Below are positions 1-64,000 of a stretch of 64,000 bases of DNA, piece by piece. Each line of letters starts with the position of its first letter. The stretch's first letter is position 1. Source of the stretch: Verrucomicrobiota bacterium (lineage in GTDB: Bacteria; Verrucomicrobiota; Verrucomicrobiia; Limisphaerales; Palsa-1400). The position numbers were made by a program, and so were the translations under genes. The stretch is from NCBI GenBank assembly GCA_049510745.1, contig JBEKYR010000012.1:64001-128000 (forward strand). The letters are read 5' to 3'. The notes below the pieces were generated by a model, which was not told the DNA's origin, did not search any database, and worked only from the letters and a program-made list of their open reading frames with translations.

Positions 1-597
1 GCTCGCGCGGTCGTCCGAGAATTGCTTCCTCCGAAGGATCATGGCGGCCAGGCCGATGATCGTGCCGGCGTACAAGCCGGTGTGGGTCCACCACACTTGT
101 CTAAAACGGGCGAGTTGGTCCGCGTTGAGCAGGGAATTCAAGTCGGCCGAAAAACCCAGTGGATCAAAGCGGCCGGCGATCCGAGGCAGGGCCACGCCCA
201 TGAGAACAGCCCCCGTCAGGGGCATCCACAGCGCGCCGAGGAGGCGGCGCGCCTGGGCCGGAGACATGGGTGATTTTCCGGCGCAGGCGAACAGGCAAAC
301 CGCGCCGCCGATAATGCCGGCGGAAAACCCTTCCTTCAATCCGAACACGCCCGCCCGCCACCGCAAATCGCCGCCCTCCGCCAGCCCCTTTCCCAACGTA
401 AAGTAATCCGGAGAAATGGAGGAAGTAATCAAGTCATTGGCCCATCCGAGAAGGGCGCCGGCGACGCCGGCAATCAACACGAAGGCGTACTCGCGGTATT
501 TCGCGCCGCGCGCCCGGTTTCGCCAAAAATCAACGCCCGCGACCACCGCCATCAGGCCGAGCAGCAGCAAAACGCGATTGAGAAACGGGTCCCGCAC
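1..597 (-). CDS. Hypothetical multi-pass membrane protein (runs off the window's left edge)
   Basis: Manual translation from GTG at 597 gives MRDPFLNRVLLLLGLMAVVAGVDFW...; the frame is open to position 1 with several hydrophobic segments. Starts just after the lpxB stop. Not in the ORF track. Confidence 0.65.
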   Translation of the reverse strand, partial: MRDPFLNRVLLLLGLMAVVAGVDFWRNRARGAKYREYAFVLIAGVAGALLGWANDLITSSISPDYFTLGKGLAEGGDLRWRAGVFGLKEGFSAGIIGGAVCLFACAGKSPMSPAQARRLLGALWMPLTGAVLMGVALPRIAGRFDPLGFSADLNSLLNADQLARFRQVWWTHTGLYAGTIIGLAAMILRRKQFSDDRAS

Positions 598-599
598 GG

Positions 600-1859
600 T
601 CAGGGAGAATTCGCCGCATCTGTCAACTTCAAAATGGCGGCGGCGGCGCGGGCGGCGGCCCCGGGGCCGCCCAGGGCGGAGACGACCTGGCGCAGTCTGG
701 CCCGGATTTCCGCGCGGCGGGCGGGGTTTTCCAACAACTCCAGCGCGGCTTGGGCGATGTTTTGGGCGGTCGCCCGCCCCTGGATGAATTCCGGGCAGAG
801 CGCCTCGCCGGCCAGAAGGTTCGGCATGGCCAGGAATTTCACGGTGACAATCCGGCGCGCGATCAAATAGGTGAGGAGCGACGTCTTATAGAGGGCGACG
901 ACCGGGACTCCGAAGCGGGCGCATTCCAGCGTCACGGTGCCGGTGGAAGCGATGGCCAGAGTCGCGCGCGCGAGCGCCTCTTCCAATTGGCCGGTCTGGA
1001 TTTCAACCTGAGCTGCGCCAGCGATCACGGCGATGTGAGCCCGGTTGGCCACGTCATCGTTGGGGACAACGGGTTTGAATCGAACGGGCTGTCGGGCGGG
1101 GGTCAGAGTGCGGGCTGCAAGTATTACGGGAATAGAGAGGCTGGCCAATGTCTCGTTTGGGGCGACGAGTTTGAATCGAACGGGCTGCAGGGCGGCGATC
1201 ATGTCGGCGGCCGCCAGCATCACGGGGAGATGGCGCCGCAGTTCGCCCCGACGGCTGCCGGGGAGAAGAAGGATGGTCGGAATCGGGTCCGCGTTTTCCG
1301 GTTCGCCGCCGGGGGGCGGGCCGGTGTCAAACATTGGATGGCCGACGCATTCGACGCGCAGTTGCGGCAGGCGCCGGGCATACCACTCCTTTTCAAAGGG
1401 AAAGAGGCACAGGAGCAAGTCGAAGTCCCTGACCATTTTTTCGGCGCGGCCGGGACGGGAGGCCCAGACTTGGGGGGAGACGTATTTGACGATGCGCGGC
1501 CGCCAGGGCGGGGCGGCGCTCCGGCGGGCGGCCGCGCGAAGGGCGCGGGCCAGGCGGCGGTTGAAAAACTCGAAATCGACCAGGATGACCAGATCGGGCT
1601 TTTCGGCGGCAGCCAGGCGGACCAGTTGGCGCAGGCGGCGGCAGAAGAGGGGCAGTTTCCTGATGACAGCGCTCAGGCCGATGACGGCGTCAGCAGTCAA
1701 GTCGAATGACAAGGCGACGCCCGCCCCCGCCATCTTCGGTCCGCCCGCGCCGATGAAGCGGGCGGCGGGCAGAGCGGCGGCCAGGGCTTGGACCAGGGCG
1801 GCGGCGTGGGCGTCGCCGCTGGGTTCGCCCGCCACCAGCATGATGGTTCGGGGGTTCAT
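600..1859 (-). CDS. lpxB: Lipid-A-disaccharide synthase
   Basis: Motifs AGEPSGD, YVSPQVWA, LFPFE, VGHP, LLPGSR, GTVTLE, MPNLLA, PEFIQ. Start taken at MNPRTIML (1859). Confidence 0.95.
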   Translation of the reverse strand: MNPRTIMLVAGEPSGDAHAAALVQALAAALPAARFIGAGGPKMAGAGVALSFDLTADAVIGLSAVIRKLPLFCRRLRQLVRLAAAEKPDLVILVDFEFFNRRLARALRAAARRSAAPPWRPRIVKYVSPQVWASRPGRAEKMVRDFDLLLCLFPFEKEWYARRLPQLRVECVGHPMFDTGPPPGGEPENADPIPTILLLPGSRRGELRRHLPVMLAAADMIAALQPVRFKLVAPNETLASLSIPVILAARTLTPARQPVRFKPVVPNDDVANRAHIAVIAGAAQVEIQTGQLEEALARATLAIASTGTVTLECARFGVPVVALYKTSLLTYLIARRIVTVKFLAMPNLLAGEALCPEFIQGRATAQNIAQAALELLENPARRAEIRARLRQVVSALGGPGAAARAAAAILKLTDAANSP

Positions 1860-2203
1860 TTCAACTCCGCTTTCACTTCCTTGAGGAAGCCGGCGATTTT
1901 GAACGGAATGAAAGGGGCGGCCAGGCCGGTGAGAAAATCGGCGGCGGCGCCAAGGCGGGTGACGGCGGCGGGCAATCTGGTGTGCGCCCAGGGAATGGGG
2001 AAGCCTTTGAGGAGATCGGGTCCGCTGTGATATTGGAGGAAGAAGGTGAGCCAGACGGCCAGAAGGAGGCCGGCGGCGGCCACGGCGGCGATGGGGCGCC
2101 AGTCCTTGCGGGCGCGCCAAAGGGAGAGTTGGCGGCGGCCCGTGGTACAGGCCAGCCAGAGATCGAAGGCGACAACCGGGACGATGAGAAGCAAGCCGCC
2201 CAT
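1856..2203 (-). CDS. Small hypothetical membrane protein
   Basis: 115 aa with about three hydrophobic segments; stop overlaps the lpxB ATG. Confidence 0.65.
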   Translation of the reverse strand: MGGLLLIVPVVAFDLWLACTTGRRQLSLWRARKDWRPIAAVAAAGLLLAVWLTFFLQYHSGPDLLKGFPIPWAHTRLPAAVTRLGAAADFLTGLAAPFIPFKIAGFLKEVKAELK

Positions 2204-2209
2204 AGGAGG

Positions 2210-3229
2210 TTAACGGGCCGATTGAATCTGGCGTGTGATCTCGAAGGCGAGGTCGAGGGCGCGTTTGGCGACGGCGCCGCTGACTTTGGGAGTCTGGCGG
2301 GACTGGACGCAGCGGATGAAATCGCGCAATTCGAGCTTGAGCGGCTCGTCCTTTTCAATCGGCACCGGTTCGCGCACGATTTTGCGCCCAGCGAATTCGC
2401 TGACGATGGCGGAGTCCTTGCCGCGGAGGAGTTTTTTGAGCAACGACGATTGCTCCTCGCCGTCGCGGGCGACGCGATAAATGAAGCCTTCCTGGGCGCG
2501 GTAATCGAGGGAGACATAACTGGTGATCGCGCCGCCGCTAAAGACGCGGATTTTGCGCGTGCGCTCCGGGCTGATGCGGCTGGCGGTGAGATTGGCCACG
2601 CAGCCGTTGGCGAAGCGGAGCCGGGCATTGGCGATGTCCTCGGTCTGGCTGAGGACGGGAATGCCGACGGCCTCGACACTGGCCACAGTGGAGCGCACCA
2701 AACTGAGCACGACATCCAGATCGTGAATCATCAGGTCCAGCACAACGCCGATGTCGGTGCTGCGATTGGGGAAGGGGGAAAGGCGATTGGTTTCAATGAA
2801 GCGCGGATCGGTGGCGACTTGCTCCAGGTAGGCCAGGACGGGATTGAAGCGTTCGACGTGCCCGACCTGTAGGACGACGGAGCTTGCCTGCGCCAGTTCC
2901 ACCAATTGACCGGCCTGGGCGGCGTTGTCGGTCATCGGTTTTTCCACCAAGGCATGTTTGCCGGCGGCAAGGATGCGTTTGGCCAGGTCGAAATGGGTGT
3001 GGGTGGGGGTCACGACGCTGAAGGCTTCGGCGGCGGCAAGGGCGTCGTCGAGCGAGGCGAAGACGGGGACGCGGTATTTGGCGGCGATTTTGGCGGCTTG
3101 GGCGGGGGAAAGGTCATGGACGCCGGCGAAATGGATTTGGCCGGCGGCGGCGAGTTGGGCGTAGATGCGGGCGTGTTCCTTGCCCAGGGAGCCAACGCCG
3201 AGCACCGCGACATTAAGTAGTGAGTTCAA
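2210..3229 (-). CDS. Gfo/Idh/MocA family oxidoreductase (GnnA-like)
   Basis: GVGSLG Rossmann motif, LVEKP, QVGHVERFNP, DLMIHDLD; same operon as lpxB. Confidence 0.88.
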   Translation of the reverse strand: MNSLLNVAVLGVGSLGKEHARIYAQLAAAGQIHFAGVHDLSPAQAAKIAAKYRVPVFASLDDALAAAEAFSVVTPTHTHFDLAKRILAAGKHALVEKPMTDNAAQAGQLVELAQASSVVLQVGHVERFNPVLAYLEQVATDPRFIETNRLSPFPNRSTDIGVVLDLMIHDLDVVLSLVRSTVASVEAVGIPVLSQTEDIANARLRFANGCVANLTASRISPERTRKIRVFSGGAITSYVSLDYRAQEGFIYRVARDGEEQSSLLKKLLRGKDSAIVSEFAGRKIVREPVPIEKDEPLKLELRDFIRCVQSRQTPKVSGAVAKRALDLAFEITRQIQSAR

Positions 3230-3406
3230 AGTTCAAGGCCTGCTGCTCTTAATCCTAGTCTCCCTCCGTCCTCCCACGCAACCAACTTTGAGGAAGAAGG
3301 ATGAAGGATGAAGTGAGCGGGCGGCGCGGGCGGTTACGGCTTGGGGTTGGCGGGCTGGCCGGGAAAAGGATTAAGATAAAGGGCAGGCTTAGGAGCAGGA
3401 GAAAGA

Positions 3407-4099
3407 TTAGCTCAGGTCAAAAAGAAGGACTTGCGAGGGTTCGATTGCGCTCAATTCCAGGGAGGTTTCTTCGCTGACAGCCGCCGCGTCGCCGCCGCAC
3501 AGTTTTTCCCCGTTGAGAGATACTTGGCCTTCGGCCACGTGAATCCAGGCATGGCGTCCTTTGGCCAATTTATGGGTGGCGTGATTCCTGGCGCTGAATC
3601 TGGCCAGCCAGAGATCGGCGTCCTGATGAATGGCGATGGAGCCGTCGCGGCCCGTCTTGCTCGTGACCAGGAGCAGCGTTCCGACCGGCGCGTCCGCCAG
3701 CGATTTCTCCGCGTAACGCGGCGTGACACCTTTGCGATCCGGTTGAATCCAGATTTGGAGGAGATGCACCGGCTCGTCCTTTGACGGGTTGAATTCGCTG
3801 TGTTGCACGCCGGTCCCGGCAGCCATGTATTGCACCTCGCCTGGGCGGATGACGCGGCCGTTGCCCATCGAATCCTTGTGCTGCAGCGCGCCGCTGAGGA
3901 TGTAGGTGATGATCTCCATGTCGCGATGCGGATGCGTCCCGAAACCCATCCCCGGCATCACCAGATCGTCGTTGATGACGCGGAGGCTGCGGAAGCCCAT
4001 CCATTGCGGGTCGTAATAATCCGCGAAGCTGAAAGTGTGATAAGTGTCGAGCCACCCGTGTGCGGCGTGGCCCCGTTCGTTTGCTTTTCGAATTTTCAT
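3407..4099 (-). CDS. Pirin family protein (YhhW-like)
   Basis: RGHAAHGWLDTYHTFSFADYY, GFGTHPHRDMEI, HKDSMGN, MAAGTGVQHSEFN. Confidence 0.93.
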   Translation of the reverse strand: MKIRKANERGHAAHGWLDTYHTFSFADYYDPQWMGFRSLRVINDDLVMPGMGFGTHPHRDMEIITYILSGALQHKDSMGNGRVIRPGEVQYMAAGTGVQHSEFNPSKDEPVHLLQIWIQPDRKGVTPRYAEKSLADAPVGTLLLVTSKTGRDGSIAIHQDADLWLARFSARNHATHKLAKGRHAWIHVAEGQVSLNGEKLCGGDAAAVSEETSLELSAIEPSQVLLFDLS

Positions 4100-4143
4100 T
4101 TTGAAGAACGGGATTTATTGGAGAGGGCGCAGGTCCTGGGCCG

Positions 4144-6786
4144 TTATTCGGGCGGGCGGATGATGGCGATGACGGCACGGCCGGGCGTCAAGTACTTTTC
4201 AGCCACTTCCTTGATTTGCTCCAGCCGGACGGCTTCGTAGCGGGCGTCCTCGGTGTCGATGTGGCCGTAGCCAAGGCCGTAAAGTTCGTCCAGCGCGACG
4301 GAGACGGCCAGGCCGCCGAGGTCCTGGCGGGCGATTTTCTTCTGGCCAATGACTTTGGCCTTGCAGCGCGCCAACTCCTCCGCGGTAAATCCTTCCGTGC
4401 GCAACAATTCCGTCTCCTTGAGCAATTCCTTTTCGACCTCGGCCAGTTTCTCCGGGGCGGTGCCGACGTAAAACGCGAAGTAGCCGGGATTCAATCCGAG
4501 GAAATTCTGCGCGCCCACATAGTAGGCCAGGCCGAGTTTTTCGCGGACGCGCAGGAACAGGCGCGATCCCAGGTCGCTGCACCCTTCCTGCAACAGTTCC
4601 AGGGCGTATCGGTCAGGGTCGTGGATGGTGAGGCCCGGAAAACCAATGATGATGACGGCTTGTTTTTTGTCGCGGGTTTCGGTGACGCGCTTGATTTCGG
4701 AGAGGGACGGCGGCGCCGTCCGCAGCGGAGGGACGGCCGGCCTTTCTTTCCAAGGTCCGAAGGCCCTCTCGACGGCGGCTCTGAGTTGATCGGTGTGAAC
4801 GTCGCCAAAAGCCGCCAGCACGGCGTTGTTGGGGACGACCTTCTCTTTGTAAAAGGCAGCCAAGTCCTGCGGACGCAAGGCGGCCACGCTCGATTCGGCG
4901 CCCAGCGGGTCCAAACCGTAGCCGGTGTCGCCGAAAAGGCCGCGGCGCATGGCCTGGTTGCAGGATTGCAGCAACTGGTCCCGTTGGGCGCGGATGAGAT
5001 CGAGTTGGATGGCCCGTTCGCGCTCGAAGGCCGCCGCCGGAAAGGAGGGATTGAGCACGACATCGGCAAAAACGTCCAGGCCGGTATCGAGGTCGCTGCT
5101 GAGCACTTCGGCGGTGACGCCGAAACTGTTGTTGCCGCCAAAAGAGTCGATGCTGCCGCCGACCGACTCGATGGCGAGGGCGATTTGCTCCGCGCTGCGG
5201 CGGCGGGTGCCCTGGAGCAACATCTTTGAAACCAACTGGGTGAGGCCGCTGGTGGAAAGGGACTCGGCCAGGACGCCGCCCCGGAAGACGGCGCGCAATT
5301 CGACGAAGGGCAGGCGGTGGTCTTCTTTGACCAGCAACCGGAGGCCGTTGGGGAAAACAATCTTCCGCACCGCCGAATCGGCGGAAACGGGCAGGGTCTC
5401 CGCGGCTTTGGGCGCCGCGCCCGCCGGCAACAGGGCGTAGAAGGTGCGATTGGCGGGAGTCAAATAGTCGCGCGCCGCCCGTTGGAGGGCGGCGGGGGTG
5501 ACCTGGCGGGCGGCGGCGAGGTAACGCTCGGAAAAATTCAGGTCGCTGGCGGCGACCCAGTTTGCGCCGAGGTCCTGGGCCTGGCCTTGCATGGTTTTGC
5601 GGGTGGCCAGAGTGCCGGCGACGAATTGCTTGATGACTTTGGCCAATTCAGCCGGGGCCGGCGGTTTGTTCTGGATGCGCCGCACCTCGGCCAGGAGGGC
5701 GTCGCGGGCGGCGGCAAATTTGTCCGCCGTTGTCACGGCGCTCATGCCAAAGAGACCCTGTTCGCCCGGATTGTAGGTCCAGGCTTCGGCGGAAGTGACC
5801 AGGCCGAGCTTTTCGCGCACTTGGCGGAACAAGCGCGAACTGCGGCCGCTGCCCAAAAGGGAGGCCAACAGGTCCAGCGCCGGGGTGTCGGGGTGCCGGA
5901 CATCCGGGATGTGCCAGGCGAAATGAAAATAGGCCAGCTCGACGGCGCCTTCCTCGATGATTTCGCGCGGGGCGGTCTGGCGCGGTTCGAGGGGAAGCAC
6001 CTGGGGCGGCAACGCCTTGGCCTTGCATTGGGCAAAGGCCGAACCAATCTGCCCGATCACGTCGTCCGGCTTGATGTCGCCGGCGACCACGAAGAAAATG
6101 TTGTTGGGCACATATTTTTCGCGGTAATAGCCCAGAATGTCGTCCGGCGTGAGGGTGTCAAAAATATCCGGGTAGCCGATGATGGTGAAGCGATAAGGGC
6201 TTTTGGTGAAGGCGCACTCGAACAAGCGGCGGCCGGCGCGCCGGCCGGGATCGTCCTGGTTCATGTCCATTTCGCGGCGGATGACGTCCAGTTCCTTGCT
6301 CAATTCCTCGGGGGGCAAGGTGGCGTTTTGCATGATGTCGCAGAGAATGTCGATGGCGACAGTGGCGCCGGTGTTGGGGACGTTGATGTGATAGACGGTG
6401 CGGTCAAAGGAGGTGAAGGCGTTCATGTAACCGCCGGCCGACTGCACTTCCTGATCGATGCGGCTGCCGGGGCGGGTGGTGGTGCCCTTGAAGAGCATGT
6501 GCTCCAGCACGTGGGACAAGCCGGCCCCAAGCCATTTACCCTCCGAAATGCTCCCGGTCAGGCACCAGGCCTGCGCGGAAACGACGGGCGCGCTGTGGTC
6601 TTCGCGCGTGATGACCACCAAACCATTGTCCAAAGTTGTCAGCCGCGTTCCCGGCGGCATGGGAGGAATGTCGATGGCGGCGGGGCGCGCCCGACGCTTG
6701 GCCGGGACGCGCTTGCCGGTCGCGCCGAGGGTCGGACGTGCCGTCGGCGCGAGCAGGCCGAGCCTTTTCTTTTCACCGTTCTTCAT
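4144..6786 (-). CDS. M16 family zinc metallopeptidase (pitrilysin/insulinase-like, fused halves)
   Basis: HVLEH inverted zinc motif, NAFTS, and a second half beginning FPNGLRLLV. Start uncertain. Confidence 0.9.
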   Translation of the reverse strand: MKNGEKKRLGLLAPTARPTLGATGKRVPAKRRARPAAIDIPPMPPGTRLTTLDNGLVVITREDHSAPVVSAQAWCLTGSISEGKWLGAGLSHVLEHMLFKGTTTRPGSRIDQEVQSAGGYMNAFTSFDRTVYHINVPNTGATVAIDILCDIMQNATLPPEELSKELDVIRREMDMNQDDPGRRAGRRLFECAFTKSPYRFTIIGYPDIFDTLTPDDILGYYREKYVPNNIFFVVAGDIKPDDVIGQIGSAFAQCKAKALPPQVLPLEPRQTAPREIIEEGAVELAYFHFAWHIPDVRHPDTPALDLLASLLGSGRSSRLFRQVREKLGLVTSAEAWTYNPGEQGLFGMSAVTTADKFAAARDALLAEVRRIQNKPPAPAELAKVIKQFVAGTLATRKTMQGQAQDLGANWVAASDLNFSERYLAAARQVTPAALQRAARDYLTPANRTFYALLPAGAAPKAAETLPVSADSAVRKIVFPNGLRLLVKEDHRLPFVELRAVFRGGVLAESLSTSGLTQLVSKMLLQGTRRRSAEQIALAIESVGGSIDSFGGNNSFGVTAEVLSSDLDTGLDVFADVVLNPSFPAAAFERERAIQLDLIRAQRDQLLQSCNQAMRRGLFGDTGYGLDPLGAESSVAALRPQDLAAFYKEKVVPNNAVLAAFGDVHTDQLRAAVERAFGPWKERPAVPPLRTAPPSLSEIKRVTETRDKKQAVIIIGFPGLTIHDPDRYALELLQEGCSDLGSRLFLRVREKLGLAYYVGAQNFLGLNPGYFAFYVGTAPEKLAEVEKELLKETELLRTEGFTAEELARCKAKVIGQKKIARQDLGGLAVSVALDELYGLGYGHIDTEDARYEAVRLEQIKEVAEKYLTPGRAVIAIIRPPE

Positions 6787-6857
6787 CTGGCCGGGAACGG
6801 TAAGGAGTTTCCCCTGCGGACGCAAGAAATGCCGTGCAGTTCCTTCGCCCTTCGATC

Positions 6858-8069
6858 TTAGAGCATTGCGGGAAAGACGCGGGCGAAGACGTTGCTTTGA
6901 TCGACTTGAAACGACGCGGGAGGATTGCCATTGTCCCGCAGCGCAGCCTGAGCGAGAGCAATGCCGACGCCGAAACGCTGGACCAGATTCAACACCCGCA
7001 TGGCTTCGGCCAAATGAGGGTTGCGATAATCGGCGATGCCCGGTTGACCGAAGTTGGCGACGGTGACATTGCCGAAGGGGCCGCCGGGACTCATGATTTC
7101 AATGCGGTCGTCAAACCAATAAGCGCGCACGGGGGCATTGGTGGACTCGTAGGCGCGGTGCATCACAGCATTGCGGGTCAGTTGTTGAAGGGCAACAGGC
7201 GGGTAAAGGAAGCGCCGGACCTCGCGATCCTGCGAAGTGAAGTCCACAGTCACGCGATTATGCGCGGCCATCTTTTCATCCAGGCGGCGGATCATGGAGG
7301 AAAGATGGCCGTCCAAGACTGCTTCATCCACGATGGGATCACTCCATTGGGTGCCCTGCACGCGCAGAAACTGAACGTAGGCGCCCGGCAGCCAGCGCGA
7401 AGGCGCGCGGGACAAAGCCAGCAGCCCGAGCACGGTGGGAATGGGTTCATCCTCAGCAACAATCATGCGGCAGGCCGAGAGACGTTGTTCGTAACTGCGG
7501 TCGTTGGCGGCGAGAATTTCCGGCGCGAATGCTCCCGGGAGATACTCCTCCTCAAAGAAGGTGCGGCTGAGGTCGCCAATCTTGGCGGAGGGACGCGGCG
7601 AGATGTCGAATGGAATATCGCGGTGCCGGCGCTTTTCATTGAGGATGCGCTCATCCTGGGCCGTAGCGATGCGGCGGCTGGGGCCAACGCGAATCCATAT
7701 CCTGCCTTTGTAACGAACCGGAGGCGCATCGGCCGGCCAGACCATAACGACGGCGACTTCAGCGCCTTTGAAAACGCGCTTTTCGACAGTCATCGTTGGC
7801 GGCGGAAGGATATTGCCATTTGACCTCGTGTCAGCCAGGGTCGTCAGCAATTGGTCAGTGATTGTCGCCTTAATCGGATTCCCGTCGTCATCGACGCCGA
7901 CAAAAAGCACGCCCGGCTGCTGATGATTAGGCAGGTCGTTGGCAAACGCGCAAATCGCCTGGCATCCTTTGTCCGGCGCGTCCCCTGTCCACGTCTGCTT
8001 GCGCTCGGCTCTGTCCGATTCGAGATCGTTGAGCAGTGCTTCAAGTTCGTTGTTTGTCAAGCGCGTCAT
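6858..8069 (-). CDS. Schlafen/AlbA_2 domain protein with C-terminal HATPase_c_4 (RecG-C-like) domain
   Basis: ESDRAERK...ICAFAND...GVLFVGVDDDG; later NAVMHRAY, DRIEIMSPGG, YRNPHLA, QRFGVGI. Confidence 0.82.
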   Translation of the reverse strand: MTRLTNNELEALLNDLESDRAERKQTWTGDAPDKGCQAICAFANDLPNHQQPGVLFVGVDDDGNPIKATITDQLLTTLADTRSNGNILPPPTMTVEKRVFKGAEVAVVMVWPADAPPVRYKGRIWIRVGPSRRIATAQDERILNEKRRHRDIPFDISPRPSAKIGDLSRTFFEEEYLPGAFAPEILAANDRSYEQRLSACRMIVAEDEPIPTVLGLLALSRAPSRWLPGAYVQFLRVQGTQWSDPIVDEAVLDGHLSSMIRRLDEKMAAHNRVTVDFTSQDREVRRFLYPPVALQQLTRNAVMHRAYESTNAPVRAYWFDDRIEIMSPGGPFGNVTVANFGQPGIADYRNPHLAEAMRVLNLVQRFGVGIALAQAALRDNGNPPASFQVDQSNVFARVFPAML

Positions 8070-8163
8070 CGCGGCGAAGTCTGCTCGCAATTGTGAGATT
8101 GTTCAACCCGATAACGGCATTGCCGGCCTGCGTGCCCCAAAAGTCCCCGCCCGCCATGCCGGC

Positions 8164-8598
8164 TCAGTCCCCGACGGTGATTTTCGGCTTGGGGGCTTTG
8201 GGGGCGGAGGCAGCCGTCTTGGTGGGGAGGAAGGGCTTGCGGAAGGCGTCGTCGAAACTGAAGTGGCCTTTGAAATCTGCGCGGCTGTCGGTCTCGGTTT
8301 TGGAGGCGACGCCGTGCTCGATCATGTTGAAGACGATTTCGCCAATGTCTTCGCAGGAATGAATGCCCCATTCGCCCAGAACGGTCGGCACCATGGGACC
8401 GAAGGAGTCGAGGGCGTATTGGCGGAGGCCGTCCAGGAGTTCCTTGCCGGCGACGTGCTTGTGCTCGGATTTGGTGCGGCCCAGGGCGCGCTGGGTGTAT
8501 TGCAGGGCTTCCTGGACAAAAATGTAGGCTTCATAGGGGAAACGGGGATCCGCCGCCACTATTTTTCTGATGTCGTCTTCGAGATTCGCAGGCCGCAT
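8164..8598 (-). CDS. Minf_1886 family (Verrucomicrobia/Planctomycetes-restricted) protein
   Basis: DPRFPYEAYIFV...HVAGKELL...FGPM...WGI...DIGEIVFNMIE...DSRADF pattern. Confidence 0.82.
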   Translation of the reverse strand: MRPANLEDDIRKIVAADPRFPYEAYIFVQEALQYTQRALGRTKSEHKHVAGKELLDGLRQYALDSFGPMVPTVLGEWGIHSCEDIGEIVFNMIEHGVASKTETDSRADFKGHFSFDDAFRKPFLPTKTAASAPKAPKPKITVGD

Positions 8599-8772
8599 AT
8601 CAGGATTTCTGCCGCAACAACGCCGGAGCGGATGGATGAGCCGTGCGGTAATCCTTCACGGCCCATCCAAATAACACCAACGCAAGTATGAGACACAGCA
8701 CAATCTGTTCCTGTCTTGTCAGGTATCTCACGCAATCACTATACAGCAGATTCCCTAATTTCAAATTTAAAA

Positions 8773-11496
8773 TCAAACCACGATATTTACCAGGCGTCCG
8801 GGCACAATAATGACCTTTTTGACCGGTTTGCCATCCATAAACTGCCGGACTTTCCCGCTGGCCAGGGCCGCCGCCTCAATATCGGCCTGCGGCGCCGCGG
8901 CCGGCACGACGATTTTGTCGCGGAGTTTGCCGTTGACCTGCACGGGCAATTCGAGGGTTTCCTCGGCCAGGATGGCCGGGTCAAACGCGGGCCACGGCTC
9001 ATAGGCGATAGTGGTGGCGGCTTTGGCGGAGGCCAGTTTGGCGTGGAGTTCCTCGGCCAGGTGGGGCGCAAACGGATGGAGCAAAACCAGGAACGCGCGC
9101 AAGACCGACGCCGGCTTGGTTTCCCAGGTGATGGCGTCGTTGACAAAAATCATCAGGGCGGAAATGGCGGTGTTGAAGCGGAAGCCGTCCAGGTCTTCGG
9201 TGACTTTTTTTATACAGGCGTGCAGAGTTTTGAGCTGGGTGGGCGAGGCGGGGACATCCCGGATGGCGCGGCTGAGTTCGAGCCGGGCGAGGCTTTCGGG
9301 GTCGTCGTGGCCGTGGGCGGTTTGATGCTGCTCGAAATCCGTTTCGCTTTGCTCATCGACGAACAAGCGCCAGACGCGGCCCAGGAAACGATAGACGCCC
9401 TCGACGCCCTTGGTGCTCCAGGGTTTGACCATCTCCAGAGGGCCCATGAACATTTCGTAAAGGCGGAAGGCGTCCGCGCCGTATTCGCGCAGGATGTCGT
9501 CGGGATTGACGACGTTGCCGCGGGATTTGGACATTTTCTGGCCGTCCTCGCCCAGGATGAGGCCCTGGTTGACGAGTTTGAAGAACGGCTCCGGGGTCGA
9601 GACGCAACCCAGATCGAAGAGGACATTGTGCCAGAAGCGCGAGTAAAGCAGATGGAGGACGGCGTGTTCGATGCCGCCGACGTAGAGGTCCACGCCGGGT
9701 TTGGCGGCGTCCTGGCCGGGGCCGGTTCCCATCCAATAACGCTCCGGGCCGGGGCCGCAGAATTGGGAGTCATTGCGGGCGTCGGTGAAGCGGAGGTAAT
9801 ACCAGCAACTGCCGGCCCATTGGGGCATGGTGTTGGTCTCGCGTTTGCAGCCGTCGGGCAGTTGCACCCACTGAGTGGCGCGGGCCAGGGGCGGTTCGCC
9901 GGTGGGGGCGGGCTTGAAATCGGTCAAGTCGGGCGGTGAGAGGGGCAGAGCGGATTCGGGCAGGGCTTCGTGATAAAGATTCCCGCTCGCGTCGCGCTTC
10001 CAAACAATCGGAAACGGCTCACCCCAATAACGCTGACGGCTGAAGAGCCAGTCGCGCAGTTTGTAATTGATGGTCTTGCGGCCCAGGCCGTTTTCCTCCA
10101 GCCACGCGTTGATCCTAATCTTGGCTTCGGGCGTGGGCAGGCCGGAGAGGAAAGCGGAGTTGACGCTGACGCCATCGCCGACGAAGCCGATGGAATCGGC
10201 GCCCACGGGCGCCTGGACGACCAGGCGGACGGGCAGATCGAACTTGCGGGCGAACTCCAGATCGCGGGTGTCGTGGGCGGGAACGGCCATGATGGCGCCG
10301 GTGCCGTAAGAGGCCAAAACGTAGTCGGCGATCCAGATGGGGATTTTCTCATTATTGACAGGATTGACGGCAAAGGCGCCGGTGAAGACGCCGGTTTTTT
10401 GCCGGGCCAACTCGGTGCGTTCGAGGTCGCTCTTTTTGGCCATCTCGGCTTTGTAAGCGGCAACGGCGGCGCGGTGCTCCGGCGTGGTGATGAGATCGAC
10501 CAGCTTGTGTTCGGGCGAGAGCACCATGTAGGTCGCGCCAAACAAGGTGTCCGGGCGGGTGGTGAAAACCAGGATGGTGCGGTCGGCCTGGGCGACGGCG
10601 GGAGGGGGTTCAGCGAGGCGGAAATGAACCTGCGCGCCCTCGCTGCGGCCGATCCAGTTGCGCTGCATTTCCTTGAGCGATTCGCTCCAGTCGATTTGCT
10701 CCAGGCCGCGCAGCAGGCGCTCGGCATAGGCGGTGATGCGGAGCATCCACTGGCGCATCGGTCTGCGCGTGACGGGGAAACCACCGACCTCGCTTTTGCC
10801 CTCGATGACCTCTTCGTTGGCCAGGACGGTGCCCAATTGCTCGCACCACCAGACGGGAGCTTCGCTGACGTAAGCCAGCCGCTTGCTGTCGCGGTACTGG
10901 CGGAGAGCTTCCGGGGAAGCGGCGCATTCCGGGGGGCACGGGAGGGTGTCAATGGGTTCGGCTTTGCCGGCGGCGGGATTGAACCAGGAATTGTAGAGCT
11001 TGAGGAAAATCCATTGGGTCCATTTGAAATAGCCGGGGTCGGTGGTGTCAATTTCGCGGCTCCAATCGTAGCTGAAACCGAGCGCCTTGATCTGGCGCTT
11101 GAACACGGCGATGTTGGCCTCGGTCGTCACGCGGGGATGCTGGCCGGTGCGGATGGCGTACTGCTCGGCGGGCAGGCCGAAGGCGTCCCAGCCGATGGGG
11201 TGGAGGACGTTGAAGCCGCGGGCGCGCTGGTAACGGGCCAGGATGTCGGTGGCGGTGTAGCCTTCCGGGTGGCCGACGTGCAGGCCGGCGCCGGAGGGGT
11301 AAGGGAACATGTCAAGGATATAGAATTTGCGGGGCAGGCGTTCCGCCGCAACTTGGCCCGCCAGGCCGTGGCGCCGGGCGAAGGGATGCGCCTCGGGCAG
11401 CGTGTCGCCGGGATTCCAGGCGCGGAAGATTTCGCCCGCCTCCCAGAGGCGCTGCCACTTCGGCTCGATCAAATGAAACGGATATTGTCGCCGCAT
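8773..11496 (-). CDS. leuS: Leucine--tRNA ligase
   Basis: [14 protein letters not shown] (HIGH), [31 protein letters not shown]. Start taken at MRRQYPF. Confidence 0.97.
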
Positions 11497-11612
11497 AAAG
11501 AGCGCGGGGATATTGCGGAAAGCGGGGGCGCGGGGCAAGGAGTTTGGGAGGCGCCAAAGCTGAGGCACGCCCTGGCTCGCCGGCTTTATCGGCATCCTCG
11601 CAGGGGTGATCT

Positions 11613-11873
11613 TCAAATGCCTTTCAGCAGGCGTTCGTATTCGTCATGATTGCCAATCCAGAACCAATACATGACTCCGTCTTGAATTCGACCCAAGGCG
11701 CGATAGCCGGGGGATATGCGGGCCGACCAATAATGGCCTTTCTTCTCAAACCGCAAAGAAGGATGGCGCGGATTCACCAGCCACAACCGATACGCTTTGC
11801 GGGCCTGCGACCGCGCCGAAGGGGGCAGGCCTCGATAACCGGCCCAGAAATCACTGGTCGTTGATGATTTCAT
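11613..11873 (-). CDS. RelE/ParE-like toxin
   Basis: 86 aa with [21 protein letters not shown] and [14 protein letters not shown]. Confidence 0.8.
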
Positions 11874-12072
11874 CCAGCGGCTTCACGCGGCCGGCGGCAA
11901 TGTCGGTCCTGGCCTTCTCCCAGAGTTTGTCCAGCCGTCCGGCAGCGATGTCACCGTCAATCTGCTTGTCCCATGTCTCGTCAAGATACTGCTGCAACCA
12001 GCCGGCAACTTTCCTGGCGTCTTCGACTGGAAGTGTCTGCAATGCCTTTTCAATTTCAACAACCGTGCTCAT
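11851..12072 (-). CDS. Putative antitoxin
   Basis: MSTVVEIEKALQTL...WDKQIDGDIAAGRLD; overlaps the toxin start. Confidence 0.72.
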   Translation of the reverse strand: MSTVVEIEKALQTLPVEDARKVAGWLQQYLDETWDKQIDGDIAAGRLDKLWEKARTDIAAGRVKPLDEIINDQ

Positions 12073-12181
12073 GGTGGAAATATAGTGGTTGAGGCGGAAA
12101 AGTAAACAAATCAAACCCAAATCCTAACGCGGCCTTACCGCCGAGCGATGACCTATACAATTTGGATAGGAGAGCGAAGAA

Positions 12182-12230
12182 GCGGTCGGCGGGGGCGCCG
12201 ACCGCCGCACGCGAGGGCGCGCGCGCTCCC
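12182..12230 (-). repeat. 49-bp REP-like palindromic element, copy 1
   Basis: Minus strand GGGAGCGCGCGCGCCCTCGCGTGCGGCGGTCGGCGCCCCCGCCGACCGC; related to the copies at 59837 and 59925. Confidence 0.78.
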
Positions 12231-12273
12231 GGGATGTACTGCAACGGTTCTTAGGCGAGAGTTCTGGGGCGCG

Positions 12274-12936
12274 CTATTTTTTGTCGGCGGGGATGACGCC
12301 CTTGTCGATGAGCTTTTGCAATTTCGGACGGATGGTGAACTGGCAATACCCCTGGCCGGGATGGAGGTTGTAAAAGTTCTGGTGGTACTGTTCGGCCGGG
12401 TAAAACGCGGTCAGCGGCACGATTTGGGTGACGATGGGAGAGGAGAAATGGCGGGCGGCATCGGCCCGGGCTTTTTCGGCGGCGGCTTTTTGGGCCGGGG
12501 TGCTGTAAAGAATGATGGAGCGATATTGGGTGCCGACGTCGTTGCCCTGGCGGTTGAGGGTGGTCGGATCGTGCTCCTCGAAAAAGACTTCCAGAAGCTT
12601 GTCGAAGGAGATGACGGCGGGATCGAACTGAATCTGGATGACCTCGGCGTGGCCGGTCTGGCCGGTGCAGACCTCTTCATAGGAAGGATGGGGGGTCGTG
12701 CCGCCGGCAAAACCGGAAGTGACGGATTTGACGCCGGGAATGCGTTGGAAAACGGCTTCGCCGCACCAAAAGCAGCCGCCGCCGAAGGTGGCCGTTTCAA
12801 GTTTTGCGGGGGCGTTGGTGGAAACTGGCGCGGCATTCATAATGGGAACAAGGAAAAGACAACCCAGCAGCAGGCTGGCCGTCTGGAAGCATCGGGCCAG
12901 TCCGCGCGATGTCAATGCGATGCGGGAATTCTTCAT
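12274..12936 (-). CDS. msrA: Peptide-methionine (S)-S-oxide reductase, probably exported
   Basis: FGGGCFWC, GHAEVIQI, HDPTTLNRQGNDVGTQYRS, AEQYHQN; hydrophobic N-terminal leader. Start uncertain. Confidence 0.92.
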   Translation of the reverse strand: MKNSRIALTSRGLARCFQTASLLLGCLFLVPIMNAAPVSTNAPAKLETATFGGGCFWCGEAVFQRIPGVKSVTSGFAGGTTPHPSYEEVCTGQTGHAEVIQIQFDPAVISFDKLLEVFFEEHDPTTLNRQGNDVGTQYRSIILYSTPAQKAAAEKARADAARHFSSPIVTQIVPLTAFYPAEQYHQNFYNLHPGQGYCQFTIRPKLQKLIDKGVIPADKK

Positions 12937-13012
12937 GCGAACCGAGATAAGATGGCCGTCCGGCGGCAGATTTTCAATCGAATCTTCAAGAGATGTCTTC
13001 AAAAGGTGTCGC

Positions 13013-13092
13013 GTCGGCGTGTCGGCGTGTCGGCGTGTCGGCGTGTCGGCGTGTCGGCGTGTCGGCGTGTCGGCGTGTCGGCGTGTCGGCGC
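13013..13092. repeat. Tandem repeat (GTCGGCGT) x ~10
   Basis: Nine perfect 8-bp units followed by GTCGGCGC, read directly. Confidence 0.95.
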
Positions 13093-13164
13093 TGAAGGCA
13101 GTCCGGCAAGACATGCTGTCATATGACAGTATGACATTCCATATCGGGGTTTCGTTCTTTTCGC

Positions 13165-13211
13165 CATTCTGTTCAGCATTCTGTTCACCGTTCTGTTCAC
13201 CGTACGGTGAA
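13165..13211. repeat. 12-bp direct repeats ending in a perfect 16-bp palindrome
   Basis: CATTCTGTTCAG CATTCTGTTCAC CGTTCTGTTCAC, overlapping the palindrome TTCACCGTACGGTGAA (13196-13211). Confidence 0.8.
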
Positions 13212-13384
13212 TCTCGCTGCGGGACGAATTCCGCCGGCGGTGGAGAGGTCAGTGGACGCGGGGCACCGTCCCCGAATTAGGGGTTCCGTCGGCGAGATGA
13301 GGGCGGGTGTGCCTCCGGCGCCATTTGTGTCTGGCGCCATTTGTGGCTTTCCGTTCCGGGGGGAATTCGCCAGACTGGGCGGCG

Positions 13385-16300
13385 ATGAAACGCCTGTATC
13401 TGTTTTTCGGTGTCTGGTTCCTGCTCGTAGTGTTCAGGGCCGGCGCCGTGACGCCCACCATCCTCTCCCCACCGGAAAGCGTCACCGTCAACAACGCTTC
13501 GGCCGCCGCCTTCACGGTCGTGGCGACCAACGCGGCCAGCTACCAGTGGCAGTTTCCGGGCACCAACAATCTGCCCGCAGCCACCAACGCCACGCTGAGC
13601 CTGGATAATGTGACCAGCAACCAGGCGGGGAGCTACACTGTGGTCGTGACCTCGTCGGACAGCAATTCCATCAGCGCGACAGCGGTGTTGACGATTGTGC
13701 CCGGAACGATCGTCCAGTTGACCATCTCGACTTACCCGGACGGGAGCAGCAACAGTTTTTTGGTGCAGTTGTTTGACCATGACAAGCCGGCCACGGTGGA
13801 GAACTTCATTCATTACATCAGTTCCGGGGCTTATTCGAATATGTTCTTTGACCGGGACGTGACGAATTTTGTTCTGCAAGGGGGCGATTATGTCACCACC
13901 GATCGAACGAGCAATTATCTGTACGGCGGGCCAGTTTCGGCGGGGGAACCCAGTTTTCCATCGCAAGTGGATAGCGAATTGAACGTGGGGCCGCTGATTC
14001 ACAACACATTTGGCACGTTGGCCATGGCCTTGGCTACGGGAAAACCGGACTCGGCCAGCAGCGCGTTCTTCATCAGTTTGACGAACAATTCCCCGTACCT
14101 GGACACGAACAACGGCGGTTTCACCGTCTTCGGGCGGGTCATATCCAATGCCAATGTCCTGCAGTATTTCAACACCTTGAGCGCGCCGAGCAACGGGATT
14201 TTGGATTACAGTTCGAGTATTCCGACGCTGCCGGTCAATTACGACGGGACCAATACTCCGAATAACGCCAATTTATTCTACTGCGATTTTGCGTTCCAAA
14301 CCACGCCGCCGGTGGATACGAACCCGCCGACGGTTTCGATTGCCTTTCCAGCGCCGAACGCGGCCTTCACCAACGGCAGCCCGTTGACAGTGCAAGGGAC
14401 AGCGCAGGATAATGTCGGATTGGCCGAGGTGTTTTGTGTTTTGACCTCGAGCACGGGCGCCTATGGCGGCAAGAGCCAGACCAATGCCGCGCTGGGCACA
14501 ACCAATTGGTCGCTGGATCTGGTCAGTCAACTCGGAACGATTGAGCCGGGGGTTTACCAGTTGACGGCCTACGCCCAGGACGGGGCGGGCAACCTGAGCG
14601 CGCCGGCAACGGAGTATTTCACCAATCTGGCGCAATTGACCATCATCACCAACGTGGAGGGGAACCTGACAACCAACGCGCCGCAGTACCTGGTGCCGGG
14701 ACAGCAGTACTCGGTGGCGGCGGCGCCGGGACCCGGACAACAGTTTGACACTTGGCAATATCAAGGGGTGGTGTCGATTAACCCGGTGCAAACGTTGACG
14801 GTGGAATCCAACCTGACGTTGACGGTGACGTATCTATCCAACACCCTGCCCGCCGGCCTGGCCATAACTAATCCTGCCGCCGGTTCCCAGGTGCCAAGGA
14901 CCAACACCGGCCTGACCGTTAGTGGAACTCTTCCGCCGTCGGATATAGTAACGCAATTGACCTGCCAGCTTTTTTCCCAATCCAACGCCGTGACCGCCGC
15001 GAAATCCCCAAAGCTCAACGGCACCAACTGGACGCTGGCCGTAAGCAACCTTGTGGGCGGGCCTTACACGATAGTGGTTGTGGCGGAGGATTCGTCGGGC
15101 CGATTCGGATTGGTTTCGGAAAATTTCACGCTCCTCGCGCCGCCTATCATCATCTCGCAACCCTCCAGCCCGACCGTCAATAACGGTTCCGCGGCGGACT
15201 TCACCGTCGTGGCGACCAACGCGGTCGCCTACCAATGGCAGTTTGCGGGCACCAATAATCTGCCCGGAGCCACCAACGCCACCCTGGCCCTCGACGACGT
15301 GAGCACCAACCAGGAGGGTTCTTACACGGTCGTCATCACCGCCCCGGATGGCGAGACGTTGAGCAGCCAGCCGGCGGTCCTGACCGTGGTGCAAGGGACG
15401 ATTGTGCAATTGACAATCTCGACTTACCCGGATGGGAGCAGCAACAGTTTTTTGGTGGAGTTGTTTGACCATGACAAGCCGGCCACGGTGGAAAACTTCG
15501 TCCATTACATCAACTCCGGGGCGTACTCGAATATGTTCTTTGACCGGGACGTGACAAATTTTGTTTTGCAAGGGGGCGATTATGTCACCACTGATCGAAC
15601 GAACAATCATCTGTCCGGCGGGCCGGTTTCGGCGGGGGAACCCAATTTTCCGTCGCAAGTGGATAGCGAATTGAACGTGGGGCCGCTGATTCACAATACA
15701 TTTGGCACGTTGGCCATGGCCCTGGTTTCGGGAAAACCGGACTCGGCCAGCAGCGCGTTCTTCATCAGTTTGACGAACAATTCCCCGTACCTGGACACGA
15801 ACAACGGCGGTTTCACCGTTTTCGGGCGGGTCATATCCAATGCCAACGCCCTGCAGTACTTCAACACCTTGAGCGCGCCGAGCAACGGCATTTTCAATTA
15901 CAGTTCGGGTATTCCGACGCTGCCGGTTAATTACGACGGGACCGGCTTGCCCGCCAACAGTAATGTGTTCTACTGCGATTTTGTGTTCCAAACCACGCCG
16001 GTAGTCGATACGAACCCGCCGACGGTCGTGATGACCTATCCGGCGCCAAACGCGGTTTTCAGCAACGGCAGCCCGTTGACAGTGCAAGGGACAGCGCAGG
16101 ATAACATCGGATTGGCCGAGGTGTTTTGTATTTTGACCTCGAGCACGGGCGCCTATAACAACAAGAGCCAGACCAATGCCGCGCTGGGCACAACCAATTG
16201 GTCACTGAATCTGGTCAGCAAACTGGGAACCATTCAGCCGGGGGTTTACCAGTTGACAGCCTACGCCCAGGACGGGGCGGGCAACCTGAGCACGCCGGCA

Positions 16301-19300
16301 ACGGAGTATTTCACCAATCTGACGCGACTGACGATCATCACGAACGTGGAAGGGAACCGGACAACCAACGCGCCGCAGTACCTGGTGCCGGGACAACAGT
16401 ATTCCGTGACGGCGGCGCCGGGACCCGGACAAGAGTTTGACACTTGGACCTCCAACGGTGTGGCGTCGCTTAACCCGGAGCAAACGTTCACGGCGAACGG
16501 CAACCTCACTCTGATGGTGACGTATCTTTCCAACACGCTGCCCGCCGGCCTGGCCATTAGCAGTCCTGCCGCCGGTTCCCAGGTGCCACGGACCAACACC
16601 GGCCTGACCATTAGTGGAACTCTCCCGTCATCGACCACAGTGACGCAACTGACCTGCCAGCTTTTTTCCCAATCCAACGCCGTGACCGCCGCGCAATCGG
16701 CGAGCCTCAGTGGCGCCACCAACTGGTCGCTGGCCGTGAGCAATCTCGTGGGCGGCCCTTACACGATAGTGGTTGTGGCGGAGGATTCGTCGGGCCGTTT
16801 TGGATTGGTTTCGGAAGATTTCACGCTCCTCGCGCCGCCTGTCATCATCTCGCAACCCGCCAGCCTGACCGCCAATAGCGGTTCGGGGGCGGCTTTCACC
16901 GTCGTGGCGACCAACGCGGTCGCCTACCAGTGGCAGTTTCCGGGCACAAACAATCTGCCCGGCGCCACCAACGCCACCTTGACCCTTGACGACGTGAGCA
17001 CCAACCAGGCGGGTTCTTACGTGGTCGTCATCACTGCCCCGGATGGCGAGACGTTGAGCAGCCAGCCGGCGGTCCTGACCGTAGTGCAAGGGACGATTGT
17101 GCAATTGACCATCTCGACTTACCCGGACGGGAGCAGCAGCAATTTGGTGGTGGAGTTGTTTGACAATGACAAGCCGGCCACGGTGGAGAACTTCATCCAT
17201 TGCATTAAGTACGGGGCGTACTCGAATATGTTCTTCGACCTGGATAAGGCCGGGTTTATTCTGCAAGGAGGGACTGACGGCGCCGTGGACCGCACGAATT
17301 CCACTCCCGGTCTGACCGGGTGGGGCATCTATAGTCAGTACATCGCGGGAAACACTAATTTTCCGTCGCAAGTCGATAGCGAATTCAAGGTGGGGCCGTT
17401 GCTGCACAATACATTTGGCACGCTGGCCATGAGCTTGACTACCGGAAAGCCGGACTCGGCCTCAAGCTCGTTCCTCATTAATTTGGCGGACAATTCGGCG
17501 AACCTCGATTATCAAAACGGCGGCTTCACCGTTTTCGGGCGGGTCATATCCAACGCCAACGTCCTGCAGTATTTCAACACCTTGAGCGCGCCGAGCAATG
17601 GCATTTCCAGCAATGTCATCACAGGTTTTGCGGCGCTGCCCGTCAATTACGACGGGACCAACGAACCCGCCAACAGCAACCTGTTCTTCTGCGATTTCAA
17701 GTTCCTGACACCGCCGCCGGTGGATACAAGCCCGCCGACGGTCGCGATTGCTTTTCCGGCGCCGAACGCGGTTTTCACCAACGGCAGTCCGTTGACCGTG
17801 CAAGGGACGGCGCACGACGATGTCGGATTGGCCGAGGTGTTCTGTGTTTTGACCTCGAGCACGGGCGCTTATGGTAACAAGAGCCTGACCAATGCCGCGC
17901 TGGGCACAACCAACTGGTCGCTGAATCCGGCCAGTCAACTCGGAACCATCGAGCCGGGGGTTTACCAGTTGACGGCCTACGCCCAGGACGGGGCGGGAAA
18001 TCTGAGCGCGCCGGCGGCGATTCAGTTCTTCACCAATCTGACGCGACTGACGATCATAACGAACGTTGCCGGCCACCTGACAACCAATGCGCCGCAGTAC
18101 CTGGTGCCGGGACAGCAGTATTCCGTGACGGCGGCGCCCGGAGCGGGACAACAGTTTTACAGTTGGACCTCCAACGGGGTGACGTCGATCAACCCGGAGC
18201 AAACGTTCACGGCGAACGGCAACCTCACGCTGACGGTGACATATCTCTCGAACAATCTTGCGGCAGGCGTGACCATTACAAACCCCGTGACCGGCACGCA
18301 GGCTTTCGCCATCCAGTCGCTGCTGACGGTGAGCGGCACCCTATTTTCTTCGAGCACGGTCACGCAACTGACCTGCCAGTTTTTTGTCAACTCCAATTCC
18401 ATCTCGACCGCGCAGCCCGTCAACCTCGCCGGCACAAACTGGTCGCTGGCCGTGACCAATTTGGGCAACGGCGCCTACACGGTGGTGGCTGTGGCGAGCG
18501 ACACGGCGGGCGACACGTTTTTCGCCGCGGCCAACTTCACGCTGCTGAACGTGGAGCAATTGACACTCAACGTCGTCGGAGGGGGAACCATCGCCAGCAA
18601 TCCGGGACCCTACGTTGTGCCCGGCACCTACACAGTCAAGGCGGTGCCCAACGCCGGGCAGGTCTTTTACAGTTGGAGCGACGGAGTCACCACCACGCTG
18701 AACCCTTCCAAGAAGTTTACGGTCGTGTCGAACCTGACGCTGACGGCGACGTTCGCCGGCGAGGACAAGTCGTTGAAGGGCATCGCGTTCACCTATCCAT
18801 CGGCGAACGCCAACGTGCCCAGTAATACATTCAACCGGGTGGAGGTAAAAGCTCCGGCATCGCTGAGTGTCACGCAGATGACGTGCCAGTTTTTTTTGCA
18901 ATCCAACGGCGTCACGGCATCGCCTCAATTCCTGAACTTCGATGCCGCCACCAAAAAATGGACGTTGCCCGTGACCAATTTCACGCCGGGGCCTTATGTG
19001 GTCATGGCAGTGGCGTATGACAAGGAGGGCAAGAGCAGGCTGGTGTCGGAGAAGTTTAATCTGCTGGCGAAGCTGGCGGTCGGCGTCCAGGGCAAAGGGA
19101 CCGTGACCGCCGGCTTGAACGGGAAGTACCTGCAGGTCGGCAAGAGCTACCGTATTTCCGCCACGCCGACCGCGGGGGAGGTGTTTGCGTTCTGGACCGG
19201 CGCGGTGGCAAACTCAAACAGCCCGGCGACCACGTTTGTCATGTCAAGCAATACGGTGTTGACGGCGACTTTTACAAACAACCCGTTTCCGTCGGTGGCA

Positions 19301-20278
19301 GGCACTTACAACGGGCTGTTCTTCAATGCGACCAATCCGTCGCCGACCAGCTCCGGGTTTGTCACCTTGACCGTGGCCCGTTCCGGCGTGTTCAGCGGAA
19401 AACTGGTGATGCCCACGCTGACGCTGCCCATTTATCCAAGCAAGTTCCCTTACGCCGGCTCCGTCGAGTTTCGAGCGACGAAGGCATCGGATGACTTGGA
19501 CCTCATCTTCGAGATCGATCTGACGGGCGGCACGGACCAACTGATCGGGGAGGTGAGTCATCGGGGCGCCTGGACAAACCTGCTGATTGCCTATCGCGCC
19601 GCCACCAATCTTTCCAGTTCCAACATGCCCGCACCCGGAAAATACGTGCTGACTCTGCAACCAACCAACGGAAGCGCCGGCAGCCCGACCTCCCCCGGTT
19701 ACGCCGCCGTCACGGTGGAAAAGAGCGGGACGGTGGTTTTGGGCGGGGTGTTGCCGGACAATACCGGCATTTCCAAATCCGTCGGAATGTCAAAGGAGGG
19801 CCTATGGCCGCTCTTCATAGCGCCGGCCGGCTACAAGGGCCGCGGGCTGATCATCGGCTGGCAAACCAACCTGTCGTCGCTTGGCCAACTGGCGTGGATC
19901 AAACCGGCGGCCGGCGGGACCTATTATCCCCGCGGCTTTACGACGAGACTGGATGTCACCGGCGCCGGCCACGTCCCGCCCGAGGCCGGCACAAACTACG
20001 AAATCGTTTTCGGCGGGGGCAGCCTGGGGACCAACGCCGCCGTGACCGACCTTCTGACTGTCAACAATTCCAAACAGTTCGTCCCGGAAGGCGCCACGAA
20101 CAAACTGGAGATTTCGCTCCTGCCCGGCGGCGCGCTGACGGGGCATTTTCTCAATGAGGTCGATGGCAGGACGCTGTCGTTCAAGGGCGCTTTCACCAGC
20201 CCGTCGCAAGGAGGTTCGGGTTTCACGCTGGATACCAACGGCGAGAGCGGCTATTTCAACCTGAGCTTGAAGCCGTGA
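13385..20278 (+). CDS. Giant secreted protein with three tandem modules of Ig-like + cyclophilin-type PPIase + Ig-like/beta-repeat domains
   Basis: Signal peptide MKRLYLFFGVWFLLVVFRAGA. Three copies of LFD.DKPATVENF...QGG...NTFGTLAM...FF/FL...LD...GGFTVFGRVI, plus YQWQF Ig motifs. DNA repeat period about 1.69 kb. Confidence 0.88.
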   Translation: MKRLYLFFGVWFLLVVFRAGAVTPTILSPPESVTVNNASAAAFTVVATNAASYQWQFPGTNNLPAATNATLSLDNVTSNQAGSYTVVVTSSDSNSISATAVLTIVPGTIVQLTISTYPDGSSNSFLVQLFDHDKPATVENFIHYISSGAYSNMFFDRDVTNFVLQGGDYVTTDRTSNYLYGGPVSAGEPSFPSQVDSELNVGPLIHNTFGTLAMALATGKPDSASSAFFISLTNNSPYLDTNNGGFTVFGRVISNANVLQYFNTLSAPSNGILDYSSSIPTLPVNYDGTNTPNNANLFYCDFAFQTTPPVDTNPPTVSIAFPAPNAAFTNGSPLTVQGTAQDNVGLAEVFCVLTSSTGAYGGKSQTNAALGTTNWSLDLVSQLGTIEPGVYQLTAYAQDGAGNLSAPATEYFTNLAQLTIITNVEGNLTTNAPQYLVPGQQYSVAAAPGPGQQFDTWQYQGVVSINPVQTLTVESNLTLTVTYLSNTLPAGLAITNPAAGSQVPRTNTGLTVSGTLPPSDIVTQLTCQLFSQSNAVTAAKSPKLNGTNWTLAVSNLVGGPYTIVVVAEDSSGRFGLVSENFTLLAPPIIISQPSSPTVNNGSAADFTVVATNAVAYQWQFAGTNNLPGATNATLALDDVSTNQEGSYTVVITAPDGETLSSQPAVLTVVQGTIVQLTISTYPDGSSNSFLVELFDHDKPATVENFVHYINSGAYSNMFFDRDVTNFVLQGGDYVTTDRTNNHLSGGPVSAGEPNFPSQVDSELNVGPLIHNTFGTLAMALVSGKPDSASSAFFISLTNNSPYLDTNNGGFTVFGRVISNANALQYFNTLSAPSNGIFNYSSGIPTLPVNYDGTGLPANSNVFYCDFVFQTTPVVDTNPPTVVMTYPAPNAVFSNGSPLTVQGTAQDNIGLAEVFCILTSSTGAYNNKSQTNAALGTTNWSLNLVSKLGTIQPGVYQLTAYAQDGAGNLSTPATEYFTNLTRLTIITNVEGNRTTNAPQYLVPGQQYSVTAAPGPGQEFDTWTSNGVASLNPEQTFTANGNLTLMVTYLSNTLPAGLAISSPAAGSQVPRTNTGLTISGTLPSSTTVTQLTCQLFSQSNAVTAAQSASLSGATNWSLAVSNLVGGPYTIVVVAEDSSGRFGLVSEDFTLLAPPVIISQPASLTANSGSGAAFTVVATNAVAYQWQFPGTNNLPGATNATLTLDDVSTNQAGSYVVVITAPDGETLSSQPAVLTVVQGTIVQLTISTYPDGSSSNLVVELFDNDKPATVENFIHCIKYGAYSNMFFDLDKAGFILQGGTDGAVDRTNSTPGLTGWGIYSQYIAGNTNFPSQVDSEFKVGPLLHNTFGTLAMSLTTGKPDSASSSFLINLADNSANLDYQNGGFTVFGRVISNANVLQYFNTLSAPSNGISSNVITGFAALPVNYDGTNEPANSNLFFCDFKFLTPPPVDTSPPTVAIAFPAPNAVFTNGSPLTVQGTAHDDVGLAEVFCVLTSSTGAYGNKSLTNAALGTTNWSLNPASQLGTIEPGVYQLTAYAQDGAGNLSAPAAIQFFTNLTRLTIITNVAGHLTTNAPQYLVPGQQYSVTAAPGAGQQFYSWTSNGVTSINPEQTFTANGNLTLTVTYLSNNLAAGVTITNPVTGTQAFAIQSLLTVSGTLFSSSTVTQLTCQFFVNSNSISTAQPVNLAGTNWSLAVTNLGNGAYTVVAVASDTAGDTFFAAANFTLLNVEQLTLNVVGGGTIASNPGPYVVPGTYTVKAVPNAGQVFYSWSDGVTTTLNPSKKFTVVSNLTLTATFAGEDKSLKGIAFTYPSANANVPSNTFNRVEVKAPASLSVTQMTCQFFLQSNGVTASPQFLNFDAATKKWTLPVTNFTPGPYVVMAVAYDKEGKSRLVSEKFNLLAKLAVGVQGKGTVTAGLNGKYLQVGKSYRISATPTAGEVFAFWTGAVANSNSPATTFVMSSNTVLTATFTNNPFPSVAGTYNGLFFNATNPSPTSSGFVTLTVARSGVFSGKLVMPTLTLPIYPSKFPYAGSVEFRATKASDDLDLIFEIDLTGGTDQLIGEVSHRGAWTNLLIAYRAATNLSSSNMPAPGKYVLTLQPTNGSAGSPTSPGYAAVTVEKSGTVVLGGVLPDNTGISKSVGMSKEGLWPLFIAPAGYKGRGLIIGWQTNLSSLGQLAWIKPAAGGTYYPRGFTTRLDVTGAGHVPPEAGTNYEIVFGGGSLGTNAAVTDLLTVNNSKQFVPEGATNKLEISLLPGGALTGHFLNEVDGRTLSFKGAFTSPSQGGSGFTLDTNGESGYFNLSLKP

Positions 20279-20301
20279 TCCCGGCGCCCGGCCCCGCAGG
20301 C

Positions 20302-20982
20302 ATGACCACGATCCTCATTGCGACGCGCAACGCCCACAAGGTGGCTGAAATCCGGCAGATTCTTTCCGGGAACCTGCGCTGCCTCAGCCAGAACGAGGTG
20401 CCCGGCGCGCCGGCGGCGGCGGAAGACGCGGACTCCTTTGCCGGAAACGCCCGGAAAAAGGCCGAAGGACTGGCCGATTGGCTGGCCGCGCATCCCGATG
20501 CGTTGCCGGACACGATCGACCCGGAGAGCGATCCTTTCTACATTCTGGCCGATGATTCCGGATTGGAAGTGGACGCGCTCGGGGGCGCGCCCGGGGTCCA
20601 CTCGGCGCGGTTTGCCGCCTGGGACGCGCCCGGAGCGGCCAACGCTCCGGATGCGGCCAACAACGCCAGGCTGCTTCGGCTGCTGGACGGCGTCCCGCCG
20701 GAACGCCGGACGGCGCGGTTCCGCTGCGTGCTGGCGCTGCTGCGGCTGCGGCCGCTGGCAACGCCCTGGAAGACCGTGACGCTGGAAGGGATTTGCGAGG
20801 GCCGCATTGCCTTCGCCCCCGCCGGGACGGGAGGTTTTGGCTACGACCCGCTGTTTGTCCCGGAGGGCTGGGCGCAGTCTTTGGCCGAACTGGGGGAGGC
20901 TGTCAAGAATACCTTGAGCCATCGCGCCCGCGCGCTGGAAAAGCTCCGGCTGTTTTTGCTGGACAACGGCCCGGCGGCCTAA
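20302..20982 (+). CDS. rdgB: Non-canonical purine NTP pyrophosphatase (RdgB/HAM1)
   Basis: ATRNAHK, ADDSGLEVDAL, PGVHSAR, GFGYDPLF, SHRARA. Confidence 0.93.
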   Translation: MTTILIATRNAHKVAEIRQILSGNLRCLSQNEVPGAPAAAEDADSFAGNARKKAEGLADWLAAHPDALPDTIDPESDPFYILADDSGLEVDALGGAPGVHSARFAAWDAPGAANAPDAANNARLLRLLDGVPPERRTARFRCVLALLRLRPLATPWKTVTLEGICEGRIAFAPAGTGGFGYDPLFVPEGWAQSLAELGEAVKNTLSHRARALEKLRLFLLDNGPAA

Positions 20983-21536
20983 TCCTTCTCCTCCCGCCAG
21001 CGGGGCACCAGCGAGTGGCTGATGCCGAGATGATCGAGCACCCGCCCCACCACGGAATCGACGAGTTGCTCGATGGTGGCGGGCCGGTGATAAAAGGAGG
21101 GGTTGGCGGGAAGAATCGTGGCGCCGGCCAGCAGCAGCAGCTCAAAATTCCGGACATGCACCAGGTTCAACGGGGTTTCGCGCGGCACCAGGATGAGTTT
21201 CTTCTTTTCCTTCAAGACAACGTCGGCGGCGCGCAGCAAAAGGTCCTCGCTGATTCCGTGCGCGATGCGGCCCAGCGTGCCCATGGTGCAGGGGATGACC
21301 ACCATCGCGTCCGGCGGATTGGAGCCGCTGGCAAAGGGGGCGTTCATGCTGCGCAAGCCGTGGGTGAAAGCGCCTTCGGGCAGGCGCAGCCCGCCGGGCA
21401 GTTCTTCCGCCAGCACGGCCTGGGCGTAGTGGCTGAGGACGACGTGGATTTCGTGCCGGCGCGGGTCCAAATGGTCCAGCAGCCTTTGGGCGTAGAGCGC
21501 CCCGCTGGCTCCGGTGATGGCGACGAGAATCCGCAC
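20979..21536 (-). CDS. ubiX: Flavin prenyltransferase
   Basis: ITGASGALY, ASGS, PCTMGTL, RAADVVLKE, PRETP, PSFYHRP; GTG start. Confidence 0.92.
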   Translation of the reverse strand: MRILVAITGASGALYAQRLLDHLDPRRHEIHVVLSHYAQAVLAEELPGGLRLPEGAFTHGLRSMNAPFASGSNPPDAMVVIPCTMGTLGRIAHGISEDLLLRAADVVLKEKKKLILVPRETPLNLVHVRNFELLLLAGATILPANPSFYHRPATIEQLVDSVVGRVLDHLGISHSLVPRWREEKD

Positions 21537-21541
21537 AAACT

Positions 21542-22402
21542 CTATCCGTTGAGGCCGCGCAAATAGGCCAGGACCAGCTCCGGCAGATCGGCGCTGTAGC
21601 CGCCTTCCAAAACGCTGAAGGCCGGGACCTGCAATTGCCGCACGCTCTCCCCCAGCCAATAATAATCTTCCGCCTCCAGCGTCCCGTGCGCCAGGGGATC
21701 GCCCCGGTAGGCGTCAAACCCCGCCGAGACCGCGACCAAATCGGGGCGGAAGTTTTTCAACTCGCCCAAGGCGCGCGCGAGGATGGCGCGGTACTGGTCG
21801 CGGGGGAGATCAGGGCGGACGGGAAAATTAAAACAGTTGCCGCCCCGGTTCCCCTGCCCCGTTCCGGGATAGGCGGGATATTGATGGATGGAAAAAAAGG
21901 CCAGCCCCGGTTTGTCAAGCAAAATATCCTCCGTGCCGTTGCCGTGATGCACGTCGAAATCGAACACCGCCACGCGCCTGGCCCCGGCCGCCTGGGCCTC
22001 CAGCGCCGCGATGGCAATGGAGTTGAGGTAGCAGAACCCCATCGCCCGCTCCGGCGTGGCGTGGTGGCCCGGGGGGCGCAACAGGCTGAAGGCCGCTTGT
22101 CCCGCCCGCGCGGCGGCCAGGGCGCGCAAGGCGCCGCCCACGGAGCGGCGGGCATGGTCGGCAATGCGCGGATAGGCCGGGGTATCGCCGTCGAAATCGT
22201 AGGGAAGCTGCAATTGTTGCAGATGCCGCGGGGTGTGGGCGCGGAGGATGGCGGAGTCGGCGGCGGCCGGAGGCAGTTCCCAGGACAAGGGCAGTTGATC
22301 CTGGGCCTTGAGCCAATCGACCGTCCGGCTGACGCGCTCGGGGCCTTCGGGATGGCCCGGGGCGGAGAACTCCGTGCAGCGGGAATCGGTGATGATCGTC
22401 AC
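21542..22402 (-). CDS. Histone deacetylase family protein
   Basis: HPE, RPPGHHA, GFCYLN, DFDVHHGNGT, SAGFD, LEGGY. Confidence 0.93.
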   Translation of the reverse strand: MTIITDSRCTEFSAPGHPEGPERVSRTVDWLKAQDQLPLSWELPPAAADSAILRAHTPRHLQQLQLPYDFDGDTPAYPRIADHARRSVGGALRALAAARAGQAAFSLLRPPGHHATPERAMGFCYLNSIAIAALEAQAAGARRVAVFDFDVHHGNGTEDILLDKPGLAFFSIHQYPAYPGTGQGNRGGNCFNFPVRPDLPRDQYRAILARALGELKNFRPDLVAVSAGFDAYRGDPLAHGTLEAEDYYWLGESVRQLQVPAFSVLEGGYSADLPELVLAYLRGLNG

Positions 22403-22412
22403 AGCCGGGGCT

Positions 22413-22835
22413 TCAGAGGCGTTTCTCGTCCGCGTCGATGTAATCGACGAAGGTTTGAATATCGTCACGGAGGGCCAGGCCGGACTCTTCCTTGCGCATC
22501 TTCAAGCGCGCCTTGCCGGCGTCGTCGTCGCGTCCGCGATTGAGGACGAAATCGGCAAAGGCCTTTTTCTCCGCCTCGGATTTCTTGACATTGTGGGCGA
22601 CCCAATCGGCGACCTGGCCGTCGGTGATGGAGTTTTTGACCACGTCGATAAAGGTGTCGGCGGAAAGGCCGGCGGCTTTGAGCCAGGCGCCGTCAAAGCC
22701 CTTGGTGAAATTCTCCTGGTAGTCCCGGTGGAGTTTGCCGGCCAGATGAAGCCGAATCTTATCGACAAAGCGGGGCAAATAAACCCAGCCGGACATCATT
22801 TCGCGCGGGCTGCGCGGGTAAATAATCGTTTCCAT
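22413..22835 (-). CDS. DUF5069-like protein
   Basis: PRSPRE..GWVYLPRFVDKIR ... DYIDADE pattern. Confidence 0.7.
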   Translation of the reverse strand: METIIYPRSPREMMSGWVYLPRFVDKIRLHLAGKLHRDYQENFTKGFDGAWLKAAGLSADTFIDVVKNSITDGQVADWVAHNVKKSEAEKKAFADFVLNRGRDDDAGKARLKMRKEESGLALRDDIQTFVDYIDADEKRL

Positions 22836-22877
22836 GAGGGCATCTTCTCGCAAGGCGGCCCGGCTGTCAATGCGTCT

Positions 22878-24011
22878 TTAGACGAGCTTCTTGTACTGCC
22901 TGGTTTCCGCCAGCTTTTTGACCAGTTCCTTGACTTTCTGCGCCTGGCTCTTGTGGGCCAGCAAGACGGCGTCGTCGGTCTGCACCAGGATGGCGTCCCG
23001 CAGCCCGACGACCGCGATGGGGGTGCGGTGGCGGGTCCTGGCGTCAAAAATAATGTTTCGCGCGCCATCGATATGGATGAAGTCTCCGACCGCGCAGTTG
23101 CCTTCGGGGTCGGCTTTGAGGTGGCGGGCCAGGGCGGTCCAGGAACCCACATCGTCCCAGGCAAAGGCGCCGTCGGCCACGACGACGTTGTGAGCGCGCT
23201 CCATCAGGGCGTAGTCGATGGAGATTTTTTTGGTTTCGGGGTATTCCCTGGCCAGGACTTTGGCGAGCCTGGGGGTGCCGGCGGCCTGGAACCAGCGCCG
23301 GCAGGCGGCGGCCAGCTCCGGTTGGTGCATTTCCAACCCCTGCGTGATGGTGACGAAGGACCAGATGAACATCCCGGCGTTCCACCGGTATTGGCCGCTG
23401 TTGACGTATTCGAGCGCCTTATCAAAGAGCGGTTTTTCCACAAATTGTTCCGCCTTGAAGAACGCTGTTTTGTAAGGCTTGACCCCTTGCGGCGGGGGCA
23501 GGAGGTTGCCGACGCGAATGTAACCGTAGCCCGTGGCCGGCTCGGTGGGTTTGATGCCGATGGTCACAATAACCTGGCCGCGCGCGGCCAGATCAAACGA
23601 ATCAGCAAGCACCTGCTGGAATTTTTTCTCCTCCGGAATGACCTGGTCGGCGGGCAGGACGGCCATGACGGCGCTGGTCGAGCGCTGCCCGACAATGGCC
23701 GCGCCCAGGGTGACGGCGGCGCAGGTGTCGCGCCCGATTGGCTCGGCCACGACGTTTTCCCTGGGCAGCCTGGGCAACTGACGACGGACTTCGGGGGCCT
23801 GGACGGCGTTGGTGATGACGAGGATGTTTTTGAGCGGGACCAGCGGCAGGACGCGCTCGACGGCCTGTTGCAAAAAGGAGCGGCCGCCCAGCAGGCTGAC
23901 CAGTTGTTTGGGCGTCTTCTCGCGGCTGACGGGCCAGAACCGTTCGCCGCGCCCGCCCGCCATGATGATGACAAAACGGTTGTTGCCGGTTGACTTTGAT
24001 TGTATTCTCAT
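22878..24011 (-). CDS. manC: Mannose-1-phosphate guanylyltransferase
   Basis: IMAGGRGERFWP.SR..PKQ, EPIGRDT, TGYGYI, FVEKP, WNAGMF, SIDYALME, WDDVGSW. Confidence 0.92.
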   Translation of the reverse strand: MRIQSKSTGNNRFVIIMAGGRGERFWPVSREKTPKQLVSLLGGRSFLQQAVERVLPLVPLKNILVITNAVQAPEVRRQLPRLPRENVVAEPIGRDTCAAVTLGAAIVGQRSTSAVMAVLPADQVIPEEKKFQQVLADSFDLAARGQVIVTIGIKPTEPATGYGYIRVGNLLPPPQGVKPYKTAFFKAEQFVEKPLFDKALEYVNSGQYRWNAGMFIWSFVTITQGLEMHQPELAAACRRWFQAAGTPRLAKVLAREYPETKKISIDYALMERAHNVVVADGAFAWDDVGSWTALARHLKADPEGNCAVGDFIHIDGARNIIFDARTRHRTPIAVVGLRDAILVQTDDAVLLAHKSQAQKVKELVKKLAETRQYKKLV

Positions 24012-24098
24012 ATTGATGAATTCACCATAGTGCATTCAATTTGGCGGTCAAAGCGAAAGAGGCAGCGGTAGTTCTAATTCGGGGAATTATATACATCG

Positions 24099-24509
24099 TT
24101 ACCCTAAGCCTTGATTTTTTGCGCGTGTCTCGGCGGCTTTTAAGCCAGCGAGCCGCCACTTGCGGCGGAAAGAAGTTTGCCGTTTTTTGCGACTCAAGGC
24201 CGCCTTTATACCGGCATCCTTCATGCGTTTTGACCACTTGACCACTTTTGGGCGATCGCGCATTTCGATGATTGTAGCTGTTGAGATCAAGTCGAGATCA
24301 TGCATCTTGTGGCAATTAGGGCAGAGGATGACTAGGTTTGATGCTGCGCTATTGGCTCGATTTCCGTCAATGTGGGCCACTTCCAGAACGTCTTTAATTC
24401 CGAATCCGCAATGAGCGCACAAGGCGGGATAGGTTGCGAAGGCCAACTTGCGGTAATTGACGCGCTTGGCACTCACGTTACTTGGAGAATTTGTATATTC
24501 ATAAGTCAT
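24099..24509 (-). CDS. HNH endonuclease (zinc-binding) with basic C-terminal tail
   Basis: CAHC...EVAHIDGNRAN...NLVILCPNCHKMHD; ATG overlaps the upstream gene's TGA. Confidence 0.85.
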   Translation of the reverse strand: MTYEYTNSPSNVSAKRVNYRKLAFATYPALCAHCGFGIKDVLEVAHIDGNRANSAASNLVILCPNCHKMHDLDLISTATIIEMRDRPKVVKWSKRMKDAGIKAALSRKKRQTSFRRKWRLAGLKAAETRAKNQGLG

Positions 24510-25360
24510 TGACTAGTATTATGTTGTGAACGTTTATCCTCTTGCTCTCTGAGTTTACTGCAATCTTCTTCCCATTGTTTCTCGGCTTGCCGCGACTTTT
24601 CGAACGCTTCGTCTATTTCTTTGTAAATATCGGCGATAACTCTCTCGTATGCTTGCGTTCTAGCCACTCCAAGTTGATTGTTTTCGGCGTTAAGTTTTTT
24701 GCAAATTCGTTCCGTGAAGTGATTCGGGAATGGCATGGTGCGTTTTCGACCACGCTCTACAACCGCAACGCTGACAGGGCCACCGCAAAAAGCGTCAATG
24801 CCCTTGACGTGCTCAATTGTATCTATCGCCAAAGTCAGCCCTGTTTGCCATGTCATGCGGCTGGCGTCTATTTGACTGAGAAAGAACTTCGATATTCTAG
24901 AGGCAATTCCAATCGCCGCAAATCGGGAACACGGCTGGGCTTGGGCCGTGATTGAGTCAATGGTATAAAGATAGGCTTTATACCTGTAAAAATGGGCGAT
25001 CATCAATTGAAAAAAATTCTCGTCTCGTTCAAATAAAGCCCGCTGCCGATCTTCTGGCATGTCTGGAAGATTATATAAGCCCAACACATTACGATGGAAA
25101 TTTTTGATTGATTTTTGTGCTAAATTTACCGCTGCCCATTCGCTATCTAGGGATTTGCCATTAGCCTCTCTTTTAATGTCATCAATAACCCGGAAGGCAG
25201 GCGCAATTCCACCACAGAATGCAATCAAAGCCCCATTATCTTCAAAATCAATGCTGTATATTTTCAACGCATCGAGTTCTTTCATGCTGCCAGCGGTCGC
25301 TTGACTCTCTCCCGCCATGACAACCGTATCTTTACAGATGACACCCACAATCTGGCTCAT
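24506..25360 (-). CDS. Proteasome beta-subunit-like Ntn hydrolase with N-terminal Ser
   Basis: (M)SQIVGVICKDTVVMAGESQAT...LKIY...FCGG...FAAIGIA...DAFCGGPVSVAVV parallels the 20S beta-subunit pattern. GGAGG lies shortly upstream of ATG 25360. Confidence 0.72.
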   Translation of the reverse strand: MSQIVGVICKDTVVMAGESQATAGSMKELDALKIYSIDFEDNGALIAFCGGIAPAFRVIDDIKREANGKSLDSEWAAVNLAQKSIKNFHRNVLGLYNLPDMPEDRQRALFERDENFFQLMIAHFYRYKAYLYTIDSITAQAQPCSRFAAIGIASRISKFFLSQIDASRMTWQTGLTLAIDTIEHVKGIDAFCGGPVSVAVVERGRKRTMPFPNHFTERICKKLNAENNQLGVARTQAYERVIADIYKEIDEAFEKSRQAEKQWEEDCSKLREQEDKRSQHNTSQ

Positions 25361-25449
25361 TGGCACCCTCCATTTCTTAAAAAAGGGCGGCGGCTTTGGT
25401 TGCGGAAACCTGTAAGGAGTGAATGGACGTTTTTAACGGAGTCATTCAT
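25357..25449 (-). other. 30-codon upstream ORF / frameshifted leader of the Ntn hydrolase
   Basis: MNDSVKNVHSLLTGFRNQSRRPFLRNGGCQ*; its TGA overlaps the downstream ATG. Preceded by TTGTCG-16-TACCAT. Confidence 0.4.
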
Positions 25450-25592
25450 ACCGCCAATGGTAAACGCTGGAATCGCTGCGACAAGACTGAATATCTGATA
25501 GCGGGGCATTATTCATCGCAACACACTAATCCGCAGCGACTTCCGCAGAGGTAACGTTGTATATAATTCCCCTAATTTGAATTGCGGTTAGC

Positions 25593-26048
25593 TCATGCTT
25601 CAGGCTGCCATTCCGTTTCCGCAAATATGGTGTAAAGAAGACTCTGCCCGCTGTCTATTGCCATCCCTTCCAGCCGGGAGGAGATAACCACATTGAGAAA
25701 CCTGCTCAGAGCGAAAGGGGTGTGTCGCTCATCGACGGAGATGATTTGCGCCAACTTGTTCGCAGAAAGGCAAGCCAGAATGCGGTAATACTCCTCTAAT
25801 GCAGGCGCATCCGCGAGCGCCTGTGGATGGGCGAACACTTCGCTGGGTACGAAGTCAAGGAGTTGCGCGGTCTGGCGAGCCAGATTGGAAATGCAAAGTT
25901 CATCCCAATCCCAAACAAGGTTTCTCCACATTGCGCGCTGGGCTATCTCTCGCAGTTGCTCAAACCGGGATGCTTGGATGCAGTGCCAGAAACTGCGAGA
26001 CCGCGCCAGGAATTGCTCCTGGAGCGCAGAGGTAATGTCTTGAGTCAT
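25593..26048 (-). pseudogene. Probable truncated N-terminal part of an XcyI-family restriction endonuclease
   Basis: 151 aa with RSRSFW...WDWDELCIS...EVFAHPQAL...YYRILACLS...LSRFLNVVIS, resembling from memory the XcyI-family N-terminal half. Ends before any catalytic region; ATG overlaps the trpA stop. Confidence 0.45.
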
Positions 26049-26860
26049 ATCTCTTCTGCTGGAATGCCTTTCACCGCTCTGGCCAGCCCAGCGGCGAAGC
26101 CGCTGACGCGGGCGGGCAGATCGGTGTCGCGGCCATGCAGGGCGATTTGGTTGACGATGGCGCTGCCCACGACCACTGCGTCGGCGTTTTCCGCCACCTG
26201 GCGCGCTTGTTCGGGGGTGGAAATGCCAAAGCCGACGGCCACGGGCAAGCTGGTGTGGGCGCGGATTTTGGCGGTCATCTCGCCGATGGTTTCGGAAACT
26301 TTCTTTTGCATCCCGGTGACGCCCTCGCGGGAGACGTAGTAGATAAAGCCGGCGCCGCGCCGGACGATGAGTTCGATGCGGGAGTCGGGCGTGGTGGGCG
26401 CGACCAGGTAGATGGCGCAAAGGCCCGCCCTGGTCATGAGCGCCTCGTAATTCTCCGATTCCTCCGGCGGCAAATCGAGCACCAGCAGGCCGTCCACGCC
26501 GGCGGCGGCGGCGGCGGCCACGAATTTCTCCAAGCCGTGGCGGTGGATGAGGTTGAAATAGATGTAGAGAACGATGGGGATTTGGGAATCGCGGCGGATG
26601 GCGGCGACGGTTTGCAGGACTTTGACGGGCGTAGTGCCCGACTCCAGCCCGCGTTGGGCCGCCAACTGGTTGACCAGGCCGTCGGCGAGGGGATCGCTGA
26701 AGGGCACGCCCAGTTCGAGAACATCGACGCCGGCTTGATCGAGGGCCAGGGCCAGGCGGCGGGTCATTTCGAGGTTGGGATCGCCCGCGCCGATATAGAC
26801 AATGAACCCTTTTTGTCCGTCTCTCTTCAGCCGCGCAAATCGTTCTGCGATGCGGTTCAT
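26045..26860 (-). CDS. trpA: Tryptophan synthase alpha chain
   Basis: GDP, ELGVPFSDPLADG, DLPPEE, LVAPTT, YYVSREGVTG, VGFGIS, VVGSAIV. Confidence 0.96.
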   Translation of the reverse strand: MNRIAERFARLKRDGQKGFIVYIGAGDPNLEMTRRLALALDQAGVDVLELGVPFSDPLADGLVNQLAAQRGLESGTTPVKVLQTVAAIRRDSQIPIVLYIYFNLIHRHGLEKFVAAAAAAGVDGLLVLDLPPEESENYEALMTRAGLCAIYLVAPTTPDSRIELIVRRGAGFIYYVSREGVTGMQKKVSETIGEMTAKIRAHTSLPVAVGFGISTPEQARQVAENADAVVVGSAIVNQIALHGRDTDLPARVSGFAAGLARAVKGIPAEEI

Positions 26861-26909
26861 CGGAGGTAAAAAGGTGGGCGGTGGCTGCGGCCAGCCCGGC
26901 GGCGAGGCC

Positions 26910-27323
26910 TTAGTGGTGGCGGCGGCGGCGTTTGACGGTGATCTGGGCCAGGGAATTGGCCAGGGCGGCGTGGACGGTCGCGGCCTCTTCGTCATCGAGT
27001 TGGTCGGCCAGGCGGGCTTCGGCCCGGCGCCGGGCTTCCTCGGCTTTGGTTTCGTCAATTTGCTCGGCCGGGATGGCCATGTCGGTCAACACCGCCACGT
27101 GGTCGCCCGTGATTTCGACAAAGCCGTCGCCGACGGCGAGGTAGAATTCCTGCCCGTCCTTGCGCACGACGATTTCGCCGGCGACCAATTGAGTCATCAA
27201 GGGGACGTGGTTGGGATAAACGCCCATCTCGCCTTCCGCGCCCGGCAAGGTGACCATCTCGACTTGATCGGAGAAGGCCTGGGAGTCGGGCGTGACGATT
27301 TCAAGCTGGAGTGTGTTCGCCAT
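26910..27323 (-). CDS. atpC: ATP synthase F1 epsilon subunit
   Basis: LEIVTP, LPGAEGEMGVYPNH, GFVEI, C-terminal helical hairpin. Confidence 0.95.
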   Translation of the reverse strand: MANTLQLEIVTPDSQAFSDQVEMVTLPGAEGEMGVYPNHVPLMTQLVAGEIVVRKDGQEFYLAVGDGFVEITGDHVAVLTDMAIPAEQIDETKAEEARRRAEARLADQLDDEEAATVHAALANSLAQITVKRRRRHH

Positions 27324-28793
<1,470 letters not shown>

Positions 28794-28859
28794 TCAAGGG
28801 CGCATTGCGTAACTTTGCGCTTTGAATTTGGGCCGGTTGCCGCCATTTTGGCGGTTGAC

Positions 28860-29648
28860 ATGAAGAAACTATTTCGCACCGCTCTCCTGGCGCTGGCGGC
28901 GGCCGCGGTGACGGGTTGCGCGTCCAAGACCAGGGTGCCTTACCACGCGGGCGATGAGGCCCCGCCCGATTTTCTGGCGGGTCCGGTGGCGGTCTTGCTC
29001 ACGAACTTCGAGGGCTTTAGCGCCAGTCTGACCGCGTCGCTGCCCCGGCGCACCGGCGAGCAACGCTTCGTTTCCGGCGACCTGCTGGAACGGGAAGGGC
29101 GGCTGATCTTCCAGCCCTCGACCGCCGTCAAGGGCAAACGCAAGCGCAGCGAAGGGGGGATGTTTTTCATCTGGCACGAGGACAGGAACGCGGGTTTTGT
29201 CTTGAGCGATCCGTTGCAGGCCTACGCGCAGATCGCGTGCAGCGTCCAGGTGACCAACCTGGTCTGGAAAACCAGCGGCGCGGTCGCGGAGGCGGCGGGC
29301 GGGCATCCGTGCCGGCGGGTCGAGGCCGTGGTCGAGTCCAGCGACGGTTTGTCGGCGCGGTATCTGGTCTGGCAGGCGGAGGACGCCAAATGGTTTCCGG
29401 TGCGGATTGCGTCGGCGGACGGGGTGCGGGGGTTGACGCTGGATTTCACCAATATCCGGCTGGAACTGCCGCCGCCGGAACTATTCTATCCGCCGGACGG
29501 CTTTACCAAGTATGAATCTCCCACTGCCTTGATGAACGAACTGATCGTGCGCCAAAGCACGTACGTGAAGGGGTCGGGCGGGGAGAGGGAAGGAGAACCG
29601 GTGCCGGCGGTCGGTCCCGCAAACTGGCGTCCGGGCCAAGCCCGCTAG
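28860..29648 (+). CDS. Hypothetical lipoprotein (possible LolA-like beta fold)
   Basis: MKKLFRTALLALAAAAVTGC lipobox; GHPC...WQA...FPVRI...F.PPDGF pattern. Confidence 0.65.
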   Translation: MKKLFRTALLALAAAAVTGCASKTRVPYHAGDEAPPDFLAGPVAVLLTNFEGFSASLTASLPRRTGEQRFVSGDLLEREGRLIFQPSTAVKGKRKRSEGGMFFIWHEDRNAGFVLSDPLQAYAQIACSVQVTNLVWKTSGAVAEAAGGHPCRRVEAVVESSDGLSARYLVWQAEDAKWFPVRIASADGVRGLTLDFTNIRLELPPPELFYPPDGFTKYESPTALMNELIVRQSTYVKGSGGEREGEPVPAVGPANWRPGQAR

Positions 29649-29724
29649 TGATGCCGGGGGAGTAATTCAATGAATCAATTCCCGGCGTCCTGTGTCTAAG
29701 CAATACTGAAAAGCTGACTCAACT

Positions 29725-31062
29725 ATGCCAACCAACCAGCCGCCCACTGGGCCGCCTTTACCTCAAGCCAACCCCTCGTCCCGCCCAGCTCCGGAAACTT
29801 CCGCGGCGCCGAAGCCGCGCCGTGGCTTTGGGTTTGTCATCATCGTTGTGGCTGTGCTCTGCGTGGCCGGCCTGGTTTGGCTGGTCAAATACCGCCAGGC
29901 CGAAGCGGCAGCCAAAACGAGCGCCCGCGGGCGGGCCGATATGGCCATTCCCGTCACCGCCGGACGGGTGACGCGCAAGGATGTGCCCATTTACCTGGAT
30001 GGCCTGGGGACGGCCCAGGCGTATAACACCGTGACGGTCAAGACGCGTGTCGATGGCCAATTGGTGCGGGTGGCGTTTACGGAGGGGCAGGACGTGCATC
30101 CGGGGGACTTGCTGGCGCAGATCGATCCACGTCCGTTCAAGGCGGCGCTGGAACAGGCGCAAGCGAAGAAGAAACAAGATGAAGCGCAATTGGCCAACGC
30201 CAAAGTGGATTTGCAGCGCGATCAGGACCTGGTCAAAGACAAGATTGTGACCGAGCAGGCGCTGGCGACCCAACAGTCGCTGGTCGATCAATTGGAGGGA
30301 ACCGTCCAGGCCGACCAAGCCGGCATCGACAGCGCCCAGGTGCAACTGGATTACACGACCATCAGCTCGCCGCTGGAGGGCCGGTGCGGCGTGCGCCTGG
30401 TTGATCAGGGCAACATCGTTCATGCCACCGACACCAACGGCTTGGTGGTCATCACCCAATTGCGTCCCATTTTTGTCGTGTTCACCCTGCCGGAGCAAGA
30501 TGTTGGCATCATCTCCCGCCAAATGGCCCAAGGCCCGGTCACTGTTCTGGCCCTGGATCACGACAACAAAACGGTCCTGGACACGGGAACGGTGGCGGTG
30601 ATGGACAACCAGATTGACACCACGACGGGCACGATCAAACTCAAGGCGGCGTTTCCCAACCAGGACCTGCGCCTTTGCCCCGGCCAATTCGTCAATCCGC
30701 GCGTCCTGGTCGAAAAGACCAACGGATTGGTCGTGCCCGAAAACGTCATTCAGCGCGGTCCCGAGGGCGAGTACGTCTTCACCATCGTCGGGCAGGGAAG
30801 CAATCTGACAGTGAAATTGACGCCGGTGACAGTGGGACGGATGCAAGACGACTGGGCGTTGGTCGCAAAAGGACTGACCAACGGGCAGGAAGTGGTGGTG
30901 GACGGGCAATACCGATTGGAAGACGGATCGAAAGTCAATGTCCAGGATGCCGAGCATCCTGCCGGTTCGGCGGGCGATCTGGGGCACGGCACCCGGCGCG
31001 GGAGCGGCGGCGGAACCAACCACCCGCCGGCCAATCACCCGCCCAAAGAATCCGGCGCGTGA
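29725..31062 (+). CDS. mdtA: RND efflux periplasmic adaptor, MdtA-like
   Basis: N-terminal TM, V.TRVDGQL, LAQIDPRPF, ISSPLEGRCG.RLVD.GN, DNQIDTTTGTIKLKA. Confidence 0.88.
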   Translation: MPTNQPPTGPPLPQANPSSRPAPETSAAPKPRRGFGFVIIVVAVLCVAGLVWLVKYRQAEAAAKTSARGRADMAIPVTAGRVTRKDVPIYLDGLGTAQAYNTVTVKTRVDGQLVRVAFTEGQDVHPGDLLAQIDPRPFKAALEQAQAKKKQDEAQLANAKVDLQRDQDLVKDKIVTEQALATQQSLVDQLEGTVQADQAGIDSAQVQLDYTTISSPLEGRCGVRLVDQGNIVHATDTNGLVVITQLRPIFVVFTLPEQDVGIISRQMAQGPVTVLALDHDNKTVLDTGTVAVMDNQIDTTTGTIKLKAAFPNQDLRLCPGQFVNPRVLVEKTNGLVVPENVIQRGPEGEYVFTIVGQGSNLTVKLTPVTVGRMQDDWALVAKGLTNGQEVVVDGQYRLEDGSKVNVQDAEHPAGSAGDLGHGTRRGSGGGTNHPPANHPPKESGA

Positions 31063-34000
31063 GCATTTCCGAGCCATTCATCCGCCGACCGATCGCCACG
31101 TCGCTGCTCATGGCGGGGGTGCTTCTGATGGGATTCCTGGGCTATGAACTGTTGCCGATCTCGGCCCTGCCCCCGGTTGATTTCCCCACCATCCAGATCG
31201 TGGCGCAATATCCCGGCGCCAGCCCGGACGTCATGGCCTCGTCGGTCACCACGCCGTTGGAGCGGCAATTCGGCCAGATCAGCGGGCTTTCGCAGATGAC
31301 TTCCATCAGTTCGTTCGGCACGACGACCATCACCCTCCAGTTCACGCTGGATCGGAACATAGATTCCGCCGCCCAAGACGTGCAGGCGGCCATCAACGCG
31401 GCCAGCGGCGTGCTGCCCACCGGCATGCCCAACCCGCCGATCTTTAACAAAGTCAACCCCGCCGACACCCCAATCCTGACCCTCCAACTGACGTCCAAGG
31501 AACTCCCGCTGGCCAAAGTCAACGACCTGGCCGACACGGTTCTGGCCCAAAAATTGAGCGAAGTCACCGGCGTGGGGCTGGTCACCATCGAGGGCAATCA
31601 GAAACCGGCCGTTCGAGTGCGGATCAATCCGGCGGTCCTCGCCACTCTGGGACTGGGGATGGAAGACGTGCGCAGCGCCCTGATGTTGAACAACATCAAT
31701 CTGCCCAAAGGCAGTTTCGACGGCCGCCAGCAGGCCTATGCCATCGGCGCCAACGACCAGCTTTTCTCCGCCGCCGATTTCGGCAACGTCATCGTCAAAG
31801 TGGTCAACGGAGCGCCGATCCGCCTCAAGGACATCGGCGAGGTGGTGGACGACGTGGAGAACGTGCATCTCGCGGGATGGGTCAACAATAAGTCTGCCGT
31901 GATCGTGGACATCCAGCGCCAGCCCGGGGCCAACATCATCCAGACGGCCGACCGGGTCAAGGCCTTGCTGCCCCGGCTGCGCACGAGCATCCCGCCCTCC
32001 ATCAACATCAAGGTCTTCAGCGATCGCACCGAGATGATCCGCGCGTCGATTCACGACGTTCAGTTTACGCTCCTCCTCACGATCGGGCTGGTGGTCATGG
32101 TCATCTTCCTGTTTCTACGCACCCTCTGGGCGACGGTGATTACGAGCGTGGCGCTGCCTCTGGCCATCGTCGGCACCTTCGGCCTGATGTACCTGATGGG
32201 ATTCAGCCTGGACAATCTTTCGCTCATGGCGCTGACCATCTCGACCGGCTTCGTGGTGGACGATGCGATAGTCATGATCGAAAACATCGTCCGCTTCATC
32301 GAAGGGGGAGAGCCGCCCATGATCGCCGCGCTCAAAGGAGCCAAGCAGATCGGTTTCACCGTCGTCTCCCTGAGCCTTTCGCTCATCGGCGTCTTCATTC
32401 CATTGATATTCATGTCGGGCATTGTCGGGCGTCTGTTTCGTGAATTCGCCATCACGATGAGCGCGGCCGTGGTGGTCTCAATGATAGTCTCGCTGACGCT
32501 CACGCCGATGATGTGTTCGCGGCTCCTGCGCCCGGAAAATGAAAGCCATCATGGAGGCCTGTGGCATTGGTCGGAGAGATTTTTCCGGGGATTTCTCGCG
32601 CTCTACGAACGGGGCCTGAAGTGGGTTCTGGCCCACCAACCACTCACCCTCATGGTCGCCGTGGCCACTCTTATCGGCACGATCTGGCTGTATGTCATGA
32701 TCCCCAAGGGGCTTCTGCCCTTGCAGGACACGGGCATGATCATCGGCGTGACCGATGCCGCCCAGTCGATTTCGTTTCGGGCCATGGTCGAACGGCAGCG
32801 GCGGGTGGCGGAAGTAGCGGCGCAAGACCGGGACGTTGCCAGCGTGGCGTCGTTTGTCGGCGCCGGAACGGTCAATCCAACCGCCAACTCCGGGCGCCTT
32901 TACATCAGCCTTAAACCCCGCGATCAACGCAAATCCGGTGTGGCCGAGGTGATAGACCGGTTGCGCGAAGCGACGCGCTCGCTCCAGGGGATTTCCCTCT
33001 TCATGCAGGCCGTGCAGGATGTCCAGATAGACAGCCGTGTCAGCCGCACGCAATACCAATACACGCTGCAGGACGCCGACGAGCAGGAACTGGGCGAATG
33101 GGCGCCGCGCCTCGTGGCCGCCTTGTCCGCCAGGCCGGAGTTGGCCGACGTGGCCAGCGATCAACAGTCCAGGGGCTTTGGACTCAACGTGGAAGTAGAT
33201 CGCGACAAAGCCTCCCAGTTGAACATCATGCCCCAGGCGATTGACGACGTGCTCTACGACGCCTTCGGCCAGCGGCAGGTCACGATCATTTTCACCCAAC
33301 TCAACCAGTACCGGGTCATCCTGGAAGCCGAACCGCATTTCCAACTCAACCCCGCCGCGCTGGATAAAATCTACGTCAAGTCCACCACCGGGCAGATGGT
33401 GCCGTTGGGCGCGTTTGCCTCGGTCACCACCCAGACGGTCCCGCTGGTCATATTGCACGAAGGCCAGTTCCCGGCCGTGACCCTCTCCTTCAACCTGGGA
33501 GCGGACAGTTCGCTTGACGCGGCCGTCAAGGCCATCGCCGCGGCTGAAAAGGACATTAAATTGCCCGAAACCATAGCTACGAGTTTTTCCGGCAGCGCCG
33601 CGGAATTCCGCTCTTCCCTGAAAACCGAACCGCTTCTTATCCTGGCGGCCGTCATTGTCATCTACATCATTCTCGGCGTCCTCTACGAGAGCTACATTCA
33701 TCCGATCACCATTCTTTCGAGCCTGCCTTCCGCCGGAGTGGGCGCGTTGCTCGCCTTGATGCTCTTCCACATCGAACTGTCCCTGGTTTCCCTCATCGGC
33801 ATCATCCTGCTCATCGGCATCGTCCAGAAAAACGCCATTATGATGATTGACTTCGCCCTGGACGCCGAGCGGGAGGAGCATTTGCCGCCCGAACAATCCA
33901 TTTACAAGGCCTGCAAGCTGCGCTTCCGTCCGATTATGATGACGACTATGGCCGCCCTCTTGGGCGCCCTGCCCCTGGCCCTGCAAAACGGCAACGGCTC

Positions 34001-34202
34001 CGAGCTGCGCCGTCCCCTGGGCGTGGCCATCGTCGGCGGCCTGCTGGTCTCCCAATGCCTGACACTTTACACGACGCCGGTGATCTACCTTTACATGGGA
34101 AGACTCAGCCATTGGGCCAAACGCTGGCGCGCAGCCGCCGGACTGGAAGAAGTTGAACCGGTGCGAGGCGCAGGGAAAGAGGCGCCGGCCTCCGTGGCAT
34201 GA
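31059..34202 (+). CDS. mdtB: RND efflux permease, MdtB-like
   Basis: GTG start overlaps the mdtA stop; FIRRPIATSLL, PLERQFGQI, GFVVDDAIV, RFRPIMMTT. Confidence 0.88.
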   Translation: MSISEPFIRRPIATSLLMAGVLLMGFLGYELLPISALPPVDFPTIQIVAQYPGASPDVMASSVTTPLERQFGQISGLSQMTSISSFGTTTITLQFTLDRNIDSAAQDVQAAINAASGVLPTGMPNPPIFNKVNPADTPILTLQLTSKELPLAKVNDLADTVLAQKLSEVTGVGLVTIEGNQKPAVRVRINPAVLATLGLGMEDVRSALMLNNINLPKGSFDGRQQAYAIGANDQLFSAADFGNVIVKVVNGAPIRLKDIGEVVDDVENVHLAGWVNNKSAVIVDIQRQPGANIIQTADRVKALLPRLRTSIPPSINIKVFSDRTEMIRASIHDVQFTLLLTIGLVVMVIFLFLRTLWATVITSVALPLAIVGTFGLMYLMGFSLDNLSLMALTISTGFVVDDAIVMIENIVRFIEGGEPPMIAALKGAKQIGFTVVSLSLSLIGVFIPLIFMSGIVGRLFREFAITMSAAVVVSMIVSLTLTPMMCSRLLRPENESHHGGLWHWSERFFRGFLALYERGLKWVLAHQPLTLMVAVATLIGTIWLYVMIPKGLLPLQDTGMIIGVTDAAQSISFRAMVERQRRVAEVAAQDRDVASVASFVGAGTVNPTANSGRLYISLKPRDQRKSGVAEVIDRLREATRSLQGISLFMQAVQDVQIDSRVSRTQYQYTLQDADEQELGEWAPRLVAALSARPELADVASDQQSRGFGLNVEVDRDKASQLNIMPQAIDDVLYDAFGQRQVTIIFTQLNQYRVILEAEPHFQLNPAALDKIYVKSTTGQMVPLGAFASVTTQTVPLVILHEGQFPAVTLSFNLGADSSLDAAVKAIAAAEKDIKLPETIATSFSGSAAEFRSSLKTEPLLILAAVIVIYIILGVLYESYIHPITILSSLPSAGVGALLALMLFHIELSLVSLIGIILLIGIVQKNAIMMIDFALDAEREEHLPPEQSIYKACKLRFRPIMMTTMAALLGALPLALQNGNGSELRRPLGVAIVGGLLVSQCLTLYTTPVIYLYMGRLSHWAKRWRAAAGLEEVEPVRGAGKEAPASVA

Positions 34203-37200
34203 GCATTTCCGAGCCATTCATCCGCCGGCCCATCGGCACGTCGCTGCTGGCCATGGGGCTGTTTCTCACGGGCATGACGGCCTATCGCTCGCTCCCCGTG
34301 GCATCCGTGCCCCGGGTGGATTATCCCATGGTCTCGGTCGGGGCGTCGTTGCCCGGAGCGGACCCGTCCACGGTGGCCTCGTCGCTGGCCGCGCCGCTGG
34401 AACGGCGCCTGGGACAAATCGCGGGGGTCAATGAAATGACCTCCGTCAGCACGCTGGGGGGGTGCAACATCAGCATTCAATTTGATTTGAACCGGCCGGT
34501 GGACGGTGCGGCGCGCGATGTGCAGGCGGCCATCAACGCCGCCGCCAGTGAACTGCCCCTGAACCTCCCCGGGCCGCCCACCTACCGCAAGGTCAATCCG
34601 GCCGACGCCCCCATTCTCATCATGGGCATGGTTTCCGACAACCTCCCGCCGACGGAGGTTTTTGAGGTGGCGGATGAAATCGTCGGCCAGCGCCTCAGCC
34701 AGGTGGAAGGGGTCAGCCAGGTCCTGGTCACCGGGGCGGAGAAATCAGCCGTGCGGGTCCAGATCAACCCGGCCCGGCTTGCCACCACCGGGCTGAGCCT
34801 GGAGGATGTGCGCGGGTTGATCGGCAAGGTCAATGTGGATTCGCCCAAGGGGAGCATTGAAGACAGAAATATGTTTTACGCCTTGACGAGCAACGACAAG
34901 AATTTTGAGGCCAAAGATTATCACTCCCTCATCCTCACCCAATCCAACGGCGTGCCCATCCGGCTGAGCAGCCTGGGCAACATTGTGGACGGGGTGGAGA
35001 ACGCCCTCATCGCCGGATGGGTCGGCACCAAGCCGGCCGTCATCCTGCTGGTTTTCAAGCAGCCCGATGCCAATGTGATCGAAACGGTGGACCGGATCCG
35101 GGCCGTCTTGCCGCAAGTGAAACGTTGGATTCCGCCGGCGGTGAAAATCCTCATCACGTCCGACCGCACGGTGACGATCCACACGTCGGTCAACGATGTT
35201 CAAGTCTCCCTCACCCTGAGCGTGATCCTGGTGGTGCTGGTGATATTTCTTTTCTTGCGGCGCTTCTGGCCGACGTTCATCGCCAGCATCAGCATTCCGC
35301 TGGCCCTTTCCGGCACGTTCGCCTTCATGTACCTGCTGCATTACAGCCTGGATAACCTCTCGCTCATGGCCATCACCATCTCGGTCGGTTTTGTGGTGGA
35401 CGACGCCATCGTCGTGATCGAGAACATATACCGGCACATAGAGCACGGAGAAAAGCCGATGGCGGCGGCGCTGGAAGGGGCGCGGCAGATTGGTTTCACG
35501 GTCGTTTCCATGAGCACGTCGCTGGTGGCGGTCTTCATTCCGCTGCTTTTCATGGGCGGGTTGATTGGCCGGCTGTTCCATGAATTTGCGGTGACGCTAA
35601 GCCTGGCCATCCTGGTATCAGGGGTCATCTCGCTGACGTTGACGCCGATGCTCTGCTCGCGCTTCTTGAAATCGCAGGCTTCTTATGGAAAGCCCGGTCC
35701 CTTTTACCGGGCCAGTGAATGGGTTTTTAAACGGCTGTTGGCCGTTTACGAACAGGGCCTGCGCTGGGTGCTGCGCCATCAGCCGTTGATGCTGGCCATC
35801 ACCTTCATCACGCTGGGCTTCACCGTCTTTGTGTATGCCGAGATTCCCAAGGGGTTCTTTCCGCAACAAGACACCGGCTCGATCAGCGGGACGACCGACG
35901 CCGCCCAGGATATTTCCTTCAGCGCCATGTCGCGCCTGCAGGACCAGATGGCGCGAATCGTCCTGGCGGACCCCGCCGTGGAGACGCTCGGCTCGTTCAT
36001 CGGGGCCTCCTCCGGCAGCACGACTGTCAACAATGGCCGGATGTTCATCACCCTGAAACCGCGCAGCCAGCGGCCCGGAAAAGTGTCCGCCGATCAGATC
36101 ATCGCCCGCCTGCGCCGAAAGACCTCCGGCATCCCGAAGGTGACGTTGATTCTGCAAGCCGTCCAGGACATCCGGGTGGGGGGACGGATGAGCAAAGGCC
36201 AATACCAGTATTCGCTGCAATCCTCCAGCCTGGACGACCTGAACCGCTGGACGCCCCTGCTCATGAGCAAGCTGAAAAAGATTCCCCAACTCAAGGATGT
36301 CAGCAGCGACCAGCAAACCCGCGGCCTGCAAGCCAGCGTGGTGGTGGACCGCGACGCGGCGGCGCGCCTGGGGATTTCGCCCCAGGTGATTGATGACACC
36401 CTTTACGACGCCTTTGGCCAGCGGCAGGTTTCGACCGTGTATAAACGATACAACCAGCATCACGTCGTTCTTGAAGTCGATCCGTCCTACCTTAAAAGCC
36501 CGGATTCCCTGCAAAAAATCTTCGTCAAATCCACCCGGGGAAAGTTGGTTCCGCTGGCCGCCCTGGCGAGATTTCAGGACACCAACACCTACCTCTCCGT
36601 CAACCACCAGGGCCAGTTTCCCGCCGTGACCATCTCGTTCAACCTGGACCCCGGCACTTCCTTGGGCCAGGCGACCGATTTGATCCAGCAAGCCGCGCGC
36701 GAGTTGAACCTGCCCGCAACCGTGCAAGGCAGCTTCCAGGGAACGGCCCAGATGTTCCAGGCCTCGCTCAGTTCCCTTCCCCTGCTCCTGGCCGCCGCGC
36801 TCCTGGCGGTATATATCGTTCTGGGCATGCTCTATGAAAGCCTCATCCATCCGCTGACCATCCTGTCCAGCCTCCCCTCCGCCGGGCTGGGCGCCCTGCT
36901 GGCGCTCATGCTCTTCGGCATGGACCTGTCGCTGGTCTCGTTCATCGGCATCATTCTCCTCATGGGAATAGTCAAGAAGAACGCCATCATGATGGTGGAT
37001 TTCGCCCTGGTCGCCGAACGCGAGGAGAAACTCCGCCCCGAGGAGGCCATTTACAAGGCCTGCGTCATCCGTTTCCGGCCGATCATGATGACCACGATGG
37101 CCGCCTTTTGCGGCTCGATCCCGCTGGCCCTCGGCCTGGGCACCGGCTCCGAACTGCGCCGGCCCCTGGGCGTTTCCGTCGTGGGCGGCCTGCTCATTTC

Positions 37201-37339
37201 CCAGGTGCTGACCCTCTACACCACCCCGGTTGTCTATCTGGCTTTCGAACACGCCCGCGACAGAGTCCGCTCCTGGCGACGGCGCGGCAAAGCGCCCGCC
37301 CCGCTGACCCAACCCGCCCCTCCCGCGCTCCCCGCCTGA
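34199..37339 (+). CDS. mdtC: RND efflux permease, MdtC-like
   Basis: Second tandem RND permease: PLERRLGQIAGVNEMTS, GFVVDDAIV, GIVKKNAIMMVDFA. Confidence 0.88.
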   Translation: MSISEPFIRRPIGTSLLAMGLFLTGMTAYRSLPVASVPRVDYPMVSVGASLPGADPSTVASSLAAPLERRLGQIAGVNEMTSVSTLGGCNISIQFDLNRPVDGAARDVQAAINAAASELPLNLPGPPTYRKVNPADAPILIMGMVSDNLPPTEVFEVADEIVGQRLSQVEGVSQVLVTGAEKSAVRVQINPARLATTGLSLEDVRGLIGKVNVDSPKGSIEDRNMFYALTSNDKNFEAKDYHSLILTQSNGVPIRLSSLGNIVDGVENALIAGWVGTKPAVILLVFKQPDANVIETVDRIRAVLPQVKRWIPPAVKILITSDRTVTIHTSVNDVQVSLTLSVILVVLVIFLFLRRFWPTFIASISIPLALSGTFAFMYLLHYSLDNLSLMAITISVGFVVDDAIVVIENIYRHIEHGEKPMAAALEGARQIGFTVVSMSTSLVAVFIPLLFMGGLIGRLFHEFAVTLSLAILVSGVISLTLTPMLCSRFLKSQASYGKPGPFYRASEWVFKRLLAVYEQGLRWVLRHQPLMLAITFITLGFTVFVYAEIPKGFFPQQDTGSISGTTDAAQDISFSAMSRLQDQMARIVLADPAVETLGSFIGASSGSTTVNNGRMFITLKPRSQRPGKVSADQIIARLRRKTSGIPKVTLILQAVQDIRVGGRMSKGQYQYSLQSSSLDDLNRWTPLLMSKLKKIPQLKDVSSDQQTRGLQASVVVDRDAAARLGISPQVIDDTLYDAFGQRQVSTVYKRYNQHHVVLEVDPSYLKSPDSLQKIFVKSTRGKLVPLAALARFQDTNTYLSVNHQGQFPAVTISFNLDPGTSLGQATDLIQQAARELNLPATVQGSFQGTAQMFQASLSSLPLLLAAALLAVYIVLGMLYESLIHPLTILSSLPSAGLGALLALMLFGMDLSLVSFIGIILLMGIVKKNAIMMVDFALVAEREEKLRPEEAIYKACVIRFRPIMMTTMAAFCGSIPLALGLGTGSELRRPLGVSVVGGLLISQVLTLYTTPVVYLAFEHARDRVRSWRRRGKAPAPLTQPAPPALPA

Positions 37340-37360
37340 CCTCCGAATGGAAGGAAGCAG

Positions 37361-37729
37361 ATGGCTGTAAACAATAAAACGCCCGGGCCGGACCGCTCAC
37401 GCCGGGGCGGGGCGCGACTCAGGATCATTGGCGTCCTTGTCCTGCTGCTGGGCCTTGGCGGCGCGGGCGTGGTCTATTGGACGGGCGCTCCTCCGGAGGA
37501 TTTGTCCGACGACCCGTCCACGGCGAGGGCTTACAAGAGAGAGGCGCGGGAGGTTGAAATCAATTTCGGCAAAATGGGCCTGTTGATGAACGGTTTATGG
37601 GAGGACTTAAAACACCCGGGCACCCAGGCCGCCATGATCGCGGCGGCGTCGATCCTTGCGGCCTCCGGTTGTTTTTACTTTGCCCGATTGCAGGGCCGCG
37701 GGGATGAATCGGACGGCCCGGCCGTTTGA
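37361..37729 (+). CDS. Hypothetical membrane protein (two TM segments)
   Basis: 122-aa ORF after mdtC with two hydrophobic stretches. Confidence 0.6.
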   Translation: MAVNNKTPGPDRSRRGGARLRIIGVLVLLLGLGGAGVVYWTGAPPEDLSDDPSTARAYKREAREVEINFGKMGLLMNGLWEDLKHPGTQAAMIAAASILAASGCFYFARLQGRGDESDGPAV

Positions 37730-37794
37730 ACTGCCCCACGGCTGCTGCTGTTTGGTTTCTCCAGGCTGCGGCCATGATCGAGCCGAACCGGAGT

Positions 37795-37971
37795 TCATTT
37801 CACCGCCGCGAGGTGATCTTCGCGCCTATAAAGTTTGACGCCTGGACGACGTGCCATCTTGCGATAGTATTCGCCCGCCTTCTTCGGGTCGTAGTTGAAT
37901 TGTTTTGCCATCTTGCGGCGGATTTCCCGGAGCCATTCCAAACCGTCATCATGTTTCGTTTTCATCGTCAT
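37795..37971 (-). CDS. Small putative antitoxin partner of the PIN protein
   Basis: MTMKTKHDDGLEWLREIRRKMAKQFNYD; overlaps the 3' end of the PIN gene. Confidence 0.6.
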   Translation of the reverse strand: MTMKTKHDDGLEWLREIRRKMAKQFNYDPKKAGEYYRKMARRPGVKLYRREDHLAAVK

Positions 37972-38437
37972 TTTCCAGGAGTTGGAGCGGCGTGGCCAGC
38001 GCGGGGGTCTCCAGGCCAAGCCATGCGTTCACGCGCCGGATTTGCGGCAGTTTGTTCGTGTTTGCGATGTGCTTGCAGTTCCACGTGACCAATATATCAC
38101 AGTGATGGAAGGAGGCGAGGGCCAAATGATGGGCGTCGCCCAGCGCCTCGGCAGGCATGAGCTTGTGCGCCAGGTACACCGCGACGATTTCGTCGATCTC
38201 CGGGTCTGGCGGCAGAACTTCCAAATCCTGGATTAAGTCCAGAGCCGCTTGGCGCTTCGGGGGCGGCGATTGGGCAAGTTCGGCAAGAACTGGAAAGCCG
38301 GTGACAAGAACCGTTTCAGGCTTGGGCAGACTCCACCAGAGGCGAGTCCACTTGCGCCGGGCCTGCATTTCGACATTTGACCGGGTGTCAAAATAAAAAC
38401 TCGGAACGCTGGTTTCGACGTAAATGAGAACGTCCAT
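37949..38437 (-). CDS. PIN-domain (VapC-like) protein
   Basis: IYVETSVPS...VLAEL...DAHHLALA...DILVTWNCKHIAN...TPLQL. Confidence 0.85.
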   Translation of the reverse strand: MDVLIYVETSVPSFYFDTRSNVEMQARRKWTRLWWSLPKPETVLVTGFPVLAELAQSPPPKRQAALDLIQDLEVLPPDPEIDEIVAVYLAHKLMPAEALGDAHHLALASFHHCDILVTWNCKHIANTNKLPQIRRVNAWLGLETPALATPLQLLENDDENET

Positions 38438-38462
38438 CACCGGACTTATACCCTCACCGCCG

Positions 38463-39548
38463 TTAGTTGTCAATAATCAGTTGCGGCTGGAGGGTGATGG
38501 GCTTGCCCTCGACGTTGCGCTGGGGCGGCAGACCCAGCAACCGGCGGGCTTCGCCGATGACGTAATCCCATTGCAAAGCCGGGCCGGGGTCCACCTTGTT
38601 GGTCTGGATATGGTAATGGCCCATCACGCCCCGGTACTGTTTCAATTCGGCCGGGGGCAGTTTGTGGGTCATCAGTCTGCCGTCGGCCTCGCGGGGGTAG
38701 TCGCAGTTGATTTGCGGAAAGACGGCGCAGAGGGCGGCGGTCAACCTGGCCAGGGCCTTGTATTGCTGGGGCGTGAAATCGTATTGGCGCTGTTGCTTTC
38801 CCTGCACCTCGCCCACGATCATTTCGCGGCGGGCGGGGCGCCCGGTGAAATGCGGGGTGCGTTCGGGCGAGGGGCCGAATCTTTCGGGGATGGTGATGAC
38901 GGTCCGACCGAGGGCGTCCTTCTTATACCAATCGGCCAGCGGGCTTTTTTCGGCATCGCCGTAGGAACCCATGTTGGCGATTTCGACGCCAATGGAGCGG
39001 CCATTGGAAGTGGTGGCGTGCCGGGCGCGCTCCTTCAAGTCGAGCGTCTGGTAAAGGGTCCCATCCAGGTCGAGCATGAAATGGACGCTCAAATCGCGCA
39101 CGTCCTGGAGGATTTTGAAGCAGGTGCGGGAAGTGCCGGCGACATCGAAGTGCAGGACGAACTGATCGACGTTGGATTGGAGGGTGGGCAGGTCCCAGCC
39201 GCCGCCGCGGACGCGTTCGAGTTGTTCCGGGGTGAGGTTGCCGTCGCGCAGGCCGTAGCGGTTGGGCGAGCGGGGCGGATCGAGGTGAGGCTTGGAGGTT
39301 TCCCAATCCGATTGGTCATAGGGGACGAAGCGGCGTTCGACGCGATAGGCGTCGTAACCCCCCGGGTCCATCCACAGCACCACCGGCGTGCCGGTGTGAA
39401 ACAACTGGCCGGCAACAACAATTTCATCCCCCTTCCTCTTCGCGTGCGCGCCGGGGGAGTGACAGAGGCAGCCGGAAAGAAACAACGGACCCAGCAGAAG
39501 AAGCAGCGGGGCCGCGCAGCGTCTGGAAAGAAGGCCGTTCATCGGCAT
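38463..39548 (-). CDS. N-acetylmuramoyl-L-alanine amidase (Amidase_2), probable lipoprotein
   Basis: FVLHFD, LSVHFMLD.DG..YQ, ARHA, SIGVEIAN, GHYH...KVDPG; LSGC lipobox. Confidence 0.85.
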   Translation of the reverse strand: MPMNGLLSRRCAAPLLLLLGPLFLSGCLCHSPGAHAKRKGDEIVVAGQLFHTGTPVVLWMDPGGYDAYRVERRFVPYDQSDWETSKPHLDPPRSPNRYGLRDGNLTPEQLERVRGGGWDLPTLQSNVDQFVLHFDVAGTSRTCFKILQDVRDLSVHFMLDLDGTLYQTLDLKERARHATTSNGRSIGVEIANMGSYGDAEKSPLADWYKKDALGRTVITIPERFGPSPERTPHFTGRPARREMIVGEVQGKQQRQYDFTPQQYKALARLTAALCAVFPQINCDYPREADGRLMTHKLPPAELKQYRGVMGHYHIQTNKVDPGPALQWDYVIGEARRLLGLPPQRNVEGKPITLQPQLIIDN

Positions 39549-39570
39549 GGCTCGGTGGAGTGGCGGAACT

Positions 39571-39726
39571 TCAGTGGTGGAGGATGGCGATCTTGGTCAC
39601 GCCGAGGACAAAGCCAAGCACGGCAAGAATCAAAAGCCAGAAGGCGCCCTTGACGGCCATCACGACGCCCGCGACCAGGATGGCCGCCATAATCAGGTAA
39701 ACAATCATCGCCAAAAAGATATTCAT
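39571..39726 (-). CDS. 51-aa two-TM small membrane protein (not in ORF track)
   Basis: MNIFLAMIVYLIMAAILVAGVVMAVKGAFWLLILAVLGFVLGVTKIAILHH*; upstream TTGCCT-16-TAAACT. Confidence 0.62.
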   Translation of the reverse strand: MNIFLAMIVYLIMAAILVAGVVMAVKGAFWLLILAVLGFVLGVTKIAILHH

Positions 39727-39780
39727 CAGGCGGTCAGTTTAGCGGAAGGTTTGCGGGAGGCAAGTTTGGAGAACGGCGGG

Positions 39781-40008
39781 TTAACGTTTGCGCGTTCCGT
39801 TTTTCTTCACCGGAAGGTTCTTGACGGCAACGATGTGAAGGGGGTCGAGCCAGGCAATCTCACGATCTTCGTCCAAGACGGCCAAAGCGGACTCACTAAT
39901 CAAGATGCACTCGGGGTGAGTTACCGGGTACTCGCGCCCGTCGGACGTTCTCAGGGAAAACGGCCGGAAACCCGAAGCGAGTCGTTGTCGCAAACGCGCG
40001 ATGTTCAT
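39781..40008 (-). CDS. Small hypothetical protein
   Basis: FRPFSLRTSDGREYPVTHPE motif; TTGACA-17-TAGTTT promoter 6 nt before ATG. Confidence 0.72.
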   Translation of the reverse strand: MNIARLRQRLASGFRPFSLRTSDGREYPVTHPECILISESALAVLDEDREIAWLDPLHIVAVKNLPVKKNGTRKR

Positions 40009-40055
40009 GGGCCAAAACTACGATTTGTTCGCTGGGCTGTCAATCTGCGGCCCCT

Positions 40056-41051
40056 TCACAATTTCCGGGCGAGAAACTCCTCCAGCTTGACGGCGTCGGC
40101 CGCGAAGGTGCGGATGCCCTCGGCCAATTTCTCGGTCGCCATGGCGTTTTCATTGAGCATCCAGCGGAAGGTTTTTTCGTTGACCGCCAGCCGGGCCAGC
40201 CGGGCGTCGCGGCTCGTCTCCGGCGACAATTTGCGCGGGACCGGGTCGGTGCTGTTCTTCATTTCGGCCAGCAATTCCGGGCTGATGGTGAGCAGGTCGC
40301 ATCCGGCCAATTCGAGGGCTTCACCCTTGCTGCGGAAGCTGGCGCCCATGACTTCGGTGGGATGACCAAAGGTTTTGTAATAGGCGTAAATCTCCCGGAC
40401 CGACTGGACGCCCGGGTCTTCGGCGGGGGCGTATTCCCGCTTGTTGGTTTTTTTGTACCAGTCAAGAATGCGTCCGACAAACGGGGAAATCAATTTCGCG
40501 CCCGCCTCGGCGGCGCCGACGGCCTGGGCCATGGAAAAGAGCAGGGTCATGTTGCAGTTGATGCCTTCCTTTTGCAGGATGCGGGCGGCCTGGATGCCCT
40601 CCCAGGTGGTGGCCAGCTTGATCAACACCCGTTCGCGGGGCACGCCGGCCTTGGCGTAACGCTCGATGAAGAGCCGCCCTTCGGCCACCAGCGCTTCGGT
40701 GTCAAACGCAATTTTGGCGCTGGTTTCCGTCGAGACGCGGCCGGGGACGATTTTCAGAATCTCCAGGCCGAACAACACCAGCAGCGTCCGCATGACATCG
40801 TCCGGGGATTGCGCGCTCTTTTTGCCGTCCTGCGCGGCCTTGGCGACCAGCGCCTGGTATTCGGGTTTTTGGGCGGCCTTGAGGATCAAGGTGGGATTGG
40901 TCGTGGCGTCCTCGGGGGCGTATTGCTTCAGAAGCGCGAAGTCGCCGGTGTCGGCGACGACGCGGGTGAATTTTTTCAGTTGCTCGAGTTGGTTCAGGCC
41001 GGGGCGGGACGGAACGGTTTGACTTTTTTCGGGTGTAACGCTGGCATTCAT
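40056..41051 (-). CDS. tal: Transaldolase
   Basis: [53 protein letters not shown]. Confidence 0.96.
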
Positions 41052-41177
41052 AAGCGGTCTCTGGGAATTAAGTTGGCGCATCGGGGGCGCGGACGCAACG
41101 GCAAAGAGGGCGCAAAAGGGTGTCGCGCAAAAGGGTTGAAATCGGGGCGGAGATCGTGTTAGCCTGCTTGAAATCTT

Positions 41178-41726
41178 ATGAATCCGTTGATGATCACGGC
41201 TGGCCTTGTGAGCTTCGGATGCGCGCTGTCGGTCGCGCCAATTGCCCTGGGCCGGTCCCTGCCGAAACTGACCGTCTCCAGCGCGGCCTTTGCCGAGGGC
41301 GCGCCTATTCCGGTGAAGTACACCTGCCAGGGGGACGATATTTCGCCCCCGCTGCAATGGGCGGGCGCGCCCGCGGCGACAAAGAGCTTCGCCTTGATTT
41401 GCGACGATCCGGACGCCCCCGTGGGGACATGGGTCCATTGGGTGCTTTACAATTTGCCGCCCACCGCCGCCGCGCTGTCCGAGAAGACGCCCAAATCCAA
41501 GGTTCTCGCCAATGGCGCGGCGCAGGGATTGAACAGTTCCGGGCAGACCGGCTACCAGGGGCCATGTCCGCCGGGAGGCAAGGCGCATCGCTATTTTTTC
41601 AAGTTGTATGCGTTGGACGCGACGGTGTCACTGGAAGGCCGCGTGACGAAGGAAGAATTGCTCAAGGCGATGGAAGGCCACATTCTGGGCATCGGCCAGA
41701 TCATGGGCACCTATCAGCGGCAGTAA
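41178..41726 (+). CDS. YbhB/YbcL family PEBP (Raf kinase inhibitor-like) protein
   Basis: [37 protein letters not shown]. Confidence 0.93.
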
Positions 41727-41736
41727 AAAGAATCCT

Positions 41737-42528
41737 TTAGAAACTCTTAACGAAGTACTTATTGGTGCTGTTATTGTTCAGCCCAAGCCGCAAGTCGATC
41801 CGTTTGAACGGGCCGAAAGACCAGACGACGGCGTGACCGGGCGGGTTCAGGCCGGTGCTGCCGCTGAATTGATTCATGTACATCTGGTTCAGATAAGGAT
41901 CGAAAGCGTGGTCGTTGTAGTTTAAGTCAATCGTCACCATATAGGGCAAGCCCCAGGGATCGCGCCACACCTCGTCAGATCCAAGTCCGGGAGGGCCGGG
42001 AGCGGCCCCTGAGGTGGCTGGAGCGGTGGCCGCCTTTGGCTGGAAGAACGGCGTTTGCCGCGAATTGTAAATATGGCCGGAATTGTTGGTGAACTCAGGC
42101 CAAAAGTTATCATCCCCCAGAATCGCCATCAATTCCGAATTGTTATTCTGCCAGGTGGCGGCGGATTCACCGAGGGTCGTGATCGAAAATGCGGCGCCGG
42201 TGGCCGGGTTGATCGGCATTCCAGATAAGGCGCCTGCGGAGCCATTGGCCGAGCCGAAAGTGAAATCGTTGGTGGTCCCCGCGACCGCAGCCACGGCATT
42301 GGACGAGGCGGGAAGCCGGCTATAAGTGGCGTAATACTGCTCGATGGCGCCCACCAAAAGGCTTTCCTCCGATTGTGCCATCTTCATTTGCGTGTTGATT
42401 CTGACCCGGCCATAGGTGGGCACGAGCAGGGCGGCCAAAATTCCGATGATGGCGATGACAACCAGCAGTTCAACGAGAGTAAACGCCGCCCGAAGCGGCC
42501 CGGCGGCGGGAAATGGCCTCTGGCACAT
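41737..42528 (-). CDS. Prepilin-type N-terminal cleavage/methylation domain protein
   Basis: A|FTLVELLVVIAIIGILAALLVP; DPWGLPY. Confidence 0.88.
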   Translation of the reverse strand: MCQRPFPAAGPLRAAFTLVELLVVIAIIGILAALLVPTYGRVRINTQMKMAQSEESLLVGAIEQYYATYSRLPASSNAVAAVAGTTNDFTFGSANGSAGALSGMPINPATGAAFSITTLGESAATWQNNNSELMAILGDDNFWPEFTNNSGHIYNSRQTPFFQPKAATAPATSGAAPGPPGLGSDEVWRDPWGLPYMVTIDLNYNDHAFDPYLNQMYMNQFSGSTGLNPPGHAVVWSFGPFKRIDLRLGLNNNSTNKYFVKSF

Positions 42529-42537
42529 AACCCTCCT

Positions 42538-43278
42538 CTAAAAGCTCGTGACGATGTAGCGGTTGGGGGGTAGCGGCGAGCGCAGGAACTGGTTCGTGGC
42601 GACGGTCTTCTGCGGACCAAACGACCAGACCACTGCCACGCCGGGGACGTTGAGGATATTGGTTCTGTTTCCTCCCGGCGGCGACTGGTACATCTGATTC
42701 AAGGCGACATCAAACACCTTGTTGTCGTAGCCCAAATCGAGCGTCACGATGTACGGCATGCCCCACGGGTCGCGCAAGACTTCGTCCGGCCCGAGACCGG
42801 GAGAATTGGTGTCGAGCGCGGTCTTCGGGTTGAAGAACACCGTCTGTTGCGGGTTGTAAATATGGGCCAGATTGCCGCTCACCTCGGGCCAGACCCTGTC
42901 GTCCCGCAGAATCGCCATGAGTTCGGCGTTATTGGTTTGATACACAGTTTCTCCCGCAGTCATGATGTTGTTCGTGAGACCCAGGCCCGCCGTCCCATAG
43001 GTGAAATCATTCGAATTGGCGGTCGCCTGCAAAGCCGCCGCCACCGCGTTGCTCGAAGCGGGCAGGCGGCTGTAGGTGGCCTGATACTGGTTAATAGCGC
43101 CGACGAGGTTGACCTCCTCGGCTTGACAGAGCTTGCGCTGGGCGTTGACTTTGGCCCTGCCGAGGGCGGGGAGGAGCAGGCCGGCCAAAATTCCGATGAT
43201 GGCGATGACGACCAGCAGTTCGATCAGGGTAAACGCCCGGCCAGACAGGCGGGTTGCGGGAAACGGTCTCTTTAACAT
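42538..43278 (-). CDS. Prepilin-type N-terminal cleavage/methylation domain protein (tandem paralogue)
   Basis: A|FTLIELLVVIAIIGILAGLLLP; DPWGMPY. Confidence 0.88.
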   Translation of the reverse strand: MLKRPFPATRLSGRAFTLIELLVVIAIIGILAGLLLPALGRAKVNAQRKLCQAEEVNLVGAINQYQATYSRLPASSNAVAAALQATANSNDFTYGTAGLGLTNNIMTAGETVYQTNNAELMAILRDDRVWPEVSGNLAHIYNPQQTVFFNPKTALDTNSPGLGPDEVLRDPWGMPYIVTLDLGYDNKVFDVALNQMYQSPPGGNRTNILNVPGVAVVWSFGPQKTVATNQFLRSPLPPNRYIVTSF

Positions 43279-43335
43279 AGCTTTGCCTTATTCTAATGGT
43301 TCAACACTTAATGTCAACATTGCCTCCTTGCGGGA

Positions 43336-43410
43336 TGGTGCGCGATGCAGGGATTGAACCTGCGACCCCCACCGTGTCAAGGTGATGCTCTACCACTGAG
43401 CTAACCGCGC
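43336..43410 (-). tRNA. tRNA-Val (GAC)
   Basis: GCGCGGTTAGCTCAGTGGTAGAGCATCACCTTGACACGGTGGGGGTCGCAGGTTCAATCCCTGCATCGCGCACCA: cloverleaf, anticodon GAC, encoded CCA. Confidence 0.95.
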
Positions 43411-43427
43411 CCTCCACCTGTCCAAAC

Positions 43428-44483
43428 CTAGACGCAACCACCCCCGATGGCAAGCGGAGAATGGACGGATTTGAGGCGCTCGATGGCCCAGCGGGCGTGC
43501 CCGGCCACAAGGGGTTCGGGGTCGAGCGCGGCCCGTTCCAGCGCCGGCAAGGCCCGGCCGTCCCGGCTGTTTCCCAGGGCGACGCAGACGTTGCGCAGGA
43601 AGCCGCGGCGTTTGGCCCGCAGCATGGGAGTGCCCGCGAAGCGCTTTTGGAAGGCGGCGTCGTCCAGCGCCAGCAGAGGGATCAGATCGGGCGCCGCCAG
43701 GTCGGAACGGTAATGGGGGCGCATGAGGGAGCCTTCGCGGGCGAAACGGTTCCAGGGGCAGGCGGCCAGGCAGTCGTCGCAGCCGTAAATCCGGTTGCCG
43801 ATGGCGGGACGCAATTCCTCCGGAATCGCCCCTTTCAATTCAATGGTCAAATAAGAGATGCAGCGGCGGGCGTCGAGCTGGAACGGAGCGGTGATGGCGG
43901 CCGTCGGGCAGGCGTCGATGCAGCGGCGGCACGAGCCGCAGTGGTTTTTTTCGGGCGGGTCCGGTTCCAATTCCAGGGTGGTGATGATTTCGGAGAGAAA
44001 AATCCAGTTGCCGAGCTTGCGGCTGATGAGATTGGTGTGTTTGCCGATGAACCCCAGGCCCGCCCGTTCCGCCAGATCCCGCTCGAGCAACGGACCGGTA
44101 TCGACGTAGCACAAGGAGCGGACGCCGCTGCCGAGGGAATTGAGGAATCCGGCCAGGTTTCGGAGGCGTTCGCCCAGCACGTGGTGATAATCGGCAAACC
44201 GGGCGTAGCGGGCGATTAAGCCGGCGCCCGGCGCCGGGACCGGACCGGAAGCGGACGGCGGTGTGTAGCTGACAGCCAGGGTGAGGATGGATTTGGCGGC
44301 GGCCAGGACTTGGGCCGGGTCGATGCGTTTGCGGGCGTTGCGTTCGAGGTAGGCCATCTGGCCGTGGCAACCAGCGGCGAGCCAGCGTTGGAATTGGGCG
44401 GCGTGGGCGGGCGGCTGCGCCGAGGTGAAACGGCAGTCGTCAAAGCCCAACTGGCGGGCGCGTTGCCGGATGGCGGTCTTCAC
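43428..44483 (-). CDS. queG: Epoxyqueuosine reductase
   Basis: DYH, VDTGPLLER, CGSCRRCIDACPT, CISYLTIE, YGCDDCLAACPWN. Confidence 0.95.
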   Translation of the reverse strand: MKTAIRQRARQLGFDDCRFTSAQPPAHAAQFQRWLAAGCHGQMAYLERNARKRIDPAQVLAAAKSILTLAVSYTPPSASGPVPAPGAGLIARYARFADYHHVLGERLRNLAGFLNSLGSGVRSLCYVDTGPLLERDLAERAGLGFIGKHTNLISRKLGNWIFLSEIITTLELEPDPPEKNHCGSCRRCIDACPTAAITAPFQLDARRCISYLTIELKGAIPEELRPAIGNRIYGCDDCLAACPWNRFAREGSLMRPHYRSDLAAPDLIPLLALDDAAFQKRFAGTPMLRAKRRGFLRNVCVALGNSRDGRALPALERAALDPEPLVAGHARWAIERLKSVHSPLAIGGGCV

Positions 44484-44953
44484 TGCTCAAAGAACTGCCC
44501 AAGAATGAATTTAACCGCATAGAGCGCAGAGATCACAAAGATGAGAAAGGGCGCCGAATGAGACCGATTATCGCGGACTGCCCGAGAAAGCGCGAATTTG
44601 CGGATTTCAAATTTGTAGGAACCGAAATTGATGAGCAGGCCGTGTTCGAGGCGCGCCGACTTAAGATATCCCATAACTTGGGCGATGTGTTCGGGCGCGA
44701 TTGCTCTTGCGGTTTTCAGTTCGATCACAAGGCAGCTCTCAATCAACAAATCCGCGGAATAATCGCCGACGAGTGTTCCATCCTCGTCGAAAACCGGGAG
44801 AGGATGTTGCTGTTTGACCTCAAGTCCTGCCTTTCGCAGTCGATGAGCGAGGGCGTTTTCATAGACTTTTTCCAGATGACCGTGTCCATGATAAACATGA
44901 ATGTCGTACGCTGTCTGCCGAACTTGGTCGCACAGTGCCTGAATGTCTCTCAT
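44480..44953 (-). CDS. GxxExxY protein (PD-(D/E)XK nuclease-like)
   Basis: GHLEKVYENAL...ADLLIE...ELK...QVMGYLK...GLLINFG. Confidence 0.9.
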   Translation of the reverse strand: MRDIQALCDQVRQTAYDIHVYHGHGHLEKVYENALAHRLRKAGLEVKQQHPLPVFDEDGTLVGDYSADLLIESCLVIELKTARAIAPEHIAQVMGYLKSARLEHGLLINFGSYKFEIRKFALSRAVRDNRSHSAPFLIFVISALYAVKFILGQFFEQ

Positions 44954-44998
44954 AATCTGCCTTTCTCATTTGCGTTCTTTGAGTTCTTTGCGGTTAAA
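44510..44998. repeat. ~40-bp imperfect inverted repeats enclosing the GxxExxY gene
   Basis: Left 44510-44550 TTTAACCGCATAGAGCGCAGAGATCACAAAGATGAGAAAGG; reverse complement of right 44960-44998 TTTAACCGCAAAGAACTCAAAGAACGCAAATGAGAAAGG. Confidence 0.78.
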
Positions 44999-45008
44999 CT
45001 CTCTGCGG

Positions 45009-45590
45009 CTAAATCGCTTTTCCCTTGCGGGCGAGGTGGAATTGGTGGAGGACTTGCTGGACGACTTCCTTGGGGGAACGTTGATCGGTCAGGATCATGA
45101 CGTCGGCCTGGCGATAGGCCGGTTTGCGCTGTTCGAGCAATTCGCGAATCCGGACCAGGGGATCGGGCGTCTGGACGAGGAGCGGGCGATGGGTTTGCGC
45201 GCGCACCCGCTCCCAAATGGTTTCCGGCGAGGCCCACAAACAGACGACCAGCGCGTGCGTTTTCAGGCTGGCCAGGTTGTCGGGATTGACGATCAGGCCG
45301 CCGCCGGTGGCAATGACCGTGTTGCGGCGGGTGGTCAGACCCTGCACCACGTTCCGTTCCAGGGCGCGAAATTCCTCTTCACCATGCTGGGTGAAAATGT
45401 CGCTGATGGACTTTCCGGTCTGGCTTTCGATCAATTCGTCGGTGTCGATGAAAGCGAATTGGAGATGCTCGCAGGCGAGTCGGGCGACGGAAGACTTGCC
45501 CGTGCCCATGAATCCGACAAGGGCGAGGTTATGGATGGCGCGAGGATGAGACGCATTCAAGGGTCTTATGTTTGAACCAAAGCCGGCCAT
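45009..45590 (-). CDS. aroK: Shikimate kinase
   Basis: LVGFMGTGKS, DTD, GEEEFRALE, ATGGG, RPLL. Start uncertain. Confidence 0.93.
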   Translation of the reverse strand: MAGFGSNIRPLNASHPRAIHNLALVGFMGTGKSSVARLACEHLQFAFIDTDELIESQTGKSISDIFTQHGEEEFRALERNVVQGLTTRRNTVIATGGGLIVNPDNLASLKTHALVVCLWASPETIWERVRAQTHRPLLVQTPDPLVRIRELLEQRKPAYRQADVMILTDQRSPKEVVQQVLHQFHLARKGKAI

Positions 45591-45624
45591 TTGCAAGCCC
45601 GCAGCGGGCGTCAATCACCCCAAT

Positions 45625-46005
45625 TTACGGGGGAAGAGCGAAGGCGGTTCGATGTCTGGCGGACGCATCCAAGGTAGCCCAGAGCATGCCGTGCCTTTCC
45701 GCCAAACTGGCCAGATAGAAATCTGTCGTTTTCCCGCTGACAGGGGCGGGTTCGCTGTCGAGCGCCGCCAAGTCGCAAGGAATGCTTTTGGGCCGCAGCT
45801 TTTTGTGCCAGTCTGCAAGCATTTCCCGGGCTTGCTCCATCGAAGCGCCGAAAGCCGGCTGCGTTGATATGCGCAGGAAGCCAAGCTCGACAATGGGGCA
45901 AACCGCCACCGATTTCCCGGTCTGCCACCGTATCACGCGGGAATGGTGCTCGTGGTTGTCCCAAAGCCACGCCAACAGAACGGAGACGTCGAGCAGAAAC
46001 GTCAT
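45625..46005 (-). CDS. PIN-domain VapC toxin
   Basis: FLLDVSVLLA...ELGFLRI...TTDFYLASLA...ATLD. Confidence 0.85.
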   Translation of the reverse strand: MTFLLDVSVLLAWLWDNHEHHSRVIRWQTGKSVAVCPIVELGFLRISTQPAFGASMEQAREMLADWHKKLRPKSIPCDLAALDSEPAPVSGKTTDFYLASLAERHGMLWATLDASARHRTAFALPP

Positions 46006-46229
46006 GGGAATTGATCCATGAGCGCTCGGGTTTGCGCCATTGTAATTCGCCGTCCATTGGTTGCCAAAAGAAGCCCCTGTTTGCGCTTGAGAGTGACTTT
46101 CCGCGGGGCCTTCTCCAGCCGTGTCAAGACGAACTGGCCTGCGTCCGTTTTTTCGACAGCAAAGGCATCACCCGGGTGGGCGGGTTCGGGGAGTGTCACC
46201 CGGCGTCTGGAATCGGCGACAATAATCAT
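46002..46229 (-). CDS. AbrB-like antitoxin
   Basis: DSRRRVTLP...PGD; stop overlaps the toxin ATG; TTGCCA-17-TATACC 6 nt before ATG. Confidence 0.7.
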   Translation of the reverse strand: MIIVADSRRRVTLPEPAHPGDAFAVEKTDAGQFVLTRLEKAPRKVTLKRKQGLLLATNGRRITMAQTRALMDQFP

Positions 46230-46280
46230 GGAGTGGGTATAACCCACATTGGGACATTTGGCAAGTTGGAGCCGACGCCT

Positions 46281-47759
46281 TTATTCCGCCAAGGGCGGCT
46301 TGGCTTTGTGCCAGGGGGTGCTTTGTTCGTAGGCGTGCGCCAGTTTGAGCAGCGTTTCTTCGCCGAAAGGCTTGCCCAGCAGTTGCAGGCCAATGGGAAG
46401 TTTGGGACTGGCGGTAAAGCCGCAGGGCAGACTCAGGCCGCAGATGCCGGCCAGATTGCAGGAGATGGTGAAAATGTCCGAGAGATACATCTGCAGCGGG
46501 TCGCCGGCTTTTTCGCCCACCTTAAAGGCGGCGGTCGGCGAGGTCGGCGTGATAATGGCATCGACTTTCCCGAAGGCGTCGAGGAAATCGCGCCGAATCA
46601 AGGTGCGGACTTTCTGGGCGCGCAAATAGTAGGCGTCGTAGTAACCGCTGCTCAGGACGTAAGCCCCAAGGATGATGCGGCGTTTGACCTCCGCCCCGAA
46701 CCCGGCCCCGCGCGTTTTGCAGTAAAGATCAATGGGATCGCCGCCCTCCACGCGCAGGCCGTAACGGATGCCGTCAAAGCGGGCGAGGTTGGCGCTGGCC
46801 TCGGCGGTGGCGATGATGTAATAGGCCGCCACGGCAAAGTCGGTGTGCGGCAGGGAAATTTCCACGATCTCCGCCCCCAGTTTTTCATATTGACGGACGG
46901 CGGATTGGACGGCCGCGCCGACGGCCGGGTCCAGGCCGCCGATCATGTACTCTTTGGCCAGGCCCAGTTTCAGGCCCTTGATCCGGCCGTCGAGCGCGGC
47001 GGCATAATCGGGCACGGGCGAGGGCACGCACGTCGAGTCGCGCGGGTCCGGGCCGCTGATGGCGCCGAGGACGAGGGCGGCGTCGCGCACGTCTTTGGCG
47101 AGGGGGCCGATTTGGTCAAGCGACGAGGCGAAGGCCACCAGGCCGTAGCGCGAAACGCGCCCGTAAGTGGGCTTCAAACCGACGCAGCCGCACAGGGCGG
47201 CGGGTTGGCGAATGGAACCGCCGGTGTCGCTGCCCAGCGCGGCGATGCACTCGTCGGCGGCGACGGCGGCGGCGGAACCGCCGGAGGAACCGCCCGGAAT
47301 GCGGCCGGTGTCCCACGGATTGTGAGTGACGCCGAAAGCGGAGTTTTCCGTCGAACTGCCCATGGCGAATTCGTCCATGTTCAGGCGGCCAAAGACAATC
47401 GCGCCAGCCTGGCGCAGTTTATCAATGACGGTGGCGCTGTAGGGGGAGATGAATTGGCCGAGGATTTTGGAGCCGCAATTGAGGGGTTGCCCGCGCACGG
47501 CCAGGACATCCTTGATGCCGATGGGAATGCCGAGCAGCGGTTTGCCGGTTGTTCCGCCCGCCAGCTCGCGGTCGGCGGCGTCGGCCTGCTCTAGGGCGTC
47601 GGCGGCATCATAGCTGATAAAGGCATGGACTTGGCCCTCGACGCGCTCGATCCGGTCCAGGCAGGCCTGCATGACTTGGCGGGCGGAAACCTCGCGGCGG
47701 CCGAGTTTGGCGGCCAATTCCCAAGTGGTCAGTTGGTTGAGCATGGCGGTGACGGTCAT
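46281..47759 (-). CDS. gatA: Asp/Glu-tRNA amidotransferase subunit A
   Basis: [38 protein letters not shown]. Confidence 0.96.
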
Positions 47760-48040
47760 TCCACTATCTTGGGAACGAGGAACAACCCGTTGGCCGTGGC
47801 GGGGGCGTTGCGCAGCGCCTCGGCCTGCGGCAGGGAGGGGCGGATCTCGTCGTGCCGAAAGACGTTGAGGAGCGGGACGGCGTGGGCGGTCGGCTCGATT
47901 TGGCTGACGTCGAGTTGGTTGAGCTTTTCGATGTAGCCGAGGATGTTGGAGAGTTGGGCGCCGAATTGTTCCTCTTCGGCGGGGGTCAGGGCGATGCGCG
48001 CCAGATGGGCCACGTATTTGACGTCGAAGTTGCCGGGCAT
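47756..48040 (-). CDS. gatC: Asp/Glu-tRNA amidotransferase subunit C
   Basis: [23 protein letters not shown]; coupled to gatA. Confidence 0.94.
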
Positions 48041-48050
48041 GGGATGAGGA

Positions 48051-48350
48051 TCAGGTTTCGTCGAATTTGCGCTTCAGGAGCGCTTCGATGGCATCGAGGG
48101 CCTGGTGGGAATCGTCGCCTTCGCAGGTGACGACCAATTTGGTTCCCGGGCCGGCGGCCAGCATCATCAAGCCCATGATGCTCTTGCCGTTGACTTGTTC
48201 GCCGCCCCGCTCGACGAGCACACTACAGGCGAACTGGTTGGCGACCTTGACAAACATGGCGGCCGGGCGGGCGTGGATGCCCAGCTTGTTGATCACCACC
48301 AGTTCACGATGGAGAGCTTGTTTGCCGCCGGTCTTTTTCGCACTACTCAT
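48051..48350 (-). CDS. ptsH: HPr phosphocarrier protein
   Basis: GIHARPAA (His15) and NGKSIMGLMML (Ser46). Confidence 0.93.
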   Translation of the reverse strand: MSSAKKTGGKQALHRELVVINKLGIHARPAAMFVKVANQFACSVLVERGGEQVNGKSIMGLMMLAAGPGTKLVVTCEGDDSHQALDAIEALLKRKFDET

Positions 48351-48393
48351 GCCGCGCCATCTTGAAGGGGAAGGGAAGTTTTTGCGATGAAAA

Positions 48394-49344
48394 TTATATC
48401 GGGGCTTTTCCGCCGGCCATTTGGGCCAGGAGGCGGTCATTCAATTCCCGGGCCGAATTGCGGCCCGATTTCTTGAGTTTGATTTGAAACGCCGCCACTT
48501 CGATCAGCCGCGCCAGATCGCGTCCGGGCCGGACGGGGATCGTGATATGCGGGACCGGCACGCCGAGAATTCTGACAAATTCCTGCTCCATGCCGACGCG
48601 GTCCACGTCGGTCACCTCTTCCCACTGTTTGAGAGAGATAACCAGATCGACGGTTTTCTCGGAGCGGATGCTGCGGACGCCGAACATATCGGCCACGTTG
48701 ATGATGCCGATGCCGCGGACTTCCATGTGGTTGCGGGTCACTCCGGCGCCGGTGCCGAGAATCTCGCGTCCGTCCAACAGAGTGACGCGGGTGACATCGT
48801 CGGAAACCAGGCTGTAGCCGCGTTCGATCAGGGCCAGGACGCTTTCACTTTTGCCGATGCCGCTTTCGCCGCGGATGATGACGCCGACGCCGAGGATATC
48901 GACCATGCTGCCCATCTCGCTGGCGCGCGGGGCGAAGAGCATTTCCAGGGCGATGGTGGCGCGGTTGATGAACTTCATGGTGATCATCGGGGTGACGAAG
49001 ATGGGCACCTGGGCCTTCTCGGCGGCGCGGAGGAAGAGTTTTTCCGGGACGAGGTTGCGGGAGAAGATGACGCCGGGAATCCTGTAGGAAAACAAATTGG
49101 CGTAGCGTTTCTCGCGATCGGCGGCGGAGAGGGTTTTGAGGAACCAGGACTCGGCGTTGCCGATGACCTGCAGGCGTTTGTTGGCGAAGTAGCGCGTAAA
49201 CCCGGCCAGCGCCAAGCCCGGGCGGTTGACCGTCGGTTCGCGGATAATGCGCTTGAGGCCCGTGGCCCCCGCCACCAATCTCAAGGGCAGGTTGGGGGAT
49301 TGGTCGGTGTAAAACCGCTCGACTGTTATTGTATCACGCTGCAT
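48394..49344 (-). CDS. hprK: HPr(Ser) kinase/phosphorylase
   Basis: NRPGLALAG, GESGIGKSE, LVSDD, MEVRGIGII, PVRPGR. Confidence 0.94.
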   Translation of the reverse strand: MQRDTITVERFYTDQSPNLPLRLVAGATGLKRIIREPTVNRPGLALAGFTRYFANKRLQVIGNAESWFLKTLSAADREKRYANLFSYRIPGVIFSRNLVPEKLFLRAAEKAQVPIFVTPMITMKFINRATIALEMLFAPRASEMGSMVDILGVGVIIRGESGIGKSESVLALIERGYSLVSDDVTRVTLLDGREILGTGAGVTRNHMEVRGIGIINVADMFGVRSIRSEKTVDLVISLKQWEEVTDVDRVGMEQEFVRILGVPVPHITIPVRPGRDLARLIEVAAFQIKLKKSGRNSARELNDRLLAQMAGGKAPI

Positions 49345-49404
49345 GGGGAAGGGATGATAGGGGAAGGGGGGCGGCAAGTCAGCCACAAAGTGGACGCCCG
49401 CCGC

Positions 49405-50205
49405 TCACAAATTAAACTCCGGCCCCAAATAAATCTCGCGCGCTTTCGGGTCGTCGGGCATGTCCGGCCCCAATCCTTCGTACACGACCTGGCCGTGGTG
49501 GATCAAATAGGCGCGGTCCACCAACTTGAGCGTCTCACGGGCGTCGTGGTCGGTGACCAAGATGCCCAGGCCGCGTTCCTTGAGGCGGCGGATGATTTTT
49601 TGCACTTCATACTTGGCGATGGGGTCGATGCCGCTGAAGGGTTCGTCCAAGAGCAGCAATTTGGGGCTGGTCACAAGGGCGCGCGTGATTTCCAGCCGGC
49701 GTTTCTCGCCGCCGCTCAGGGTGTAGGCCTTGCTTTTGGCCAGGCGGGCCAGGTCCAGTTCGTCCAGGAGCGATTGGAGCCGCAATTGCCGCTCCTTGGC
49801 GCCGAGGGCGCAGGTTTCCAAAATCGCCAGGATGTTTTGCTCGACGGTCAGTTTGCGGAAGACCGACGGTTCCTGTGTCAAATATCCAATGCCCAGCCGG
49901 GCGCGCTTGTGCATCGGCAGCCTGGTGATGTCTTTGCCTTGAAACGCCACTTTGCCTTCGTCCGGCTTGACGATGCCGACGACGATGTTGAAGGTCGTGG
50001 TTTTGCCGGCGCCGTTGGGTCCGAGCAGTCCGACAATTTCGCCGGCGTTGACGAAAATGGAAACGCCGTTGACCACCCGGCGGTCGTTGTATTTCTTGAC
50101 CAATTTGTAGGTCGAAAGCAGCGGGACGGCTGTGTCAACGGCCACCGCGGGCGCCGGAGTATTCTTCCGCAACACCGGTTTGGTTTCTGGATTTGGCTCG
50201 CTCAT
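49405..50205 (-). CDS. lptB: LPS export ABC transporter ATP-binding protein
   Basis: GPNGAGKTT, GYLTQEPSVFRKLTV, LSGGEKRRLEI, LLDEPFSGIDP, TDH, YLG. Confidence 0.94.
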   Translation of the reverse strand: MSEPNPETKPVLRKNTPAPAVAVDTAVPLLSTYKLVKKYNDRRVVNGVSIFVNAGEIVGLLGPNGAGKTTTFNIVVGIVKPDEGKVAFQGKDITRLPMHKRARLGIGYLTQEPSVFRKLTVEQNILAILETCALGAKERQLRLQSLLDELDLARLAKSKAYTLSGGEKRRLEITRALVTSPKLLLLDEPFSGIDPIAKYEVQKIIRRLKERGLGILVTDHDARETLKLVDRAYLIHHGQVVYEGLGPDMPDDPKAREIYLGPEFNL

Positions 50206-50208
50206 GCC

Positions 50209-52164
50209 TTAGGGGGAAGGTTGATTGGTTTTGGCCTTGATGGGAATGATATTATAGCGGCCAACGGCCTGAAAACGGTTCGTCTTCGACTGCCAAATCA
50301 GGCAGTCGGAGTTCGAAATAATGTAGCTTTCGGTGCGGGCGACGGGAGTGCCGGTGAGTGTGACGCGGTCGTTGGTCGCGGCATAGACGGCCCGGTCGCC
50401 GGTGGCATGCATGAGTCGGGCCGCCTGCCATTGATCGAGAACGACATCGCGCTCGGCCACGGCTTGTTCCATCCGGTTTGTCACCGGCGAAAATTGCGCG
50501 GTCGCCACCGCCGCTGTCAACTGATTGGTCGCCGCTTTGGGGCCGGTCCCGAAAGCGGCCAGCACGACGTTGGTCTCGGCGGCGAGGTCCTTGAGCAAGC
50601 CGGTGGCGGGCGAGCGGTGCGCGGTAAGCACGGCGCAGGAGATGGTTTTGATCACGCCCGCGAAGTTGGGCGCGGTCTGGCCGCGGACATGGCCTCGGGC
50701 GACGGCCTCGACCACCTGGTTGCTTTCCAGCGTGACCACGAGAAGATCGCAAGCCAGCGTGTCGCGAAGCGTGTCTCCTTCGAGAAGCCGCGCGACCACG
50801 TGCTCGTGAAAGGTCGCCAGGTTGGTTTGATAGTCGAGGTCGGTGGAAGTGATGATAAGCCACTGGGTGGCGGAGCGGTTGGAGGACGGGGCGGCGTTGG
50901 TCTTGGCGGTCCCGGCGAGGTTGAGTTTAAGTTGGGCGCCGCCGCGGGCGTGATAGAGCTTGTTGGTCAACTCCGCCCGCAGCACCCGGCCCTTGACTTC
51001 CAATTGGTCGTTCCACCAAACCGGGTTTTCAGTCAATTCGAAGGAATCGTTGGTCCGCGCATAGACGGCGCGCCCGCCGGTGGCGCGGCTGTGATCGGCC
51101 TCGTTGACAATGAGGACATTGCCGGTGGCGGTCATGCTTTCCACCGGGCCGTTGGTGGGCGGCCACTGCAAGGCGGCGAAGTCTGCGAACAATTCGCGGA
51201 AAGCGTTGGTGTCGGCAACGGGCGCGGCGCCGGGCGGCGGGCGGTTCGTGCCTGGCGCGGCATTGGGCCAGCGGACGTAAACGTGATTGGAGCCGGTGAG
51301 ATAATGGCGCGCGCTGTCGTATAGAAAGCATCCGGCCCAGGCCTGCTCGTCGCCGTTTTGCCAGGCGGCGTCGCCGGTCAATTCCATCATTTCGCCGGCG
51401 TCGGCCAGGTAATAAAACGCCCGATTGCCGGTGGCGCGGCCCTTGTTGGTGGTGGTGATGACGACGTCGCGCCGGGCCAGAATCGTGTCAACGGCGCCAT
51501 TGGTGGTGAGTTGGACGGTCATGAGTTCGGAGGTCATGTCCATCTGCGGATCGATCACGTGAACGTGGCGCGAGTAATCGATCCGGTTGGACTGGTAATC
51601 GAATTGGCCGGCACCGGAGAAAATCCACACGATCTGCCCGGCGGCGGACGGCCCGTTGGACGGCCCGCCGGCAAGGAGCGGGGTCTTGAGCAGGGCCTTG
51701 AGCACGCGCGTTTCGACGTCGTTGGAAATGGCGACGATGTGGTTGGATTCAGTAAAGAAGAAACCATCGCCCTGCACGAAGACGTTGGTGGTCGGCGTGA
51801 AGAGCACCAGGTGGCCCTCGTCCCAGGCCTCTTTGCCGACGTTGTCGATGTGGCAGGCCGGGGCCTGGGCGATCAATTGCACCTGGTTGGCCTGCCCGTT
51901 CCGGTAAGATTTCATCTCGAAGGGAGTGGCCAGGACATCCCGGTCCGAGAGCCGGTTCCAGTTCGAGGCCGTCAAGACAGTGTCAAGCATCTTGCCTTGC
52001 GGAGTGTCGCGGTAGAAGATCATCGAGGCGTTGCCGCCCAGATGGTCCTCGGGGGCGGCGCGGGCGTGAACGGCGGCGCAGACCCAGGCCAGAAGAAGAA
52101 ACAAAGGCGGGAGGAGGCGCCGCCGCGCTGCCGTGCCGGCGGCGTGAGAACGGCGGGTTTTCAT
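50209..52164 (-). CDS. Large LptC/LptA (OstA)-like multi beta-jellyroll protein
   Basis: Lies between kdsA and lptB; signal/TM segment; repeated A.G.V...ATG.RA.Y......LTG.P units. Confidence 0.72.
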   Translation of the reverse strand: MKTRRSHAAGTAARRRLLPPLFLLLAWVCAAVHARAAPEDHLGGNASMIFYRDTPQGKMLDTVLTASNWNRLSDRDVLATPFEMKSYRNGQANQVQLIAQAPACHIDNVGKEAWDEGHLVLFTPTTNVFVQGDGFFFTESNHIVAISNDVETRVLKALLKTPLLAGGPSNGPSAAGQIVWIFSGAGQFDYQSNRIDYSRHVHVIDPQMDMTSELMTVQLTTNGAVDTILARRDVVITTTNKGRATGNRAFYYLADAGEMMELTGDAAWQNGDEQAWAGCFLYDSARHYLTGSNHVYVRWPNAAPGTNRPPPGAAPVADTNAFRELFADFAALQWPPTNGPVESMTATGNVLIVNEADHSRATGGRAVYARTNDSFELTENPVWWNDQLEVKGRVLRAELTNKLYHARGGAQLKLNLAGTAKTNAAPSSNRSATQWLIITSTDLDYQTNLATFHEHVVARLLEGDTLRDTLACDLLVVTLESNQVVEAVARGHVRGQTAPNFAGVIKTISCAVLTAHRSPATGLLKDLAAETNVVLAAFGTGPKAATNQLTAAVATAQFSPVTNRMEQAVAERDVVLDQWQAARLMHATGDRAVYAATNDRVTLTGTPVARTESYIISNSDCLIWQSKTNRFQAVGRYNIIPIKAKTNQPSP

Positions 52165-52994
52165 TGGCTGGCCGGCAAAGCGCGGAGAGCGGCGTGCAAC
52201 CTGGCCAACCCGGCCAGAAGCCGCGCCATCTGGTGGAGCGGAATCATATTGGGACCGTCGCTCAGGGCGTGGTCCGGATCGGGATGCGTTTCGATGAACA
52301 GGCCGTCGGCGCCCGCGGCCAGGGCGCAACGGGCCAGCACCGGCGCCATCTCGCGCTCGCCGCCGGAGCGGTCGCCGCCCGCCCCGGGCAGTTGCACCGA
52401 ATGCGTCGCGTCGAAGATCACGGGGAATCCGAACTGGCGCAGAATCGGGATGGAGCGCATGTCCACCACCAGATTGTTATAGCCGAAAGTCGTGCCGCGC
52501 TCGGTCACCAGCAGTTTATGGCCGCCCGCGCCGGCGGCCTTCTTGATGACCTGACCCATTTCCTGGGGAGACAGGAACTGGCCCTTTTTCAAGTTGACGA
52601 TCTTGCCCGTGCGCACGGCGGCGGCGATCAAATCGGTTTGGCGGCACAAAAAGGCCGGGATTTGGAGAATATCGACGGCGTTGGCGGCGGCGCGCGCCTG
52701 CTCCTCGGTGTGGACATCGGTCAGGACGGGAACGCCGAGTCGGGCGCGAATCCGGGCCAGGACCTCCAGACCGGCCTGCAGGCCGGGACCGCGGAAGGAT
52801 TGGCCGGAGGACCGGTTGGCCTTGTCGTAGCTGGCCTTGAAAATGTAGTTCAGGCCCAGCCGGCGGCAGGTTTTGCGCAGCGACACCGCCACTTCGAAGC
52901 AAAGCTCCTCCGATTCGATGACGCACGGGCCGGCGATCAAAGTCAATTGCTTTGACCGTCGCAACGAATTCCAAATGGCGGTGTCACTGAGCAT
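52161..52994 (-). CDS. kdsA: KDO8P synthase
   Basis: AGPCVIE, FKASYDKANRSS, QIPAFLCRQTD, KKGQF, ERG, DATHSVQ, ETHPDP, SDG. Confidence 0.96.
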   Translation of the reverse strand: MLSDTAIWNSLRRSKQLTLIAGPCVIESEELCFEVAVSLRKTCRRLGLNYIFKASYDKANRSSGQSFRGPGLQAGLEVLARIRARLGVPVLTDVHTEEQARAAANAVDILQIPAFLCRQTDLIAAAVRTGKIVNLKKGQFLSPQEMGQVIKKAAGAGGHKLLVTERGTTFGYNNLVVDMRSIPILRQFGFPVIFDATHSVQLPGAGGDRSGGEREMAPVLARCALAAGADGLFIETHPDPDHALSDGPNMIPLHQMARLLAGLARLHAALRALPASQ

Positions 52995-53339
52995 GTCCGT
53001 GTCTCTGCCTCTGTTTTATGGGAAAAGAGCGGCCACCGCAAGAGCGCTTGCGCCGGACCACTGCCGGCGCAGTTCCAGGCTGATCCAATTGGACTGTGAA
53101 TCCGCGCGTCTGTCCGGCTTTCAGTTTGGAATTGAAAACTCACCGCCAGACCGTAGGCTCGGCTGCGAATGCCGGACCTGAATTATCAGCGAATGATCAT
53201 TGGCTGTTTCCGGCCCAATCCGAGTTCTTACCTGGCAGAACGTTGAACGCGAGGCCCTGGGGCGAGTTTCCGATCCAGAGAACGAAAGGGGCGCCCCCGG
53301 ACAGTTGCCGGAGGCACGGGCTGAAGTCAGAAGCGGCAT

Positions 53340-53525
53340 TCAGCCGCCGTATTCTTTCGCCAGTTTTCCGTCAGTTGTGTAAATGCCGGACGCGATCAAG
53401 GACTGGAAACCTTCCTTTGGGGCCATTCCGCGGACTCGCTTCAGAACGCGCTCATGCAACTCCAACAACTCTTTCCTGGAAAGGACTGAGCCGTTTGCTT
53501 CGGGCCTCTTTGTCTTTGTTGTCAT
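53340..53525 (-). CDS. Small hypothetical protein (possible orphan antitoxin-like)
   Basis: 61 aa ending LIASGIYTTDGKLAKEYGG, in an AT-richer intergenic patch. Confidence 0.5.
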   Translation of the reverse strand: MTTKTKRPEANGSVLSRKELLELHERVLKRVRGMAPKEGFQSLIASGIYTTDGKLAKEYGG

Positions 53526-53631
53526 TCGTATTTGAACGGTTCCGTTGAGAACCAGTTCACTGGCAAAATATCTCCGTTTCCGGTCGGAAGTCAACTCTGC
53601 GTCCAGAATTGTTTCGCGCGCCGCCCTGAGC

Positions 53632-55734
53632 TTACCGGCTCCCGCTTGGCGCGGCGGGCCGGGGACTCTGGGCCGGCAGGCGGCAAATAACATTGTTGAC
53701 GCTGTCGGCGATGTAGAGATTCCCCTTCGCGTCCACCGCGATGGCGGACGGATCCGCGAACGGGCCGCCGGCCGCGCCGGTCAACGACACGGGCGGCAGC
53801 CTGGTCATCTTGCCGTCCGGCAAGATTTTGTGGAGGCCCGCCGCGTCCGTGACATAGACCGAGCCGAGGCCATCGACGGCGACGTTCTCCGGAGCGGAAA
53901 GAGCCGGGGCAAAAGTGGTGGTTTCACTGGCGGGAGTGATTTTGCGGATGGCGTTGTTGGAACTGTCGGCGACATAGACGTTGCCGGCGTGATCGACGGC
54001 CACCCCGTGCGGATCGCCAAACCGGGCGTAGCCGCCGAAGCCGTTGGCGAAGCCCGGTTTTGCGGGCGAACCGGCGCAGGTGCTGACCCGGCCGCCGGGT
54101 GTGACCTCGCGAATGGTGAAATTGCTTTTGTCGCTGACATAGACGTTGCCCGTGCGGTCCACCGCCAACGCCCAGGGATTGCGGAAATGGGCGTCGGCGC
54201 CGACGCCGTTCTCGCTGCCGGGATAATTGGCCGCGCCGGCCAGGGTCGTGACCGTGCCGTCGGGCGTGATTTTGCGGATCGTGTCGGTGGCGAATTCGGC
54301 CACATAGACGTTGCCCAGGCTGTCCACCGCGATGCCCAGCGGCGCCAGGAAGCGCGCGGCGGCGGCAGCGCCGTCGGTTTCGCCCGGTTTGCCCGCCGCT
54401 CCGGCCACGGTGCTGACCAGGCCGTCGGGCGTGATTTTGCGGATGGTGTTGTTGCCGGTGTCCGCCACAAAAAGGTTCCCGGCGCTGTCAACAGCAATTC
54501 CGCCCGGCGATTGGAAGCGCGCGGCGGTCCCGGGGCCGTCCGCGCTCCCCGGCGCGCCGAGCCGCCCGGCGATGATCGGGGACGGGCCGCCTGTCGGGAC
54601 GGCCGGAAAGCTGGGCTGGATGACTACCGGCGGCGCGGAGGTCGGGACCGGCTGGGCGGGGCGGGCCACTTTCGCGGGCGGCGCAGGCCAAGTGCTCCAC
54701 AGCGCCAGCGCCAACAAGGCCAGGCCGGCGGGAATCCAAATGGCGGAAGGAATCCGCCGGACGCGCCGGACCAGGCCGTGCGGCCCGACCGGCGGTTTGC
54801 CTTGTTGGATGCGTTCCAAATCGGCCAGAACGTCGGCCATGTCGGCGTAACGGTCGCGCAATTCGCGCGCCATGGCGCCTTCGGCCACAGCGGTCAAGCC
54901 CGCGTCGGCCGCGGGTTGGCGGGTCTTGATGGGGGTGGGCGGGCCGGCCAGGATTTGGCGGCGGATGTCGCTGGTGCTGCGTCCGGCGTAAGGCGGTTCG
55001 CCAGTGAGCATTTCGTAGAGCAGCGCGCCAAAGGCGTAAATATCGCAACGGGTGTCCTCCGCGTTGCCGGCGGCCACCCCCGGGGACATATAGGGGGCGG
55101 TGCCTTCGATCTGCTCCCGCTCTACGTCAACAATAGTGTCGTTGAACAAGGTCCGCGCCAGTCCGAAGTCGGCCAGGCAGGCGGCTTCGCCGGGGCCGAG
55201 CAGGATGTTGGCGGGCTTGAGATCGCGGTGAATGATGCCACGGCGATGCGCGAATTGCAGCCCGTCGGCCACGTGCCGGGCAATCTCCAGGGCCGCGCCG
55301 GGCTCGAGGGGTTGTCCGGGCTTGAGGCGCTGGGCCAGGCTGCCGCGCTCAAAGAAGGGCATGACGAAATAGGGGCCTTGCGCCCGGTCGGAAACTTCCA
55401 GGACGGGCACGACGTTTTTGTGGCGCAGCTTTTGCAGGTGGCCGGCTTCCTTGACGAAGCGATGGACGATTTGCTGATTGGGCGCCAGCTCGGGCCGGAT
55501 CATTTTGATGGCAACGTCGCGACCGGTCTCGGTGTCGCGCGCCATGAGAACGACTCCCATGCCGCCGCCGCCGAGCACGCGCAGCACTTCGTAGCGGGCC
55601 AGGGTGGCCAGCAGGCCGGGGCGGCTGGGCGGCGAAAGCAAGCGATGGCCGACCAGTTCGGCAATGGGTCCGGCGAAGGCCGAAACCGGCGGCGTAAAGG
55701 CGGAAGGCTGCTGGTTGGAAGGTTCGTTGCTCAT
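53632..55734 (-). CDS. Membrane Ser/Thr protein kinase with extracytoplasmic NHL-repeat beta-propeller
   Basis: GGGGMGVV, VAIK, HRDLKPAN, DFG; TM segment WIPAGLALLALALW; repeated P.GIAVD..GN.YVAD..N..IRKITP. Confidence 0.92.
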   Translation of the reverse strand: MSNEPSNQQPSAFTPPVSAFAGPIAELVGHRLLSPPSRPGLLATLARYEVLRVLGGGGMGVVLMARDTETGRDVAIKMIRPELAPNQQIVHRFVKEAGHLQKLRHKNVVPVLEVSDRAQGPYFVMPFFERGSLAQRLKPGQPLEPGAALEIARHVADGLQFAHRRGIIHRDLKPANILLGPGEAACLADFGLARTLFNDTIVDVEREQIEGTAPYMSPGVAAGNAEDTRCDIYAFGALLYEMLTGEPPYAGRSTSDIRRQILAGPPTPIKTRQPAADAGLTAVAEGAMARELRDRYADMADVLADLERIQQGKPPVGPHGLVRRVRRIPSAIWIPAGLALLALALWSTWPAPPAKVARPAQPVPTSAPPVVIQPSFPAVPTGGPSPIIAGRLGAPGSADGPGTAARFQSPGGIAVDSAGNLFVADTGNNTIRKITPDGLVSTVAGAAGKPGETDGAAAAARFLAPLGIAVDSLGNVYVAEFATDTIRKITPDGTVTTLAGAANYPGSENGVGADAHFRNPWALAVDRTGNVYVSDKSNFTIREVTPGGRVSTCAGSPAKPGFANGFGGYARFGDPHGVAVDHAGNVYVADSSNNAIRKITPASETTTFAPALSAPENVAVDGLGSVYVTDAAGLHKILPDGKMTRLPPVSLTGAAGGPFADPSAIAVDAKGNLYIADSVNNVICRLPAQSPRPAAPSGSR

Positions 55735-56276
55735 GGTGTGGCGGCGCTGGCGGGGCCGGGCGGGGAAAGTTTTTGCAGGCCTTGGGCGAGCAATTGCTGG
55801 ATGGGCGGATCGACCCACCGCTGGTCTTTGGCCCAAGTGAAGCCCCGCCGCAATTCCGCGTCGTTAAGCTGGGAAATCCGCTGGTCCAGCCGCACCAACC
55901 CGGCGGCGATGCTGGTGTAATAGAGCACGGCGGCCACTTCCTTGGGCAGGATGCTGTCCGGGTGGTCCATGTTGGTCTTGGCGAATTCCTTTGTCAGCGT
56001 GAGCAATTCGACCGGCGGGACGGGGTGAAGGAACAACTCCAAAAAACTTTTCAGCAGCAGGCTCTGGGCGTTGCTGAGCGTCTTGAGGCGGCCCGCGGTG
56101 GCCGGATCGAATCCGCCCAGGTCCACCAGGATGGGAGCCGAGAGTTGATGGCGGAAAATGGCGCCCAACTCGTCGGTACGCCAGAGCCGGGCGCGCTCGT
56201 CCCCCGCCGCCATGAAGGCGGCAAGGCTTTTGGGCGCGCTCTTGGACAAAGCGTCGGCGGTGTCAAATTCGGACAT
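55731..56276 (-). CDS. Hypothetical helical protein between ECF sigma and kinase
   Basis: 181-aa ORF; its stop overlaps the kinase ATG. Confidence 0.7.
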   Translation of the reverse strand: MSEFDTADALSKSAPKSLAAFMAAGDERARLWRTDELGAIFRHQLSAPILVDLGGFDPATAGRLKTLSNAQSLLLKSFLELFLHPVPPVELLTLTKEFAKTNMDHPDSILPKEVAAVLYYTSIAAGLVRLDQRISQLNDAELRRGFTWAKDQRWVDPPIQQLLAQGLQKLSPPGPASAATP

Positions 56277-56370
56277 ATAACTTGGACAGGCTCGACCCGC
56301 CTTTGGGCGGATTTGTCCCCTCGATTGCCAATACGGCCCGCTGGATGGAATCTTGCGCGCGCATTTTCAT

Positions 56371-57108
56371 TCAAGTTCGCCCGGCCAGCCCCGTGACAAA
56401 TTGCTCCAGCGCCTGGATTTCCGCCGCCGCGGCGGCGTCCTGCCCGGCGTAATCCTTGATCACGCGGGTCAGGTGCGCCTTGAAAATCCGTTTGGCGGTC
56501 AGGAGCATGTTCGAGGCGTCGGTCGGGGATTTGAGGCCGAAGCGCTCGATCAACTGTTCATAAGGCGGCTGGGGAGCGTCGTTGAAGATCGGCTCCAGCA
56601 GTCGGATACGGAACATCTCCCAGATGTGGCGGCGGCGGGGCTGCTCGGCGGACGGGTCTTTGCAATCGGCCTCCATGCGGCGCAAGGTCTCGGCCAGCAC
56701 GGTGCGGACCCAAGTCAAGTCAAATTCCTCCGCCGGCGCCTCCGGGCCGGGCAATTCCGCCTCCAACTCGTCGAGCGAAACGGGCGGGCGCTTCACCTCC
56801 GCGCGGTCCAGGCGGTCGAGGACGAAATTGCGCAGGCTGGTTTTGAGAAAATCGCGGAACTGGCCGCGCTCTCGATCGGCGCGTTGCAGCCAGCCTTTTT
56901 TGAGGATTTTATCCTCGGCGAACTCCTGCAGGAGGATGTCCCACTGGTCTTTGAGGCTGGGGAAGGAGGCGGCCAGGTAGATTTTGAGCGGCGGCCAATA
57001 AAGGCGGATGAGGCGGTCCAGCCGGGCCTCGTCGGCCTCGGCCGCCTTCCCCAACTCCGTCCAATCGGTGCGCGGGAAGATGGAACTGGCTGTTGAATCG
57101 GAAGACAT
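56371..57108 (-). CDS. ECF-type sigma factor (kinase-associated, PVC type)
   Basis: FPRTDWTEL, LIRLYWPPL, RADRERGQFRDFLKTSLRNF, FDLTW; C-terminal HTH-like region. Confidence 0.78.
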   Translation of the reverse strand: MSSDSTASSIFPRTDWTELGKAAEADEARLDRLIRLYWPPLKIYLAASFPSLKDQWDILLQEFAEDKILKKGWLQRADRERGQFRDFLKTSLRNFVLDRLDRAEVKRPPVSLDELEAELPGPEAPAEEFDLTWVRTVLAETLRRMEADCKDPSAEQPRRRHIWEMFRIRLLEPIFNDAPQPPYEQLIERFGLKSPTDASNMLLTAKRIFKAHLTRVIKDYAGQDAAAAAEIQALEQFVTGLAGRT

Positions 57109-57236
57109 AGTCGCCCGCGGAGTATTGAAGGGGAGACAGCGAGCCGGGGCAAGCGCAATTCCGGGGGACGCATCCCGGTTTGTGGCAACCATATTGTCAA
57201 TGAGAGGCACTGGCCGGCCGCAGACAGGCCCACAAG

Positions 57237-57366
57237 AATGACGAATGTCTAAGCTCGAATGACGAAACAATGACGAAGCTCGAATGACGAAACTCATGCG
57301 GGTGCAGTTTTCGCCATTGGGTCATTGGAGCATTCTTTAGACATTCGAGCTTAGGCATTAGTCATT
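57237..57366. repeat. Imperfect inverted repeat built from AATGAC(G/T) units
   Basis: Left AATGACGAATGTCTAAGCTCGAATGACGAAACAATG; reverse complement of right arm AATGACTAATGCCTAAGCTCGAATGTCTAAAGAATG. Confidence 0.85.
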
Positions 57367-57499
57367 TTCCCCGGTTGATCGCGGCTTGCCGTCCAGCGGC
57401 ACTGACGAGTGTCCAAGAAGTGATGCGCCCCAACTCAGTTTTCGAAGGTCGTTGTTCGTGACTTTTGCCCGGCAGAGCGGTCTAATTGCATGGTAGGAT

Positions 57500-59242
57500 A
57501 TGAAGGCTGCGAGTCTGGCAAATTTTGCGAGGCGGCGGGGCCGAATGGGGCTGGCCGTCGCATTGGTTGCGGCAGTGGCCGCTCTCTGCTGGTGGACGGG
57601 CTTGTTTGAACGGGAACCTTCCTATCAAGGGAAGACCGCCACTCAATGGCTGGAATCGGTCCAGAACGGCGGAGGTTGGGCGGCGGCTACGGCGGCCTTC
57701 AGGTCAATGGGTCCAAAGGGTGTGCGTTTTCTCGCGCGGACATTGGAGAAAAAGCCAGTTCAAATGCCTGCGAGCGTCGAGAGGTTTATTAACTCACTTG
57801 AGCTCCCCGAATGGGCCAATCCGACGTGGCGAATGGACTACAATGCAGCACATTTAGGTTACCGTCAGGAAGCTGCGGCGAATATCCTTCAGCGCTTGGG
57901 AAGCGATGCAGCGCCTGCAATTCCCACCTTGGTGCGCATGTTCCGTCATCGTAAGGCAAACGAGTCGAACGGGTTCGCGTACCTGATGGCGCCAATGGCA
58001 GACAAGCTTGAATTCATGGTGCCGGAACTGATCAAGGATTTGGACCAAAATAAACCGGGCAACATCCGGCCCATCGAGGACATCAAGCTTCTTGCCGCGA
58101 TCGGCCCCAAGGCGGAAGATGCCATTCCGGTTCTGTCGAAAATAGCGCAGTCCGGAAACGGTTGGGTGGAGCTGCCCGCGGCGGTTGCGCTCTGGAACAT
58201 CGCTCGCGAGACGAACGAGTTAATCCGATGCATCTCAAACACTCTGAGGGGGCGTGGTGACTTGACTTTCTCTGCGCTGCCCGAGTTGCGCGACTGCGTT
58301 CCTCCTCCGCAACCGATGATCCCTCTGCTGGAGAACGCTTTACGCCACCCGATGCCACGGGTACGTCAGGACGCTGCATCTCTGATCGAGAAAATCGATC
58401 CCGACCGGTTACGGCGGATTGCGGAAGAATTGAACAGGCATCAAGCCGAGCTTTTTCAGGAACACTTGAAGTTATTGGAAAGCTCCAACGATCTGGATCG
58501 CTTGACCGCCATCGAGGCGATACAATTCATGGGACCCCAAGCCATAAGCGCCGTCTCACGCCTGGCCCAAATTATTTGTCGCCAGCAGCGCAGCCCTTTA
58601 ATGGCCAATACTTTCGTCGCTTCGGGCCTGGATGTGTTCGGGGCATTCCGAGCTTTGCGGGAAATTGGTCATGGCGGCGCCGCTGCCACCCCGATTCTCA
58701 TTGGGTTGCTTCAGACTAACACTGATTTGGCCCCTTCGGTCTTCGACACTCTGTCGAGTTTTGGCGTCGACGCTGCGGCGGCGATTCCCGCCGTGCGCGC
58801 ATTTATGGCGACGAACACCGGCCCCGCGCGTTTTCAAGCGGCGCTGGCGTTGGCTGCCATCGACCCGGGCGATACCAACGCAGTTGCGATTATTCGCGAG
58901 CTCACAACCTCCCAGCCTCATTACTGGGGAGGCCGGATTGTGCCCAGCGATCCAACGACGCGCCTCTTTGCCTCCGTCTCATTATGGAAGCTTGGTCTGG
59001 AAACGAATCCACCGGTGGACGAACTGATTGCCCATGCGACGAACTATAATGGCGGCTGGGCTATCAACTTATTGGGGGACATCGGTCCTTCGGCGAGAAA
59101 GGCGTTGCCGTTTTTGGAGCAGAAGTTAGACCCGTTAATCCCGTCGCTTGATATAGCCATCGCCATCCGCAAGATCGATCCCGAGGAAGCGAAGCGTCTT
59201 GGCTTGCCCGGCCTGTTGATCATCTGCCCGGACAAGTATTAG
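57500..59242 (+). CDS. Membrane-anchored HEAT-repeat protein
   Basis: N-terminal TM followed by EPSYQGK..QWL; repeated IGP.A..AIP.L / AA.AL..I units. Confidence 0.8.
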   Translation: MKAASLANFARRRGRMGLAVALVAAVAALCWWTGLFEREPSYQGKTATQWLESVQNGGGWAAATAAFRSMGPKGVRFLARTLEKKPVQMPASVERFINSLELPEWANPTWRMDYNAAHLGYRQEAAANILQRLGSDAAPAIPTLVRMFRHRKANESNGFAYLMAPMADKLEFMVPELIKDLDQNKPGNIRPIEDIKLLAAIGPKAEDAIPVLSKIAQSGNGWVELPAAVALWNIARETNELIRCISNTLRGRGDLTFSALPELRDCVPPPQPMIPLLENALRHPMPRVRQDAASLIEKIDPDRLRRIAEELNRHQAELFQEHLKLLESSNDLDRLTAIEAIQFMGPQAISAVSRLAQIICRQQRSPLMANTFVASGLDVFGAFRALREIGHGGAAATPILIGLLQTNTDLAPSVFDTLSSFGVDAAAAIPAVRAFMATNTGPARFQAALALAAIDPGDTNAVAIIRELTTSQPHYWGGRIVPSDPTTRLFASVSLWKLGLETNPPVDELIAHATNYNGGWAINLLGDIGPSARKALPFLEQKLDPLIPSLDIAIAIRKIDPEEAKRLGLPGLLIICPDKY

Positions 59243-59245
59243 CCT

Positions 59246-59743
59246 TTATTTCCGGCCGCGAAAAGGCATCAGCCCGAAATGCAGGGCCAGCCAGATGGGC
59301 GGGGCGAAAATCACCACGGCCACCAAGCGGGCCAATGTCCAGTTCAGAAAGTGGGCCTGCATCGGGAAGATCGTGATCATGAAATAATTGGCGAAACGCG
59401 TGTGGCCGAGGAAACGGCCATGTTTGGGGAACCGCTTGCGCACGCCGCTCAGAAGCGCCACCACTCCGATTGTCAATACTAGCACAGTAACCAGCAGATT
59501 GATGGGCAGGGAGGCGTGGGATTCCGGCGGGTGGACGGGCGCGGGGCGCGGCGCGAAAAGCCATTGCAGACCCGCCCAGAGAAAACTGAACCCGGTCTGG
59601 AGCGCGGTGCGGAAATTGGCCTTGGTCGGCGCGGTTTCGTTCAGGAGCAGGCCAAAATAAAGGGGCACGATGCCCCAAATCAATTGGAGGTGCTCGAACG
59701 GCGTCACAATCAATCGCACAAACACGGACCAGTAAAAATGCAT
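59246..59743 (-). CDS. Hypothetical multi-pass membrane protein
   Basis: MHFYWSVF... with four to five hydrophobic segments. Confidence 0.68.
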   Translation of the reverse strand: MHFYWSVFVRLIVTPFEHLQLIWGIVPLYFGLLLNETAPTKANFRTALQTGFSFLWAGLQWLFAPRPAPVHPPESHASLPINLLVTVLVLTIGVVALLSGVRKRFPKHGRFLGHTRFANYFMITIFPMQAHFLNWTLARLVAVVIFAPPIWLALHFGLMPFRGRK

Positions 59744-59836
59744 AACTTGCCCCAACGCTAAAACGTCCGGCTCCGCGCGGAAAGCATTCAGTGCGGGCTG
59801 TCCCAAATCCTCGTAAGACGGGCGCGAAACATTCAG

Positions 59837-59973
59837 GGGAGTACGCGCGCCCTCGCGTGTCGTGGCCGGCGCCCTCGCCGGCCACATCTTTGAATCTTAT
59901 ACACTTCCTATGGAATTTGGGGATGCCATCGGCGAGGGCGCCGATGGCGACACGCGCGGGCGCGTGTGCTCCC
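59837..59973. repeat. Inverted pair of 49-bp REP-like elements
   Basis: 59837-59885 (+) GGGAGTACGCGCGCCCTCGCGTGTCGTGGCCGGCGCCCTCGCCGGCCAC and 59925-59973 (-) GGGAGCACACGCGCCCGCGCGTGTCGCCATCGGCGCCCTCGCCGATGGC. Confidence 0.82.
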
Positions 59974-60068
59974 GATCCGCAGCCGTCCTTTCGTTACGCG
60001 AGGATCAAGGGCTGTTTTCTTAACTTGACCGGAGGCTGCAATGGCGTTTGGATGGCGGCGCTTATCTT

Positions 60069-61370
60069 ATGAAGATTCTCAAATGGGCCGTGTTGGGCGG
60101 CGCGTTGTCCTTCGTTTTCGCCGGGTGCCTGGCGCGGCACGAGACCGGCTTTGTCCCGCTGTTCGACGGCAAAACGCTCCATGGCTGGACGGAAATGCAC
60201 AAGACGCCCGGCCCTTCCTATTTTGTCACCAATGGCGTCATTGCGTCGCCCCCGAACGCGGCCAACGATCTGGTCACCGACCAGGCGTTTGGCGATTTTA
60301 TTCTGCGCATGGATTTCAAATTGACTCCCGGCGCCAACAACGGGGTCGGCATCCGGGTCCCGTTCGAGACCAACGATCTGACTTATTCGGGCAACGAGGT
60401 GCAGATTCTCGATGATGACGACGCGCAATACGCGCACCTGGATCCGGGCCAGTATTGCGGTTCGCTTTACAAGGTTTTCCCCGCCAGGCGCGGCGCGCTG
60501 AACAAGGCGGGCGAGTGGAACCATTATGAAATCAGCGTTCTTGGCCGCCATATCGAAGTTGTGCTGAACGGCCAGACCATCGTGGACGGCAACATGAATG
60601 AGGTGACGGACCGGGAAGTGTTGCGCGGCCATCCCGGCCTGTTGCGCGATCGCGGGCACATCGCGCTGCTGGGCCACTGGAGCTATTGCGAATTCCGCGA
60701 CATTTTCATCAAGGAATTTCCACGCGCCGAACGGGAGAACACGCCGCCGGAAGGGTTCACGGCTCTTTTTGACGGACACGATCTGGCCGGCTGGAAGGGC
60801 CTGGTCGCCGATCCTCCGGCGCGCGCGAAAATGCCGCCGGACGAGCTGGCCGCCGCCCAAGCCCGGGCCGACGAGCGGATGCGCGCGCATTGGAAGGCCG
60901 CCGGCGGCCTGCTGGTCTTCGACGGCCACGGCGACAACCTTTGCACGGCGCGCGATTACGGCGATTTCGAGATGTTGGTGGATTGGAAAATTCCGCCCAA
61001 GGGGGACAGCGGCATTTATTTGCGCGGCACGCCGCAGGTGCAAATCTGGGAGACGAACAGCCCCGGACAATTCCCCGCGCCCGACGGCTCCGGGGGCCTC
61101 TGGAACAACCGGAAGAATAACCGGCACCCGCTGAAATATGCCGATCACCCGGTCGGCCAGTGGAATCGGTTCCGCATTCTCATGGTGGGCGGGCAGGCGC
61201 ATGTGTTTCTGAACGGAGAGTTGGTGGTGCGCGACACGACGCTGGAGAATTATTGGGAGCCGGACAAGCCGATTTATCCGACGGGCCAGATCGAATTGCA
61301 GAACCACGGCGGGCCGCTTTGGTTCAAGAACATCTACCTCCGGGAAATCCCGCCCGCGCCGGCGCGATAA
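60069..61370 (+). CDS. Tandem DUF1080 (3-keto-disaccharide hydrolase-like) lipoprotein
   Basis: VFAGC lipobox; two LFDG..L.GW...GDF....NSG/DSG...EVQI/QVQI...G.WN...G.I.L..H domains. Confidence 0.85.
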   Translation: MKILKWAVLGGALSFVFAGCLARHETGFVPLFDGKTLHGWTEMHKTPGPSYFVTNGVIASPPNAANDLVTDQAFGDFILRMDFKLTPGANNGVGIRVPFETNDLTYSGNEVQILDDDDAQYAHLDPGQYCGSLYKVFPARRGALNKAGEWNHYEISVLGRHIEVVLNGQTIVDGNMNEVTDREVLRGHPGLLRDRGHIALLGHWSYCEFRDIFIKEFPRAERENTPPEGFTALFDGHDLAGWKGLVADPPARAKMPPDELAAAQARADERMRAHWKAAGGLLVFDGHGDNLCTARDYGDFEMLVDWKIPPKGDSGIYLRGTPQVQIWETNSPGQFPAPDGSGGLWNNRKNNRHPLKYADHPVGQWNRFRILMVGGQAHVFLNGELVVRDTTLENYWEPDKPIYPTGQIELQNHGGPLWFKNIYLREIPPAPAR

Positions 61371-61464
61371 GGCATCGCGTCACGCGCTATCGGCGGCAAA
61401 TAAACCGACATGACTCCATCGTGCGGCGGGCTTGCCCGAAGCAAAGTTTGTTCTTGCGCGCGCC

Positions 61465-61483
61465 GTGTCTTTAATGTAGATAC
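61465..61483 (+). promoter_or_regulatory. Putative MazE operator
   Basis: GTGTCTTTAATGTAGATAC imperfect palindrome directly upstream of mazE. Resembles the E. coli mazEF operator (GTATCTACAATGTAGAT) as recalled. Confidence 0.5.
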
Positions 61484-61489
61484 GTCAGA

Positions 61490-61732
61490 ATGAAAACGGC
61501 GGTTCAAAAATGGGGCAACAGCCTGGCCATCCGCATTCCGCGCGCCTTCGCCCAGGAAACCCGCCTGGACAGCGGCACCGAGGTTGATCTGCGGTTGAAA
61601 TCGGGCAAGCTGGTAGTCAGCCGCCTGTCAAAGAAACGCGAGGGTTTGCGTTCGTTGCTCGACCGGGTTCGGAAGTCGAATCGGCATGGGGAAACCGACT
61701 GGGGCGGGCCGATGGGGCGGGAGGTTTGGTGA
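61490..61732 (+). CDS. mazE: AbrB/MazE family antitoxin
   Basis: VQKWGNSLAIRIP...L.SLL....N.HGETDWG.P.GREVW. Confidence 0.9.
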   Translation: MKTAVQKWGNSLAIRIPRAFAQETRLDSGTEVDLRLKSGKLVVSRLSKKREGLRSLLDRVRKSNRHGETDWGGPMGREVW

Positions 61733-61761
61733 AGGCGGGATACTTTCCAAATTTTGATTGA
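61729..61761 (+). pseudogene. Remnant of mazF toxin (about 10 codons)
   Basis: GTG overlapping the mazE stop reads VKAGYFPNFD*. The start resembles the MazF N-terminus (..Y.P..GD) and then terminates. Confidence 0.45.
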
Positions 61762-61812
61762 CGAACAAACAGACGACCCCGATCAAGTTTGATTATCTTA
61801 TCCGGCGAATCC

Positions 61813-63456
61813 CTACGGCGTCGCCTTCTGTTTTCGGTAGCGGCGGATCAAGTTGTTCGTGGAACTGTCGTGCTTGAGCCGGGGGGTTGCCGGGCTTTCC
61901 AGTTCGGGAATGATGCGCTGGGCCAGCACCTTGCCCAACTCGACGCCCCACTGGTCGAACGAGTCCAGATTCCAAAGCACGCCCTGCGTGAAAACACTGT
62001 GCTCGTAAAGGGCGATCAGTTGGCCGAGCGTTTCCGGCGTGAGCCGCCCGGCGAGGATCATGTTCGACGGGCGGTTGCCCTCGAAGACGCGGTGCGGCGC
62101 CAGCCAGTCCGGCGTGCCCTCGGCTTTGACTTCGTCCAGCGTCTTGCCGAAAGCCAGCGCCTCGGCCTGGGCAAAGACGTTCGCCAAAAGGATGTCATGG
62201 TGCCGCCCCAGCGGGGTGAGCGCGTGGGCGAAGGCGATGAAGTCGCACGGGATGAGCCGGGTGCCCTGATGGATCAACTGGTAAAACGAATGTTGGCCGT
62301 TGGTGCCGGGTTCGCCCCAGTAGATCGGGCTGGTCTGGTAATTGATTTTCTTCCCGTCGAGCGTGACGTGCTTGCCGTTGCTCTCCATCGTCAACTGTTG
62401 CAGATACGCCGGGAACCGCTTCAGATATTGCTCGTAGGGCAAAACCGCCACGCTCTCCGCGCCGAGGAAGTCGTTGTTCCAGACCGACAGCAGCCCCAGG
62501 AGGGCCGGCAGGTTTTTCTCGAACGGCGCGGCGCGAAAGTGCTCGTCCATCTGGTGAAATCCGTGGAGCATCGCGCGAAAGTTTTCCGGTCCTATGGCCA
62601 GCATCGTGGAAAGGCCGATGGCTGAGTCCATGGAGTAACGCCCGCCCACCCAGTCCCAGAATCCAAACATGTTGGCCGTGTCAATGCCGAAGGCGGAGAC
62701 CTTTTCGGCATTGGTCGAAACCGCGACAAAGTGCTTGGCCACGGCCTTGGTGTCCGCGCCGCGTCCGGCCAGGAGCCAGGCGCGCGCGCTTTGGGCGTTG
62801 GTCATCGTCTCCAGCGTCGTGAAGGTTTTTGAAGAAACGATGAACAGTGTCTCGGCCGGATCAACGTCGCGGGTCGCCTCAACAAAATCGATGCCATCGA
62901 CGTTGGAAACAAACCGGAACGCCAGGTTGCGCCGGCTGTAATGCTTGAGCGCTTCGCAGGCCATCACCGGGCCAAGATCGGAGCCGCCGATGCCGATGTT
63001 AATGACGTTGCGGATCGGCCTGCCGGTGTGGCCCTTCCACTGCCCGTCGCGAACGCGCCTCGAAAAGCCGGCCATCTTGTCAAGCACCGCGTGGACTTCC
63101 GGCACGACGTTCCTGCCGTCCACGAAAATGGAAGCACCTTTGGGGGCGCGCAGGGCGACGTGCAGGACGGCGCGGTTTTCCGTCAGATTGATCCTGTCGC
63201 CCCGGAACATGGCCTCCGTCCTCTCCCGCAAGCCGGACTCCTCCGCCAAATTGAAGAGCAGTTGGAGGGTTTCGTCGGTGACGCGGTTTTTCGAGTAGTC
63301 AAGAAAAAGGCCCGCCGCCTCGGCGGTCAGGCGCCGGCCGCGTTTGGGGTCCGCGGCGAAAAGCTGGCGGAGATGGACGGTTCGGACTTTCTGGAAGTGG
63401 CGGGCGAGGTCTTTCCAGGCCTTGCGTTTGGTCAAGGGTTGAACGGGGGCTTTCAT
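61813..63456 (-). CDS. pgi: Glucose-6-phosphate isomerase
   Basis: [45 protein letters not shown]. Confidence 0.97.
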
Positions 63457-63457
63457 G

Positions 63458-63898
63458 TCAAAGGATTTTCTCCACTATTTCCACGACCGTTTGCACACAG
63501 CCTTTGCAGGTCTTGTGCAGGAGATCGTTCTCCTTGAAGTATCGCTGTCCGCTTGGGGTGTTGAGGTCGCACCCGTTGAGCAAGGTGCGGCAGAGGCATG
63601 TGCCGTGCTTGGATTCAAATTGCGACATGAGTTCCCGCACCTTCCGATAGGTTTCCTCAGTCACCGTCCTCTCCTGTCCCTCGCCGCGTCCGTGCTTGAG
63701 TCCGAGGGTGATTATGCCCCCGCTGATCGCGCCGCAAACCTCTTGCTTTCGCGCCATCCCGGCCCCGAACCCGCAGGCCAGTCTCAGGGCGGTATCCTTA
63801 TTGACGCCGAGATCATCGCAAAACGAGTAGAGAACCGCTTGCGCGCAGTTGTAGCCGGAGAGAAACTTCTCCGCGGCAATATCACTTCTTGTGCTCAT
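63458..63898 (-). CDS. C_GCAxxG_C_C family putative redox protein
   Basis: [30 protein letters not shown]. Confidence 0.88.
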
Positions 63899-64000
63899 AG
63901 GATTCCTTGCTCCGAACAGGTATTGAGCGGCGAAAACGCCGCACCGGGAGAAGATGTGGAGGCGGCGGCGCGGAATCAAGCGTGAAGTGCGATTTCGTTT

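Follow-up and report, generated by a model that had tools for sequence, protein, structure and literature searches.

Between trpA and manC, the genome of this Verrucomicrobiota bacterium contains two linked genes, one for a proteasome-beta-like Ntn hydrolase and the other for an HNH nuclease, and the question that the locus raises is whether the two proteins act together or merely travel together. A sequence-only reading had taken the pair for a module, possibly of anti-phage or abortive-infection defense, in which the proteasome-fold protein controls the nuclease. Analysis of the window (here, the whole 64,000-nucleotide stretch of DNA) and of the homologs of both genes upheld the coupling of the two genes but not their interpretation as a defense module: the pair is the cargo of a cassette of the IS1595 family.

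The two genes and their surroundings

Both ORFs, their ATGA overlap (24509-24506) and the AT-richer patch in which they lie were found as that reading had described them (Table 1). The GC content is 44.8 % for the protease gene and 49.6 % for the HNH gene (46 % for the pair), compared with 63-64 % for the neighboring manC and trpA and 60.3 % for the genome overall. A promoter scan yielded no more sites than were found in shuffled sequences. Elsewhere in the window, inspection of the ORF list by eye indicated a protein of 2323 aa that contains three repeated cyclophilin-like and Ig-like units (13307-20278, plus strand).

Table 1 Features of the region between manC and trpA, in window coordinates
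Feature	Position	Strand	Basis
Target-site duplication, left copy, CTAATTCG, differing from the right copy at one position	24074..24081	.	Sequence
Terminal inverted repeat, IS1595 family, GGG type	24082..24103	+	Matches to the ends of L016 and L063
HNH nuclease, 136 aa, last passenger of the cassette	24099..24509	-	PF01844, homolog clusters, 30-sequence alignment
Proteasome-beta-like Ntn hydrolase, 284 aa, first passenger of the cassette	24506..25360	-	PF00227, AlphaFold2, Foldseek
GGAGG, ribosome-binding-site-like, 6 nt before the ATG at 25360	25367..25371	-	Sequence; putative function
Second terminal inverted repeat	25550..25571	-	Arm-to-arm match, 29/32
Right copy of the target-site duplication, CTAATTTG	25572..25579	.	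Sequence
Remnant of an XcyI-family restriction endonuclease, N-terminal, 151 aa, outside the cassette	25593..26048	-	Homology to proteins of genomes G707 and G705

A transposase-less IS1595-family cassette

The segment 24082-25571 (1490 bp), which brackets exactly the protease and HNH genes, is a non-autonomous cassette of the IS1595 family (mobile insertion cassette, MIC) inserted in the trpA-manC slot. Its repeat arms match at 29 of 32 positions, whereas 30 base-shuffled sequences reached no more than 24 matches and 13 other stretches of 2.5 kb from the window reached 22-27. The two arms are the sole matches to the repeat in the whole genome at up to 6 mismatches. The flanking target duplication is equal at 7 of 8 positions, and CTAATTTG is perfectly duplicated around four other elements (L070, L146, L147 and L017). 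Over 24-26 nt, the cassette ends share 96 % identity with those of the transposase-bearing L016 and L063, both of which are complete elements with a protease-family gene followed by a transposase; these two transposases group together, and that of L016 is assigned to IS1595 by both NCBIfam and Pfam. According to the description of the family in PMC8101967, IS1595 members usually generate 8-bp target duplications, and the term MIC is applied in PMC3129680 to cassettes with repeats and passengers but without a transposase. The window cassette resembles the IS1595 MICs of these descriptions in that its repeats start with GG, are flanked by an 8-bp duplication and enclose passengers with no transposase of their own; its relatives resemble the transporter ISs described for IS1595 in that they carry a DDE_Tnp_IS1595 transposase with an N-terminal zinc ribbon. 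Alternative readings of the repeat as a dif/Xer or integron site were dropped because it matched the ends of IS1595 elements with duplications.

The order in the window is repeat, protease, HNH, repeat, compared with repeat, protease, transposase, further passenger, repeat in the complete relatives. No transposase remnant was detected in the cassette by a transposase profile in six frames (best E 0.54). The cassette is present in single copy in the host genome (94 % complete), in which two IS1595 transposases were found, each 34 % identical to the GGG-type one, and none of the matching group. Loss of the transposase would have brought the first and last passengers together, and the ATGA overlap would then reflect compact packing of the cassette, because protease and transposase genes overlap in several relatives. 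A search for an exact empty site of the cassette returned none, and four low-coverage DNA runs yielded fragments alone, with no joint across the cassette; in three of the four, other contigs share just the repeat. We also observed that the target CTAATTTG is common to L070, L146, L147, L148 and L017, which include GGG-type elements and one of another type, that it often occurs in the context GTC-CTAATTTG-AA, and that the 8-mer occurs just 35 times in the 5.6-Mb host genome.

An older occupant of the trpA-manC slot

The low-GC patch continues beyond the repeats into a third ORF (25593-26048) that overlaps the trpA stop. Its product is 48-49 % identical to 310-aa proteins of G707 and G705, which follow a DNA methylase in the same trpA-manC slot; the one that was scanned, from G707, matches the Pfam family RE_XcyI with an E value of 1e-12. 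Homologs of this ORF are found in the slot in four genomes of the family, as a 310-aa protein in two of them, and in G666, of the same genus, trpA lies directly against manC, with ~77 nt between the matches. From this comparison of G666, G707 and G705, the low-GC patch is therefore composed of two layers, a restriction-gene remnant, which is the older occupant, and the cassette. As a separate observation, the slot (loci L103, L104, L105 and L106) is an accessory hotspot in this bacterial family; it is empty in G666, in G707 and G705 it holds a restriction-modification pair of the XcyI type, and in the window, G637 and G714 it contains a shortened endonuclease gene.

Association of the protease family with IS1595 elements

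The orphan proteasome-beta family to which the 284-aa protein belongs is usually encoded by the first gene in IS1595 elements, the transposases of which belong to at least four groups. We gathered 62 loci, 61 of which contain a protease-family gene; at 90 % identity and with the window excluded, these form 51 clusters. An IS1595 transposase is encoded within 2 kb of the protease-family gene in 22 of the 51, and in 18 of the 27 clusters with at least 2 kb of downstream and 400 nt of upstream sequence. In 26 of the 51 clusters, the 350 nt upstream of the protease contain a repeat-like motif (24 of 3000 genome stretches by chance), a count that is not independent because the motif was derived from these same loci. 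Paired repeats with an 8-bp duplication are present in 14 of the 35 clusters with enough flank, and in 13 the duplication is perfect. Six of the 27 long-flank clusters have neither transposase nor repeat, and one cluster lies in an element with Rep and integrase genes. In a tree with long branches, the protease family occurs with four transposase groups, which match four repeat types.

The family is rare: in the order it was found in 8 of 301 genomes, and in a phylum sample in 1 of 401, with IS1595 transposases in 42 of the same 301 genomes of the order. The named records among the gathered protease loci are Verrucomicrobiota. Searches of plasmids (P0001) and phages (P0053) yielded no match, and viral contigs hold one protease-family locus. 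Separately, CGG-type IS1595 elements were seen exactly 8 nt from a conserved, GTCACCAGTACTGGTGAC-like palindrome in 11 loci (L018, L019, L020, L024, L030, L037, L046, L047, L051, L067 and L068), an arrangement that suggests target-specific insertion next to a short repeat; the host genome has three such palindromes.

Fold, active site and relatives of the proteasome-like protein

The Ntn fold postulated from the sequence was borne out by three methods. The 284-aa protein matches Pfam PF00227 over the cut-off (E 8e-13), its AlphaFold2 model, built from a 55-sequence alignment, has a pLDDT of 95.8, and Foldseek ranks archaeal beta subunits and Anbu best (E ~3e-12); Pfam, model and structure search agree on the four-layer beta-subunit fold. 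All the motifs quoted earlier (S1-QIVGVICKD, E17, K32, FCGG, FAAIG-IA and DAFCGG) are present in the translation, and the charged helical tail corresponds to a single predicted C-terminal helix of 69 residues (213-281). The protein is also, as had been proposed, neither a housekeeping proteasome subunit nor HslV: its best family match, the archaeal beta equivalog, reaches 39 bits against a cut-off of 224, and the HslV family 22 bits against 137. In mature numbering, the catalytic set consists of Ser1, Glu17, Lys32 and Gly49. In the model, 21 residues that include a helix (103-111) are inserted between H2 and the strand that follows. The H3/H4 insertion is lacking, residues 146-203 aligning without gaps to archaeal beta subunits, with an 8-residue linker.

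A full search (E up to 0.001) produced 405 representatives of the family at 50 % identity. The nearest non-self relative of the window protein is 39 % identical, a word-indexed protein search with it returned only itself, and in a quick version of the tree it is placed on a long branch of uncertain position. Residue conservation was counted in 149 listed homologs, the window protein itself excluded. The first position is occupied by Thr in 130 homologs and by Ser in 11; Thr1Ser proteasomes retain activity. Asp/Glu17 and Lys33 are each kept in 147 of the 149 and the equivalent of Gly47 in 144, and the window protease retains every invariant column of the family in an uninterrupted reading frame. 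Because Met or Val precedes Thr/Ser1 in 139 of the 141 homologs that have either residue, which we read as ATG and GTG starts, the family appears to be made without a propeptide. Cys occupies the Ser169 site in 140 of the 149, and the Ser129 site is variable (Cys 66, Ser 28, Ile 28); the window copy has Ile there. Longer versions of the protein that arose by fusion were looked for in the family and none was found, which is weak evidence.

In their survey, Fuchs, Alva and Lupas (2021; PMC8665760) distinguished 22 groups of orphan proteasome homologs and reported no suggestive genomic context for them. Compared by the published description, the window protease fits one of these, the PHI group (about 53 sequences): it is closest to archaeal beta subunits, has a long insertion after H1/H2 and a C-terminal helix, lacks a propeptide and belongs to a family present in the PVC group. 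The missing H3/H4 insertion sets PHI, and the window protease, apart from PMI-2 to PMI-6 as these are described. Unlike PHI as reported, the family analyzed here comprises the 405 representatives mentioned above and has a clear IS1595 context.

The protein shares with archaeal 20S beta subunits (PF00227, TIGR03634; 1j2q, 1pma, 3h4p) the fold, the Thr/Ser1-Asp/Glu17-Lys33 set, Gly47 and Asp166, but differs from them in the absence of a propeptide and of an adjoining alpha partner, in the extra helix and the 69-residue tail and, at the level of the family, in the Cys at the Ser169 site and the variable Ser129 site. With Anbu (5nyw, 5lox) it has in common the long C-terminal helix H5 and the lack of an ATPase partner. 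The Anbu operon, as presented in PMC5666114, consists of transglutaminase, ATP-grasp and Alpha-E genes, and none of these partners was detected (E 1e-4) among 147 ORFs neighboring the protease family. Anbu gives the highest query TM-scores of the listed Foldseek matches (0.60-0.64), but the window protease is only 9-14 % identical to it.

Connectase, an archaeal protein ligase to which the sequence-only reading had drawn a parallel, is another proteasome-like family, and it has Ser1, as does the window copy. This parallel is weak because Ser1 is a minor variant in a family that mainly has Thr1 and the model keeps H1/H2 and has no S3/S4 insertion; connectase is described as lacking H1/H2 and carrying a two-helix insertion at S3/S4 (PMC8665760).

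Probable exchange of cargo and possible role of the protease

In six pairs of elements, the transposases are 90-95 % identical and the proteases only 36-44 % identical, and across 20 elements protease and transposase identity are uncorrelated (rho 0.09 over 190 non-independent pairs). Such near-identical transposases with dissimilar proteases point to swapping of the protease cargo between elements. Moreover, the corresponding slot of the GGG-type element L146 is occupied by a proteasome-like gene that is far more distant (E 3e-10), and among the nine two-ended GGG-type elements seen, the window included, five start with a proteasome-like gene (one of them a fragment). The other cargo of this repeat type comprises a type IIG restriction-modification enzyme (L155), a methylase-Mrr fusion (L016) and, in a second transposase-less cassette with the same repeat type and target (L147:507-1710), a single trypsin-like protein that matches the PADLOC candidate PDC-S45 (E 1.5e-22). 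On a viral contig, a TnpB/Cas12f-like nuclease lies alone between two GGG-type repeats, without a target duplication (L152:2260-3494). Another viral contig contains a 62-bp miniature element with the same repeat type and a perfect 8-bp duplication (L153:1649-1710). Most of the 147 ORFs that neighbor the protease family, out of 166 candidates of which 19 short or distant ones were left out, have no Pfam family.

We favor, with reasonable though far from complete confidence, the explanation that the locus is a transposase-less IS1595 cassette whose first passenger is a member of the orphan protease family that usually opens such elements. On the grounds of fold and conserved residues, removal of Met would expose Ser1, which together with Glu17 and Lys32 would act as an N-terminal-nucleophile peptidase, without a propeptide or a dedicated ATPase. 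As in Anbu, subunits are probably held together by the long C-terminal helix, and the helix inserted at the pore-loop position probably restricts the range of substrates that can reach the active site. A role in genetic conflict is plausible because the same repeat type carries restriction-modification enzymes and a candidate defense protease, so that the defense flavor of the original proposal survives just indirectly, through the other cargo of this element type and not through a fixed protease-HNH pair; the suggested PADLOC check gave no match for the protease family itself. We would therefore suggest, tentatively and as a possibility that falls somewhat short of even, that the protease is a substrate-specific conflict protease directed against phages or rival mobile elements, which would pay for the carriage of the element, and such a role would be why it is swapped often. 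A bolder proposal, which we consider doubtful but worth stating, is that in these bacteria IS1595 elements reserve an exchangeable first slot for a polymorphic proteasome-fold conflict protease that counters phages or keeps out rival elements, here deployed with an HNH nuclease; the slot would then hold a transposon-spread, self-assembling Thr/Ser protease with a specificity diversified by cassette swapping.

The protease gene is often the first inside the repeat, overlapping or within ~90 nt of the start of the transposase gene, and this position, along with its presence with four transposase groups, might mean instead that the protease serves the transposon, by processing, turning over or stripping the transposase or by limiting copy number. 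That is improbable given that protease identity does not track transposase identity and that the protease gene is intact both in the transposase-less window cassette and in the Rep/integrase element. Furthermore, the protease is not needed by the IS1595 family, because just 3 of 30 sampled IS1595 loci in the order carry it within 1.5 kb and the other 27 do not.

The HNH nuclease is an exchangeable fellow passenger

The 136-aa protein matches Pfam HNH (PF01844) over the cut-off (E 7e-5), has a CxxC/CPNCH zinc site and a very basic tail, and contains three residues (His46, Asn58 and His67) that do not vary across an alignment of 30 sequences. Its relatives form a large, tight family of 868 clusters, with strong conservation and a repeated basic tail motif. 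The generic zinc core is shared with HNH proteins of defense systems (Zorya II ZorE, Septu PtuB, McrA-like), but the matches span ~40 residues and lie far below the cut-offs (19.6 bits vs 600 for ZorE), and none of the partner genes of these three systems is present at the window HNH. We left out 16 viral loci retrieved with a single-HNH query, which are distant generic HNHs.

The ATGA coupling within a common cassette and the integrity of both genes would suit a fixed two-gene defense module that acts by abortive infection, with the HNH nuclease activated or released by the protease. Also compatible with it are the C-termini of close HNH homologs: the stop and last codons of the window HNH gene are supplied by the terminal inverted repeat, and 12 of 119 homologs end in the same Leu-Gly-stop, so that, judging from these endings, cassettes of this kind may repeatedly carry members of an HNH subgroup at their ends. 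A fixed module is not supported, however, and fails the check that the sequence-only reading had set for it, because an HNH-family profile (120 members) matched none of the 62 loci fetched for the protease family, most of them with a motif of the main subgroup rather than of the window's own, which biases the sample, and because the homologs of the HNH gene lie elsewhere without the protease. Pfam likewise detected no HNH in the 147 neighboring ORFs, and no protease gene was seen near the five other HNH-family loci, in 4 genomes of the order (out of 301) and one viral contig. In these 4 genomes, the 1.5 kb around the HNH gene contain neither protease nor transposase nor repeat, and none of the 4 is among the 8 with the protease family; the HNH family was not found in 30 other genomes of the family of the window organism. 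The two genes also appear to have different histories, since the best listed HNH relatives are 64-84 % identical and no relative of the protease exceeds 39 %. The module that the sequence-only reading envisaged is thus quite unlikely, and for the family as a whole it is close to refuted; the HNH gene is an exchangeable fellow passenger, whose product would be an independent nuclease of the same general kind. In passing, we noticed by eye, from translations, that in L077 and L079 the HNH gene lies inside nuo-operon-like clusters with NADH-dehydrogenase-like neighbors and adjoins toxin-antitoxin-like genes (PIN-like or HEPN/nucleotidyltransferase-like).

Other copies and the proteasome of the host genome

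The host genome contains four protease-family genes (in the window and on contigs C24, C1 and C5), three of which lie just inside an IS1595-type end. The C24 gene belongs to a complete 2251-bp element, and the C1 gene follows a single repeat, for which a search found no partner. The C5 gene is part of a small integrated element (L004, G000:C5:110234-114085) that also encodes a rolling-circle Rep and a tyrosine integrase and, by eye, adjoins a tRNA-like sequence. A lone extra IS1595 end stands back to back with the complete element on C24 (G000:C24:31700-31734) and suggests an earlier insertion at the same spot.

The full catalytic set and the lack of an ATPase partner would be in keeping with a general ATP-independent helper in proteostasis or stress that benefits the host, and such roles are among those proposed for orphan proteasome homologs in PMC8665760. 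We regard this as very unlikely, given how rare and patchy the family is in the order and in the phylum sample and how fast it diverges. In addition, the host has its own proteasome operon, of the actinobacterial type (G000:C5:125315-128293), which encodes a beta subunit with a propeptide, an alpha-like subunit and the Pup ligase PafA. A link of the family to hosts with Pup-proteasome systems was also considered and rejected: no dependence on Pup systems is seen, because the Pup ligase is present in 4 of the 8 carrier genomes and in 138 of the 301 genomes of the order. Least credible is that the window copy is a passenger in decay, catalytically weak and currently without a role, as the lost transposase, the mismatch in the duplication, Ser1, the Ile at the Ser129 site, the long branch and the truncated restriction gene nearby might suggest, since the frames are uninterrupted, the invariant columns are kept, the model is predicted with high confidence, and Ser1 and Ile also occur in other intact homologs.

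Implications

The present analysis contributes the swapping figures, the target preferences, the division into four repeat types and the negative result on HNH linkage. Unlike the MICs in the literature that we found, as far as they are described there, the elements analyzed here have a proteasome-fold passenger, apparently swapped, as a recurrent occupant of the first slot in four transposase groups, and those of the GGG type have a preferred target. A search of titles and abstracts, which left subscription journals largely outside, found no published link of proteasome-like proteins to IS1595, either as passengers or in defense; PMC13022661 cites the 2021 survey of orphan proteasome homologs and, in the text concerned, adds nothing further on this point.

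The specific protease-HNH pair of the window is less important than the sequence-only reading supposed. The regular place in IS1595 elements, together with the combination of near-identical transposases with very different proteases, gives one family of orphan proteasome homologs a testable setting. If the role is one of defense, insertion sequences would be the vehicle by which this proteasome-fold conflict protein spreads.
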